Assembly: GCA_951406725.2 (NCBI GenBank)
Contig: OX597822.1
Coordinates: 87,234,001 to 87,298,000, forward strand
DNA: 64,000 bases
From: Octopus vulgaris
Lineage: Eukaryota
Reading direction: 5' to 3'
Shown here: piece after piece, positions 1 through 64,000 of the stretch
How positions within the stretch are numbered: position 1 is the first letter of the stretch
Layout of the letters: the number at the start of each line of letters is the position of its first letter
The notes under the pieces: model-generated
Seen by the model: only the letters and a program-made list of their open reading frames with translations
Told to the model about the DNA's origin: nothing
The model's database searches: none
Program-made: the position numbers and the translations under genes

Positions 1-559
1 AGAAACGGAAAGAAAAATGTCACATATATATAAATGTGAATTGGAATCAAAAAGTTCCAATTCACATAAGCTATGTTTAATATAAAAATAACTTAGGGGC
101 CAGACCTCTTTGTCATTTAACATCTGTTTGTCATGCCAGCATGGGTTGGACAGTTTTGGAGGAGCTGGTAAGCCTAGGGATTGCACCAGGCTCCATTGTC
201 TGTTCTTGCATAGTTCTTTTCCACATATGTAGTAGATATATATATATGTATATATATGTATATATTGTATATATATATGTATATATGGTATATATATTTT
301 TATATATATATATATATATATGCATGTATAATATGTATATCATCATCATCATCATCATCATCATTAAACATCTGTTGTCCATGCTGGCATGGATTTGAGG
401 GTTTGACCTGGGCTGGCCAGCTGAAAGGCTACACTGGACAAGTCTATTGTAGTTCAGGCTTCCACCACTAGAAGTCACTTGATGCAACCCTCAGGCATCA
501 CTATGCCAACTGACGTCAGCAAGTGAAGTGATTCTGCCACTTGGTACTTCTTTGTTTTG

Positions 560-1453
560 CAGTGCTTCTCCCTTGTTCATCAATTTTTGCAATGGCTGAA
601 ATGAAGGAACCACATGCTTCCTTGAAATTTTGTTTTCAAACAAAACAGTGGCTGAAACAGCTGTCATTGCTTCAAACAGCTTACAAGGATGTTGCCATGA
701 ACAAAACACAAGTTTACGAATGGCTTTCATGCTTTAGGAATGGCTACTTGTTGCTTGAAGACCAGCCTCATTCAGGACGTTGGTCAACCTCCGGAATGAA
801 TGTAAACACGAACTGATTTTGGAGGATCATCACCGAATAATTGAGTTATTGATCTGACTGGTGAGTCCTGGAGCCCCCGTCAATGAATTCTGAGGGAAGA
901 ATTGCGACTGAAAAGAGTTGCAGCAAAATTTGTGCCTTGCTTGCTCACGAAAGATCAAAAGTAGTCATGAATGATTGTGTGTCGTGTACTGAAAGAACAG
1001 CTGGAAGTTGATTCAGACCCTTTTTTTGAAGGTCATCACTGGTGATGAAAGCTGGTGTTATGGAATTTGCAGATGTGGAAGAGATGAAGAAAAAAGCAAC
1101 AGAGGCATCTAAAAGTATCACTTCGCAAGAGTTCCAGCACTGCTTCGAATAGTGGAAAATGTGTTGACTGGCCCCCGTGCTGGTGGCTCGTAAAAAGCAC
1201 CCACTACACTCTCGGAGTGGTTGACGTTAGGAAAAGCATCCAGGTGTAGAAACATTGCCAGATGCAGCCTCCGGGTTTGCCAGACCTCAGTCAAACCGTC
1301 CAACCCATGCCAGCATGGAAAGCGGGTGTTAAACGATGATGATGTTGCAATACTTCAAATAGAGAATACTTTGAAGGCAATAAAAGTGTAGACATGTAAA
1401 ACTAAGTGAATAAAATTACATTGCAAAATTCCAGTTTCTTTTAGGTACCCCCT
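560..1453 (+). mobile_element. Decayed mariner transposon with a nested LINE 3'-tail fragment (~1170..1345)
   Basis: VYEWLSCFRNG..LEDQPHSGR.STS (HTH region) and KVITGDESWCYG (first D of the DDD motif); frameshifts and stops. Confidence 0.8.
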
Positions 1454-1501
1454 TGTGTATGTATATATATGTGTGTGTATGTATATATATATGTATGTAT
1501 G

Positions 1502-1534
<33 letters not shown>

Positions 1535-1616
1535 ATATATATTAAAGATTGATGGAGAAGACAGAGTGTACCAAAAAGCAATCTATTATCATGTCAGTTG
1601 TTTCATCTTCATGATA

Positions 1617-2031
1617 CACTGCAGCCACCCTTTTGTCCCGGAGTAGCACCACCTCCTCCATGCACTTGATGTAGGCCTCCATGTTGAGTCTGATGCTGTG
1701 TAGGAAGATGAATGGAGTCAAATTGTTGCCATCACTAGTGATTACTCCAAACATCATGATGTTGACTGGATGTTTGATTTTTGTCACTCTCGACATGCTC
1801 TCACATTGACACCCAAACACTCTGAAATGCTTTTGGCATGAACGCCAAGCAGTACAGCATGTTGTTTCCAAATTTCTGGCAGAGCGAATTGCATCATGAT
1901 GCTGTTTTCCTTATAGACGATGCCCAACTGACCCTACTGTACTGTGTAGTCGACAAACTCAAAAACAAACAATACACATGCACGAAATTAAAAATATATA
2001 ATAGTGACAATTTGCACATTGCACCCAGTAT
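1617..2031 (-). mobile_element. Internally deleted Tc1/mariner (maT-like) element
   Basis: KHPVNIMMFGVITSDG..PFIF..RLN.EAYIKC; same family and similar deletion as 14819..15300. Confidence 0.7.
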
Positions 2032-2344
2032 ACACACACACATACACATATACATACAAACATACATGCATATATACATACAAACATATATGCATATATA
2101 TATATACATATCATCATCATCATGCTTTAGTGTCTGTTCTCCATGTTGGCATGTGTGTATGTGTATATATATATATGCATACCTACAGTGTACTATCCAC
2201 AAACAACTAATAGGCTCAATACCCAACCATTCCGAGTATCCAAAATGCAGGTCTGCTTAGATTCTTGCGGTTATTTGTATGAAGACAGAATTAAATAAAA
2301 TTGGTTTCAACTGATGACTTCCAAAAGTTGTGATATCCACATTT

Positions 2345-2705
2345 GCTATCTTTAACTTGTTTCAGTCATTAGACTATGGCCATACTGGGGCACCACCTTG
2401 AAGAATTTTTAGTTGAATGAATCAGCCTGAGTACCTATTTTATTGTTAAGCCTGATACTTACTCTACCGGTCTCTTTTTTTGCCCAACAGCTAAGTTATA
2501 GGGATGTAAACACACCAACACTGGTTGTCGAGTGGTGGTGGGGAACAAATACAAACACACACGCACACACATACAATGGGCTTCTTTCAGCTTCCCTCTA
2601 TCAAATCCACTCACAATGCTTTAGTCAGCCAGAAGCTGTAGTAGAACACACTTGCTCAAAGTGCCATGCAGTGAGACTGAACCTGGAATCATGTGGTTGG
2701 GAACT
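2345..2705 (-). mobile_element. tRNA-derived SINE, family A (ggcgcaggagtggctgtgtggtaag head; also at 13670..13830+, 32892..33070+, 35551..35900+, 46010..46370-, 47280..47582-, 61600..61950-)
   Basis: Shared gggttcagtcccactg..ggcaccttgggcaagtgtcttctactatag..gtggatttggtagac core in many copies. Confidence 0.75.
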
Positions 2706-3168
2706 GAAATACCCCAGAGCCATGCTTGCATCCATCTGTTGAAAATTTCTGGTTTTTTTTTGTTTTTTTGCTTTAAAAAGTTTGAAATCAATTTTTATAA
2801 AATATGATAGCTGCAATGACCTCAAAGCTCCACTAGTTTTTCTCCATTTCCTTTTGTCTTTTCTTAATTCGTCTCATGTATAAAGTTATTCCTTTTGTTG
2901 GTCTTTATTACAAATGAAATCATCACATCATCACTTTTACTAAAATTATGAAGGGGCAGTAGATCAGCAGAATCATTAGTGTTGGGTTCAAATCCCATCA
3001 ACACCAACTTTACGTTCCATCCTTTCAGGGTTGATTAAATGGAATTTCAGTCAAGTACTGACGTTTGTAGAATCAACTTAACCCTTTCTCTAAATTTTAA
3101 ACTTTCTGCCTCTGCTAGAAACAAGTTAGAAAGGCTTATTTATTTATTTATTTATATATTTTTTACAG

Positions 3169-3351
3169 ATACAATTGTGAGTCCTGATCCTGTAGTTAAT
3201 GTTGAACACATTGTCAGCAAGTCACGTCGGAATGTGGTACTAAACATCAATGATACTTTAAGCATGATGAGTAGTCAGTCTCTTGTAATTAAACCAGGTG
3301 TGCTATCTCAGGGACGAGACTATATCATTCGTGTAAATGTCTCAAAAAAAG
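3169..3351 (+). CDS. PKD1L1: PKD1L1-like exon (REJ region): DTIVSPDPVVNVEH...GRDYIIRVNVSKK
   Basis: ttttacAG acceptor, GTtcgt donor, phase 1/1, open frame. Confidence 0.8.
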
Positions 3352-3524
3352 GTTCGTTTGTTCTTCTTTTGTGCTGTTATTTTAAAAATTAAAACAGTTT
3401 TGTAAATTAGGTCGTTAAGTTTCTATCTGTTGAGAGATTTAATTCAACTTTGAAATTGATGTTGTAGTGTGCAGAGAGTGTAAAATTGATTTATCGGTTT
3501 ATGCAGGTACTTTTTCTTCTACAG

Positions 3525-3676
3525 ATAATGATACCGATAAGGGTACATACGGAGTTGCCTATGCCCATTTCCATATTAACGAGAGTCCATATTTAGGAAG
3601 CTGCAACATCAAGCCATTACAAGGAGTAGAAATGAAAACCTCTTTTAGTGCATTCTGTTATGAATGGAAAGATAAA
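3525..3676 (+). CDS. PKD1L1: PKD1L1-like exon (REJ): DNDTDKGTYGVAY...INESPYLGSCNIKPLQG...FCYEWKDK
   Basis: ttcttctacAG / GTaagt; REJ motif N.sP..GsC.i.P..G..F...C..W.D. Confidence 0.9.
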
Positions 3677-3795
3677 GTAAGTACTCTTGTGCTTCGGGTT
3701 CTAAACTATAATTTAAATAAACACCCTGACCTGAAAATGTTCTCAAGGTTATGCCTTCTATGTAGCAATAAAACAAATCTCACTCTATATTTCAG

Positions 3796-3925
3796 CACCA
3801 ACCTTTGATTTATGAGATCAGTTATAATTTTGAAAAGAACCAACGGAAGAACTTGCTTTATCGTGGCCTCAATGCAACCTTAAACTTTATGTTACCAGCA
3901 GGAAATCCAGAAAATAATTTTAAAG
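3796..3925 (+). CDS. PKD1L1: PKD1L1-like exon (REJ): HQPLIYEISY...LYRG...FMLPAGNPENNFK
   Basis: tttcAG / GTaggt; PL.Y and LP.G REJ motifs; phase 0/1. Confidence 0.9.
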
Positions 3926-4029
3926 GTAGGTAGATATGATATCTCCTGTTATGGATTTTTGACAATTTTCTGACCTTGCACAAGGTTTCACAAAATTTAC
4001 ACACTCTTATAGAAGGACACACACACATA

Positions 4030-4250
4030 CACATAGGTCTCTCAGGTTTTTTAGAAGGATATTGGAGTGCTGTGGGCCCTTGAAACCCAAGTTGTTATAG
4101 TATCTGGTCCTGTATCTTGATGGCAATGTTAGGATCTGTAGCACTATGCAGTGGCACCCAACTCTGGTATTTGTGTAACTTTCAGTGCCAATGTTTGGTA
4201 CAAGTCCTTCCAGAACTTTCCAGATGTATATCACAGCATACCTGTCTCAT
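4030..4250 (-). mobile_element. CR1-clade LINE 3' fragment
   Basis: IYIWKVLEGLVPN C-terminal motif; homologous to 39900..40330. Confidence 0.65.
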
Positions 4251-5407
4251 TCTATTTTGCAAACTTTTCTTTTCCATTATACCCATACAAAAATGATTGG
4301 AGGGAAGCTTGTTATGAAAAAATTTTTTGAAAATTTATGAATTCTCCCTCCTCACTTCTGAACCCTAACCCTAAATTCACTTCTCAACTGATTTTGTTGG
4401 ATTAAAAAATTTTTTTGCACTTATAAAGATTGGGAGACACCCTTTCAGTAAAAAAATTAATTGTTTTGAAATGTTATGAATTCTTTCAATTTGTCCTCCC
4501 CAACTCTACTGACTTTGGCCAATTTTTTGGCACTACACACTTAAAGATGATGGGAGAACCTTTGAAGTTTTAAAAAAAGGAAAATTTTTGGTAATCAGTT
4601 CTCACTTTTCAATCTCTGCTTTCTTAGAATTTTCAAACAAAAAGATGAGGCATGATTTAAAAACAATAGTGAAATCTTCTTTAATTCTTTCTTTAACCCT
4701 GCCCCTCCATAAGTCCTGAATTTTTGTTTTTTCTTTTTCCTGAAATTTTTTCTAATCATAATTTTAAAATGAGAACAATCTAAATGTGCAATTTGTGTCT
4801 GTTTATAATTTCAAAATAATTTTCAGATAGACAAGTGATTTAAGGGAGGTTTACCTGTTGTTTCTAGTACATCCCATGGCCACCTACTAACTTGCTCGTT
4901 TCTTTGTCACTCTGACATATATTGATGTTTTCCAATATTTTTCTCCCCATAAACAGTTTCTGGAATGATAATGTGGTGCTCTGTTGCTTGTATGTAAGCA
5001 ACAAACAACAAAACAAAAAATTTATAACTTTAATTTTTAATGCCCCACCACACATGAAGCATATGTGAGTGTGTGTAAGAAAAAACATATTTACTAACAG
5101 TAAAATATGCTATTAAAATAAATTATCATTTACATACCTTTTTTAAATCACTGTCACCCAAATGAAAACTCTTATACACACAGACACACACACACAGTGT
5201 GAGCAAATATACTTTTATACAAAGTGAGAGAGAGTGTGGTAAAAATGTATAGAAAGGGGTAAGTAGTTTACCATGAGTAAAGAGAGAGAGAGAGATCTTT
5301 TTTGTTGTCACAGATTTTGAAATTTTAAAATTAAGGGAAAGTTTTCAAATTGGTATATTGATATACTTTTTCACACTGAATCCAAGTTTGTGAAAATTTT
5401 AGAAAAA

Positions 5408-5722
5408 TATCATCATCATCACCATCATCGTTTAACATCCGTCTGGGGTCTGGGAAGCCAGTAGGCTGCGCCAGGCCCAGTCTGATCTGGCAGTGTTTCT
5501 ACAGCTGGATGCCCTTCCTAACGCCAACCACTCCGTGAGTATAGTGGGTACTTTTTACATGCCACCTGCACAGGTGCCAGACGAGGCTGGCAAACGGCCA
5601 CGATCGGATGGTGCTTCTTACGTGCCACCGGCACAGAGGCCAGTCGGGGCGGCGCTGGCAACGGCCACGTTCGGATGGTTCTCTTATGTGCCACCAACAC
5701 TGGTATCACAGCTACAATTTCC
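5408..5722 (-). mobile_element. (GAT)n-tailed 3' end of the RTE-PHD LINE family (5'-truncated copy)
   Basis: Shared ggatgcccttcctaacgccaaccact core, gtgccaccggcac repeats and (CAT)n on the + strand. Confidence 0.8.
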
Positions 5723-6267
5723 ATCTAATCAGAAAACAGGATTTGTGTGTAATAGTTGTCATAAACTGAAAAAAAGCATTATAAGATGAGGTTTTATACA
5801 AAATGAAAGCAATGCATTAGAGCTAATTATACACATAAAGAGAGTGGATATCAAAGTGTATGGTAAATATATAGAGAGAGACATTAGTGGTGAAAGATAG
5901 AGAGTGGCAGAGTTGTTGATATAAAAGTTAATGAATTTTTATATTATTATTTATTGTTATTTATTTCTTATTATCACTTACTTATTTTTTTTTTTCTCTC
6001 AGGGCGCTTACACTCTGTTGTGTATGCACACTGACATTACACATCCAGTGGAGCATACTAGCATCATTCCTTGCAAGCTTATGCATGTCCTCAGTATTTC
6101 TTTGGGATTCAAATTTCTAAAATCATGTCCTATTTATTTCTTTGGGATTCAAATTTCTAAAATCAAATTAATTTTTCTCAAAGATGCACAGCTTTCAAAC
6201 TCTTTTGGGCTAAACACACATAACCACATGCATTCGCATATATATATAGTACATGTGTGTGTGTGTG

Positions 6268-7567
6268 ATCATCATTGTTTAACATCTACTTTCCATGTTG
6301 GCATGGGTTGGATGGTTTGACTGAGGGCTGGCAAACCAGAAGGCTGCACAAGGGTCCAATCCAATCTGGCAATGTTTCTGCAGGCGGATGCCCTTCCTAA
6401 CACCAACCACTACAAGAGTGCAGTGTGTGCTTTTTACATGCCATCAGTACGAGATCCAGTCACACAGTACTGGTAATGACCATGCTTGAATGGTGCTTTT
6501 TACATGCCACCAGCAGGGGACCAGTCAGGCAGCACTGGCAACAATCACGCTCAAATGGTGGTTTTTTTACGTGCCACCAGCACAGGTGCCAATCAGTCGG
6601 TACTGTCATCGGCCACAACAATGACGTCACTTTCCTCTACAGGTCTTTGCAAGTGCATTTTATTTCCCAATGATTGAAGGGTACCCTTAAATGGTTTGGT
6701 TATGGTCCCACTTGGCTTGTCGGGTCTTCTCAAGTACAGCATATCTCCAAAGGTTTTGGCAACATGTCATTGCCTTGGTGAGGCCCAACATTCAAAGGTC
6801 ATGCTTTACCACCTCATCCCAGGTCTTCTTGGGTGTACCTCTTCCACAGGTTCCCTCTACTGCTAGGGTGTGACACTTTTTCACACAGCTATCCTCATCC
6901 ATACACAACACATGATCATACCAGTACAGTCATCTCTCTTGCACACCACATCTGATGCTTCTTATGTCCAACTTTTCTCTCAGGGCACTTACACTCTGTT
7001 GTGTATGCACACTGACATTACACATCCAGTGGAGCATACTAGCATCATTCCTTGCAAGCTTATGCATGTCCTCAGTAGTCATGGCCCATGTTTCACTGTC
7101 ATGTAGCATGGATGTTTGCACACATACATCATACAGTCTACCTTTCATTGAGTGAGAGGTCCTTTGTAAAGGTGCTCTCTGAACTTTACCCAGGCTGTTC
7201 TTATTCTAGCAGCTACACTTTTAGCGCATCCTCTCCCGCTACTGACTTGGTCACCTAGGTAACGGAAGCTATCAACTACTTGCAGTTTCCCCCCTGGAAT
7301 GTGACGGAAGCTGTTTTCTGCACATTTTCAGTGTTTATTGCCCTTGAGCATTTGCCACACACAAAAACTATCTCCCCAATTAGCCTTCCTTTGATATTGC
7401 CGCACCTCTTATGTGTCCATAGCTTACACCGGGTACATCTTATGGAGTTTCTACCTACACCTTTTCTTCAGATCGAGCAAGGCCATCTACCTGAAGGGAT
7501 TTGTGGTTTGTCTGCCTTCCTACTTATTAAGACTTTGGCTTTTGCTAGATTGACTCTAAGGCCCTTT
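6268..7567 (-). mobile_element. RTE-clade LINE 3' part with PHD finger after RT, decayed
   Basis: GRWPCSI...GVGRNSIRCTRCKLWTHKRC..VCGKC and KGRLYDVCV..MLH.SETWA, contiguous with the (GAT)n tail. Confidence 0.85.
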
Positions 7568-8051
7568 GTGTGTGTGAGAGAAAGAGAGATAGTCTCTCTT
7601 TGTGTTGTTTGTCCCCAACTACTGTTTCACAACTGGTGTTAGTTTGTTTATGTCCTTGTAACTGAGGAGTTCAGCAAAAGAGACCAAGAGAATAAGTACC
7701 AAGCTTAAAGAAAACAGTGCTTTGGTCAATTTGTTTGACTAAACCCTTTAAAGTTGGTGTCCCAGCATGACCACAACCCAATAACAGAAACAACTAAGAG
7801 ATAAAAGCAGCAAAAAAAAAAAGCTATATACATGCATCCAAAAGGCTTCGACATAATTTCCAAATTTTAATCGCATGACTATTTATTAGGTCTGAAAATA
7901 AAAGACTTTATAAAGATACAACTATCAATTCATTTACTTTCATTACAATTTGTACATGTACCATACACACAGAAATTTAATTAAGGAGGATTATATTCCA
8001 TCTAATAAAAACCTTGTTATTTGAAAGTTTGCAGTCGTTAATACATTACTT

Positions 8052-8221
8052 TAACCCTTTAGTATTCTTTGTCAAACATATTGCCGTAATGTTCTCATTA
8101 TTTGGAATTAATCATGCATTATTTCGTAGCTTCCAGATTTCAATAGTATGCTTATATATTTTTAAAATGACATTGTAAGGAAGGTGTGAGAGACGACCAG
8201 ATTAAATGCTGAAGGATTCAA
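8052..8221. mobile_element. piggyBac-like MITE remnant
   Basis: TTAA-CCCTT 5' end and decayed opposite end. Confidence 0.4.
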
Positions 8222-8299
8222 TTCCTCTACATTACATTTCATCCTGTATACATCTGTACACCACTAAATGTTAATACATGTTTTATATACTCTTGACAG

Positions 8300-8402
8300 T
8301 CAATGTGTATATTGCCGTGATGGACAGCTTGGGAGCTCGAACGTCTGTTTGTTTCATACCTATTACAGTGACACCAATCGAAAGTGGTGCTGATGATTAT
8401 CT
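8300..8402 (+). CDS. PKD1L1: PKD1L1-like exon (end of REJ): VNVYIAVMDSLGARTSVCFIPITVTP
   Basis: ttgacAG / GTaagt; V.V.D.LGA motif; phase 1/2. Confidence 0.9.
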
Positions 8403-8911
8403 GTAAGTAAAAAATGTCTGCTTTCTTTCTGTTTGAAATGAAAAGTTCTTGGTTTTCTTACAATATTATAATCATTGATTTTTGTTGTTAATTAGCTCTG
8501 ATCAGCTCAGCTTCATCACACCTATGGCAGCAAGGCAGCACTAATTCACAAAGCGAACAATGTTCTCGTTATGGTTGTCTCATCTTTATTGAGAATCATG
8601 TCATTGCTTCACTTCTGTTACATTTCAAAGACAATCAAGGGTTTAGTCTGTGCACACGGTAGTGATGGGGTGGATGAGTTATATAACATGGGGATCTCGT
8701 ACCCAATGTGTTTCTGCTGAGTTAACATCTGCTTGGAACTGCAACAATTCTTTGCAAGGTTTTTGAAGCATGACCAGTAAAATAAGTGTCACCTCAGTCT
8801 GCTGGCTGTGGACACTTTCCATCATACCCAACAAAATAAGCTGTGAGTTTGCATTACATAATAATAATAATAATAATAGTAATAATAATAATTATAATAA
8901 TAATAATAATA

Positions 8912-9466
8912 AAATGCCCTGATGCAGTACCAGGCAGTGGCTCTCATGGCTTCTGATCTTAACTGATTGGAAGTGTCATCATGTACGTTATTTTGTCTTG
9001 GTATAAAAGATGGGCTACAGCAAATATTCTGCTCAATACCACAGATTTGCTTGTCAGTTGTTTGACCTTAACCAGTTGAGCATGTCTCTTAGTGGCTGAC
9101 GATATGTGCATCTCTGATCACGAGCAGAAGTAGTGGGGGAGCACCATAGCCATGTGTTGAGATGGATTCTTTGGGGTTTGAATAATTCACCTCTGGAAAC
9201 ATGGGTGGTTCTTTCAACATCCTTAAACAACCCTTATTCAGGGACCTTTTGAGCGGAATGGGCTACTCGACCTGAAGAAAATTCTAACTGGGCCCCACCT
9301 GCAAGGTCATGCGCTGTTTACCTTGATATGATATCACCATGTCGCGCACATATGGTTGTGATGCATGTGCCTGGTGTACCCTTATCAGACAGGTAGTCAT
9401 GATGGTATATTGGGCTTCGTATATTTTACCCCAGTGTCACTTTGATGACATGAACTGCTCTCTCAC
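8912..9466. mobile_element. Non-coding ~555-bp insertion within an (AAT)n tract
   Basis: Higher-GC unique-looking block bounded on both sides by (AAT)n (8858..8911, 9467..9503). Confidence 0.55.
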
Positions 9467-9527
9467 ATAATAATAATAATAATAATAATAATAATTATAA
9501 TAACAATTCTTTTTATGTCATTTGCAG

Positions 9528-9708
9528 AAATAACACATTGAGGCGCTATTTGGCTGAAGGTGATGATCGAAATGCACGAATATTCGTTAATATGCTGGCA
9601 ATCCGACTCAACCGGTTTAATCCTATAAATGAGTCAATGAAGAATTCCAGCTGGAAAACCAGGCATTCACTTTTGAAAATCTTGAACAGTTTACCAGTTC
9701 GAGATGAG
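9528..9708 (+). CDS. PKD1L1: PKD1L1-like exon: LNNTLRRYLAEGDD...RHSLLKILNSLPVRDE
   Basis: tttgcAG / GTttgt; phase 2/0; helical GAIN-A-like segment. Confidence 0.85.
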
Positions 9709-11009
9709 GTTTGTACTTTCTTATTTTTCTCCTTTTAATGTCATTCAATGTTCTTGATTGCTAAAAGGTTTCCCCAGAAGCATTAGAATACTTCAAAACT
9801 GGTTTACAACCTCATTATTTGTTTAATACCTCCTGAAAACAAAAGAATTTTTCAGTTTGTCAAAAGATGAATTGAATTATTGGAACGAAAACCGTAGTAC
9901 CACTTTAATAGTTTGTAATATAGGCTTACGGTTAGAAATTTAGGAGGGGTTGGTTCTTAACTTGTAATCTATTTTATTGATCCGAGAGAGCTGAAACGTA
10001 AAACCCACTTTGGTGGGATTTGAAATCAGAATGCACAGCTCAAAAACAAATGATGCAAAACATTTCATAGGACACTGTAATCATTCTGCCAATCTACAAC
10101 CTTTGAATAATATTTTTAGCAATAATAATAGCTTCAAATTTTGGCAAGTCCAGTAATTTTAAGGGGAGACTACATTGATCCCTGTATTTGCTTGGTACTT
10201 TATTTTCATCAACCCTAGAGAGATGACTGGTATACTTGACATTGGTGGAATTTAAACTGAGAATGTAAAAAACCTAAAGAATTATTGCAAGTCATTTTTT
10301 ATGCTGCTTAAATGATTTTGCCCACTCACTGCCCTCTAATAGTGATGATGAAGGTGAAAAGGACGATGCCAATGTCCATGACAGTGAGGAAAATAAGGAT
10401 GAGAACAATGACGGTAATAATAATGATGTTGATGATGATGATGATGGTGAATAATGATAAGAAGAGGAAGAAGGAGAAGGAAAAGGAGGACTATGATGAC
10501 AACAATGCCAAAGAAGAAGAAAAAGTATACTAGTGGTGGTAAATGTGTTTAGTTTTATCCAAGTTGATACATAGAATCTTTACATTTGTGTTCCGTCAGA
10601 TAAAGAAGAAACTTATGAAAGAATCACCTGCAGTTCTTGAAACTGTTTCATGATTATTCATCAGACATTTTGTCCTTATTAACACAACAGTGTTCAAGCA
10701 GAAAAGTTGAATGGATAGGATTTTGGACTGCCAGCTCATCATTCTTGGATTCAAATGCACTGCAGACATTTCATTATCAATTTACATTTAATTCTAAATC
10801 ATTTGGTTTGTCTTCAGAGACAGATGCAGTAAGAATTTATCTCTTAATCATTCTACAACCATTAGATCAAAGTTCAGTTTCATCTCTTCAATTGGATGTT
10901 CCAATATTATTAGCTCTCTCATTATCCATCTTATAGAAATTCATTCTTTTTTTCCCCCCATTTGTTGTAAAAATCTTTTCATAAAGGCTCTGCATTTTGA
11001 AAATATTTG

Positions 11010-11615
11010 GGCCTCTACCTGGGATGTAGCCAGTCGACTTATGCATACCTTTCCTTCTTGGGACACAAAACTCCACTTGTGAAGACCCGTTGAGGCAAGT
11101 GGAAATCAGAAATCATAACCAAAATCGAAGTCGATCAACATCAATGGAAATTGCCGCTGTGATACCAGTGCCGGTGGCACGTAAGCGAACCATCCGATCG
11201 TGGCCGTTGCCAGCCTTGCCTGGCCCCATGCCGGTGGCACGTAAAAAGCACCACTTGACCGTGGCCATTGCCAGCGCCACCCTGACTGGCCTCCGTGCCG
11301 GTGGCACGTAAAAAGCACCATCCGATCGTGGCCGTTGCCACCCTCGCCTGGCCCCCGTGCCGGTGGCACGTAAAAAGCACCATCCGTCTGTGGCTGTTTG
11401 CCAGTCCCATCTAGCACCTGTGCCGGTGGCACGTAAAAAGCACCCACTACACTCACGGAGTGGTTGGCATTAGGAAGGGCATCCAGCCGTAGAAACATTG
11501 CCAGATCAGACTGGGCCTGGTGCAGCCTTCTGTCTTCCCAGACCCCAGTTGACCTGTCCAACCCATGCTAGCATGGAAAGCGGATGCTAAATGATGTTAA
11601 TGATGATGATGATGA
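11010..11615 (+). mobile_element. RTE-PHD LINE 3' UTR copy with five ~62-bp hairpin repeats and (GAT)n tail
   Basis: gtgccggtggcacgtaa units at ~11168, 11228, 11295, 11357 and 11420. Confidence 0.85.
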
Positions 11616-11890
11616 CACTTGCTATTATTAACGAGGCTTTTGACAATGTAGTCAGAGAATAACTTTACATTCTACACATTTACACTGAGGTTTATTTACT
11701 CTATCACTCCTTTTTTGTTGATAAAATAAATAAGAGTTATATACTAATGTTAACCTTATCAACTAAGTTTATGAACTCCTTCAAAATCTGAACATTGTTT
11801 CCCATATCTGAAAAGTTCAATATTGAAATTTGTTCAGCATGATTTCATGTCGACCTTGTCAATTTATTAGATTAATTGGTTTTATTTCAG

Positions 11891-11947
11891 TTTGAAACTC
11901 TTCAGACAATGCAAGCTGTTGAATCCATTACACTGAAAACAGATGAG
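11891..11947 (+). CDS. PKD1L1: PKD1L1-like small exon: FETLQTMQAVESITLKTDE
   Basis: tttatttcAG / GTaata; 57 nt, phase 0/0. Confidence 0.75.
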
Positions 11948-13848
11948 GTAATACATTCATGTTCTGATTTGTAATATCATCTGCGAACTACTTACATTTT
12001 CACGTTATAAATACTCATGTTTATATCTGTTTACTTGCCCACATAGCCACAACTCTTTCACCCTTCAACCCCACCCATTTTGGCCATCTGCTTCTCCATC
12101 CCCTCATTTTCCTTCCCATATAAACCTGCAAACTGACCACCCTTGCCTTTATTTATCTCTTGCTGCTCCGACTGATCATTTTCTCTTTCTCTCTTTCCTT
12201 TTCCCCTACTAGACAAGAATAGCCATGCAGATCCTCTACAAAAACCTGCTCTGCTCCCTAACCTTCTCATAGTGATCCCCTTGTACCTTAGCATGAAGTT
12301 GACTTTACTCCTCCCGCATGGTGACCTCAATAATGCAGGTGTGTAAAAGTGGTTGGTGTTAGGTAAGGACACCCAGCAGTAGAAACCATACCAAAGCTGA
12401 TGTTGGAGCCTGATGTACTCTTTTGACACATCAGATACTGTCAAATTAGCCAACCCATGCCAGCATGGAAAATGAGCATTAGATGATGATGATTTAAACT
12501 GTAAATATCTTTTTATTGTCAAAATATTGTTTCATGTTGTCTCACAATCATAAGGCCTTTTCATGACAATTTATTTTATCAGTGCTGTTGACGACTTCAT
12601 CCTTCAGAACCAGGGAACCAATACCAGTCATGCATTGACCCTAATCTAATAGTCTACATTTGTAGCCTTCTTCATCATCGGTTAACATCTGTTTTCCATT
12701 CTGGCATGGGTTGGATGGTTTGACAGGAGGTGGTAAGGCTGGGGGCTGCACCCAGCTCCATTGTTTGTTTTGGCAAGGCTTCTATGGCTGCATGCCCTTC
12801 CTAATGTCAAGAACTTTACAGAGTGTACTGGGTGCTTTTTATCAGCACCAACAGGGTCACCAAGTAATTTGCAAGACACAAACCCGCCTCAGCTGGGAGG
12901 AGGGAGTTGTTAGTTGTTTTTCTTTCTTTCTTTTTTTTTTTTTTCACTTTTGTGTTTATTCTAAGAAGATGGTGACTTTGATGGAGGGAAAAGGGTAGTA
13001 GTAGTAGTAGTAGCAGCAGCAGCAGCATTGGTGGTGTCTCACATACCTGTTTAGTAATATGAGAAACTTGGCTGGAAATTGTGTTGAGTTGATTATAAAT
13101 GCAGAGAGAACAAAATAATATAATATTGATGAAAGGAGAAAAACAGAACAATCTTGAATTGAAGAAGGAGAAGGAGGAGGAGGAGAAGAGGAAGAAGATG
13201 AGGGAGAAGATGAAGGAACAGAAGGAGAAAAAAGAGGGGAAGTGAAGAAGAAGGAGGAGAAGAATAAGTTGAAGGGGAGGAGTAGGTTGAGGAGGAGGAG
13301 GAGGCAGCTGGTTTTGTATGTCTGATGTATTGATTGATTTCCCAGCCAAAACAAACTGCTTTTCTTGGTCTGCACCTGAGATGGGAACAGTAGCAACAGT
13401 ATGGTTGCACTGGCCTACCTCACCCCACCTTCTCACTTTCTCTTGGTCTTTTACTTGAATTCTCATTCCCACCACCATTTCTTTCTCTTTTGGACAACTT
13501 CCTTCCTTGCCATTCTCAGCATCTTCTCTGCTGCTTCACTCTTCCTACTCTCGTTCCCCCTCTTTCATTTTCTTTTATCTCTCCCACCACCACCCCTTCA
13601 TTCTTTCACATCTCACCAACAGTTTTCACTTTAGCCTCTTTTATATTGTTTAGTTTATATATTCATAAGAGCAGGTATTGCTGTGCAGTAAGAAGCTTTC
13701 TTCCAAACTACATGGTTCTGAGTTCAGTCCCACTGTGTGGCATCTCGTGCAAGTGTCTTTTACTATAAGTTCAGGCCAACCAAAACCTTGTGAATGAATT
13801 TGGCAGATATAAACTGAAAGTAGCCTGTCATGTATGTACGTATATATA

Positions 13849-14767
13849 TTGGGTTGTTCCGTAAATAATGCTTTTTGTAATTCCATGAACTAAAAGTTGG
13901 AGGGAGACACAATAAACTATCTGCATCAACTTGCTATAAAAGCAGGTAGTAATTTTACCTTTTACTTATTCTTAGTGCAAGTTTTGAAGAGTGCAGTACA
14001 ATTGTAACAGTTATTCTTTCAAAGCTATAATGAAAGTGACAAAGGAGCATATTCAGCATATTTTGCTTTATGAGTTCAATAAAGGCAACAACACAATGGA
14101 AAGTGTGAGGAATATTAATGCAGTACGTGGGGATCGGACAATAAGTGTAAGCCAGTGTCAATGGTGGTTCCAGAAATTCCAAGTTGGAAAGTACTGCTTA
14201 GAAGATGGTCCTCATCCTGGAAGATCTGTGGAGCTCAATGAGGATGTCTTGCAAACCCTGGGAGAACAAAATCCCATCCTGACTGTTGAGGAACTAGCAG
14301 AGAAGCTTGGATTTGGTAATTTAACCAGTCACTCAAGTCAGCACTATAAGAAAAGCGACCGTCTTTGGTTTCAAGATGAAAGGTGTTCTTCCATCAGGAT
14401 AATGTTCGGCCATAATCAGTGAAGATGACATTCCAAAGGCTGGAGCAGTTTGAATGGTATATGATGCCCCACCCACCATATTCGCTGAACATTGCCCCGT
14501 CTGATTATCATGTATTCCGCAGTCTTCAAAATCATTTGGATGGAAAAAATATGAATTCTGTAGATGAGATCAGAACAGTACTGGAGGAGTATTTTTCATC
14601 ATGGACAAGTGAATTTTGGAAGAAGGGCCTTGCAAATCTACCAGATAGAGGGAAGAACATTGGAGAGAATGAAAGAGTATATTTCAGATTAAAAAAGAAC
14701 TTTGTATATCTTAATTTTTAAAAATAAAAGAAGTATAAAAAACTGCATTATTTATGGAATAACCCCA
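13849..14767 (+). mobile_element. Mariner transposon, internally deleted, with TIRs
   Basis: TIR ttgggttgttccgtaaataatgc / gcattatttatggaataacccca, flanked by TA; HILLYEFNKG, EDGPHPGR and PHPPYSLNIAPSDYHVFRSL motifs. Confidence 0.9.
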
Positions 14768-14818
14768 TATATATATATATATATACATACATACATACAG
14801 TCTGAGGCATATATATGA

Positions 14819-15300
14819 ATGGGTAAATTGTCGCCATTTTATATTTGTAATTTTGTGTTTTTGATTTTGTTGACTACACAGTATCATAGGGTCAGTTGAG
14901 CACCATTTGTGAGAAAGACAGCTCCATGATGCAATTCACTCTGCCAGAAATTCGGAAATGACATGATGTATTGCTTGGCATTCATGCCAGAAGCTCCAAT
15001 ACAAACATTTCAGAGTGTTTTGGAGTCAAGCTGAGGGCAGTGCATGTATCGAGAGTGATAAAAATCAAACATCCAGTCAACATCATGGTGTTTGGAGTGA
15101 TCATACCTCCATTCATCTTCTCACACAGCCTCAGACTCAACAGAGAGGCCTACATCAAGTGCCTGGAGGAGGTAATGCTGCTCTGGGTCAAGAGGGTGGC
15201 TACTGGAAGACACTATATCTAGCAACAGGACTCTGCACCATGCCACACAAACAGGAGAACCTAGTCATTGCTGTCAGACAATTTCTGTAACCACATCAGG
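14819..15300 (+). mobile_element. Internally deleted Tc1/mariner (maT-like) element
   Basis: KHPVNIMVFGV, RLNREAYIKCLEEV and QQDSAPCHT motifs. Confidence 0.75.
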
Positions 15301-16448
15301 CACATGTACTCTTCAAGCACATTTCAGTGCAAAGTGATTTGCAGTAATGTGGGTGAGAAAGTACTAAGATAGGAAGAAGGTGGTGAGGGCATAGGAAGGG
15401 TTGCTGGGAGAGGTTCTGGTTCAAAAGGTGGTGAGGGTGGGGATGGGTGGGTGTATTGCACACATGAAAAGGCTCCTGACAACATTAAGAGGGGAATATG
15501 AACTTTACGGGAGAGACAAAATGCATAGATTTTCAATGTGCCCCAGCATGGCCGTGACCTTCGGGCTTAAACATTTTTAAGGATGTAAGGATTTATCAGA
15601 ATCAGCCTATATTGGAGATATCAAGAAAGAAAAAAAACAAAAGAAAAAAATGGAATGTCAAGATGTGTTCACTTTCAGAAGAGATCCAGTAATAAATGAG
15701 GGTGGAGATGAAATACATTTACAAAACACAGAGTATTGGAGGCAAACAAGAATGACATCAAATGAAAATAAAACAGGTTAGTATTAACAGGGTAGAAATG
15801 CAAGTAGTGAATGAATAAAATTAAAAGCAAGGAAACAAATCAAAAGAGCTTATCTGGTCATAGCTTTTCACTTGCATATGAAAGTGTGTTATAGCTAGGG
15901 GCTTTGAATTTGAGAAACAGCAGTGGCACTACCTTTTGCTGGTGGTAGAAGTGGGATTTGGTTTCAAATCTCCTAGGAAGATACTTACAGAAAATGTATA
16001 AAACTTCCATCCTCTGTAAGTAACTCTTCTCTAATAATGCAGTCTATCCTCCAAAATTTTCACTTGAGAGCAGAGAAAGAAATAAACTACAGATGCAACA
16101 GAAATGACAAGCAATCATCACATTGATATCCTGCTACATCTGTGTATTGTAGTCTACTATCATCTTGATAGCACACTAAAATCGTTTTTAACATGTGGGC
16201 AATCTAGCCTGTTTTATTCACACCCATATTATACTGTACAATACATGCATTATAAAGATGAGGGCAGCTGCATCGAACTCTCTCATGCACCAAATGGCAA
16301 TTGCTAAAAAGCATTTGTGAAGTAAACACCAAATGGCGGTGCCCCTGATAAAGATAAAATATATACATACATATTTTATACAATACTTATTTGGATCTGG
16401 GCTTTTCAATATATCATTTATTTATTTTAGTTTCATTTATTTTCACAG

Positions 16449-16661
16449 CTAAACATGGAGTCAGCGAATCTGTCATTCAATATACTTCAGTCTATTCTTG
16501 ATGCTTCAAAGAAGCTTTATGATGTGATGGGTCACCAGACAGAAAACCTCCTTCAGCTTGCCATTGATTCTTTATCAAATATTGTTGAAGCTTCGTCAAC
16601 ATCACTGGATTCTTCAACATTCATTGTGAAGTCATCAGATGTAGCAAATGGATTTATTACA
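16449..16661 (+). CDS. PKD1L1: PKD1L1-like exon: LNMESANLSFNILQS...SSDVANGFIT
   Basis: tttcacAG / GTaagt; phase 0/0; matches ORF 16455..16718. Confidence 0.85.
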
Positions 16662-17107
16662 GTAAGTATTATTATGTGCATTTATAGGTCTCTGCAGCTG
16701 TCCAGTGTGTGTGTGTGAGAGAGAGAGAGAGAAAGAGAGAGAGAGTGTGTGAGAGACAAAGTGAAAAAAGAAGGGAACTTTTATTAATGCTACATTTATG
16801 TTTACAAACACCAACAACTAATGGATACTACAGCAGAAATCCAATTCTAATGATAACATTTGAAAGAATCATTAGTATAATGATATCTTAATTCTAACGA
16901 ACATCCTATCGGTTGATTAAAATAAAATACCAGTATTATGTGTTCTTAAAAATATTTTTGCTGTTATAGTTACTGATTCAGAGTGGAAACTCCTTGGCAA
17001 ATGGTTCTTAAAATTAAACTATAAGCTGAATCATTTCATTTGCAATAAACATCACATAATTACAATCCTATCATTGAAAGATATGCGACATAATAATAAT
17101 AATGATG

Positions 17108-17146
<39 letters not shown>

Positions 17147-17149
<3 letters not shown>

Positions 17150-18843
17150 GAACTGACAGCATATGGAAGAAGTTTAGGGACAGTAGAAGTCAGGAGAGGC
17201 ATCTTCCAAGGGGACTGCCTGTTCCCACTGATCTTTTGTACCTTGTATGATACAACTAACACTGATTCTGAGGAAAGCAAAGGCTGGGTATGTATTCAAG
17301 AGCTGCCAACAAAATGTCAACCACTTGTTATTCATGGATGATCTCAAACTTTATGGTAAAGGTGGATCCCAAGTCATTACCCTCGTTGATACGGTGTATA
17401 CTCTCAGTGCTGATATCAGAATGGAGTTCAAACTGAAAAAATGTGGTGTGTTGAAGAGAGGAAAAATCAAATGTATGGACAGGCTAGCGATACCGTTGGG
17501 GGAGGTTATGAAGCAAATAAAAGAGATGAGCTATAAGTACTTGGGGATATTGGAAATAGATAAATTGAGAGAGAAAGAAATGGCAGAAAAATTTAAGGTG
17601 GAGTACTTGCGCAGACTTAAGTCAGAATTAAACAGACGGAATAAGATTGAAGCTATCAACACCTGGGTGGCTTCACTCCTTAGATACAGAGCGGGAGTAA
17701 TCACATAGACAATAGACAAACTAAACAGCTTAGACAGAAAGACAAGGAAGTTGTTGACAAGATATGGGATATTTCACCCAAAAAGTGACACAGACAGACT
17801 ATATGTACCAAGAAAAAGAGAGAGAAGAGGACTGATGTGAACACAGCATTAGTGCAGAAGAAAACAACATAGTATGGTATGTAAAAAATACCACAGAACC
17901 ACTATTATTGGCAGTAAGAAGGTCAGGCTTGTGTAGCATGGAAGATTGCAAAGATAAAGCACAGTACAAGCACTTGAGAATGAATGAAACTGAAAATAAG
18001 TGGATAAAGAAGAAGATGCATGGACAATTTCATAGGGATGTTGAAGATAAAACAGACAGAGATAAAAGATGGCTATGGATAACTAAAAGTGATTTAAAAC
18101 CGGGAACGGTGGCCCTAATCTGTGGTGCCCAAGAGCAAGCACTAAGAATGAATTACATCAAATACAGGATAGACAACACATCAGAAAGTGATAAGTGCAA
18201 AATTTGTGGACAAAATGGTGAAACTGTATGGCATATTACCAGATAATGTACGCCACTAGCCCAGAAAGAATATAAGAGACATCATGACAATATAGCAAGG
18301 GTTGTCCATTGGACACTCTGCAACAAGTATGGACTTCACAGAGCAAAAAAGTTGTATGAACATAAACTTGAAGGCATCATTGAAAATGATAATGCAAAAA
18401 TCCTATGGGATTTTATGATACAATGCAACCAAGAGATAGAGAATAGGAAACCATTCATAGTGTTAATTGAGAAAGAAAGCAAACTATGCAGGATCATAGA
18501 TATAGCATGCCCAGCTTACAACAAGGTGTGCGATAAGGAAGAAAGAAAAGTCGAGAGATATGATGGATTAGCTTGGGAGGTAAAGCAGTTGTGGTCGATG
18601 AAGAAGATGATAGTGGTACCAATAATTGTCGGAGCCCTGGGAACAGTGAGTAAAAACCTTGAGAAGTACATGGAACAAATAGGGGCTGCATATAAGGGTG
18701 GAGCACTTGCAGAAAACAGCACTACTTGGAACTGCTCAAATACTCCAGAAGGTGCTCGAAAAATAAGAGGTGTTACCTTAGTTCACTGGTAGTGAATAGT
18801 TGACACTGTAGTACATCTCCAGCGTTAGAAGCTGTGCAAAGGC
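17147..18843 (+). mobile_element. R4/Dong-clade non-LTR retrotransposon (RT + CCHC + restriction-like endonuclease), 5'-truncated, decayed
   Basis: RGIFQGDC..P, HLLFMDDLKLY, CKICGQNGETVWHI, ILWDF..NRKP.IV..CRIIDIACP, VPIIVGALG; (AAT)n on both sides. Confidence 0.9.
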
Positions 18844-20693
18844 AATAATAATAATAATAATAATTGCACTTTCATTTTATTTCCTACCGGGGCACATCTA
18901 TTCATATAGAAAGTTCACATATATGTTACAAAATATGTGTCAATATGAACCAAACAAAATTACATGAAGAGTTAAAAATGTTGTCCAGTATACTGAGATT
19001 TGCTAAAAGTTTCTCCATTACAACAAAATCATTGAGTGAATAGGTTTGGTAGTACAAACATGATTAGTAAATATATATTTGTCTATATGTATTCATGCCA
19101 GCGTGTGTAAAGAAGTACCTGTGCTGGTGCCACGTAAGATAAAGCACTCAGTACACCCTATCAAGTGGTTGGCATTAGAAAGGGCATCCAACCAAAGACA
19201 TCAAAGCCAAACTCTCCAACTTGCTAGCTCTGGTCAAACAACTTAACCTATGCCAACATGGAAAACAGATGTTAAATGATGATGATGATGTTGATGGCTA
19301 TATGTGTGTATGTATACAGTATTTATTTAACTAGCAGGAGTTACACAATGATTCAAGGACCAGATGTTTGATAAGTGCCATGCACAAGACTCTCAACCCT
19401 TGAGTCACTTTGTCACTTTTGCTCCTAAAGAATATAAAAAATAAAAAAAACGGAATATATAAACACAGATATAATTTATGGAATACACTCAACCCCTTAG
19501 TGGGATAAGGGATCCTAGCATCTCCGATCTTCATCTGTACTCTGCACTTTTATCCAAGTAATGAATATTATCTACCTTGAAAATACCCAAGAGCAGTTGG
19601 ATTGTTGGGGGCAAGCACAAAATTTCTCCATTGCTGTTCAGATTTATGGACAGTTTTGCATAGAACACAAATTGAATACCAATAAAAATATGGAAGAGTG
19701 GAGAGCGCATCAAATATCACCTACTTAAAGTGTTTTTTATAAGCAGCCTATCTTCCACATGGTCCACGTAATTGGAACCCATCTCTCGTGACCTTGCGCT
19801 ACCAGCTCAATTAAGTACAGTTCTGATGGGTCTCTGGTCTTGAGGTGATAATAAAAAGTTGCATATTCATTAAGAATCTCACCCATTTTTGTCATTCCTG
19901 ATTCTTTCAGCAGTAATCACCTGTCTCTACTCTACCGCAAAGGTGACAAGTTAAGGGCAATATTATTGCCAACAGCAGTGTCAGCTCATATGATCGATAT
20001 ATTGCCTCACAAATTATGGGTTGAGGGTTTTTTATCTACAAGCCCTACCTCAACAAACAGAGGAGATTATTGCTCCACACACTTATCAGGGCTGCTTCAA
20101 GTTGTTCTCTTGGGAGTATGAGAGAACTTCTGCTCTTGACAGAAGTAGACAGTCTTCTTCCTCTCTTATTATTGCTGAAGAGCTCTGATAAAAGACGTAC
20201 CCTTCCTTGTAGCATTACACTGCCAGACAGATTTTCCTTCTTGACCAGGTAGTTCATAATCAGCACTCATTTGGTTCTAGTGGTGTTAGTAAAGGAAAAC
20301 TAACCCCTTCTTTTTCAGTTTTCTTTAATTGGTGTAAAGGTGTGTGTCTGCATTGCTGTTACAAATGTTGCTGGAATTATCTACCAAAAATTTATTAATC
20401 TTTCTGCATTTGTTGTCTACTTTCTACTATATAATTAGATATCCTTCTTGTTTTTATTTCCTACTGACCAGTCAAAAAGTTAAAGTATTTATAACTGTAT
20501 ACTATGCTCAGTCTGAATATGATATTAAATGATATAATGAGGACATTATTGTTTTTTAATTTCTAATCACATTACACTGTAAATTATAATTTACACTTGT
20601 ACTCTGTAAATTATACAACTCTCACAGTAGAAACTAATAGAATGCTATCATTTTAAAACACTTCTTCAATGTATTTATATTTTTTCCTATCAG

Positions 20694-20972
20694 AATGAAT
20701 TGAAGTTTGCTACGGTTGAAGAAAAACCAATCCAACACAAATCTCCTGGGATCAGTATTTATGCTGCTCGATATAATATTAACTTCAAGCCAAAACTAAC
20801 CATAGGCAAAGCATCGTTTGTCCTACCAGAAGAATTAACAAAACATGTTGATCTTAACCCTAATGATGACAAAGATTCTCCAAAGCAAGGAATCAGACGT
20901 AAATGTTATCAAGCACAGATGACATCATTTCACAAGAAAGGCTATCCTCTTGGAAGTATGGAGACTAATAAG
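20694..20972 (+). CDS. PKD1L1: PKD1L1-like exon (GAIN): NELKFATVEEKPIQH...SFVLP...YPLGSMETNK
   Basis: ttcctatcAG / GTatat; phase 0/0; matches ORF 20700..21041. Confidence 0.85.
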
Positions 20973-21242
20973 GTATATTTTACAGTTTTAGTTCCTTCTT
21001 TGTATTTTACACATCAATTTCTCTTTGTTCATGCAAACTGAACAAGTTTGTGAGCTGCAATTTGACTTCATAAGGGCTGGTGCCACAAAAGGCAAAAAAA
21101 GCACTCAGTGCTTTGTGTAAAAGGGTTGGCATTAGGAAGGCATCCGGCCATAGAAATCATGTCAGAGTAGATCCAGAAGTGCAATGATGTTTCTCTAATG
21201 AAATTCCTTGCACACTTGCATACACACTCGCTCATACTCTCC

Positions 21243-21304
<62 letters not shown>

Positions 21305-21349
21305 GAGAGATATAAATATACAGAAAAAGAGTGAGAGAGAGTGGCTAAA

Positions 21350-22177
21350 TACGAGATGCTATCGAAAGGTTCTAAGACTACTTAGGTATAATAAAAAATA
21401 ACCTATTTACCTAAGTTTTAACATGGTCTTCTTCGAAATACCTTGTGCAGCAATATTACACTAGCCCCAGTGTTCCTGCCACTTAAGCAATCGGGTCTGG
21501 AAGTTGTTTTCCGTGAGTGAATTGACGACTTTCTGGGATTCGTGCTGGATCTCAACAACAGTATTAAAATGGTGACCTTTGATCTGCATTTTCATCTTGG
21601 GGAAGAGATGGAAGTCTGCAAGGATGGGTGTGGGAGTGATGCCTTGTTGTTTTTGGCGAGAAACTTGCAAGTGAGGAGAGCTTAGTGAAAAATCCAATTT
21701 TTTGCACTCCACAGATCTGATTGTTTTCACGCAATGTCCTCCCTTAAATGCTTAACAGTAGAACTCTCAGTTGACAGTCTGGCCCTGGGGGACAAATTCT
21801 CAATGCACAATACCACATTTCCGGGATGATGCTCATGGCAGGTCTTCTAGATCACTCATTGTCTTTGAGGGCCATTCTTCCACTTTTGAAGCATCCATGC
21901 CACTCGAAACATTGCTTACAACCCATTGCCTCATTGCTGTAAGCATGCTCAATGTCTCAGTAGCAGACTTCCCAAGTTTAACGCAAAATTTCACATTGGC
22001 TCTTTGTTCTTGTCCATGACAGAATCGTAAACTACAGCATACACATGATCAGTAATGTCACTTGGCACACTACCTCACAAAGGTCACTGCTTGCTGTCAC
22101 TGTGCACACAACCATATGCTGCCATCTATTGACACATTACAGAACTAGTCTGGGAACTTCTTGATATCACCGTGTAT
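21350..22177 (-). mobile_element. Mariner remnant with TIRs
   Basis: ADFHLFPKMKMQIKGHHF motif; imperfect ~30-bp inverted termini. Confidence 0.8.
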
Positions 22178-22529
22178 ATACAGAGAGGATAAAAGTTTAC
22201 AATGAGGGGTGTTCCTAATGGCATTATTCACATTGTAATTGAAAATCATTGATTCTATGTGGGGGAGGCAACTATAGCTAACTTTAATTGTATTTCTTTT
22301 GAAGATTTTGTGGTATTTATGTGATTTGGGGAAGTGCGTATCTATGAGTTTCAGAAATTTTCTAGCTATATTGGTGATAAAAAATATAACAGGATAATAT
22401 CAAACAGACTGGAATAAATTCCTCCCCCTGTCTTTATATCTCAGCAGCAGAAGAAAATATAATTCTCATAGCTGTTGCATGCAGATATGTTTAACATTAT
22501 GTATTAATCATATGTCACATTTGTTCTAG

Positions 22530-22646
22530 GTGCAATCTCAGGTTACATCACTCAAGTTATACAGTTGCGATGGTAAAGCTATTATTGTTAACCACTTACC
22601 TAAAGAAAAACTCATTACTATTGGTATTCCATCAGAAATTAACGCA
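22530..22646 (+). CDS. PKD1L1: PKD1L1-like exon: VQSQVTSLKLYSCDGKAIIVNHLPKEKLITIGIP
   Basis: ttgttctAG / GTaagt; V.S.V.SL.L..c.G..I.V..L motif typical of PKD1-family GAIN. Confidence 0.9.
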
Positions 22647-22686
22647 GTAAGTACATAATCCTAGATATTGGTGTCATTGACTATTG

Positions 22687-22906
22687 TTGAAAGTTTAAGG
22701 GTTTTGTAAGGATTCATCTTAGCTACATTGTAGTTTTCCTGATAGAAATACTTTTATGTCAATACTTTTATTTCATGTAAAATAGCATTTAATTTATTGA
22801 AAGTTTGAGGGTTTTGTAAGGATTCATCTTAGCTACATTGTAGTTTTCCTGAAAGAAATACTTTTATGTCAATACTTTTATTTCATGTAAAATAGCATTT
22901 AATTTA
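22687..22906. repeat. 110-bp tandem duplication (2 copies, 2 mismatches)
   Basis: 22687..22796 and 22797..22906. Confidence 0.95.
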
Positions 22907-23389
22907 TCCTGTGTAATCCAGTTAAAGTAAATATTGCATGGTCAGGCTAAGTCTAAATAAGAAAAAAAAAATCCTCAAAAGTGTCTGTCAGAAAGTTGGA
23001 GAAGAGTTGAGTTACAGTTGAAGCAAGTAGAATATCTTCATGGTAGAAAAAAGAAACAACAACAAAAAAACAAAAAACAATTGTGATTGAATATAATGTA
23101 GCAAAAGTGAAAACTCTTGAATATCCGCTAATATCTCCATCATCATCATCATCATTGTTTAACGTCTGTTTTCCATGCTGGCATGGGTTGGACATACATT
23201 AACATTTACCATTACATCAGCAAACTTCAATATTGTTATCCACTGTTTGAGAGTAAAACTTACTGAAGCTTGTTTTAATTTCTGTGTTACTAAATGTCTT
23301 TAATTTTGCTGGTGATGTCATTCTGGTGGTTACTTGATGTAAAAAATGTTTAGAAAATAAATTCTTTGATTATTACTTCATTTGATCTG

Positions 23390-23580
23390 AGGCAGTGAGC
23401 AGGCAGCACTGTTAGCATGCCAGGCAAAATGCTTTGTAACATTTCATCCATCTTTATGTTCCAAGTTCAAATTCTGCCGAGGTCGATAAAGTAAGTACCA
23501 GTTGAATACTGGGGTTGATGTAATCGTATTGCTCCCCTCCTGAAATTGCTTGCCTTGTGCCAAAATTTGAAATCATTATT
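23390..23580 (+). mobile_element. tRNA-derived SINE, family B (ggcgagctggcagaa head; also ~2950..3130+, 9920..10330-, 57905..58142-)
   Basis: gagttcaaattc.gccgaggtcga B-box region and taagtaccagt core. Confidence 0.7.
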
Positions 23581-23901
23581 ACTTAGTTTGATATTATTGC
23601 ATGAAAGAATAATTTCATTAATGAGAAGGCCACAAACTTCAATTGACTCCAATCCAAGGCTGAGAAGCAAAATTAACAATATTTGAACTCAGAAGATTAA
23701 TAGTCAAAGAGCAAATACTTCAAGATCATTTAGTCCAGCATGAATCTCCATGACACCTTCTTGAATGTGGAATAAATAACATCAAGAATAAAGAAAAAAA
23801 ACATTGTTTTATGAAAAATACTAATCTCTTATGCTGTTTGCAGAGAATTGAACAATTTCTAAATTTTATATTTTATCTTTTTACCTCCCCAATAATACCA
23901 G

Positions 23902-24056
23902 GATAAAACTATTGGTAACCATACCTTATATCGGACACACATGAACATCCATCAGTTTAATGTTTCAAAATTAAATAGAAACCAATCTTTTCATGTATTG
24001 GTCAACTTTACTCCAGTATATACGAGTCAACTATTCCCTATTACTGTCTCGATAAG
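23902..24056 (+). CDS. PKD1L1: PKD1L1-like exon: DKTIGNHTLYRTHMNIHQFNVS...FPITVSI
   Basis: ccAG / GTcagt; phase 0/2; open frame. Confidence 0.8.
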
Positions 24057-25419
24057 GTCAGTATCAAATCTTTTTCCATGTCTTTTACTGTAATATTAAT
24101 TAACTGTTTCAAATACTTATTACCATTTTTACCAAGATTTCATGTAAACCATTATTCACATACACAATAAATATAACATAATGTTACTAAAAACAAAGAC
24201 CATATGGTTCTATCATATATATATTATTTGCATTTGGCACTGAGCAGTGAAATAATATTCTAATACAAATATCTTTTAGATATGAAAGAGCTGAACTTTC
24301 TGAAGCTACTAGCTGATATGAAAGCATATAACTTTTAATGAGTAAAACTGTAACAAAATTTCGTTATTACAGCAACATTTAACTCACCAGGTTAACTCAA
24401 ATTTATTATATATAATAAAATGAATATTGTATATCATCATCGATCAACGTCTGTTTTCCATGCTGGCATGGGCTGGACAGTTTGACTGAGGTCTGGAGAG
24501 CCAGTGGCTGCACCAGGCTCCAATCTGATCTGGAAAGGTTTCTACAGCTGGATGCCCTTCCAAACACCAACCACTCCAAGAGTGTCGTGGGTGCTTTTTA
24601 CGTGCCACCAGCACAGGAGCCAGTCAGGTGGACCTAGCATCGACCACATTCAGATAGTGCTTTTAACGTGCTACCAGCATGGGAGCCAGTCAATGGGCAC
24701 TGACCCCAGCTATGATTTTGGTTTTACTTGACTCAACAGGTCTTCTCAAGCATATCATATCACCTGGCACATCAGGGCATATTCTTGGCTAAATTGTGTA
24801 TGAAGAAAGAGTGAACAATGAAGTAAATTTCCAACTTTGAATTTCTTCAGTTTTCTTGGCGCTTCCATTCTGCTAATTGTTTGCCATAAAAATGTGTAGC
24901 AAATTATTTTTTTCTTTTTCTATTTAGTTTTGTAATACTCCATGAATAAATCATTTCTTTAATCAGAAATAATCTGTTTATTACTGATTAACAATAAACT
25001 TGCAGTGGTGGCAGATTGTAACACTGGAACTGTGAGCAGGAACATTCTTTTTTGATCAAAGGATCTCCTAATCACTTTATTCTTTTTATTTCTTTAAAAT
25101 AACTTCCCATATAGCAACAAAATATTTAAGTGTTGTGAGGAGGGGGGGGGGAGAAGAGAGCGAAATTCTTTATTCAAAATCTTTAATCATGAAAATAAAT
25201 ATCTTCAGAAACTTATAAACGGTCTCAAATGAAATAGAATTAAGTTATAATAGCTATCTGTGTAGCATACATAATGTATATACATTTTTGAAAGATATAC
25301 TGTTGTGCATTTTGTGTGAGAGAAAATTGCTTCACAGGCATGCTGTTGCACTGCATTTACTGAGTTTTTTACAGCCATGCAGGCATCCTGTAACATCAGG
25401 AAATGTATTATTATTATTA

Positions 25420-25477
<58 letters not shown>

Positions 25478-26252
25478 GTACTGTTTCATATATATCAAGG
25501 CATGAATTTCATTCAGGTATTACAAGCTCCTAGAAGTGCAAATCACATCTAAGATCCCCACGAGTCACCTGTATTTTTAAAACATGTCTATGAAAAGCAT
25601 TTTTCTGAGAGAAATGCCTTTCTACAGCATATATATATATTCTAATAAGTTTAATTAATAAAAGTACGTTTTATTAATTAAACTTACAAACATTACAAAG
25701 ATTTATTAGCAAAACATTAGCAGACGTATTCTCCTGAAAGATAGCTGGTTATTAGAATAAGCAGAAACGTTTATAAGACAAAACTAAATTCTAAAACAAA
25801 ATCAGAACTCTTAAATAGATTTACTTGATAAATTATAGAAATATGAATTCTGGTCTGTCAGTCCGGCCTGAAATTTTGACTCTGACCTCTTCATAAAAGA
25901 AGGTGAGCAAAGTTTCAGGTGTAGTTGATGGCCCAAAAAATCATCCTTTCTATTTAGAAATGTAATACTGGCTTCAAGACATGATCTTTTCCTCGATGTG
26001 TTGTACTCTACCATATACCCCCCACCCCCCACCGTTCATTTCATAATTTTCTCTCTTTCATTTACTTCATCTGATTTTAAAAACTGAACAACATGAATGA
26101 CCAACGCTAAGTCGGTTACTCTCCAATCAGCTTATTAGTTGCATTTATTAATTTAGTATTCTATTATATTTCTTGTGTATATATATGTATGCGTGTATAT
26201 ATATATACATATGTGTATGTCTATGTATTTTGTATGTATTGTGTATGTGTGT

Positions 26253-26318
<66 letters not shown>

Positions 26319-26321
<3 letters not shown>

Positions 26322-27122
26322 AGATGCATTCCAGAAGATTTGAAACTTTTTCAAGAGAAATATTTATTAATTTTAATGAAGTACAAAACTCTAACCATCT
26401 TCTAACTTCGATGCACATGTTGTTGGATTTCCTCCCTCTTGTGAAGGTCCCATGAGAATCATCCAAAATGAAGGTGTCCAGGTCCTTTGTCACAGCCTCT
26501 TTCATCTTCTCAATGTTATTCAAAATAGCTGCCCCCCTGTGGTTCTCTTTCAATTTGTGGACTGTTGGGAGGTTGAGGGACAGTTTTTGGATGCCTCTCT
26601 CTGTCAATTGGTTCGTTCCCAGGATGGAATTGTGGACTGGTGTATTGTCCTTTTGCTCTTTTGTTGACCATCTGGCTAGGGGCAACCCAATGCATGCAGA
26701 TGATGCCCTTACTATTGGAAGAAAAAAGGGATCATTAGCTTTCTGATGGGACTTGCTTTGCCTGGCCTCTTGTGTCTTGGCTCCTACAATTTAATCCACA
26801 ACAAATCTGGAGCATTTCAGAAGTCTCTGTAGCAATTTTTCCCAGTTGAACACAAAACTTTATTGCAAGTTTTTAGTTTGTCTTCACATCCTGACTGCAT
26901 TCTGCAAAATGGTCAGCTGTAACAAGCAATGCTTAGGTATGCTCAAAGTGTTGTTACAGCTCTCCCTTTCAGTTTGGAATGGAAAGTTAGCAGGTCAGCT
27001 TATTTATTATATAGTAATATTATACATCTAATAATCGAGAGCAGTTATAACGAAATAATTTAGGACATTTATACCTGTCGCTCCTAAAACAAAGTCTCAA
27101 AACGTCTGGAATGCACCTTCTA
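26319..27122 (-). mobile_element. Decayed mariner-like element with TIRs
   Basis: Inverted termini agatgcattccagaagatttgaaacttt / aaagtctcaaaacgtctggaatgcacct; C-terminal IEKMKEAVTKDL motif. Confidence 0.7.
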
Positions 27123-27675
27123 TGTATGTGTGTATGTGTGTACACACATGCACATATAAAACAAAGCTGGAGATTAGAAAAAGATTTGGGGAAGATTTAA
27201 TCACCATTATTAGTTTTGTTCTTTATTCACCCCTCCAACTATTAGTGAGACTCCTGATTGCTGACTATATAAATAAAGGCTTCATTGAAATGTAAATTTT
27301 GTAGTATTTGATTGTCTGTCTGAAGGAGGTATCTTACATGTTTCACACTTTTGTAACTCCCATTAGCAAACGAAACATATGTAATGGTGAATAAATTGTA
27401 CCAACAATATTTTCCAGTCTCTTGTTTTGATGTGAAATTACTCTGTAAAAAATATTTTCCAGTATTATTCTACTTTTATGCATGCCTCACACAAATGTAA
27501 CATCTACATACAACTTTAGAGTCCTGAAATAAATAGATGTCTTTCAAGGAAACACAGCTTGGATTTTAATCCTATCTATATAATTATATATATTAATTCA
27601 TGTATGCATATGTGTGTGAGTGAATTGTCCATGTATATATATAAATTTTGTATGTATATATATATATATATATAA

Positions 27676-28600
27676 TCATCATCATCATTTAATGTCCGTT
27701 ATCCAGGCTGGCATGGCTTGGATGGTTTGACCAGGCTGGCAAACTGGAAGGCTGCACCAGACTCCAGTCTGATTTGGCATGGTTTTCTACAGCTGGATGC
27801 ACTTCCTAACGCCAACCACTCCGTGAGTGTAAAAGTGCTTTTACATGCCACTGGCACGGGTGCCAATTCATGTGACACCAGTATCTGCCAAGACTGATTT
27901 TGCTTGGCTTGATGGGTCTTCTCAAGCATGACATAATGCCAAAGGTCTCGATCATTGCCTCCATGAGGCCCAACACTCGAAAGGAACTCAGCCACTTTGC
28001 CTCCATGAGGCCCAACGCTCAAAAAGTGTTCTTTACATGTCACCAGTACAGGTGCACTTGGTTTGATGGGTCCTTTCAAGCACAGCATGTCACCAAAGGT
28101 CTCGGTCAATACTCATTGCCTCTGTGATGCTCAAAGTTCAAAGATAGTGCTTCACCACCTCATCCCTCCACAGTTAGAGATTGGCACTTCTTTATACACC
28201 TGTCCTCGTCCATATTCATCATATGACCATACCAGCACAGCCATCTCCCTTGCACACTACATCTGATGTCTATATCATCATCATCATATATCCATTTTCC
28301 ATGCTGGAATGGGTTGGACGGTTTGACTGAGCTCTGGAGAGCCAGCGGCTGCATCAGGCTCCAATTTTATCTGGCAATATATCTACAGCCAGATGCCCTT
28401 CCTAATGCCAACCACTACACAAGTATGGTGGATGCTTTTTATGTGCCACTGGCACAGGAACCAGTAAGGCAGGCCTGGCATCGATCACATCCACATAGTG
28501 CTTTTTATGTGTCACCGGCATGGGAGCCAGTCAAGGGGTACAGGCATCAGCCATGTTTGGATGGTGCTTTTTACGGCAGCCAGTCAGGTGGTAGGGGCCA
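27676..28600 (-). mobile_element. Tandem RTE-PHD LINE 3' fragments
   Basis: LCWYGHMMNMDEDRCIKKC..LTVEG plus shared 3' UTR core and (CAT)n. Confidence 0.75.
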
Positions 28601-28794
28601 TATATACCTGTGTGTGTGTATTATGTATGTATATGTTTATATAAATTGGATGGGAGCATAATTAATAACCGTTTTATATTATAAATTTATTCAAAAATAA
28701 AACACAAAAATAAAGTAGAATGATCATTAATTATGCACCAACCCAATATGTCTATGGATATATATATGTATGTATTATGTATTATGTATATGTG

Positions 28795-28851
<57 letters not shown>

Positions 28852-29444
28852 ATTGTAGGCAAGAAGACCCCACAGCACAAGTGTTAAGGCTGCTCCCCCT
28901 GATGGAAGGGATTGGCCTGCAAGAGTGCTGAGCTGGTGCCACATTAGAAGAACCCAGCTCCCTCTGTAAAGTGGTCAGCATTAGGAAGGGCATCCAGTCA
29001 TAGAAACTGTGCCAAATCAGACTGGAGCATGTTGCAGCTCGCCTGCTTACCAGTTCTGGTCACACTATCCAAGCCATGCCAGCATGGAAAGCAGACTTTA
29101 AATGATGAAGATAATAATACTGATGATATGTAAGTGTGTGTGTGTATATCATCATCATCATCATCATCATCATTTAACGTCCGTTCTCCATGCTAGCATG
29201 GGTTGGACGGTTCGACCGGGGATCTGGGAAGCCAGAAGGCTGCACCAGGCCCCAGTCTGATCTGGCAGTGTTTCTACAGCTGGATGCCCTCCCTAACGCC
29301 AACCACTCTGTGAGTGTAGTGGGTGCCTTTTACGTGCCACCGGCACAGGTGCCAGGTGAGGCTGGCAATGGCCACGATCAGATTGGTGCTTTTTACATGC
29401 CACCGGCATGGAAGCCAGTCAAGGTGGCGCTGGCATATATATAT

Positions 29445-30055
29445 CCTTCCTTCCTTCGGCATCCGTACGTCTCGAGAGACGATGGTGTAGATTGAAAAAT
29501 GTGGTGGGTTTATCTGCACTTCCTGGTGTGGCTGTGCAGACCAATCATCGAGTGGCAGTCTCTACCACATCTGGTGCAAGTGAAAGGGGATGAGAGCTGT
29601 GATTGCTGCTGCTGCTCCTTTTGCCTGGTTCTCTTTAGTTTGGCAGTAGTGGTCCTCAGGTTCTCTGCTGTCATTGCACCGTGCTTGACACTGTATCGCC
29701 AGGCGCTTCTGTCAGCAGCAGCATCGGATTCCCATGTTTTGGTGTTGATCTGGCATAGCTTTAGGTCCTTCTTGCAGATATCCTTGAAGCGCAGTTTGGG
29801 GCGTCCAATTGTTCTGGAGCCTTCCCCTAGCTGTCCATACAGTAGGTCCTTTGGAATCCGTCCTGCATCCATTCGGCTGACATGACCTAGCCACCGAAGA
29901 CACCTCTCACAGAGTGATGTTTGCATGCTGTACATGTTGGCATGGTCCAAAGCCTCTGTGTTAGTGATCTTGTCCTGCCATTTGATATGGAGAATGCGCT
30001 GCAGGCACCTTAGGTGGCAGCTATTGAGTTGTTTCTTGTGTCGGGCGTAGGTGGT

Positions 30056-30057
<2 letters not shown>
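29445..30057 (-). mobile_element. RTE/BovB-like LINE 3' end
   Basis: LRWLGHVSRMDAGRIPKDLLYGQL..GRPKLRFKD..CTRCGRDCHS.IGLHSH; (GAAG)n tail; inserted in (TA)n. Confidence 0.85.
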
Positions 30058-30109
<52 letters not shown>

Positions 30110-30186
30110 ATGATGATGATGATGAAAACCATCTCAGAGATACAAGTATCCAAAATACTACCAGTATATTTACTACCTATATTTAA

Positions 30187-30411
30187 CCCTTTCATTACTG
30201 TATTTATTTTGAGATGTTCTGTGTTTCTTTCAATTACTTTTTAAAAATATAACAAAGAATTTAGTAAAATAACTTAGCTATCATGAGGCTTGTGTTAGGA
30301 ACATAAATTGTGACTAAGGTTTGGTGGAAGATTTTAATTAAAACCTTATGAAAACAAGGCATTTGTACAACAGAGCCAAAGCTGGTTTCAGCTGGGTTGG
30401 TAACAAAAGGG
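30187..30411. mobile_element. piggyBac-like MITE
   Basis: TTAA target duplication at 30183 and 30412; TIRs ccctttcattac / gtaacaaaaggg. Confidence 0.75.
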
Positions 30412-30697
30412 TTAAACATGGGCAAAAGTGTTATGCTCATGAATTATAGGTAAAGCCAAGGGTAAACAGTTCATCAGGAATTAAAATTTAAAGAAAACAG
30501 AAAATGGAAACAATCTTTTTGTAAATTATTAATAAATAATAATTGATGTGAATCAATTGTTGTTCATCAATATTATCTCCATTTTCTGTTTTCTTTAAAT
30601 TTCTCTTTCTCTCTCTCTCTCTTTCTCTCTCTCTCTATATATATATATATATAAACACACACACAAATGCATATATATACATACACACATACACAAA

Positions 30698-30788
<91 letters not shown>

Positions 30789-31289
30789 GTATGTATATTT
30801 TTTTATTCATGGATTAACAAGGCTACCAAAGATTTCATATACAGCGAAATCTCTCAACATGAGAATGTTGGTATACAGGTCACAAGAGGTAGTTTATAAG
30901 AAAATTGTAATGGATGTTTTCATAGCATTAGCCCTGGTATCTTTGTAATGAACTGCATTCACCATAGATGAATTAATTCCTTAATTATTTTACATGAGAA
31001 AACTTGTGCATGTCCAAATTTATAGAGATAAATACACGTATGTGTGCATGCGTATCCATGCAAAATATGTGCACGCATGCACACACATACACACACACAT
31101 ATGTCTACATATATACTGACACCAAACTTGGTTAATAGGGGTTCCTTCCCCTACATGCACAAGCAGCAAATAACACTTCAAAATTCCAAGTACAACACCC
31201 TACCCTAATCCTTTTCACCACCACTCCAACCTGGATAAGATTTTCTCTGGACATGAATTATACATACTATTTGGACATTATGCAGATAC

Positions 31290-32270
31290 CCCTAGTCCTT
31301 ATGAGAGGGCTAAGGGTAGACGAGTTGCTGGTGAAAGCTGTACAGACCTTGTACAGTGATGCTGTCAGTAAGGTGAGAGAGTTAACCATGAATACGGTGA
31401 AGAATTTGATGACAGGTAGGCATTCATCAAGGTTCAGTCCTCAGCAGTCCCCTCCTCTTCATCATTGTCCTCCAAGCCATAACAGAAGAATTCAAGACCA
31501 GCAGTTCCTAGGAACTACTGTACGATGGTGATCTTGTCCTCATAGCTGATTCCATATCAGAGCTAGATGAAAAACTCCAAGTATGGAGGCAAAAACCTGG
31601 AATCTAAGGGCCTTAAGTTTAACTTAGCAAAGATTAAGGTCCTAATAAGCAAGAAAGATAGAACCCTACTCCCTTCAGGTAGGCGGCCCTGCTTGATTTG
31701 TAGGATAAGTGTAGACAGGAACTCCATATGGTGTACTCAGTGTAAGCTATGGACATACAAGAGGTGCAGTGGGTTAATCAGAAGGTTATCAGAGAAAGTA
31801 ATGTTGATATGTGGAAGATGCACAGGCACCATAAAAACTACAGAGACTTGGTGGCTCATTAGAGGTAGTGGATAATTTCTGCTGCTTAGGGGACCATATT
31901 AGTTGTTGGGGTGGATGTATGGAAAGTGTAATAGCTACAATAAGAATAGGATGGAGGAAATTCAGAGTGATTATACTTCTGTTGGCTACCAAAAGTTTCT
32001 CTTTCCAATCAAAAGGGAGACTGTATGAAGCATGTATATGGACAGTGATTCTTCATGGTAGAGAGACATGTGCCCTGGATGCATTGGACATGCAAAGGTT
32101 AGAGAGGAATAAGGCTAGGATGTTCTGCTAGTGTACATGTGTGACAAAGTGCCAGTGTTGTGAGAGAAAAGTTGGGCATAAAAGGAATTTTAGATTCAGT
32201 GTGCATGAAAGAAGACTGTATTGGTTCAGTAATGTGATGCAGATGGGTGTCGACAATTCCATAAATTCTA
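31290..32270 (+). mobile_element. RTE-PHD LINE fragment, decayed
   Basis: GIHQGSVLS, LESKGLKFNLAK, PCLIC..SIWCTQCKLW..RC, FCCLGD motifs. Confidence 0.8.
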
Positions 32271-33199
32271 CAGCTTAATGCCCTTCCTAATGCCAACCAT
32301 TCCAAGAGTGTAATGGATAGTTTTTATATGCCGTTTACATGACCCTGGCAACAGCCACGACTATGATTTCACTTGGCTTGACAAGTCAAAGAAAGCTTTA
32401 GGATTTGATGCAGCACTGGTGCGGGTGCATTTTATGTGGCACCAGCACCTGTAAAGTGCATTTTATGTGGTACCAGCACCTGATTGTACTTGATGTGATG
32501 CATCTTCTCAAGTACTGTAAATTGCCACATCTCCTGGTCCCTTGTCATAGCTTCAGTGGACTTCAGTGTCTGAAGATCCTTTCTCACCATGTCATCCCAT
32601 GTCTTCCTGGGTTCCACAGGTTCCCTCCACAATTAGAGCTCAGCACTTCTTTACACAGTTGTCTTCATTTATATGCATCACATGACCAAACCATCACAGT
32701 CTTCTCTCTTGCACACAACATTTGATGCTTCTTATACCCAGTTTTCCTCTTAAATCATTTACACTCGGTCATGCATACACACTGTCATTACCCATCCAGC
32801 AGAGCATGCTAGCTTCATTTCTTTCAAGCCTTAGCAAGTCCTCTGTAGTCAAAGCCCATGTTTCACTGCTATGTATATATTATGTAAATATAGGCACAGG
32901 AGTGGCTGTATGGTAAGAAGCTTTTTTTTTAACCACATGGTTCTGCGATCAGTTCTACTATGTAGCACCTTGGGCACCACATGGTTCTGTGATCAGTTCC
33001 ACTACATAGCACTCGGGCCAACCAAAGCCTTGTGCGTGGATTTGATAGACGGAAACTGAAAAAAGCCTATCATATATATATATATATATATGCATACACA
33101 CACACACACACATACACACACACACACACATACACACACACACACACATGTACAGTGTATACTGCTGTCATACTCAACCTCAGTTTGTGACAACTTAAT

Positions 33200-34750
33200 A
33201 ATATATATTTGCTGTAGTTGTATACACAACATGTGTCATTCACCAAATACCTCAAAATATGATGGTAAATTTGAGGATCACCTCAGACACAGAAGAGCTA
33301 TTGACAAACCTGGATCAACACATCAATATCATCATCCTCCTAGGTGACTTAAATCTCCAAAATGTTAAATGGCCAGAAGGCCACATCCTCTCTGGGGTGT
33401 CACTGCTTGGACAAAAGCTTGTAGAATCATTACTTGAACTTTCTAATATGCTGTTCATGGAACAAATGGTACTCCAGCTAACCAGGGATAATGACATCTT
33501 GGATCTCTGCTTCACAAATAATGTGAACCTTATCCATAATATGAAGGTGGCACCTACAGCACTCTCAGATTACAACATTTTTGAACTAACACTGTATGGT
33601 CCTTAGATGAACTTTTAGCATCTCTCCTATCAGGAGGGCTCAAGCTACATCCAGCTTGAATTTCAATAAAGCAGAATGGAAATCAAACAACAAAGAGATC
33701 TATGAATGAAACTAGTTCGACATTCTATCTATGCAACTCATCGACTTAAAACTCAGTCAGTTTATGTCAATAATATCAAACTATATGCATTAAATACACC
33801 CCAGAAAAAAAAAGAAGTCCAGCATACCAACAAACGAAATTCCTAGAGACAGGAAAATCCATATGAGATACAGATAAAACATCTAGAATGGAGAAATCTA
33901 TTTTGAGATGGACACTCCTGGAAATCGAAAACAAAATCAAACTCTCTCATGGAAAGGTAAGAGCAGAGGGAGAGAGAGGGAGAAAGAGAGAGCTGTTGAA
34001 TACATTCAAACAAACCCTAAAGCTTTCTATAAGCAAATAGCTACAGTAGAATATAAAATAGGACCATTGTTCCAAGGGCAGGACTCAATGGCTGCTCACT
34101 GAAAAAGGATAAATGAAGTGCTCAGTGAACATTTAACAATATGTTAACTTCCCCTCTGGGACACATGCAAATAAAAAACCTGGCTGAATTCTTAAATATT
34201 GCAGCCCTACAGATGAAGGTGGTAACCAGTAATTACATTAACATTGAAGAGGCAGAGGTAACAGTGGCCATAGATGAAATGAGCTCAAGTTCAGTAACTG
34301 GTCCTGATGGCTTCCCAGTTGTTCTCCTGAAGTCATGTAAGCTGGCTTTAGAGAAATTACTTCAGATTCTTATTCAGAGATGCTTATTCAAATGGTAAAC
34401 TTCCTAAAAAAGATAAAAGAAGGTATTATATGCCCTATCCAGAAAGGTGAGAGCAGCGCTAAAATCTACAGGCCAATCTCTGACTTCCCATATCAGTAAA
34501 GTCATGAAGCAAATAATCAGAAAGAAATTTGATAATATTCCTGGAATAAAATGACTTGCTGAACAATTCACAGCATGGCTTCTGTCCATGAAGATGCTTC
34601 CTGACACAGCTCTTACTGCACTATGACTGTGTTTTGATACAGCTGCATGGTATATCTTGACTTCCCAAAGGACTTTGGTAAGGTAGGTCATGGCATGAGA
34701 TGTCACAGGCTGCGAGACCTTGGCACAGCTGGTAAACTGGGCTATATTTG
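33200..34750 (+). mobile_element. CR1-clade LINE ORF2 fragment (APE + RT N-terminus), decayed
   Basis: ILLGDLNL..VKW, TRDNDILDLCFTN, GPDGFPVVLLKSC and YRPISLTSHISKVM motifs. Confidence 0.85.
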
Positions 34751-35199
34751 AAAAACAGATCAGGTTTGTTAGCTAGATGGGTTGGTAGCTAGATGAGAAT
34801 TTAACTGTAAAATTATGTCCAAAATGTCTCCTTCCTATCCATGTTAGCTTGGAAATATAGATGTCAATCAAATGAATAAGTAAGTGTGTGTGTGTGTGTG
34901 CTTAAGCTGTTGTGATGAGTTGTGTTCCTTTATGTGAAATAGTGATTCAATCCGTAGAGATGGGTAAAATGAGAACGTAATTAGCAAACTGAAATAATCC
35001 CTGGGGTTGATATGATTAACTAAACCACTTAAATTTTTACTCCAGTATAACCACAGACCTGTGAATGAAGTCCTTGAAGGAACATTGTGTGGTGAATACA
35101 TTACACAAATATGTAAAGCACATTTGTGTCCCTGTATATACACAATTCCCATCGTGAGACATTATATTCAGAATATGTCTTATTTTTCTTTTATGTCAG

Positions 35200-35300
35200 C
35201 GAAAATCGACCAACGAAGTCCATGCAATATATCTATACTAAAACATTCAACCCTGATGAAAATGTTGTGAAAATATTTTTACCATCTGGAGAACTGGAAA
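35200..35300 (+). CDS. PKD1L1: PKD1L1-like exon: SENRPTKSMQYIYTKTF...KIFLPSGELE
   Basis: ttttatgtcAG / GTatgg; phase 2/1; follows an 11-kb intron. Confidence 0.8.
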
Positions 35301-35710
35301 GTATGGTTTCTTTCTATTTATTCAATTAATATTAATTTATGAACACTGACAGCTTTTTAACTATACATACTTATGTGTGTACATATGCATGTATGGATGT
35401 GTGTGTGTGTGTGTGCGACTTGTTTTATTTATATTTCCTGAGCGCCATACTAATACAATTGTTTGTTTGTTTTCCACCTGCCTTCGTCTTTTGTCTATTT
35501 TCATAAAGCTTCCCATTATATATATATATATATGTATGTGTATGTATATAGGTACAGGCATGGCTGTGTGATAAGAAGTTTGCTTCCCAACCACATGGGT
35601 CTGAGTTCAGTCCCACTGCGTGGCACCTTGAGCATGTGTCTTCTACTATAGCTTTGGGCAAATCAAAGCTTTGTGAGTGGATTTGGTTGATGGAAAATGA
35701 AAGAAGCCAA

Positions 35711-35746
<36 letters not shown>

Positions 35747-36008
35747 ATGCGTGTGTGTGTGTACATGCATGTGTGTGTGAGTGTCTTTTTGTCTGTGTTT
35801 GTTCCCCCACCCCCACTGCTTGACAACTGCTGTTGTCAACTAAAAACTTCTTCAAGGCAGTGCCCCAGCATGGTCGCAGTTAATTACTGAAACAATTAAC
35901 TAGAAAGATGCATTTTGAATATAGTGAGTTGAATATTTCTTCCGAAACAAAAAGAGATCACATCTTAATTGATCATTGACAGATTCAACATAGCGACATT
36001 TGTCTGTT

Positions 36009-36041
<33 letters not shown>

Positions 36042-36267
36042 ATAGTTTTTTTTAAATACATGTATTTTTTTAAAATACATGTGAATATGCAATTTTGTTT
36101 TTTGTTTTTGTGTGCATGGGTGTGTTAACACATTTAAAAACAAAGAAACTGTTAGATTTGCATGTATAACACTTTTCAATATGCTTAATGGTAAGTAAAT
36201 CGATTTATTTCCTAAAATTCTTTTCTTAATTGTGAGAGTATGAAATGTTAAGTATAATTTATATTAG

Positions 36268-36487
36268 AGATTGTTTGCCAACATAACATGGCAGTCCTGA
36301 TTTAGGACGAATGTTGCCATAATTTAGCCCCAGGAGACATCGTCTCCAGCTGGCTACACAACACGATCTGTGTCCTTATATTTTCGAACATATAAGGTCA
36401 CAGATCGTGTCATATAGCCAGCTGGGGCTAAATTACAGCAACATTCGTCCTAAATCAGGACTGCCATGTTATGTTGGCAAACAATCT
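36268..36487. repeat. Fold-back (inverted) repeat, ~100-bp arms; single-arm copy at 45413..45530
   Basis: agattgtttgccaacataacatggcagtcc... / ...ggactgccatgttatgttggcaaacaatct. Confidence 0.9.
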
Positions 36488-36599
36488 TTACTACAAAGTA
36501 CTGTTACTGAATATCTCTCATGAGACTTAAAAATAGTAATTTTCTAATTTATATTAATTTATTAAAAGTTATTTCCTAGTTACTTAGTCATAACATAAC

Positions 36600-37499
36600 A
36601 CTCCATCAGTTACAACGACGAGGGTTCCAGTTGATCCTTCTCGTGAAGTTAACTTGTAAGTGGCTGAGGACTCCACAGCCATGTGTACCCTTAACGTAGT
36701 TCTCAGAGAGATTCAGTGTGACACAGAGTGTGACAAGGCTGGCCCTTTGAAATACAGGAACAACAGAAACAGGAAGAGAAAGTAGTGGTGAAAGAGTACG
36801 GCAGGGTTTGCCACCCACCCACCTTCCCTCCCAGAGCCTCGTGGATCTTTAGGTGTTTTTGCTCAATAAACACTCACAACACCAAGTCTGGGAATCGAAA
36901 CTGTGATCCTACGACTGTGTTATAAAATGCTGTCTGAGTTGTTTTTCATTGCATGAAACTTTTAGTAGCTCATAAAAATAAATACTGTGTTTATTAAATA
37001 ATATTTATCTCTCATCAGAAGGAGTATTTTTTTTATTTTGTTGACCTTACCATCACAAAACAGTACATTACACATGCACACACGAATATGTGTGTGTGTA
37101 TATAATTTATATACATGGAAGGAAGCACTCCATCGGTTCCGACGACGAGGGTTCCGGTTGATCCGATCAACGGAACAGCCTGCTCGTGAAATTAACCTGT
37201 AAGTGGCTGAGCACTCCACAGACACGTGTACCCTTAATGTAGTTCTCAGGGATATTCAGCGTGACACAGAGAGTGACAAGGCCGGCCCTTTGAAATACAG
37301 GTACAACAGAAACAGGAAGTAAGAGTGAGAGAAAGTTGTGGTGAAAGAGTACAGCAGGGATCACCACCATCCCCTGCCGGAGCCTCGTGGAACTTTTAGG
37401 TGTTTTGCTCAATAAACACTCACAACGTCCGGTCTGGGAATCGAAACCATGATCCTACGACCGCGAGTCCACTGCCCTAACCACTGGGCCATTGCGCTT
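36600..37499 (-). mobile_element. Two tandem tRNA-derived SINEs, family C (36600..36920 truncated; 37115..37499 full)
   Basis: A box TGGCCCAGTGG and B box GGTTTCGATTCC on the minus strand; the two copies align. Confidence 0.85.
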
Positions 37500-37600
37500 C
37501 CTTTTATATACATATTCATATACACACACACACATACACACTCACCTGTATGAGGAAGGAAAAGAATAAAAGTAATGTATTTTGTTTTCCATTTCTGTAG

Positions 37601-37796
37601 ATGGCACTTACTACCTCAGTATTGTGGATGCCACATACAATGAAGGACGTCCACGACGGGGTGTAGCAACACATCGCAATTACACACTGAAACTGTGGTG
37701 GGGACAGTGTTTATTTTGGAACAAAACTGACTCAATGTGGTCAGACAGTGGTTGTACTGACACCAGTGAATCAACACCAAAGTGGACTCAGTGCAA
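37601..37796 (+). CDS. PKD1L1: PKD1L1-like exon, GPS N-half: NGTYYLSIV...GQCLFWNKTDSMWSDSGC...TQC
   Basis: tttctgtAG / GTaaga; C-x2-W-x6-W-x4-C GPS motif. Confidence 0.95.
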
Positions 37797-38504
37797 GTAA
37801 GAGGTTTTCTCTAATTACAATCAAAAAACTTCTTTTTTATTTATTTTCTTTTCATCTTGAACCTTATCATTGATTTGACAGGTTTTCCTCGCCTATTTCC
37901 CCCATAAAACAGCTGACTTTAAATAGGCATAAGAGCTCTGTTGAAAGTTGACTTCCCTTAAACGATTCCCTATATTGAATCAGTATATCAAGTGCTCTGA
38001 AATGTTTTACTAAAATAATGTGCACAGCTAAAATAATGTACAATGTGGGTTCATTCATTCCTGCTATACAAACCATTTTCATTTGACAGTCTAGTCTGGC
38101 TAGATTGTTCATCTTAGTCTTTCCATTATAAGCTAAAGGAAACAGCTCTGCATACCTGCTGGTAATTCAATATGTGTGTGTGTGTGTATACATACACAAA
38201 TGCATATATATATATATATTTGTAAATATATATGTATATATTTATGTATATGCTAGCATGGAAAACGGACGTTAAACGATGATGATGATGTATGTATACA
38301 CACACATACACAATAGCTGTCTAAGAATCCATAAATCAGAAAAAAATGCGCTTGCATATATTGTCAGTAGAGTAGGTGTATTAATCAAAGTACTGTACAG
38401 TATTATATATCCGTAGCGGCTGATCTTAGCGATCAGTTTCGCACTAGGGGTCCAACTAAGCAGTAAGATCGATGATAATGGATCTATAATACTGCACGCT
38501 TTGA

Positions 38505-39675
38505 TCATCATCATTTAACGTCCTTGAGGCCCAATGCTGAAAAGGTGCCTTTTATGTGTCACTGGCACAAATGCCCGTTACATGACACCAGCACTGGCCA
38601 CAACTACGATTTCACTTGGCTTGACAGGTCTTCTGAAGCATAGCATATTGCCAAAGGTCTCAGTTACTAGTCATTGCCTCTGTGAGGCCCAAAATTCAAG
38701 GATCATGCTTTACTACCTCTTCCTTGGTCTACCTCTACCACAGGTTCCCTCCACAGTTAGAGATCAGCACTTCTTTACACACCTGTCCTTGTCCATACAC
38801 AGCACATGACCATACCAGCACAGTTGTCTCTCCTACACACTGCATCTGATGCTTCTTATGTGCAACTTTTCTCTCAAGAGGCTTGCACTCTGTTGTATAT
38901 GCACACAGACATTGCATATCCAGCCAAGCATACTGATTTCATTTCTTTCAAGTTTATGCATGTCCTTGGCTGTCACAGCCCATGTTTCACTGCCATGTGG
39001 CATGGCTGTTCGCACACAAGCATCATACAATCTGCCTTTCACTCAGAGGGAGAGGCCCTTTGTTGCCAGCAGAGATAGGAGCTCTCTGAATTTTGCCCAG
39101 CCTATACTTATTTTCACAGCTATGCTCTTGGAGCATCCATCTCCACTACTAACTTGGTCACCTAGATAACAGAAGCTATCTACTACCTCTTGCTTTCCCA
39201 CCTGGCATTTAATGGCGTCTATTTTCTGTATATTTTTTATGTTTATTGTACCTGTGCATCCTCCACACACAAAAGCTATTTTCCCTATTAACCTTCCTCT
39301 GATGTTTCTGCACCTCCTATGTGTCCATAGCTTACATTGGGTACATCTTATGGATTTTCGACCTATACCTTCTCTACAGATCGAGCAGCGCCATCTACCT
39401 GAAGGGATTTGTGATTTGTCTGCCTTCCTACTTACTGAGACTTGGGTTTTTGCTAGGTTAACTCTAAGGCCCTTTGATTCTAGACTTTGCTTCCATACAT
39501 GAAATTTTTTATCTAGTTCTGGTGGTGATTCAGCTATTAGAACAAGGTAAACAGCATAGAGGAGATCCCAAGGGCAGCCTGTCTTGAATTCCTTTGTTAT
39601 TACCTGGATGATTATGATGAACAAGTGGGGGCTGATGAGCGATTCTTGGTGAACCCCTACTTGTACCCTGAATTC
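38505..39675 (-). mobile_element. RTE-PHD LINE 3' part
   Basis: ORF 39043..39624 (LLYA..LVL, PHD-like C..C..C..C..H..C..C..C, FCYLGD) and KGRLYDACVRTAM. Confidence 0.88.
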
Positions 39676-39679
39676 TTTT

Positions 39680-40330
39680 CACAATCAAGGCATCCAAAAT
39701 CAGTTCAAAGTGAATTTCGCTTAGAATTTAACTAATTTTGAACCACCTCCAAAACCTTTGTGTTGACATCTATTCTAAGAACTTTCAGAACAAGAAAGCT
39801 GGAAACTATGATGGTCATCTGAAGGTCAATTGTCCTCAGTTGTTTTGCCTATTACTCCTAACTATGGTCACAACATAGTGTAAATTTAATGGTGGAACTT
39901 GAAGTATTCAGACTAACTATTAGGAAAGACTCAAGAGATTAAAACTCTATACCCTGGAGCAAAAGTGGAAAAGATAAACTGTAATATACATCTAGAAAAT
40001 CCTGGAAGAACTTGTCCCAAACTTTGACATTAAAATTTATACTAACACCAGAACAAGATACCATTGCATAGTGTCAAAGATTCCACCCTTGCCATCAAAA
40101 TACCAGACCCGACACTACTTGTGATTTAAAGGCCTACAGTTTTTCAATAGCCTTTCAAAAGGCTTGAGTGATCTATATGGGGTGGATGTAGATGTCTTTG
40201 AATCAGAACTGTATTTTCTACTGACAAGAGTCCCTGATGAGTAATCTTCACAGCTGGAAATGCAAATGAGGGCAGAAACATCAAACTTCCTCATTTACCA
40301 AATGCCACAGTGAACCTGAAGCTGTAATTT
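39680..40330 (+). mobile_element. CR1-clade LINE 3' end
   Basis: KLYTLEQ..ER, IY..KILEELVPN and VPDE motifs. Confidence 0.7.
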
Positions 40331-40352
40331 CAAAGAGGAGTTATGCCTGCAC

Positions 40353-40397
<45 letters not shown>

Positions 40398-40489
40398 TGT
40401 GTGTGTGTGTGTATGTGTATCAGTGTATGTATATATGTATGTATTCACAGACACAATCATTCCTACTCATGTTTTGTTTCATGTTTCAG

Positions 40490-40573
40490 ATGCAATCATC
40501 TGACCTGTTTCAAGAGCCATTCAGTGTCAGTTGTCAACAAACTAAGTATACTTGATGTTGAAATTTTCATAGA
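40490..40573 (+). CDS. PKD1L1: PKD1L1-like exon, GPS cleavage site: KCNHL|TCFKSHSVSVVNKLSILDVEIFI
   Basis: atgtttcAG / GTaagt; canonical C-x-H-L-T-x-F. Confidence 0.95.
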
Positions 40574-41544
40574 GTAAGTTGAGCAATTTGTATTCAACAA
40601 TTATACATTTTCCTCCATTGCTTCTGTCTGTTATAATAATCATCTGTTACAGCTTTGATTTTTTGACTGAGCCTCATTCATTGTTAGTTGATAGGTTTAA
40701 TTGAAATCTTTTTCACTGTTAGATTTTATGACATTCTAAATTAGATAATTCTTCAAAATAAAATAAAAATTTAATATTTCAATGTAGTTGACTGATTCAG
40801 CTTATTTTCAGAATCTGCATCAAAAGTTCAATACTTTTGAATGCAAAATCTTCTCCAGGATTGCTGATTTAAAAGTAAAGTTCCAGATTGTTTATCTAGG
40901 GACTTTCATACACACGCACACACACATACACGCACACACACACACATTCTCTCTCTCTCTTTCTCCCTCACCTTTTGTATATCTACCAGAAGAGATTTGT
41001 TCTCCCTACAATTCACCTCTTGTAGCAGAATTTTGAATTTCTGTCGTATCCCACCAGTGCCTAATTTACTCAGTTCTGGCACTTCTCTTTCATAGTCTGA
41101 CACGTATATTAACTTTGTTGACAGAGGTGTCTTCTTTCAGCTCTGGTGGTCGTACTCAGTTACATGAAACTATTTTGTCAAATGACGAAGGTTAACAAAT
41201 TGCGCAGGAAGATTCTCATAATCTCTACGAATAAACACTGATTAATTCAAGAAAATATTGTTCTTATTTAAATCATCTGGTTGTTGTTATTGTTGTCGAT
41301 GACGATGACCATCATCATCATCATCATCATCCATCAAGCACTGCACTGTCCAATATGTTTTCATTTTTGAAGATGGTTATGTGATTTGAGGGAGATTTGA
41401 CTTCTATCTTTATCAGATCATGACTACATAAAGGCTCCTTTATTGCTTCAAACTGCAGGTAGCCTATCTTTCAATTATTTTCACTATGTTTTGGTATGAT
41501 TCCTTAAGTTTTTTAAACATTGCCTCTCTCTCTCACACTTTCAG

Positions 41545-41752
41545 CCCTAATGTAAACCCAATACCAACAGTTCTTACTATTGTGCTTCTCTTCGTCTACT
41601 CCGTGCTCCTTTTCCTATGTCACAAGGCAGATCTACATGATGCCAAAAAGAATGGTATCATTTACTTAGAGGATAATTCTGATACAGACCGACAGAAGTA
41701 TGAAATCATTGTGGAAACTGGGTTTCGTAAAGGAGCTGGGACAACTTCAAAA
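41545..41752 (+). CDS. PKD1L1: PKD1L1-like exon: TM1 and start of PLAT (YEIIVETGFRKGAGTTSK)
   Basis: ctttcAG / GTaagt; hydrophobic helix followed by PLAT beta-1 motif. Confidence 0.95.
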
Positions 41753-42062
41753 GTAAGTAGTCTACAGATGAGAGCAAAATTTTCTTTTTTTTCTATCTTC
41801 ATTTCTATAGACATTTAATGGTGTTTGGGGAGCAATGCAATTCACTCACACTATTCACAAAATGCCTGGAAATTTGTTGCATATATTATCATAATGACAA
41901 TCAACGTTATTTCTTCTTTAGATATAAGTTTGAAAGCCAAGTAAACAGAGAAGGGTTACAACTAGATGAAATATCCAAATGCACAAGTTTCCGATATCCA
42001 ACTTAATTTATACACATTTTACTAATACAAATAATAACTACAACAATTAGTAGCATAAAACA

Positions 42063-42127
<65 letters not shown>

Positions 42128-43325
42128 AATTAGCTAAACTTATTATATAAGTAATTTATGTCTACATCTAATTTTTTGTTCGTCTAGGAAATTAAACAAT
42201 ATTTTATTATTAGTTAATAATATCTCCTTAAATTCGTTAGTACATTATAACCAAAAATTACTACCTATTCAATATGATTTTGCCTTACCTTACAAACTAT
42301 CTCCCAATTAAAATTGTACTTAATATTTTTAGATTTGTACCCTCTGTGTACAACCGTATCAGTAAATAAATTCAATAAGTAAATTACAACCAACTCGTAA
42401 CTACGTAACTAAACAATGACCAATCCATTAAGTCATACAAAAATTATAATTCCTACTGTTTTCCATAGTATAATATAAAAGTAAAAGCTTAATAACCACA
42501 TTCATCCAATTAATTTATAGGCAGGATTAAACACTAACTTTAATAAAAGTACAACAAAGAAACATATAAACCAATGTACACTGTATTTGTATTAATAGTA
42601 AACTGCAATAAACTAAATTATTTGCTAAATCGTGACCAATCTTTAAGTCCATACAAATAATAATCCCACCAGTCTTCCATAGTTACTACTATAATAAAAA
42701 AAAAAGTGAAGCTTTATATAAATCTCTCCAAAACAAAGCAAACACGATTGAAATTAATTTAACTAATAATATAATAATTATGGGTGAAATACATTATTTC
42801 ATTATTCAAAAGTTAATAATAAAACACCACATACTCATTAATATGTCACCACCACAGGCTATAATATTAAATTACCAGTAACTAATAGAAATATTAAATT
42901 TTATTAAATAGGAATTAATAAAAGTACTTGTAATTAACTTTTATTATAAAGCCTTGCTATGTTTAAAGCTAATTAAAACTGTTTAAAAGATAATAAAACT
43001 ACAAGTATTAACACTTACATGTTTTATCAGAGACCAAGAATTTAAAGGACCAACTTCAATATTGATGATGTAGTGCATAATTACTACTTCCTCAATTGTC
43101 TCAAACAATATTGGTGACATAGAAAGCAAATAACTCGAATCGTAAACCTTCCAAATCCTTACAAATATTTGCTAAGTTGAAGACTAGATACTACTCCATA
43201 TTTATTTGAAATTTCAAGTTTCTCACCTAAACAGCGATTAAAAGTTTTAACCAATTTACCATATTTATTACCCTTGTTTTACAAAATGTCGTAACAGTAT
43301 TTATTCTTTCCCAAAATTATATATG

Positions 43326-43434
<109 letters not shown>

Positions 43435-43479
43435 TCATCATCATCGTTAACGTTAGCTTTCCATGCTAGCATAGGTTGG

Positions 43480-43519
<40 letters not shown>

Positions 43520-43751
43520 CATACCTACATAGGTTTTGGTAGATAGGTGAAGGTGTGGGAGTGTAGTAGAAATTCATTATAATAACACCTACATGCATGC
43601 ACACACAAACACATCTTTTTCTCTTTCTCACACTCATCCATTCAACTATGTCAGCTGTTTTTCTCATCTAATCTAATTTTCTCCTCCTATTTCCATGTTA
43701 AAATAATTTAAATGCCAATGTACTGTAAGAAGGTTTCTCTTTCATTTTCAG

Positions 43752-43861
43752 ATCAGTATTATTCTTCATGGTGAATATGGCATGTCTGAAACTAGAGAAC
43801 TGATATCTGATGATGAGAAGCCCCTCTTTGAGAGAAACTCTCGTGATAAATTTGTTATGAC
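43752..43861 (+). CDS. PKD1L1: PKD1L1-like exon (PLAT): ISIILHGEYGMSETRELISDDEKPLFERNSRDKFVM
   Basis: ttttcAG / GTtagt; PLAT FERN..D.F motif. Confidence 0.95.
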
Positions 43862-44089
43862 GTTAGTATTACATTGCTTGTAACATTATTGAGATTTAAC
43901 TATATTCAATACCTACTTGTGTCTTGTGTTTGTTTAGTGCAGATATTTTCATGAAGGGGTTTCCATGACACTGTACTGACAAACAGTCACATGATATATT
44001 ATTGTGCAAATTGCTTATGGTACATAATGTAATATATGTGATATATATAATCTAATAAATATACGATATATATATATATATATATATTC

Positions 44090-45410
44090 ATAGAGGCCAG
44101 TCGCGGGAAGAATTCCTCTGCCAACGGACTCCACACCTTATCACCTTCCAGGTGGCGCCAGAGATGTCTCAACCTCAGCGCATGTCTGCGCATCATTAGC
44201 CAAGGCATTCCCAGCCCACCCTTTAACGGTTTCTGGCAGCAAATTGAGCACCTTACAATTGGCTTTCCTCCCTTCCACAAAAAGTAGAAAAGGAGTCGTT
44301 CCAACTTGTTTAGTGATGAATCAGAGCAAGGGGCAACAATCAGGCGGTAGGTGATTACAGATGCAATAAACACCTGTACCACCTCCACCCTTCCTTTCAA
44401 GGACAGAGCCCTTCCGGACCACTACTGTACTTCGGCTTCTACCTTGTCTGCCACCTCGCTCCAATTCTTCTCCATCTGAGAGTCTTGGCCAAACCAAACT
44501 CCAAGCAACTTAACAGGACCATCTGTCCAGTGCCCCACGATACTGGACAATATCGACTTGCTCCTCCAGGTGCCGAGGCACAAGCCGATGGACTTGTCCC
44601 TGTTAACTTTTGCCCTGCCACTGCTTCATATCCTCTGAGAGCATCTTCTACACGAGGTAGCTGTGCTTTGTTGGACACGATGAAGGTGACATTATCCGCA
44701 TAAGCAGAAACAGACTTACAACATCCAATTTCATTAGGGTTGCCTCCTAACTTCTCCAGCCACCGCAGTAATGGCTCTAGAGCCAACACGTACAGAAGTG
44801 GAGATAAGGGACACCCTTGATGAACTGAGCGCTTGATCGAAAATGGCTCCATCAGGTAACCGTTTATCTGGACAGTGGACTTGATGCCACTGTACATAGC
44901 GGAGATCCACCTGCGAAAGCCAGGGCCTAGCCCAGCTACTTCAAGGACCACCGCCAGGTACCAGTGGTCAACCCTATCAAATGCTTTACTTTGGTCTAAA
45001 TGGACCATTGCCCATTAGCTTTGCCAGCTAATTTTCCAACCCTGTCTAAAGTGTAGTGGAGAAAGAGAAGATTATCCTGGATCGACCTACTAGGGATTGC
45101 ACATGTCTGTGCCCTCCCTACAAGTTTCTCCATGACAGCCGTCAACCTTTTTGCTAATACCTTCGCCAAAATCTTTAACTCTACATTAAGCAGAGTTATG
45201 GACCTGTAATTACTAATACTGTCCCCCTTGCTCAGGTCTTTCTGGACCAGCGTCACCACTCCCCAGCTCACAGAACTGGGAATTCTCCCATTCTGTTGCC
45301 AGTTTGCAAGCTTGCCAGTATATCCCCGAACAAGTCCGACATACAACAATAAAACTCATAGGGCAGACCATCCATCCCCGACAACTTTTCCTCGGCGCAC
45401 TCCCTTGTTC
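44090..45410 (-). mobile_element. Tx1/L1-clade LINE RT fragment
   Basis: DGLPYEFY, NYRSITLLN.ELKILAKVLA.RL, LDQSKAFDRV, QGCPLSPLLY, AYADNV and GGLGMP motifs. Confidence 0.9.
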
Positions 45411-45966
45411 AAAAATATAAGGACACAGATTGTGTCATATAGCCAGCTGAAAACAATGTCTCCTGGGGCTAAATTACAGCAACATTCATCCTAAACCAGG
45501 ACTGCCATGTTATGTTGGCAAACAATCTTTACTCCAAAGTTCTGTTGCTGAATATCTCTTGTTGTGAAATTTAAAAATTGCAATTTTCCAAATATATAGA
45601 TATTTATATATTAATATTTATATAGATATTTATATATAATACCAGAGCAAATGTACACAGAGTATATAAACACAGAAAATTAAAGGGGAGAAGTTATCGT
45701 ATTATAGGTCCGGCAGCTGTTTCTGGGGGCTCAGAGTTATTTCTTAATGTTGGCAGATGTAGTTTAACAGAATATGCAACCAATAATGGAAGCAAATAAA
45801 CATTGGATAGATTCAGTCTCTGTCTTCAGGGTGGAGAGATAAGAATCCAGCATATATCTATATATCCTTTTACTTGTTTCAGTCATTTGACTGCAGCCAT
45901 GCTGGAGCACCGCTTGTTAAGCGATGTTGGGGGAGGTGGGGACAAATACAGACGCACATACATATA

Positions 45967-46012
<46 letters not shown>

Positions 46013-46423
46013 GACAGGCTTCTTTCTATCTACCAAATCCACTCATAAGGCTTTGGTTGACCCAAGGTTATAGTAGAAGACACTTACCCAAAATGCCATG
46101 CAGTGGGACTGAACCCAGAGCCATGTGCTTGGGAAGCAAGCTACTTACCACACAGCCACTCCTGTACCAATATATTTATATAGTATATCATTAGTATGCA
46201 TATATATAATGGACTTGATTCAGTTTCGAGCTATCAAATCCATTCACAAGGCTTTCGTCAGTTTGGGGCTGTAGTAGAAGACCTTTGCCTAAGGTGTTAT
46301 CCTGTAGGACTGAACCTGAAACCACATGATTGAGAAATAAATTTTTCAACTACACAGCCACACCTGCACCTATTAATATATATATATATATATGTGTGTG
46401 TGTTTTGTTTTCTCTATTTGCAG

Positions 46424-46533
46424 ATTACCTGATAGTATTGGCAAATTGCAGAAGATTCAACTTTGGCATAACAACTCAGGAACTTCTCCCAGTTGGTACT
46501 TAAGTCGAGTCATTTTGAATGACTTAAACTCAG
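46424..46533 (+). CDS. PKD1L1: PKD1L1-like exon (PLAT): TLPDSIGKLQKIQLWHNNSGTSPSWYLSRVILNDLNS
   Basis: tatttgcAG / GTtagt; WH.NSG.SPSW.L motif. Confidence 0.95.
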
Positions 46534-46720
46534 GTTAGTAGTTCTGATGTTCACTTCTCTCTCTCTCTCCCTATCTATTTACACCCCCACATCTCTCCAT
46601 GTTTGTATGTGTGTGTGTGTATATATATATATATATGTATAAGGGTGGAAAGGAACACACGAGTTGATATATATGAAAAAACAAGTCAAAAATAGAAAAT
46701 GCTAAGATAATTTTATAGTG

Positions 46721-46773
46721 AATCTTTCAGTACCAGTTTTGGTCATTTTGAGACCTTTTCAACTGTAACGATT
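46721..46773 (-). ncRNA. Mirror copy of the hammerhead, probably inactive (GAAA>AAAA, CCGG>CTGG)
   Basis: Reverse complement reads cag TTGAAAA GGTC tcaaaat GACC AAAA CTGG TA ctg. Confidence 0.6.
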
Positions 46774-47021
46774 AAATAATTAAATTTAGAAAAATTAGAA
46801 GAAAAGTTTTTTTAAAAGAATATTTCTATAGTAGTGTTCAGATATAAGTAGCATTCTGCCTTTCTCTGACTCCCTTGTTTGCACTTGTGTGTTCGAGGTC
46901 GAACACACAAGTGCAAACAAGGGAGTCAGAGAAAGGCAGAATGCTACTTATATCTGAACACTACTATAGAAATATTCTTTTAAAAAAACTTTTCTTCTAA
47001 TTTTTCTAAATTTAATTATTT

Positions 47022-47074
47022 AATCGTTACAGTTGAAAAGGTCTCAAAATTACCGAAACCGGTACTGAACGATT
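47022..47074 (+). ncRNA. Minimal type I hammerhead ribozyme (Penelope-like element type), U3-A8 core variant
   Basis: aatcgtt-a-cag | TTGAAAA | GGT-ctcaaaatt-ACC | GAAA | CCGG | TA | ctg-aacgatt. Stem I is 3+7 bp, stem II is present, stem III is palindromic ACCGGT, and predicted cleavage is after GUA at 47064. Confidence 0.75.
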
Positions 47075-47116
47075 CACTATAAAATTATCTTAGCATTTTC
47101 TATTTTTGACTTGTTT

Positions 47117-47172
<56 letters not shown>

Positions 47173-47378
47173 GTCAGGTCATTAAGAATGAAATGTCCAA
47201 TTTTGAACTGAAAGTTTATTTTACTTTATCTCAACGAAAAGCAATGCAGTTAATCAAAGTATGCACCTAAGTATGCACCGAACCGCTAAGTGACAGGGAC
47301 ATAAACACACCAGCATCTGTTGTCAAGCAATGCTAGGGGGACAATCACAGGCACACAAACATACACGCACGCACACAT

Positions 47379-47419
<41 letters not shown>

Positions 47420-47742
47420 ACAGGCTTCTTTCAGTTTCTGTCTACCAAATCCACTCACAAGGCTTTGGTCGGCCCGAGGCTATAGTAGAAGACACTTGCC
47501 CAAGGTGCCACGCAGTGGGACTGAACCCGGAACCTTGTGGTTGGTAAGCAAGCTACTTACCACACAGCCACTCCTGCGCCTATATTATGTATTGAGTCCT
47601 TCTTTATTTTGAAGGTGGTATGATTTGGTTGTAATTTCTAACTGATCAAGTGAACTATAAAGATGTAGTAAAGCCATGCTATATCATTTCTTTTCAGCAA
47701 TAAATCTGTGGCCATGTAAGAAATTGTTATTGTTATTTGTAG

Positions 47743-47849
47743 GTCAGACATATTATTTCATTAGTGAACGTTGGTTTTCTGTGAGCAAAGATGATGGCAG
47801 AGTTGAACGTGAGCTGTGGGCTGCAAAAGATAATGTTGGATTTAATACA
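47743..47849 (+). CDS. PKD1L1: PKD1L1-like exon (PLAT end): GQTYYFISERWFSVSKDDGRVERELWAAKDNVGFNT
   Basis: tttgtAG / GTaagt; Y.F...RW.....DG..ER motif. Confidence 0.95.
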
Positions 47850-48350
47850 GTAAGTTGTCTAAAATGTAACATTTTTTGTTGTTCTTCTCTTTATGTTTAG
47901 TCCTGCAAAATACTATTTTCGCTTTGTTCCAAGTTCTTACCAATCCAAAGATAAATATTCAGCATGGTTAATAAGAATGTGTGATATATTTAAACAGGGG
48001 TTCTTGAAGGAACTCAAAAGTTCTGTAGGAAGTAAATAAGGAAAACTAGATTTCTTATATAGGATGATAAACATTGTTTCTTAGCATTACATTTCCTTGT
48101 CTTCCTCTGAGACAAAACTAATGTTATTTAATCTCACTTGCTCATTTTATAATTGTTGGATAAAAATAAGTAGTCTTATATTGTAGTATTTAATTTCATT
48201 CTTCTTTGGCCCATGTTTAAATGCTGCACAAAATGATTTTTATCCTCCACTATTTTCTGTTTCTTGCCACAAGTATCCGACATATAAGAGGATAAATTCA
48301 ATTGATAAGTACAGTTTTCTATTGTAATAAAATTCTTTTGTCTGTTGTAG

Positions 48351-48524
48351 ATATTCTTTGCTAAAGGTGCTCAATACATTGCTGATTACCATTTGTGGAC
48401 TTCAATCATAACTAAACCACCACACAGTCGATTCACTAGAGCACAGAGAGTATCTGTTTGCTTGACATTACTCATGGGTTACATGTCCCTGAATGCATTG
48501 TGGTACCATTTTGTCTCAAAAGAG
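48351..48524 (+). CDS. PKD1L1: PKD1L1-like exon (TM2): ...DYHLWTSIITKPPHSRFTRAQRVSVCLTLL...
   Basis: tgttgtAG / GTagag; polycystin-1 signature H.W.S...P..SRFTR.QR. Confidence 0.95.
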
Positions 48525-49698
48525 GTAGAGTGCTTTTTGTTTATCTTTAAAAAAAATTTCACTTCATGTGGGAAGAAATTTAAAAACTAATTGCTTTAAT
48601 TAGTAACAAGAGCATTATATTATATACTTTATTAATGTATATGTCTGTGTTAAGTGTGCTGATATGTAGCAATGAAATATTGGCAGTAAAAACAAGGGAT
48701 CAGCTCAAGTTTGATTCACTGAATAAATGTGTATGGAGGCCCCAGGATTTCACTTCCCCAAAGAACTTGGTTCTTTGGAGGAGTGAAACAGATTGTGTTT
48801 TATAGAATAAGTGAGCACAATTGAACAAAATCTTTAAACGAGTGTATATTGTGCTTATAAGCTCTGTAGAAATCTTCATAGAAATAGAAATATAGTGGAG
48901 AAAATATCTGAATAGTGTAAGATGTCTCTTAAGTGTGAGTTCATTGGCTGTACTCTCCAAATGAAATTTGACAGATGAAATGATACAAAAACGAATGGTA
49001 AAATATATGGGAAATGAGTTGTTTTATAGATCTTCTTCACTTACTAATATATAGATAAGTCAACAAGAAATTCCATGACATTCTAGAAATAGCAACTAAC
49101 TCCCAACCAAATCACATTCTAATGCATTTATAAATGAAACACAAACTGAACAGTTAATATAAAAAACTAATGCAATGGTCATAGTTGGGGCACTTTTGAT
49201 CATAGTTTTGCTCAATCAAAGCTGACCTGGGGCTAAACCACACTAACCTATATATAAAAATGTTGAAGTGATTTTTAATAACTTTTTTTATTCTTGTGAA
49301 AGTACTAATTGAATATTTTGTGTTCTTAGACTAGCTCTAAATGATTCAAAACACACTGGATCTCTTGAGAGTTGCTTATGAACAAAAGTTCTATAAGATC
49401 TTTTCTCTTCAAAGAATAGTTTTCTACAATGGCTGTTCCACTCTACAGATTATTTAGTTTTAAGTTTACACCTTTGGGTTGTGTCCCTGAACAATTTTGC
49501 TTGTTCCAATTTCCTACCGAAATTACCAGTATAAAGGCATCCGGCTTTAAAACAAACAAACAAACAATTGTTTTAACAAAAAAAATAAGCATGTAAAATA
49601 ATAAAAGAAAAGAAAAAACAACTTAGTGAAAAAAAAACACAAGATAGCTTCTACTTAATTCTAATTGCTAAACATCATCTTTGATTTTTAACTTTCAG

Positions 49699-49818
49699 TA
49701 TCGAGGCGAGTTTGGTCTCCTTGATGTGTCTTGGCAATCCATCGCCGTTGGTTTCTGCAGCTGTATTATTACTTTGCCTATAAATTGGATTTTAGTTTTC
49801 CTTTTCAGGAGAACTTTG
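49699..49818 (+). CDS. PKD1L1: PKD1L1-like exon (TM3): YRGEFGLLDVSWQSIAVG...LPINWILVFLFRRTL
   Basis: actttcAG / GTaagt; P.N...FLFR motif. Confidence 0.95.
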
Positions 49819-49954
49819 GTAAGTTAAAACAGTCTTTTATAGTTTTGATATTTCTACAATTGTATAATGAGGACTAAATTGTATTAGCAAACTTTTCAAA
49901 AGCTGAAATGGTTTTAAAATGAAGTATAGATACAATGACATTATTTATAATCTA

Positions 49955-50258
49955 CTAGCAGTATCGCCCGGCGTTGCTCGGGTTTGTAAGGAAAATAACT
50001 ATATAAGCATTTTTAGAGAGTTACTTCCCTTATATAAACCGAGCAAAAAATGCATTAAAAAAACGAAAAAATGATGATAATTTTTTTTTAAATCGTAGAC
50101 TCATCGTAGACGCATGCTATTACCCAGAAGGCCTCGATATGAATCACGACTATAAGATACCCACTTTTGGTTAAACTGCACCGCAAAATGTGGGAGTAGT
50201 TAGGAATCTAAATCAGAGGAGACAGACTCTCACACAACTTCAGTTTTATATATAAAGA
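49955..50258 (-). mobile_element. Non-autonomous Helitron
   Basis: Minus strand 5'-TCtttatatataaaactg ... cccgagcaacgccggg hairpin - atactgCTAG-3', between A and T. Confidence 0.85.
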
Positions 50259-51947
50259 TAATCTGTAATCACCTAGAAGTAGTCCAGACAATATTTAATC
50301 TGTGATCTTATGTAAGCTCTGAATATTACTGTATGAGGTGAATAATTGAAACATTGTCTTATAATGCATCAACAGCATTTATACAATTGTTCTACATTTA
50401 ACATTTGTAAAATAAATGTTGTCGCTTTAAATTAGCATATTATAATTAATCCAATGACGACTAGATTTATGATAAACAATTGACAGGCAAAATAATAAGC
50501 TAATCTTAACACTATTGTAATTAGCAAGTTGCAACATACATTAATGCATTTAGATGCTGCCAGTCTTGTTGCCATAATTTCCTGTAATTCTACCCAAAAT
50601 GGGGGAGGAGCACATTAATTGTCTTTAGAAACTGAATATCTCAGCCTCACTTAGTAAGGAAAATGCACACACTAGGTACTATGAAGTAGTAGAGAACTTA
50701 CCTAGAAAATGTTTTAGTTAGACTTGAAGCATACATATTATATTATAAGTGTAAGATTACTAACTTAGCATCTTTCTTGCAAATTTCATTTCATAAAGTC
50801 TTTTAATCAAACTCATTATAACAGCAGTATTGGTTTTGTTGTTCAACTCCAGATCAAATTTGATCAACTAGACCTGTGATCAAAGGTGATTGTAGGGCTG
50901 TTAAGAAATTCAGATTGCCATCCTGTGGCTCTCACTTCAACCTGTAACCTATGGTCTTTGGCCATAACCTTGGATTGACCAGTACCTTGTTTAACATATC
51001 TTGAGTATCTAAACCCATAAGGCTCATATCTCTTCTAGTATAATTACAGACAATTTCTTCTATAAAGTGAGAGAGAAATCAATTCTAGCAAAGGAGCACT
51101 GCTTTATTTTTATTAACCCAGAAAGGATGAAAAGCGCAGATGATATTAGCAGGATTTGAAATAGGAGCAGAGAGAGAGCTGGAACAAATGTTGCCAAGTA
51201 TTCTGCTTACTATTGTAATGACTCACCCAATTTGACTTGTCACAGTTGTTAGAGCATCAGACAGAGTGTAAAAATTAGTCAGAAAAAAAAATAGCATGCC
51301 ATTGCTTTAGAAATTTGTGATAATTGTTCTGCACTGAGTTTCACATACTCCATCCTCTCACTGTCAGAAATTCAATGAACCAGGGATTAGCTCATTAACA
51401 ACTTGTAAACAATGACAATATTGCTCACCAATTGTGACATATAATCTCTATAAATTCAAATCTAGAAGCTGCAGCTATGAGGAGCTAGTCTTTTGGAGGT
51501 GGGGGTCTGTGCCCTCATTTTCCTGGGTGTGACGTTTTTTCAGATAGCAGGGGTAAAGTTGATGGGGATTTGCATATTATTTACAGCTGGTCAAGTAATC
51601 ATATTAAGGATCCTTTGTTGGTCTCTACTCTGGTAATGATGTCTCAATAGTAAGAATTACAAAGTAGAGACAATATTATTCCAGACTCATTCCTCATTGT
51701 TGCTAAAGTGTTAAAGTCAGATTTGCCTTCAAATTCTTCAAAGTAGAGGTAAAATATAAATTTGCCATACATTGGGAGAAAATTTGATTGAATAAATAAA
51801 TTTGCTTGTATCCACTCAAAATTAGTTTTTGTTGTTGTTGCTGCAGTTGCTGTTGCTGCTAGTAAGCAGAATAATTAAAGCATTAGAAAACATAACAATG
51901 ATGCTTTCAGTGAAACTATTAATTCTAGCTTGATTGCTTGTTTGTAG

Positions 51948-52227
51948 ATCCCTTACCCAGGACTAGAGGAAGATGAAGACTATGAAGATGGGAAATCGGA
52001 AGATGCTGAAATGCCGCATACTATTCACATTGAGCCAGTAATGACATACTCCCCCACCCCTACCATCTTGACCCTGCAGAATCTCCAGGAATGGGCCTGT
52101 AGAAAGTGGAAAAAACAACAGCAGGAACAGCACACTTCTAGTACAGATTCACCACTTCCACATTCTGAGAACAGTAGTAAACCATCCATGCCATCCTTAA
52201 GGGAAGTTGTAACCCAAGAGAAAAATG
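51948..52227 (+). CDS. PKD1L1: PKD1L1-like exon (cytoplasmic TM3-TM4 loop)
   Basis: tttgtAG / GTaaag; phase 0/1; open frame IPYPGLEEDEDYEDG...TQEKN. Confidence 0.8.
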
Positions 52228-52779
52228 GTAAAGATTTGTTATTTACAAAGTGACTTTTCAAAAATGTTTCTTATTTTATGATGTTTCATATGAAACAGGC
52301 TTCTAAATTCTAGATTTACTAAACAATAAATGCATACACTATGTATACACACACACGCATAGAAACACAAATATTCAGGTTGACTCACAAATACACTTAC
52401 TTGAATATACACAACATATTTACACAAATGTGCGTTTTCTCTTATTTGCACGGCACATGTTTGTATCCAAATCGCTCCTATTTATGTCTACAAACATAGA
52501 TGCATTCATACAAACATGGGTGCTTATTGACATGACATTCCACTGAACATTTCTGTAACAGGAAGGAAGAGGAGGTGGTTTGTTATTACATTGTCTCTTC
52601 ACACTATTAGGATCCACTGTGAAAGCCAAAGTGATATGAAAGTCATCAATTCTTTGGCTGCTTTTCACTTACAGTGTGTTAAGTAGTAGTGTATTAAGGT
52701 AAGGGATTAAGGTAGTGGATTAGGGTAGTGGATTAAGATAATGGATTAAAATAATAGTACAGTTGAATAATAGTAAGGT

Positions 52780-53655
52780 TATCAGAGAAGGTAGGGTTTG
52801 TATGTGGAAGATGCATAGGAGCCATGAAAACTGTAGATACTCAGGAAATTGATTTCTCAAATGTCCCAGAGACTCCTTTCTACTACCTAGGGGACCTAAT
52901 TAGCTGTGGGGAAGGATGAATGGAGAGTGTAATTACTCGAATAAGAATAGGATGGAGAAAATTCAGAGAGCTTTCATCTCTGTTGGCATCTAAAGGTCTC
53001 TCTTTCTCTGAGTGAAATGAAGATTGTATGATGTATGCATACAAACAGTAATACAACATGGTAATGAGAAGTGAGGTTCTGAATGCAGAGGACATGTGGG
53101 AGCTATGAAGCTGGTATGCGCTGCCGGATGTGCTGCAATGTCAGTGTACATGTGCAACAGAGCATTGCTAGTGTAGTGAGAGAAAAGTTGGGTATACGAG
53201 GAATTAGATGCAATGTGTAAGAGAGAAGACTGTTGGTTTGGTCATGTGATTTGTATGAAACTTGTGGAAGATAGGGGCACAAGAGGACATGGGATGAAGT
53301 ATTGAAGGCCAATCTCAAGACACTGAGCCTTACAAAGGAGATGACTGAGGGTTGAGATATCTGGCACATGGCTGTACTCAAGATGACCCATCTGCCACAG
53401 AAGGATTGATACTGGTGCTGGTGTCATATATAAAGCACTCGGTACACTTTGTGGTGGAGTTGGCATTAGGAAAGGCATCCAGCCATAGACACCATGCCAG
53501 AAAAGACAATGGAGCCTGCTGCAGCCCCTGTCCTTAGCATCTGCAGTCAAACCTTCCACTCTATGTTGCATATAAAATGGACATTAAATGGTGGTGGTGG
53601 TGGTGGTGGTGGTGGTGGTGATGATGGTGATGGTGATGATGATGATGATGATGAT
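52780..53655 (+). mobile_element. RTE-PHD LINE 3' fragment with (GGT)/(GAT)n tail
   Basis: VCGRC, YLGD..SCG, IRIGWRKFREL motifs and the shared 3' UTR core. Confidence 0.75.
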
Positions 53656-53768
53656 AAAAGTAGCATATTAGGGTAGTGAATTAAGATTGTGAATTAGGGT
53701 AATGTGTCAAGGTAGTGGATTAGGGTGATGGATTAGAGTAGTGGATTAAGGTAGTGTATTACAGTAAT

Positions 53769-54118
53769 GGCGCATGGTTCAGTGGTTAGAGCATCGATCT
53801 TACGATAGTGAGGTTGTGAGTTTGAATCCCGGACCGGGCTGCGTATTGTGTTCTTGAGCAAGACACTTTATTTCACGTTGCTCCAGTTCACTCAGCTGTA
53901 GAAATGAGTTGCGATATCACAGGTGCCAAGCTGTATCGGCCTTTGCCTTTCCCTTGGATAATATCGGTGGCGTAGAGAGAGGAAGCTGGTATGCATGGGC
54001 AACTGCTGGTCTTCCACAAACAACCTTGCCCGGACTTGTGCCTCGGAGGGTAACTTTCTAGGTGCAATCCCATGGTCTGTGTCATGACCAAAGGGGGTCT
54101 CAGATTCTCTCTCAGATA
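53769..54118 (+). mobile_element. tRNA-derived SINE, family D, with a Deu/Nin-like central domain
   Basis: A box TGGTTCAGTGG, B box GTTTGAATCC, core gtgttcttgagcaagacactt..cactcagctgtagaaatgagt; TSD acagtaatgg at 53761 and 54119. Confidence 0.8.
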
Positions 54119-55227
54119 ACAGTAATGGATTAAGGTAGTGTGTTAGAGTAGTGGATGATGACAAAAAGCTCTGGAATATTTAGATACATCCTTTTGTGTT
54201 GTGGGTTCATGAACTGCTTGGATAAATTTTGCCTTCTTCCCTTATGAGATCAATGAAACTATCAACCTAACAGCTACTGGAGCCAGCCTAATTGACTGTG
54301 CCTGGCCCTAGAATGTATAGCCTTGTGTTAAATGTTGTTGTTATCATGTATTGGAAAGAATTGGCTGCTGTTTGTAAATCCTCATTCAACTAAACCTTCA
54401 ACTGATTTAAAATCACAGTTGAACTAGTTCAGTTTAGTTTGCTAACATTCTTGTGAAGAGCATTTATACCATCTACTATAATAATAATGCGCTTGTGTTT
54501 TTCTCTGTCACAACATATGAATGAGAAAGGTGATAGGTGAATAAGGAAGAAAGCAGTGATGGCAAACTGGTAGTGGGAGCGTTTCAACTCTGTGTGAGTA
54601 TATGTGTGTGTATGTAAAAGGGAGATATGTGAATGTTTGTGTGTGTGTGTGTGCAATGGAAGTGGGATGGTGAACATTCAATGTTGAAAAGAAAAATCAA
54701 ACAGCGTTTCAACTCTGTGTGAGTATATATGTGTATGTGTGTGCATGTACAAGGAAAGTTTGTGAACGTTTGTATGTGTGAACCAGTGTTCTTTCAGTAA
54801 CAAATGATGATTGATGTCACATCTCAAAAGACAACCACTAGATCACATTGACAAGTGTATTAATTTGATTTACGATCCATATTTATATATATAATACTAC
54901 AATTAGCTGTCATTTTTTATGACACGGAGCCAACTAGTTATGTAATAAAACATTATACAAATGTGCTAATGGGTCTGCTAGAAATAGCAGCCAATTCTTT
55001 TTGTCACATTCTACCATCTTAAATAAGAAATATAAAAAACAGTGTAGCAACTGGTATACCAAAAGGTGGGACAGTTATGGCGGGAACACTTTTAATCATA
55101 GCTCTAGTCACTTAGGCCAAACAACGTCTTAAACCTTTGCCATTATTCTTGTCTGTAGTGCATAGTATGTCTAAGCTATCAGGTTTAAAAGTCTACTGTG
55201 AGATTTTGTAAACTTTCTCTTTCATAG

Positions 55228-55380
55228 ATATTTCAGAAAACGATGAGGCAGATCAGGTATCCAGTGGCTTTGAAGATTTTAACAGCCAATATCACAGATC
55301 AATGTTGTCAGCTGATTTACTCAATATGAACACCAAACTTGACTTGGATTCCGATCAGTCAAATGATTTGCTTAATAAAG
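55228..55380 (+). CDS. PKD1L1: PKD1L1-like exon (loop): DISENDEADQVSSGFEDF...DLLNK
   Basis: tctttcatAG / GTaaga; phase 1/1. Confidence 0.8.
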
Positions 55381-55659
55381 GTAAGAGATTTCACTCGTAT
55401 CAATTTAATTTTGTTATTCTAAGATTTTGTCAGCTTTGAAAGTATGAAATTTTACTGGATACCAGTATGATCACTGAGTATGACCATGGGATTATTAAGT
55501 TTGCTTGTGGTTTAATGTCCAATTGCACTGTGTAGCATCTTGCAGAAGATTTTTTTTTATGTTTTATCACAAGCCTGAAGATGACAGATGTTTTCTGAAT
55601 GAATTTTGCCTGATAGAAACTATGCACAAAAGTCCATTGTAAATGTGTGTGTTGACCTT

Positions 55660-56232
55660 GAATTCTGCTGTGCATGTGCACCAAGTTTTAATGTTCTGCT
55701 GTTTACAGCAGTGCTTGGAAGGAAGGTGTGTAACATGTGATTGTTGCATTGACCATGACAAAGAATGCTGAGCAGAGAATCTGCATCAAACTTTGCCAAA
55801 CGCTTGGCGATACCTGCTCAGAGGCCTATGCAAAGTTTTCAGAAAGTCTTCATCATTCTCACCACAATCAAGGAGATCTTGTGCAACAGAAACCTGAGTG
55901 TCTTTTTGGTCAGCTGGCATTTTTCCGGCCACCTTGAAAACGTTTGACCCACTCATACACTTGTGTGCAGCTCATACACTCCTCTTACACTTTCTGCAAC
56001 TTTGTGTAGGCCTCTAAGCAGGTATTGCCATGACAACTTTGTCATGGTCAATGCAACGATCACATGCTACACACCTTTCTTCCCAGCACTGCTGTAAACA
56101 GCAGAAGTGAGCTAGAGTGTTAAGACTTAGTGCACATGCACAGCAGAGTTCACAGTCAATCTTTGCTAAGCGGCTTCACTCTGTCTGCTTTAGCTTCGTT
56201 ACTAAGGCAACAGTCCGGATACTTATTGATCA
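55660..56232. mobile_element. Palindromic mariner-derived MITE
   Basis: ~200-bp imperfect inverted arms containing the transposase start (EQRICIKLCQTLG). Confidence 0.75.
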
Positions 56233-56537
56233 TATATATGTATCTTTTATTCATTTAAAAAATTTTTCATATAGCATAAATTCTCTAATTTATTGGAGAC
56301 AAAACATGAGATTGTAATGTGATGCTTGTACCTTTCTAAAAACATGAAACTCTCACATATTCGACACATTGGCAGCTTACAGATTACTTTAGGAATACTA
56401 TGCTGGCAGCATATAAATCTATAGCTATTTAATTTCCACTCTTTACAAAGTTAGAACAATCTGTGCAGTACATAATGTCATAACTTGCTCCTTGTTCTTA
56501 GCTGTCTTATTAACAATGTATTGTTTCTATGAAACAG

Positions 56538-56703
56538 ACTTCAGTTCACAGAAAATAAAACTTCTCCAAAAACCAGAAGGCCCCAATGTCTCACGTCAGT
56601 CAAAACGCTTGTTCCTTCCTGTCTATTGCCGCTGGATAGACTATGGTCTCTGCCTTCTGCTCACCCTTGTATGTGCAGCTGTTGTTATGTTTTTTGGACT
56701 TAG
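56538..56703 (+). CDS. PKD1L1: PKD1L1-like exon (TM4): ...KRLFLPVYCRWIDYGLCLLLTLVCAAVVMFFGL
   Basis: aaacAG / GTaaga; LP..C.... TM4 motif; phase 1/2. Confidence 0.9.
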
Positions 56704-59354
56704 GTAAGAATATTTTTTATAGCTTTTGGTACTTGTTTAGATTTACTTTTTGAGAGACTGTGTTTGGTTTGGTTTTTCATTTTTTATTTCTCTCTGTTTC
56801 TCAGCTAAATTATCTTAACTACTAATACAACCATCATCATGATTATTGTTCAGTATTTTGTTAAAGTCTGTGGGGAAGTTTTGATAGGAGATGGATTATT
56901 TGGTCTAGTTGTGTGCTGCTCCCAAATAATCAAATTCTAATATTTAGATTTTATTAACATGTTTATTTACAGATTGATGTTACAATTGTTACTTTACAGA
57001 AAGTTTTTCTTTTAAAACATCAGTGGCTAGTGTATGAGAATGTCTACTTGGCAAGAGGAGAAAATGTTATGTGTTTGTGCTTGGTAAGAGGTAGGAGTGG
57101 TGTAGTTACTGGTTAACCAAGCAAAAACCTCTACAAGTCCTCTGGAATCCTCCACCTTGTATTTCCTGCATACCTCAATTTATAAGCATAATTTGGCTCA
57201 AAATTACATGGAATTTGTCATTATTCTTAACACAACACAAATGTACCATCACAATGATGAGCTGAAATATGGTTGAAGATCACCTGATAAGGACAGTCAC
57301 TACCAAATATGGCAACTTGAAATGCTGTGGCCTTTTCTCTTAACTGAGTCTTACAACAAGACAGTCTCTATATTTACATACAATGTAGAAGCTTGCCCAC
57401 TTGCTAACAAATTAATTGTTCTCTTTACCTGGAAATGCTCAATGTGTGTGTGGTGGGGTTCCTCTCTTTGCTTTTCTTTCTATCCTTTAATTCCTTCTCT
57501 CATGCCTTCTTTTTTCCCCAATACTTTCTTTATCTTGAAATACATGAATTCTTCCCTTTTGAACCAATTTTAGCCCAATTTTATGCATCTATCAACAAAA
57601 TATCTATTTTTGTCTCTAATTTAGTTAGATGCTGATTATTATTATTATCTACTAATACCAACATTTTGCATGTATTTAGACATAGTTTGATGCAAATGTA
57701 TTTGGTGTACAGCCATATTTTGAACAAAGTTTATCTTCAAAATTATTCTATCTTCAAAATAAAATTTGTCCTTTCTCAACAATCACAAGGGACTGTTCAT
57801 CATAGTTCTTTGTGGTTGTAGCCCTGCAAGAGGCTCAACATGTCATCTATTAACGAAGCAGTCTTAATTGCACTCTGCTTCTCTGCATTTTACTCTCATG
57901 TCATATATTTATTTCTTTACTACCCACAAGGGGCTAAACACAGAGGGGACAAACAAGGACAGACAATGGGATTAAGTCGATTACATCGACGTCAGTGCGT
58001 AACTGGTACTTAATTTATCAACCCCAATAGGATGAAAGGCAAAGTCGACCTCGGCGGAATTTGAACTCGGAACGTAACGACAGATGAAATATGGCTACGC
58101 ATTTCGCCCGGCATGCTAACGTTTCTGCCAGCTCGCCACCTTCTCTCGTGTCATATATTGGCAATCTTTCAACTGATTGCGGATGATATTTCCCTCTTAT
58201 TTGTTGTAATATTTTGTAGCCTAAGCTGCAACTTTGTTTGAACAAACCAAATTGCCAGCATTGTGAACGGGATATTTACTAGAGTGCTCTACTATCTGTT
58301 CTGTTTTTTTTTTTTCTACATATGTTTATATCTGTGTTGGCTTGTTTACTTTAATTGCAGCATTCCAAAATGCATTTGGTCTTCTAAATCCTATGTCATT
58401 TTTTAATTTTCTTCCAGTGTCTGCATGATCTGATGTGACTGTTAATTGGTCATCACCTGATTGTTAATTGAATTGCATGCCTGTATGCAAGACGTCTGTT
58501 AGCATGTACTTTTAAAACTGATTGCATGAATTATCCAAATTTTATGACACCTAAACTTTTAACATCACTAATAATATTCATGAGTTTAAAAGTCTTGGCT
58601 TGTTGAACAACTTATAAGCAATGGCTTTCAATGATGCAAAAGGTAAGTAAATGACTGTTAACTCTTAGAACAATAACTCGCATCCATTTACATGAAAATA
58701 GGAAAGACACTTTTATTGTTAGCATGGCAAACATCATTCATTGGTATAAGAATATTTTCTGCAAAGTGTAACTATTGTCATTTACTTAAAGGTGAATTCT
58801 AGTCTGTAAACTTCCTCATTACCCAATTTAACCTGGCCCTTGGGTGCCTTTTGCTGAGTCTACTCTATTGCAAGTATCTGGACTAGATCTCCAGTCAAGG
58901 GATACCTTCCTCCCTTACACCTACCAGTCTCAAAGGCCCTTCAAAAAATTAAATAAAAAAGGCATGAGCACTGTTTTTCCTCTACTATAGGGACTACACT
59001 ACAAAACAGTTTTTTTAATGTAACAATCAGCCACTAACATAACCGGTAAGCATGTGCCAAAGAAATTGAAAATATTTGACTCAAATTTACTGAGACAAAA
59101 CTCTGCTATAAAGTATTTTTTTGTTGGTCATCAAATCTTTATTACTAACATGGTGTGCCAACATTTTGGTTTTAACACAGCCTTTGTTAGAGAGTTTGTT
59201 GAGGATGGTGTAACTGCTGCTGTTGCTGTTGCTACTACTACAACTACTACCACTACTACATAAGATGTTATACTGAACATTTTCAATTTACTAAGTCAAA
59301 ATTTTCTGATATTTTTTTTTTTAAGTTTGAAATTTTTTTTCTTTTTCTTTCTAG

Positions 59355-59439
59355 ATTTGGTCATACTAAATGTATGATGTGGTTGCAATCAGTTTACTTC
59401 AGTCTTACAACTTGTGTCTTCATCACACATCCTCTCTGT
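59355..59439 (+). CDS. PKD1L1: PKD1L1-like exon (TM5): RFGHTKCMMWLQSVYFSLTTCVFITHPLC
   Basis: ctttctAG / GTaagt; FG..K...WL.S...S......P motif. Confidence 0.92.
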
Positions 59440-59740
59440 GTAAGTATTTGTCTTCTCATAAAATTGCAGTATAACATCCTCATCCATGTCCTCATCATCA
59501 CCTCTGATTTATTGTTTACATTGCCAAACTGCCATTTCTTGCTTTCTCCTTTCATCACACTATCCTTCAGTTTAAAGCTTCTTCTGTCGTTTCTCGTAAT
59601 CTCTTGAAAACCTTAATCCTGCTATGGTTAGCATTTTACTTCTCATTCTATCACTGTCACATCCTCTTTGTCAGGTATGATCCCTTTCACAATCTCTTTC
59701 ACTTTTCTATACTTCAAACATCTGTTCACTTTCCATTCAG

Positions 59741-59878
59741 ATCTTCATCATTACAGTCTACAATGCCTACAACTACCGTTCAAATCCAGCAATATTTGAC
59801 CATTATGATGATGGTTTTTATGGAGAGAAACCAGAATACAAGAAAAGAAAACAACCAGTATGTTGTGAAGAATGCAAG
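59741..59878 (+). CDS. PKD1L1: PKD1L1-like exon: IFIITVYNAYNYRSNPAIFDHYDDG...VCCEECK
   Basis: ttccattcAG / GTaaag (alternative in-frame donor GTatgt at 59858); phase 0/0. Confidence 0.8.
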
Positions 59879-60714
59879 GTAAAGTAACTTTCATCTTGAA
59901 ACTAGAAATATAAAATGTTGACCAGCCCTGATGCTGGGACTGAACCTCATCAAATTTCCATTTCTCTTGATCTTTGTCATGCACGCAATGGACAGTTAAA
60001 TTCCTATTATGTAACTGAGAATTTTAGAGACCTCTTCTAGAAGGTGGGTTCTAGAAAAGATTTATAACCTCGTTTTGCTTTATTTGTATTTATTTCAATT
60101 TTTCTTGAGTTTTATAAATATATTATTATACTGTAATTTAATCATATAGAAATTATTTTATAACATGAATTTATAACTTCTTATTATGTTCGTTATTATG
60201 TTTCAATAATGACTTTATGCTTTTAGTTCTGATAAACTTATACTCAAATCTGGAATTAAATTCTCATGAACTTTCAGCTGTGTTGAAACTTTCACTTTTA
60301 CGAGAAACTTTGATAGTTAAGTGAGATGTGATCAGGGTAGAGAATATTGGAACAGCTGAGGGATACTTAGTTGTCCAGAAGACAGTTCTAAATATAAAAA
60401 GGAAATATTTTAGAGATTTAAAAACCACACTCGATATCAAAGAAAGTTTATTTTTATAGTTCATTTAATAGCAATAAGTAGTTCTACAAAGTAAGTTAGA
60501 GATTTTTGTTGCTGTTTGGTTTGATTAGTTGTTGTGTGATTAGTGTGTGACTGTCTGTTACCTCAAACATGATTTTCTTCCTTTATGTCCAGAACTATTC
60601 AACACCAAAAGTGGTAATAAGTACTTAATATGAGTTTGTGTACAAAGAAAATCCCTATTATTTAGTTCTGTTTAAACTCATTGTTAAGTCTGACTATTTC
60701 TCTCCATGTGTAAA

Positions 60715-61511
60715 TCTATATATATATAAAACTCAACTTCTGTGTGTGTCAGTGTGTTTAACTTCCCAGCACATCTCCTCCTAGCCAACAAATCATAGAA
60801 CCACCAAAAATGGGTCACTTAAAGTTTAGGCGAATGAAAATTGAACTGCGCTATTTCTGTTCCGAAATTCATCTCGCAAGTGCAAAAATCGATAATGTGT
60901 TTGTTTAGGCCTTATCCCATGCATTGAATAGTGAACTTTACTCAGTCAGCTGTTTGACATGAACTGTGTTCACCACACATGCAAGCATGCGTAAATTGCA
61001 TGAAAAATAAAAAATAAAAATATAAAAACAAATCACTGTAAACATTGTAGAAATTCGGCAAAGAAATGAATTTTCAGGATGTAGCCTGGAGGGTTTTTTC
61101 GTATTAATCGTTTGGTCTTTGTGAACACATACCAATTGTTTTCATAACATTTTTAACGCTTTGAATTAAATGTGACCATTTTGCATTGAGTCTGCAGTTT
61201 GAATCACTTTAACCAAATTTTAGCAGGCCGGATTTTTGATCATCACGATACATCGCCAGCAACTCTCTGAAATCCCCGTTGAGAAATACTGATCTAAAAG
61301 AATAATTCAACAATGCAATTATTTGATCAACAAAAATTTATGAAACGCTTCTACATACTTCCTATTGAAGAAATGGAACACATAAGCGCAAAAATAGAGG
61401 GCATTAAATGCTTGATTTTAAAACCAAAATAATTGAATTTTGATTGAACTTCATCCAAGTTTAGCTTAATTCACGCATGCATAGAACGCACGAGCTGGGC
61501 AATACTGCTAG
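60715..61511 (+). mobile_element. Non-autonomous Helitron, related termini to 49955..50258
   Basis: 5' TCtatatatatataaaactc ... gggcaatactgCTAG 3'. Confidence 0.75.
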
Positions 61512-62024
61512 TAATGTATAAAGTGTTTGAAACTGTTTTTTGATTTTAAAACGTATTCTAAGTTTTCTATAAATTATTTTCTTATCTTTTTTGATCTTTT
61601 ACTTTTTTTCATTCATTAAACTGTGACCATGCTGGGGGCACTGCCTTGGAGAATTTTTTAGCTGAATCAATTAACCCAGTTCTTATTTTTTTAAACTTGG
61701 TACTTAATTCTATCGGTGTCTTTTGCTGAACTGCTAAATTATGGGGTTGTAAACACACCAGCAGCAGTTGTCAAGTGGTGGTAGGCAACAAGCATAGACA
61801 CAAACACACACACACTCACATATGATAGGCTTCTTTCAGTTTCTGCCTACCAAAGCTATAGTAAAAGACACTTTTCCAAGGTGCCATGCAGTAGGACTGA
61901 ACACAGAATGATGTGGTTGTGAGGCAAGCTTCTTACCACACAGCCATACCAGTCTCTTTTCTTTTTTTTTTAACATAATTCCTCACTACACCAGTTCACC
62001 AGGATATTATTTTATTTCTCACAG

Positions 62025-62143
62025 GAATTTGCTGCTCGTCAACGATCACGACACCTGCGATTTTCAAGGCCACCCCAGAAAAAGCAGTTGTTAAATTCCA
62101 GTAAAAAGTCTATTAAAGAAAGGAAATCATATTCCTTTTTCAG
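62025..62143 (+). CDS. PKD1L1: PKD1L1-like exon: EFAARQRSRHLRFSRPPQKKQLLNSSKKSIKERKSYSFFR
   Basis: tttctcacAG / GTaaaa; pre-TM6 helix, resembles PKD1L1 AARQ.ARHLR...PP (recalled). Confidence 0.9.
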
Positions 62144-62468
62144 GTAAAATTTTTGGTAACTAACACTTTCCTTCTAGTTAATTGATGACCCTGTTAGTAC
62201 TGATGCTACGTAAAAAGCACTGGTGCTGGTGTCATGTAAAAAGCAGCAGTGCCAGTGGCACATAAGAAGCACCCAGTACACTCTGTAAAGTGGTTGGTAT
62301 TAGGAAGGGCATCCAGCCATAGAAACCATGCTAACACAGACAAGGGAGCTTAGTGCAGCTCCCAATCTTACCAGCTCCTGTCAAACTGTCCAACCCATGC
62401 CAGCAGGTAAAACAGATTTTAAATGATGATGATGATGGTGTTGATGATGATGATGATGATGATGGTGT

Positions 62469-62503
<35 letters not shown>

Positions 62504-62529
62504 GTGATTATTATAATTATTATTATTAG

Positions 62530-64000
62530 TTTCATATACACTCAACAGATTAGACTGTTGGAAAAGAAAATATCCTAACATCAGGCTACAAGTAACCTTA
62601 GATGCCAAGAGCACACCTAAGTATCCTAGCTGTGCCTAAAAACATTGTTTTCTGCAGCTGTACTAGACTGGATTTTATGCCTATTTTCCTCTATCCATTT
62701 GTTCAGATCTTCAGGGATAGTTTCCAATGCACCTATAACTGCTGGGATACATTTTACCCACACTTTCCATAGTCTCTCTAATTCAATAGCTAAGTCCTGA
62801 TACTTTGCTATTTTTTCTATACCTTTCATATTGATTTTTTTTCATCATTTGGGACTGTAAAGTTAATTATCTGGTACTTTCTATTCTCTTCGTCTACAAC
62901 TATCAAACCAGGCCTTCTAGCTTCTATTACTCTGTCAGTCTGAATGTTAAAGTCCTACAATATCTTATATGTCTTACTTTCTAGTACTTTACTAAGTTCA
63001 TGTTCATACCATTTATCAATATGTTAAAATCTTAGCTTTCTACATAGCTCCCAGTGGATTACTCTCCCTAGATTGCTGTGTATTTTCTTGTATTCTTTCT
63101 GTGCCAACATGCTACATTCACTTACTATGTGGATGACACTTTCCTCTTTTGATTTGCATAATCTACTTTGGGAATCTACTTCGTTTTTGTATCTATCTTG
63201 TCTTTTATCCAATTAGTCCTTAATGCTTGATCTTGTGCAGTTACTAACAAATCTGTCTCCCTCTTCAGCTTTTTTTTTTTCTTGCAACCATAACCATGTC
63301 CCACTATTACTATTTGCTGCAACTATCTTTGGGAATCTACCATGCAACACCTTCTGCCAATCAGATAATTTCTGTTCTTTTTTCTGGTTTTTAACTTCAA
63401 TTGGCTTTTTGGTTTCCCTATGTCTTGCTTTGGCTCTAGCAGCTTTTAATAAACTTTCTTCACTATTACCTATATAGGAGTCTATATCTACTCTAGCTAA
63501 CTTGATACAATCTTCTACTGATATTAACCCTCTTTCTATTTCAAATTTTAAAGGATTGTTTTTTTTGGTTTTTTTTCCTCTTTCTTTACAATCTTGGAAT
63601 CAAATGGACATGATTGTTCGATAAGTAAGCAATTTCACTTTTCCACATCTGTAATTACTATGTCTGGTCTATTATTATTTTTTTGACTTCTAGTCCGATT
63701 GAATAGAAAAATTCTACAAAATCTTACAGTTCTCCAATTCCAATACTCTTTCAACTCAATAATTGTACCATGTGTTTCCAGCTTAAAATCCCCGTTGCTG
63801 GCACAGTTTCCATTGTAAAACTTTTACCACCTGTTCATGCCTCCATTTCTTATATTCTTTTTGTGCTAACTTGGGGTATTCTGTCACAATGTGTACCACT
63901 GTCTCGTTCCAAGTACCACAGGCTCTACATTTTTCGGACACATTCTCTCCATATATTTTTTCTCAAGTTGTTTGTTTTTAATTGTTTGATCTTGGGCTGC
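62530..64000 (-). mobile_element. R4/Dong-clade LINE remnants (two pieces, junction ~63540)
   Basis: EKIAKYQDLAIELERLW..IP.VIGAL and CKSKEESVIHIVSECS.LAQKEYK motifs; (AAT)n tail at ~62508..62528. Confidence 0.8.

What the first reader, a model, noticed from the sequence alone, without database searches (positions are those of the whole stretch)
47022..47074. Intronic hammerhead ribozyme with a non-canonical U3-A8 core, on the sense strand of the PKD1L1-like pre-mRNA
Seen in sequence: complete hammerhead topology. Stem I is cag/ctg, extended past a bulged A by aatcgtt/aacgatt. The core is UUGAAAA, stem II is GGU/ACC, then GAAA, a palindromic minimal stem III (ACCGGU) and a GUA cleavage triplet. 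Established: C3-G8 is the tertiary pair of the active hammerhead, and U3-A8 is its compensatory variant. Minimal type I hammerheads with a palindromic stem III are characteristic of Penelope-like retroelement pseudo-LTRs and are thought to act as dimers. Standard CUGANGA searches would miss this one. Inference: this is a Penelope-type ribozyme family in this genome, and this copy could cleave the host intron between two PLAT exons.
Basis: partly seen in the sequence, partly recalled or inferred. Interest (0 to 1): 0.85.

Follow-up and report, generated by a model that had tools for sequence, protein, structure and literature searches.

The report
Transposon hammerhead locked in a hairpin
This is a real hammerhead-ribozyme motif, one of about 3,300 similar copies in the genome tied to a young Penelope-type jumping gene, and here it sits in one arm of a 230-base inverted repeat inside an intron, so it is predicted to be folded away and likely does not cut the host RNA; the odd core letters have been described before, so it is ordinary.

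Summary
Observation confirmed: a type I minimal hammerhead with a U3-A8 core and palindromic stem III lies at 47030-47067 (+), cut site after 47064, in an intron between two PLAT-type exons of a polycystin-1-family gene. The motif is the right arm of a 230+230 bp inverted pLTR pair in (TA)n; the sense RNA folds as one hairpin, and forcing the hammerhead fold costs 58 kcal/mol. This copy also has a rare change that breaks stem II (6 copies), and no second sense copy lies within 184 kb. Its perfect stem I extension rests on a change not shared by the family. U3-A8 in Penelope hammerheads and close opposite-strand pairs were published in 2014. Intron cleavage is unlikely (about 4%). Side result: 19 of 19 inverted pairs have one tailed and one tail-less arm. 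New member of a known kind; interest 0.2.

The parts
47030..47067 (+). Type I minimal hammerhead motif, U3-A8 core, palindromic stem III; predicted cut after 47064
47051..47051 (+). Rare change (T; family G) that breaks the fourth pair of stem II; stem II hairpin +0.9 against -4.0 kcal/mol for the family form
47070..47070 (+). Change (C; family A) that makes the stem I extension look perfect in this copy
46899..47128 (+). Right arm: 5'-truncated Penelope-like pLTR without tail, running into (TA)n
46667..46896 (-). Left arm: second pLTR copy, head to head, 98% complementary to the right arm, 2 nt between arms
46640..46666 (-). 27-nt pLTR 'tail', on the left arm only
46728..46765 (-). Second hammerhead copy on the minus strand, with G12 changed to A and one stem III change (both at CpG); likely inactive
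   Evidence: role of G12 is established knowledge
46620..46639 (.). (TA)n target, left side
47129..47171 (.). (TA)n target, right side
46424..46533 (+). Host exon, PLAT domain part (PF01477, E 6.5e-6)
47743..47849 (+). Host exon in frame with the one before; reads as the end of the PLAT domain by recalled motif, no Pfam hit on its own
46534..47742 (+). Host intron (GT..AG) that holds the insertion

Best explanation
The motif is the hammerhead of a young Penelope-like retrotransposon's terminal repeat, which sits as a head-to-head pair of truncated repeats in a (TA)n run of a host intron and is predicted to be silent there because the two arms would pair into one 230-bp hairpin. Shown: identity with the repeat of RT+GIY-YIG elements, the inverted pair, the two changes against the family, no second sense copy nearby. 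Computed: the hairpin wins by 58 kcal/mol. Inferred: the left arm is transcribed first, so the hairpin would start to close about 130 nt before the ribozyme emerges; a 2-bp stem III cannot close alone, so cutting would need a partner RNA paired through ACCGGU, or the element's protein. In the parent element the ribozyme likely acts in tandem transcripts as a slow dimer- or protein-dependent cutter; the insertion itself was likely made by target-primed reverse transcription from both cut strands on uncut pLTR RNA.
For: Inverted repeat 46667-46896/46899-47128, 98%. Fold of 46630-47140: -364 kcal/mol, z -49. Pairing probability of stems I and II rounds to 0.0000 in all 6 intron contexts tried; cost of the hammerhead fold 58.2 kcal/mol in context, 4.8 alone; stem II forms with P 0.008 even alone. 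Each arm differs at 2 of 222 bases from family copy L007. Long copies L031, L032 carry RT (PF00078) and GIY-YIG (PF01541) coding DNA upstream of the same repeat, with CX4CXXC linker and CCHH pattern. 1,765 exact and 3,345 looser U3-A8 copies. No other copy in the window or 60 kb on each side. Published: metazoan minimal PLE hammerheads inactive as monomers and weak as dimers (PMC4209133); a PLE hammerhead that cut only with the element's protein and was not needed for insertion in vitro (PMC11167929); inverted 5'-truncated copies, one-sided tail and (TA)n targets are standard PLE anatomy (PMC8557442).
Against: No cleavage was measured; all folding is equilibrium prediction and ignores editing, helicases and bound proteins. 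The catalytic core letters of the + copy are intact, and U3-A8 is an active pair in other hammerheads (PMC3088659). The family is abundant, so a trans partner RNA may exist. Presence or absence of the insertion in other individuals was not tested.
Confidence: 0.88

Rival explanations
1. This copy cuts the host pre-mRNA at 47064, helped by a family RNA in trans or by the element's protein, and so lowers or alters expression of the polycystin-family gene.
For: Sense orientation and intact core; thousands of potential partners; conserved intronic hammerheads are known in amniotes.
Against: 58 kcal/mol penalty, broken stem II pair, no cis partner in 184 kb; the insertion is young (2 of 222 differences per arm) and shows no sign of retention for the host.
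Confidence: 0.04
2. At family level the hammerhead is mainly an RNA pairing or protein-binding element and rarely cuts; the copies are made from uncut RNA. Not exclusive with the best explanation.
For: Arms here begin 165 nt upstream of the cut site, as do many short arms. Copies whose 5' end falls at the cut site are not enriched: 1 truncation among 2 hits at the site against 1 among 7 hits at a control site 10 nt on; 2 in all among 301 copies caught by three patterns. Same negative in the anole element.
Against: Stem II keeps pairing across subfamilies (closing pair A-U 6, G-C 4, G-U 4 of 14) and only 61 of 3,408 copies have an unmatched 3-8 pair, as expected of a kept catalytic fold, though young kin share letters anyway. 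The three patterns are not exhaustive.
Confidence: 0.35
3. The insertion matters to the host as a long double-stranded hairpin (editing target, small-RNA source or splicing modifier), not as a ribozyme.
For: 230-bp, 98% hairpin in a 1.2-kb intron, about 110 nt from the upstream exon.
Against: No data show an effect; such pairs are common in this genome (one search list), so most must be tolerated.
Confidence: 0.12
4. Chance motif or assembly artefact.
For: Rfam score far below cut-off; long palindromes can be mis-assembled.
Against: 2 hits in 150 shuffles; 1,765 exact copies; the two arms differ at four sites and in the tail, unlike a fold-back artefact; the repeat is in contigs of four public runs.
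Confidence: 0.01

Closest known systems
Minimal type I hammerheads of metazoan Penelope-like elements, including the U3-A8 variant of Schistosoma mansoni Cercyon elements (Cervera and de la Pena 2014, PMC4209133)
   Same: In the pLTR; type I; short stem I; palindromic stem III; U3-A8 core; mostly in truncated copies; pairs 100-700 bp apart on opposite strands.
   Different: Stem II is 4 bp with no extra base after A9 (7-8 bp and an extra base in Schistosoma); the family is uniform and young; U3-A8 is nearly fixed (3,345 against 2 C3-G8).
Neptune/Nematis-type EN+ PLEs (as defined in Craig et al. 2021, PMC8557442)
   Same: RT then C-terminal GIY-YIG; CX4CXXC linker; CCHH pattern; inverted 5'-truncated copies; one-sided tail; (TA)n targets.
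   Different: Tail is 27 nt (30-40 in the paper); clade not placed by a tree.
PAc Poseidon element of the green anole (Frangieh et al. 2024, PMC11167929)
   Same: Two fixed copy ends that bound a tail; AT-rich targets; no copy or read ends at the hammerhead site.
   Different: PAc has C3-G8 and its ORF starts in stem II; here the long frame seems to start after the tail and the linker finger marks another clade.
Conserved intronic hammerheads of amniotes (RECK, C10orf118; Rfam HH9)
   Same: Type I hammerhead in a host intron, sense strand.
   Different: Those are single, conserved across species and cut as monomers in vitro; this is a young repeat copy with a 2-bp stem III, locked in an inverted repeat, 20.8 of 52 bits on HH9.
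Non-LTR retrozymes (bioRxiv 10.64898/2026.07.22.740005)
   Same: Type I hammerhead related to PLE pLTRs.
   Different: Retrozymes are head-to-tail arrays that supply cis partners; this is a head-to-head pair. A separate C3-G8 array family of 359-nt period exists in this genome.

Membership tests
Hammerhead ribozyme, type I | Conserved core (3-9, G12 A13 A14, U16.1 H17) around a three-way junction closed in stem I | tested here: met
Hammerhead ribozyme, type I | Watson-Crick pair between positions 3 and 8 | tested here: met
   U3-A8 in 3,345 and C3-G8 in 2 of 3,408 copies; other families in the genome use C3-G8 with the same palindrome (224 pattern matches). No real 3-8 covariation inside this family.
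Hammerhead ribozyme, type I | Stem II supported by covariation | tested here: inconclusive
   Closing pair A-U/G-C/G-U in 14 of 14; 94.6% of stem II cells paired; copies are kin and were picked by a core pattern, so stem I invariance is by construction
Hammerhead ribozyme, type I | Active fold reachable in the natural transcript (this copy) | tested here: not met
   computed only: 58.2 kcal/mol penalty, P about 0
Hammerhead ribozyme, type I | Site-specific self-cleavage | not testable with these tools
   only contigs were served
EN+ Penelope-like element | RT followed by GIY-YIG endonuclease upstream of the repeat | tested here: met
   PF00078 E 5.4e-7 and PF01541 E 3.1e-5 in L032; frames are broken in the copies read; the window copy itself has no coding part
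EN+ Penelope-like element | pLTR formed by partial tandem, inverted 5'-truncated copies, optional tail | tested here: met
   tandem L044 with 4,386-bp unit; 19 of 19 inverted pairs with one tail
EN+ Penelope-like element | Target-site duplication | tested here: inconclusive
   both flanks are (TA)n, so a duplication cannot be read
Neptune/Nematis clade | CX2-5CxxC linker and CCHH motif | tested here: met
   definition
Neptune/Nematis clade | RT phylogeny with named clade members | not tested
   no tree was built
Domesticated intronic hammerhead (HH9/HH10 kind) | Single copy, strong monomer fold, Rfam cut-off | tested here: not met
Domesticated intronic hammerhead (HH9/HH10 kind) | Kept at the orthologous intron across species | not testable with these tools
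   no relatives of G000 are held
Polycystin-1 family host gene | GPS, PLAT and post-PLAT segment in order on one strand | tested here: met
   GPS 37576-37797, PLAT, polycystin-1 match E 4e-9 at 48351-48548; PKD1L1 orthology not tested

The most novel reading that the evidence does not exclude
The family records an obligatory asymmetric double priming: one Penelope protein-RNA complex primes both cut target strands on uncut pLTR RNA at two fixed sites 27 nt apart, so that every inverted pair gets exactly one tail (19 of 19), and the U3-A8 hammerhead with its ACCGGU palindrome serves to hold or pair the template RNA more than to cut it. Thousands of young copies make this testable from the genome alone.
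Probability: 0.25. Interest if true: 0.5.

Novelty: new member of a known kind. Interest (0 to 1): 0.2.

Why it matters
As found, it matters little: a new, large family of a described ribozyme variant, with this copy a likely passenger. It is a useful caution that a sense-strand intronic hammerhead must be folded with its flanks. The family could serve two open questions on Penelope elements: whether their hammerheads cut in vivo, and how the inverted pair with a one-sided tail is made.

Tried and rejected
Rfam at gathering score: no hammerhead; the MIR4208/MIR6426 hits at 46835-46961 only reflect the palindrome and are far under cut-off. Within-family 3-8 covariation: not found, 2 C3-G8 of 3,408. 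Conserved long stem I extension: rejected, middle pair in 1 of 14, helix I cells 79% paired. Copy 5' ends at the cut site as a genomic trace of cleavage: not enriched. Public runs: no RNA holder listed on record, only contigs; 4 of 24 listed runs were laid on 46899-47118 and gave no joints and no end pile-ups, which contigs cannot show anyway; six A>G places in run X18 come largely from one divergent contig and have no matched DNA, so they are not taken as editing. Earlier findings of the scan: none. Lunse, Weinberg and Breaker (RNA Biol 14:1499) is not held; I know it only by its title in a reference list, and its tables or the unseen supplements of PMC4209133 may already list this family. 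A MITE reading of the palindrome was dropped because both arms are 3' ends of an RT element and their lengths vary from copy to copy.

Full report
Observation. A strict descriptor found this one site in the window and 2 hits in 150 shuffled windows. Rfam does not call it at cut-off but HH9 touches it weakly, 20.8 of 52 bits, E 0.027, and a second site on the minus strand at 46712-46776, 16.6 bits. The host is a polycystin-1-family gene on the + strand: GPS at 37576-37797, PLAT in exon 46424-46533, a polycystin-1 match at 48351-48548, E 4e-9. The exon at 47743-47849 continues the frame but has no Pfam hit alone. PKD1L1 orthology was not tested.

The motif lies in the right arm of an inverted repeat, 46667-46896 and 46899-47128, 230 bp, 98% complementary, 2 nt apart, with (TA)n on both sides. 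The left arm holds a second hammerhead on the minus strand and 27 more bases, the tail. Contigs of four public runs show the family letters at 47051 and 47070 at nearly all depth. The window's stem II form occurs in 6 places in the genome, the family form in 1,765.

The family. A DNA search gave 41 near-full matches among 40 scored of 1,060 candidates. Two long copies, L031 and L032, hold broken frames with RT (PF00078) and GIY-YIG (PF01541) upstream of the same repeat; the endonuclease part has a CX4CXXC linker and a CCHH pattern, the marks of Neptune/Nematis-type elements (PMC8557442, passages). L044 is a partial tandem with a 4,386-bp unit whose long frame seems to start just after the tail. 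With a looser pattern, 3,345 copies have U3-A8, 2 have C3-G8 and 61 an unmatched pair, of 3,408: U3-A8 is the family state, not a quirk of this copy, and there is no 3-8 covariation within it. Other families in the genome use C3-G8 with the same palindrome (224 pattern matches). In 14 aligned copies, chosen by core pattern from about 30 inspected, the closing pair of stem II is A-U 6, G-C 4, G-U 4, and stem II cells are 94.6% paired; the distal stem I extension is not kept. These copies are kin, so this is weak support.

Can this copy cut the intron? Folding says no. 46630-47140 folds as one hairpin, -364 kcal/mol, z -49. In six intron contexts, from a nascent end at 47070 to the whole intron, the pairing probabilities of stems I and II round to 0.0000; forcing the hammerhead costs 58.2 kcal/mol in context and 4.8 alone. 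Even alone, stem II of this copy forms with P 0.008 (+0.9 kcal/mol against -4.0 for the family form). A family-type copy folded against itself keeps stem II and pairs between strands through the palindrome, as the dimer model wants; the window form does not. No other copy lies in the window or within 60 kb on either side, so there is no cis partner. By inference the left arm is made first and the hairpin zips outward from 46897 before the ribozyme appears. These are equilibrium predictions; editing, helicases or proteins could loosen the hairpin, and a trans partner is possible, hence 4% and not zero.

Does the family cut? Unknown. Published: metazoan minimal PLE hammerheads are inactive as monomers and weak as dimers (PMC4209133, parts 1-2 of 4 read); the anole PLE hammerhead cut only with the element's protein, was dispensable for insertion in vitro, and no read ends were seen at its site (PMC11167929, parts 1-2 of 4 read). 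I looked for genomic copies that begin at the cut site. In the window's subfamily (293 copies), two patterns caught 8 more, of which 2 are truncations at the site within microhomology and 6 are point changes; the matched control 10 nt on caught 7, of which 1 is a truncation. No enrichment; the patterns are not exhaustive. Both arms here, and many short arms, start about 165-190 nt upstream of the site, so their templates were uncut. Public data gave only contigs, which cannot show ends.

How the insertion arose. In 19 of 19 outward-facing inverted pairs from L046-L063, picked by neighbourhood in the first 100 of 1,765 listed matches and not by tail state, one arm ends at repeat position 230 and the other at 251-257; the window fits. 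Independent choice at even odds would give this about twice in a million. The tail-less end merges into the (TA)n target at an AT run of the repeat. One-sided tails are described in words (PMC8557442; PMC3846280, passages), and two priming sites that bound the tail were seen in vitro, with no strand difference noted. An obligatory one-each rule is my inference and is the most novel reading.

Comparison and novelty. U3-A8 was reported in nature and as active in vitro in other hammerheads (PMC3088659, passages) and in Penelope elements, about 1,300 hits in Schistosoma, together with close opposite-strand pairs. Searches for the variant returned only that paper or nothing. I take the animal to be a cephalopod from recall of genome size and repeats, untested; a search joining 'hammerhead ribozyme', 'octopus' and 'Penelope' listed one work, on other PLE clades, and a 2026 octopus repeat annotation lists Penelope families with no use of the word ribozyme in its main text (PMC13282606, passages). 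So this family's hammerhead may be unreported, but the key 2016-17 paper on such variants was not available and supplements were not seen. Reviews PMC6765202 and PMC6155905 (passages) and the retrozyme preprint (part 1 of 5) give the background. It works like a dimer-type PLE hammerhead and meets the structural tests for that family; it fails the tests for a domesticated intronic ribozyme.

Verdict. Real feature; new member of a known kind; this copy is likely a silent passenger. Interest 0.2.

Noticed in passing
L046-L063 and window 46640-47128: Every inverted pLTR pair examined (19 of 19) has one tailed and one tail-less arm; either may be the longer arm.
   Followed up: partly
window 46893-46902; L004, L030, L049, L054, L057: Inversion points of short pairs cluster near one place of the repeat, about 165-190 nt upstream of the cut site, where the family has a tiny 3-bp hairpin; may mark a transcript start or a fold-back hot spot. 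One pair folds back at the stem III palindrome itself (G000:C1:32782129-32782196, listing).
   Followed up: no
L071 810-2828 (G000:C1:20002745-20004763) and other arrays: Head-to-tail arrays of a 359-nt unit, each with a C3-G8 type I hammerhead and the same palindrome: a likely non-LTR retrozyme family, some arrays switching strand.
   Followed up: partly
listing, e.g. L064-L067: A third hammerhead family with C3-G8 and a long stem II region, dispersed.
   Followed up: no
window 46995-47032: The 5' strand of stem I ends a pyrimidine-rich run in CAG and looks like a 3' splice site; in Drosophila virilis Penelope the pLTR intron ends at helix I. No joint was seen in contigs; untested.
   Followed up: no
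window 25857-25930 +: mir-87 precursor above Rfam cut-off, 52.3 bits.
   Followed up: no
window 39043-39678 - and 43999-45355 -: Two decayed LINE-type RT fragments antisense in introns of the host gene (PF00078; one followed by a PHD-like stretch).
   Followed up: partly
window 46023-46173, 46195-46332, 47406-47585: Three copies of a short interspersed repeat next to (TA)n runs, one in the same intron as the hammerhead.
   Followed up: no
L037 2942-4618 -: A 559-aa open RT+GIY-YIG stretch of a related Penelope family, about 71% identical in DNA to the young family.
   Followed up: partly
L042 1501 and L043: The only two C3-G8 copies of this family, one in each subfamily; L042 is one arm of an inverted pair whose other arm keeps U3-A8.
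   Followed up: partly
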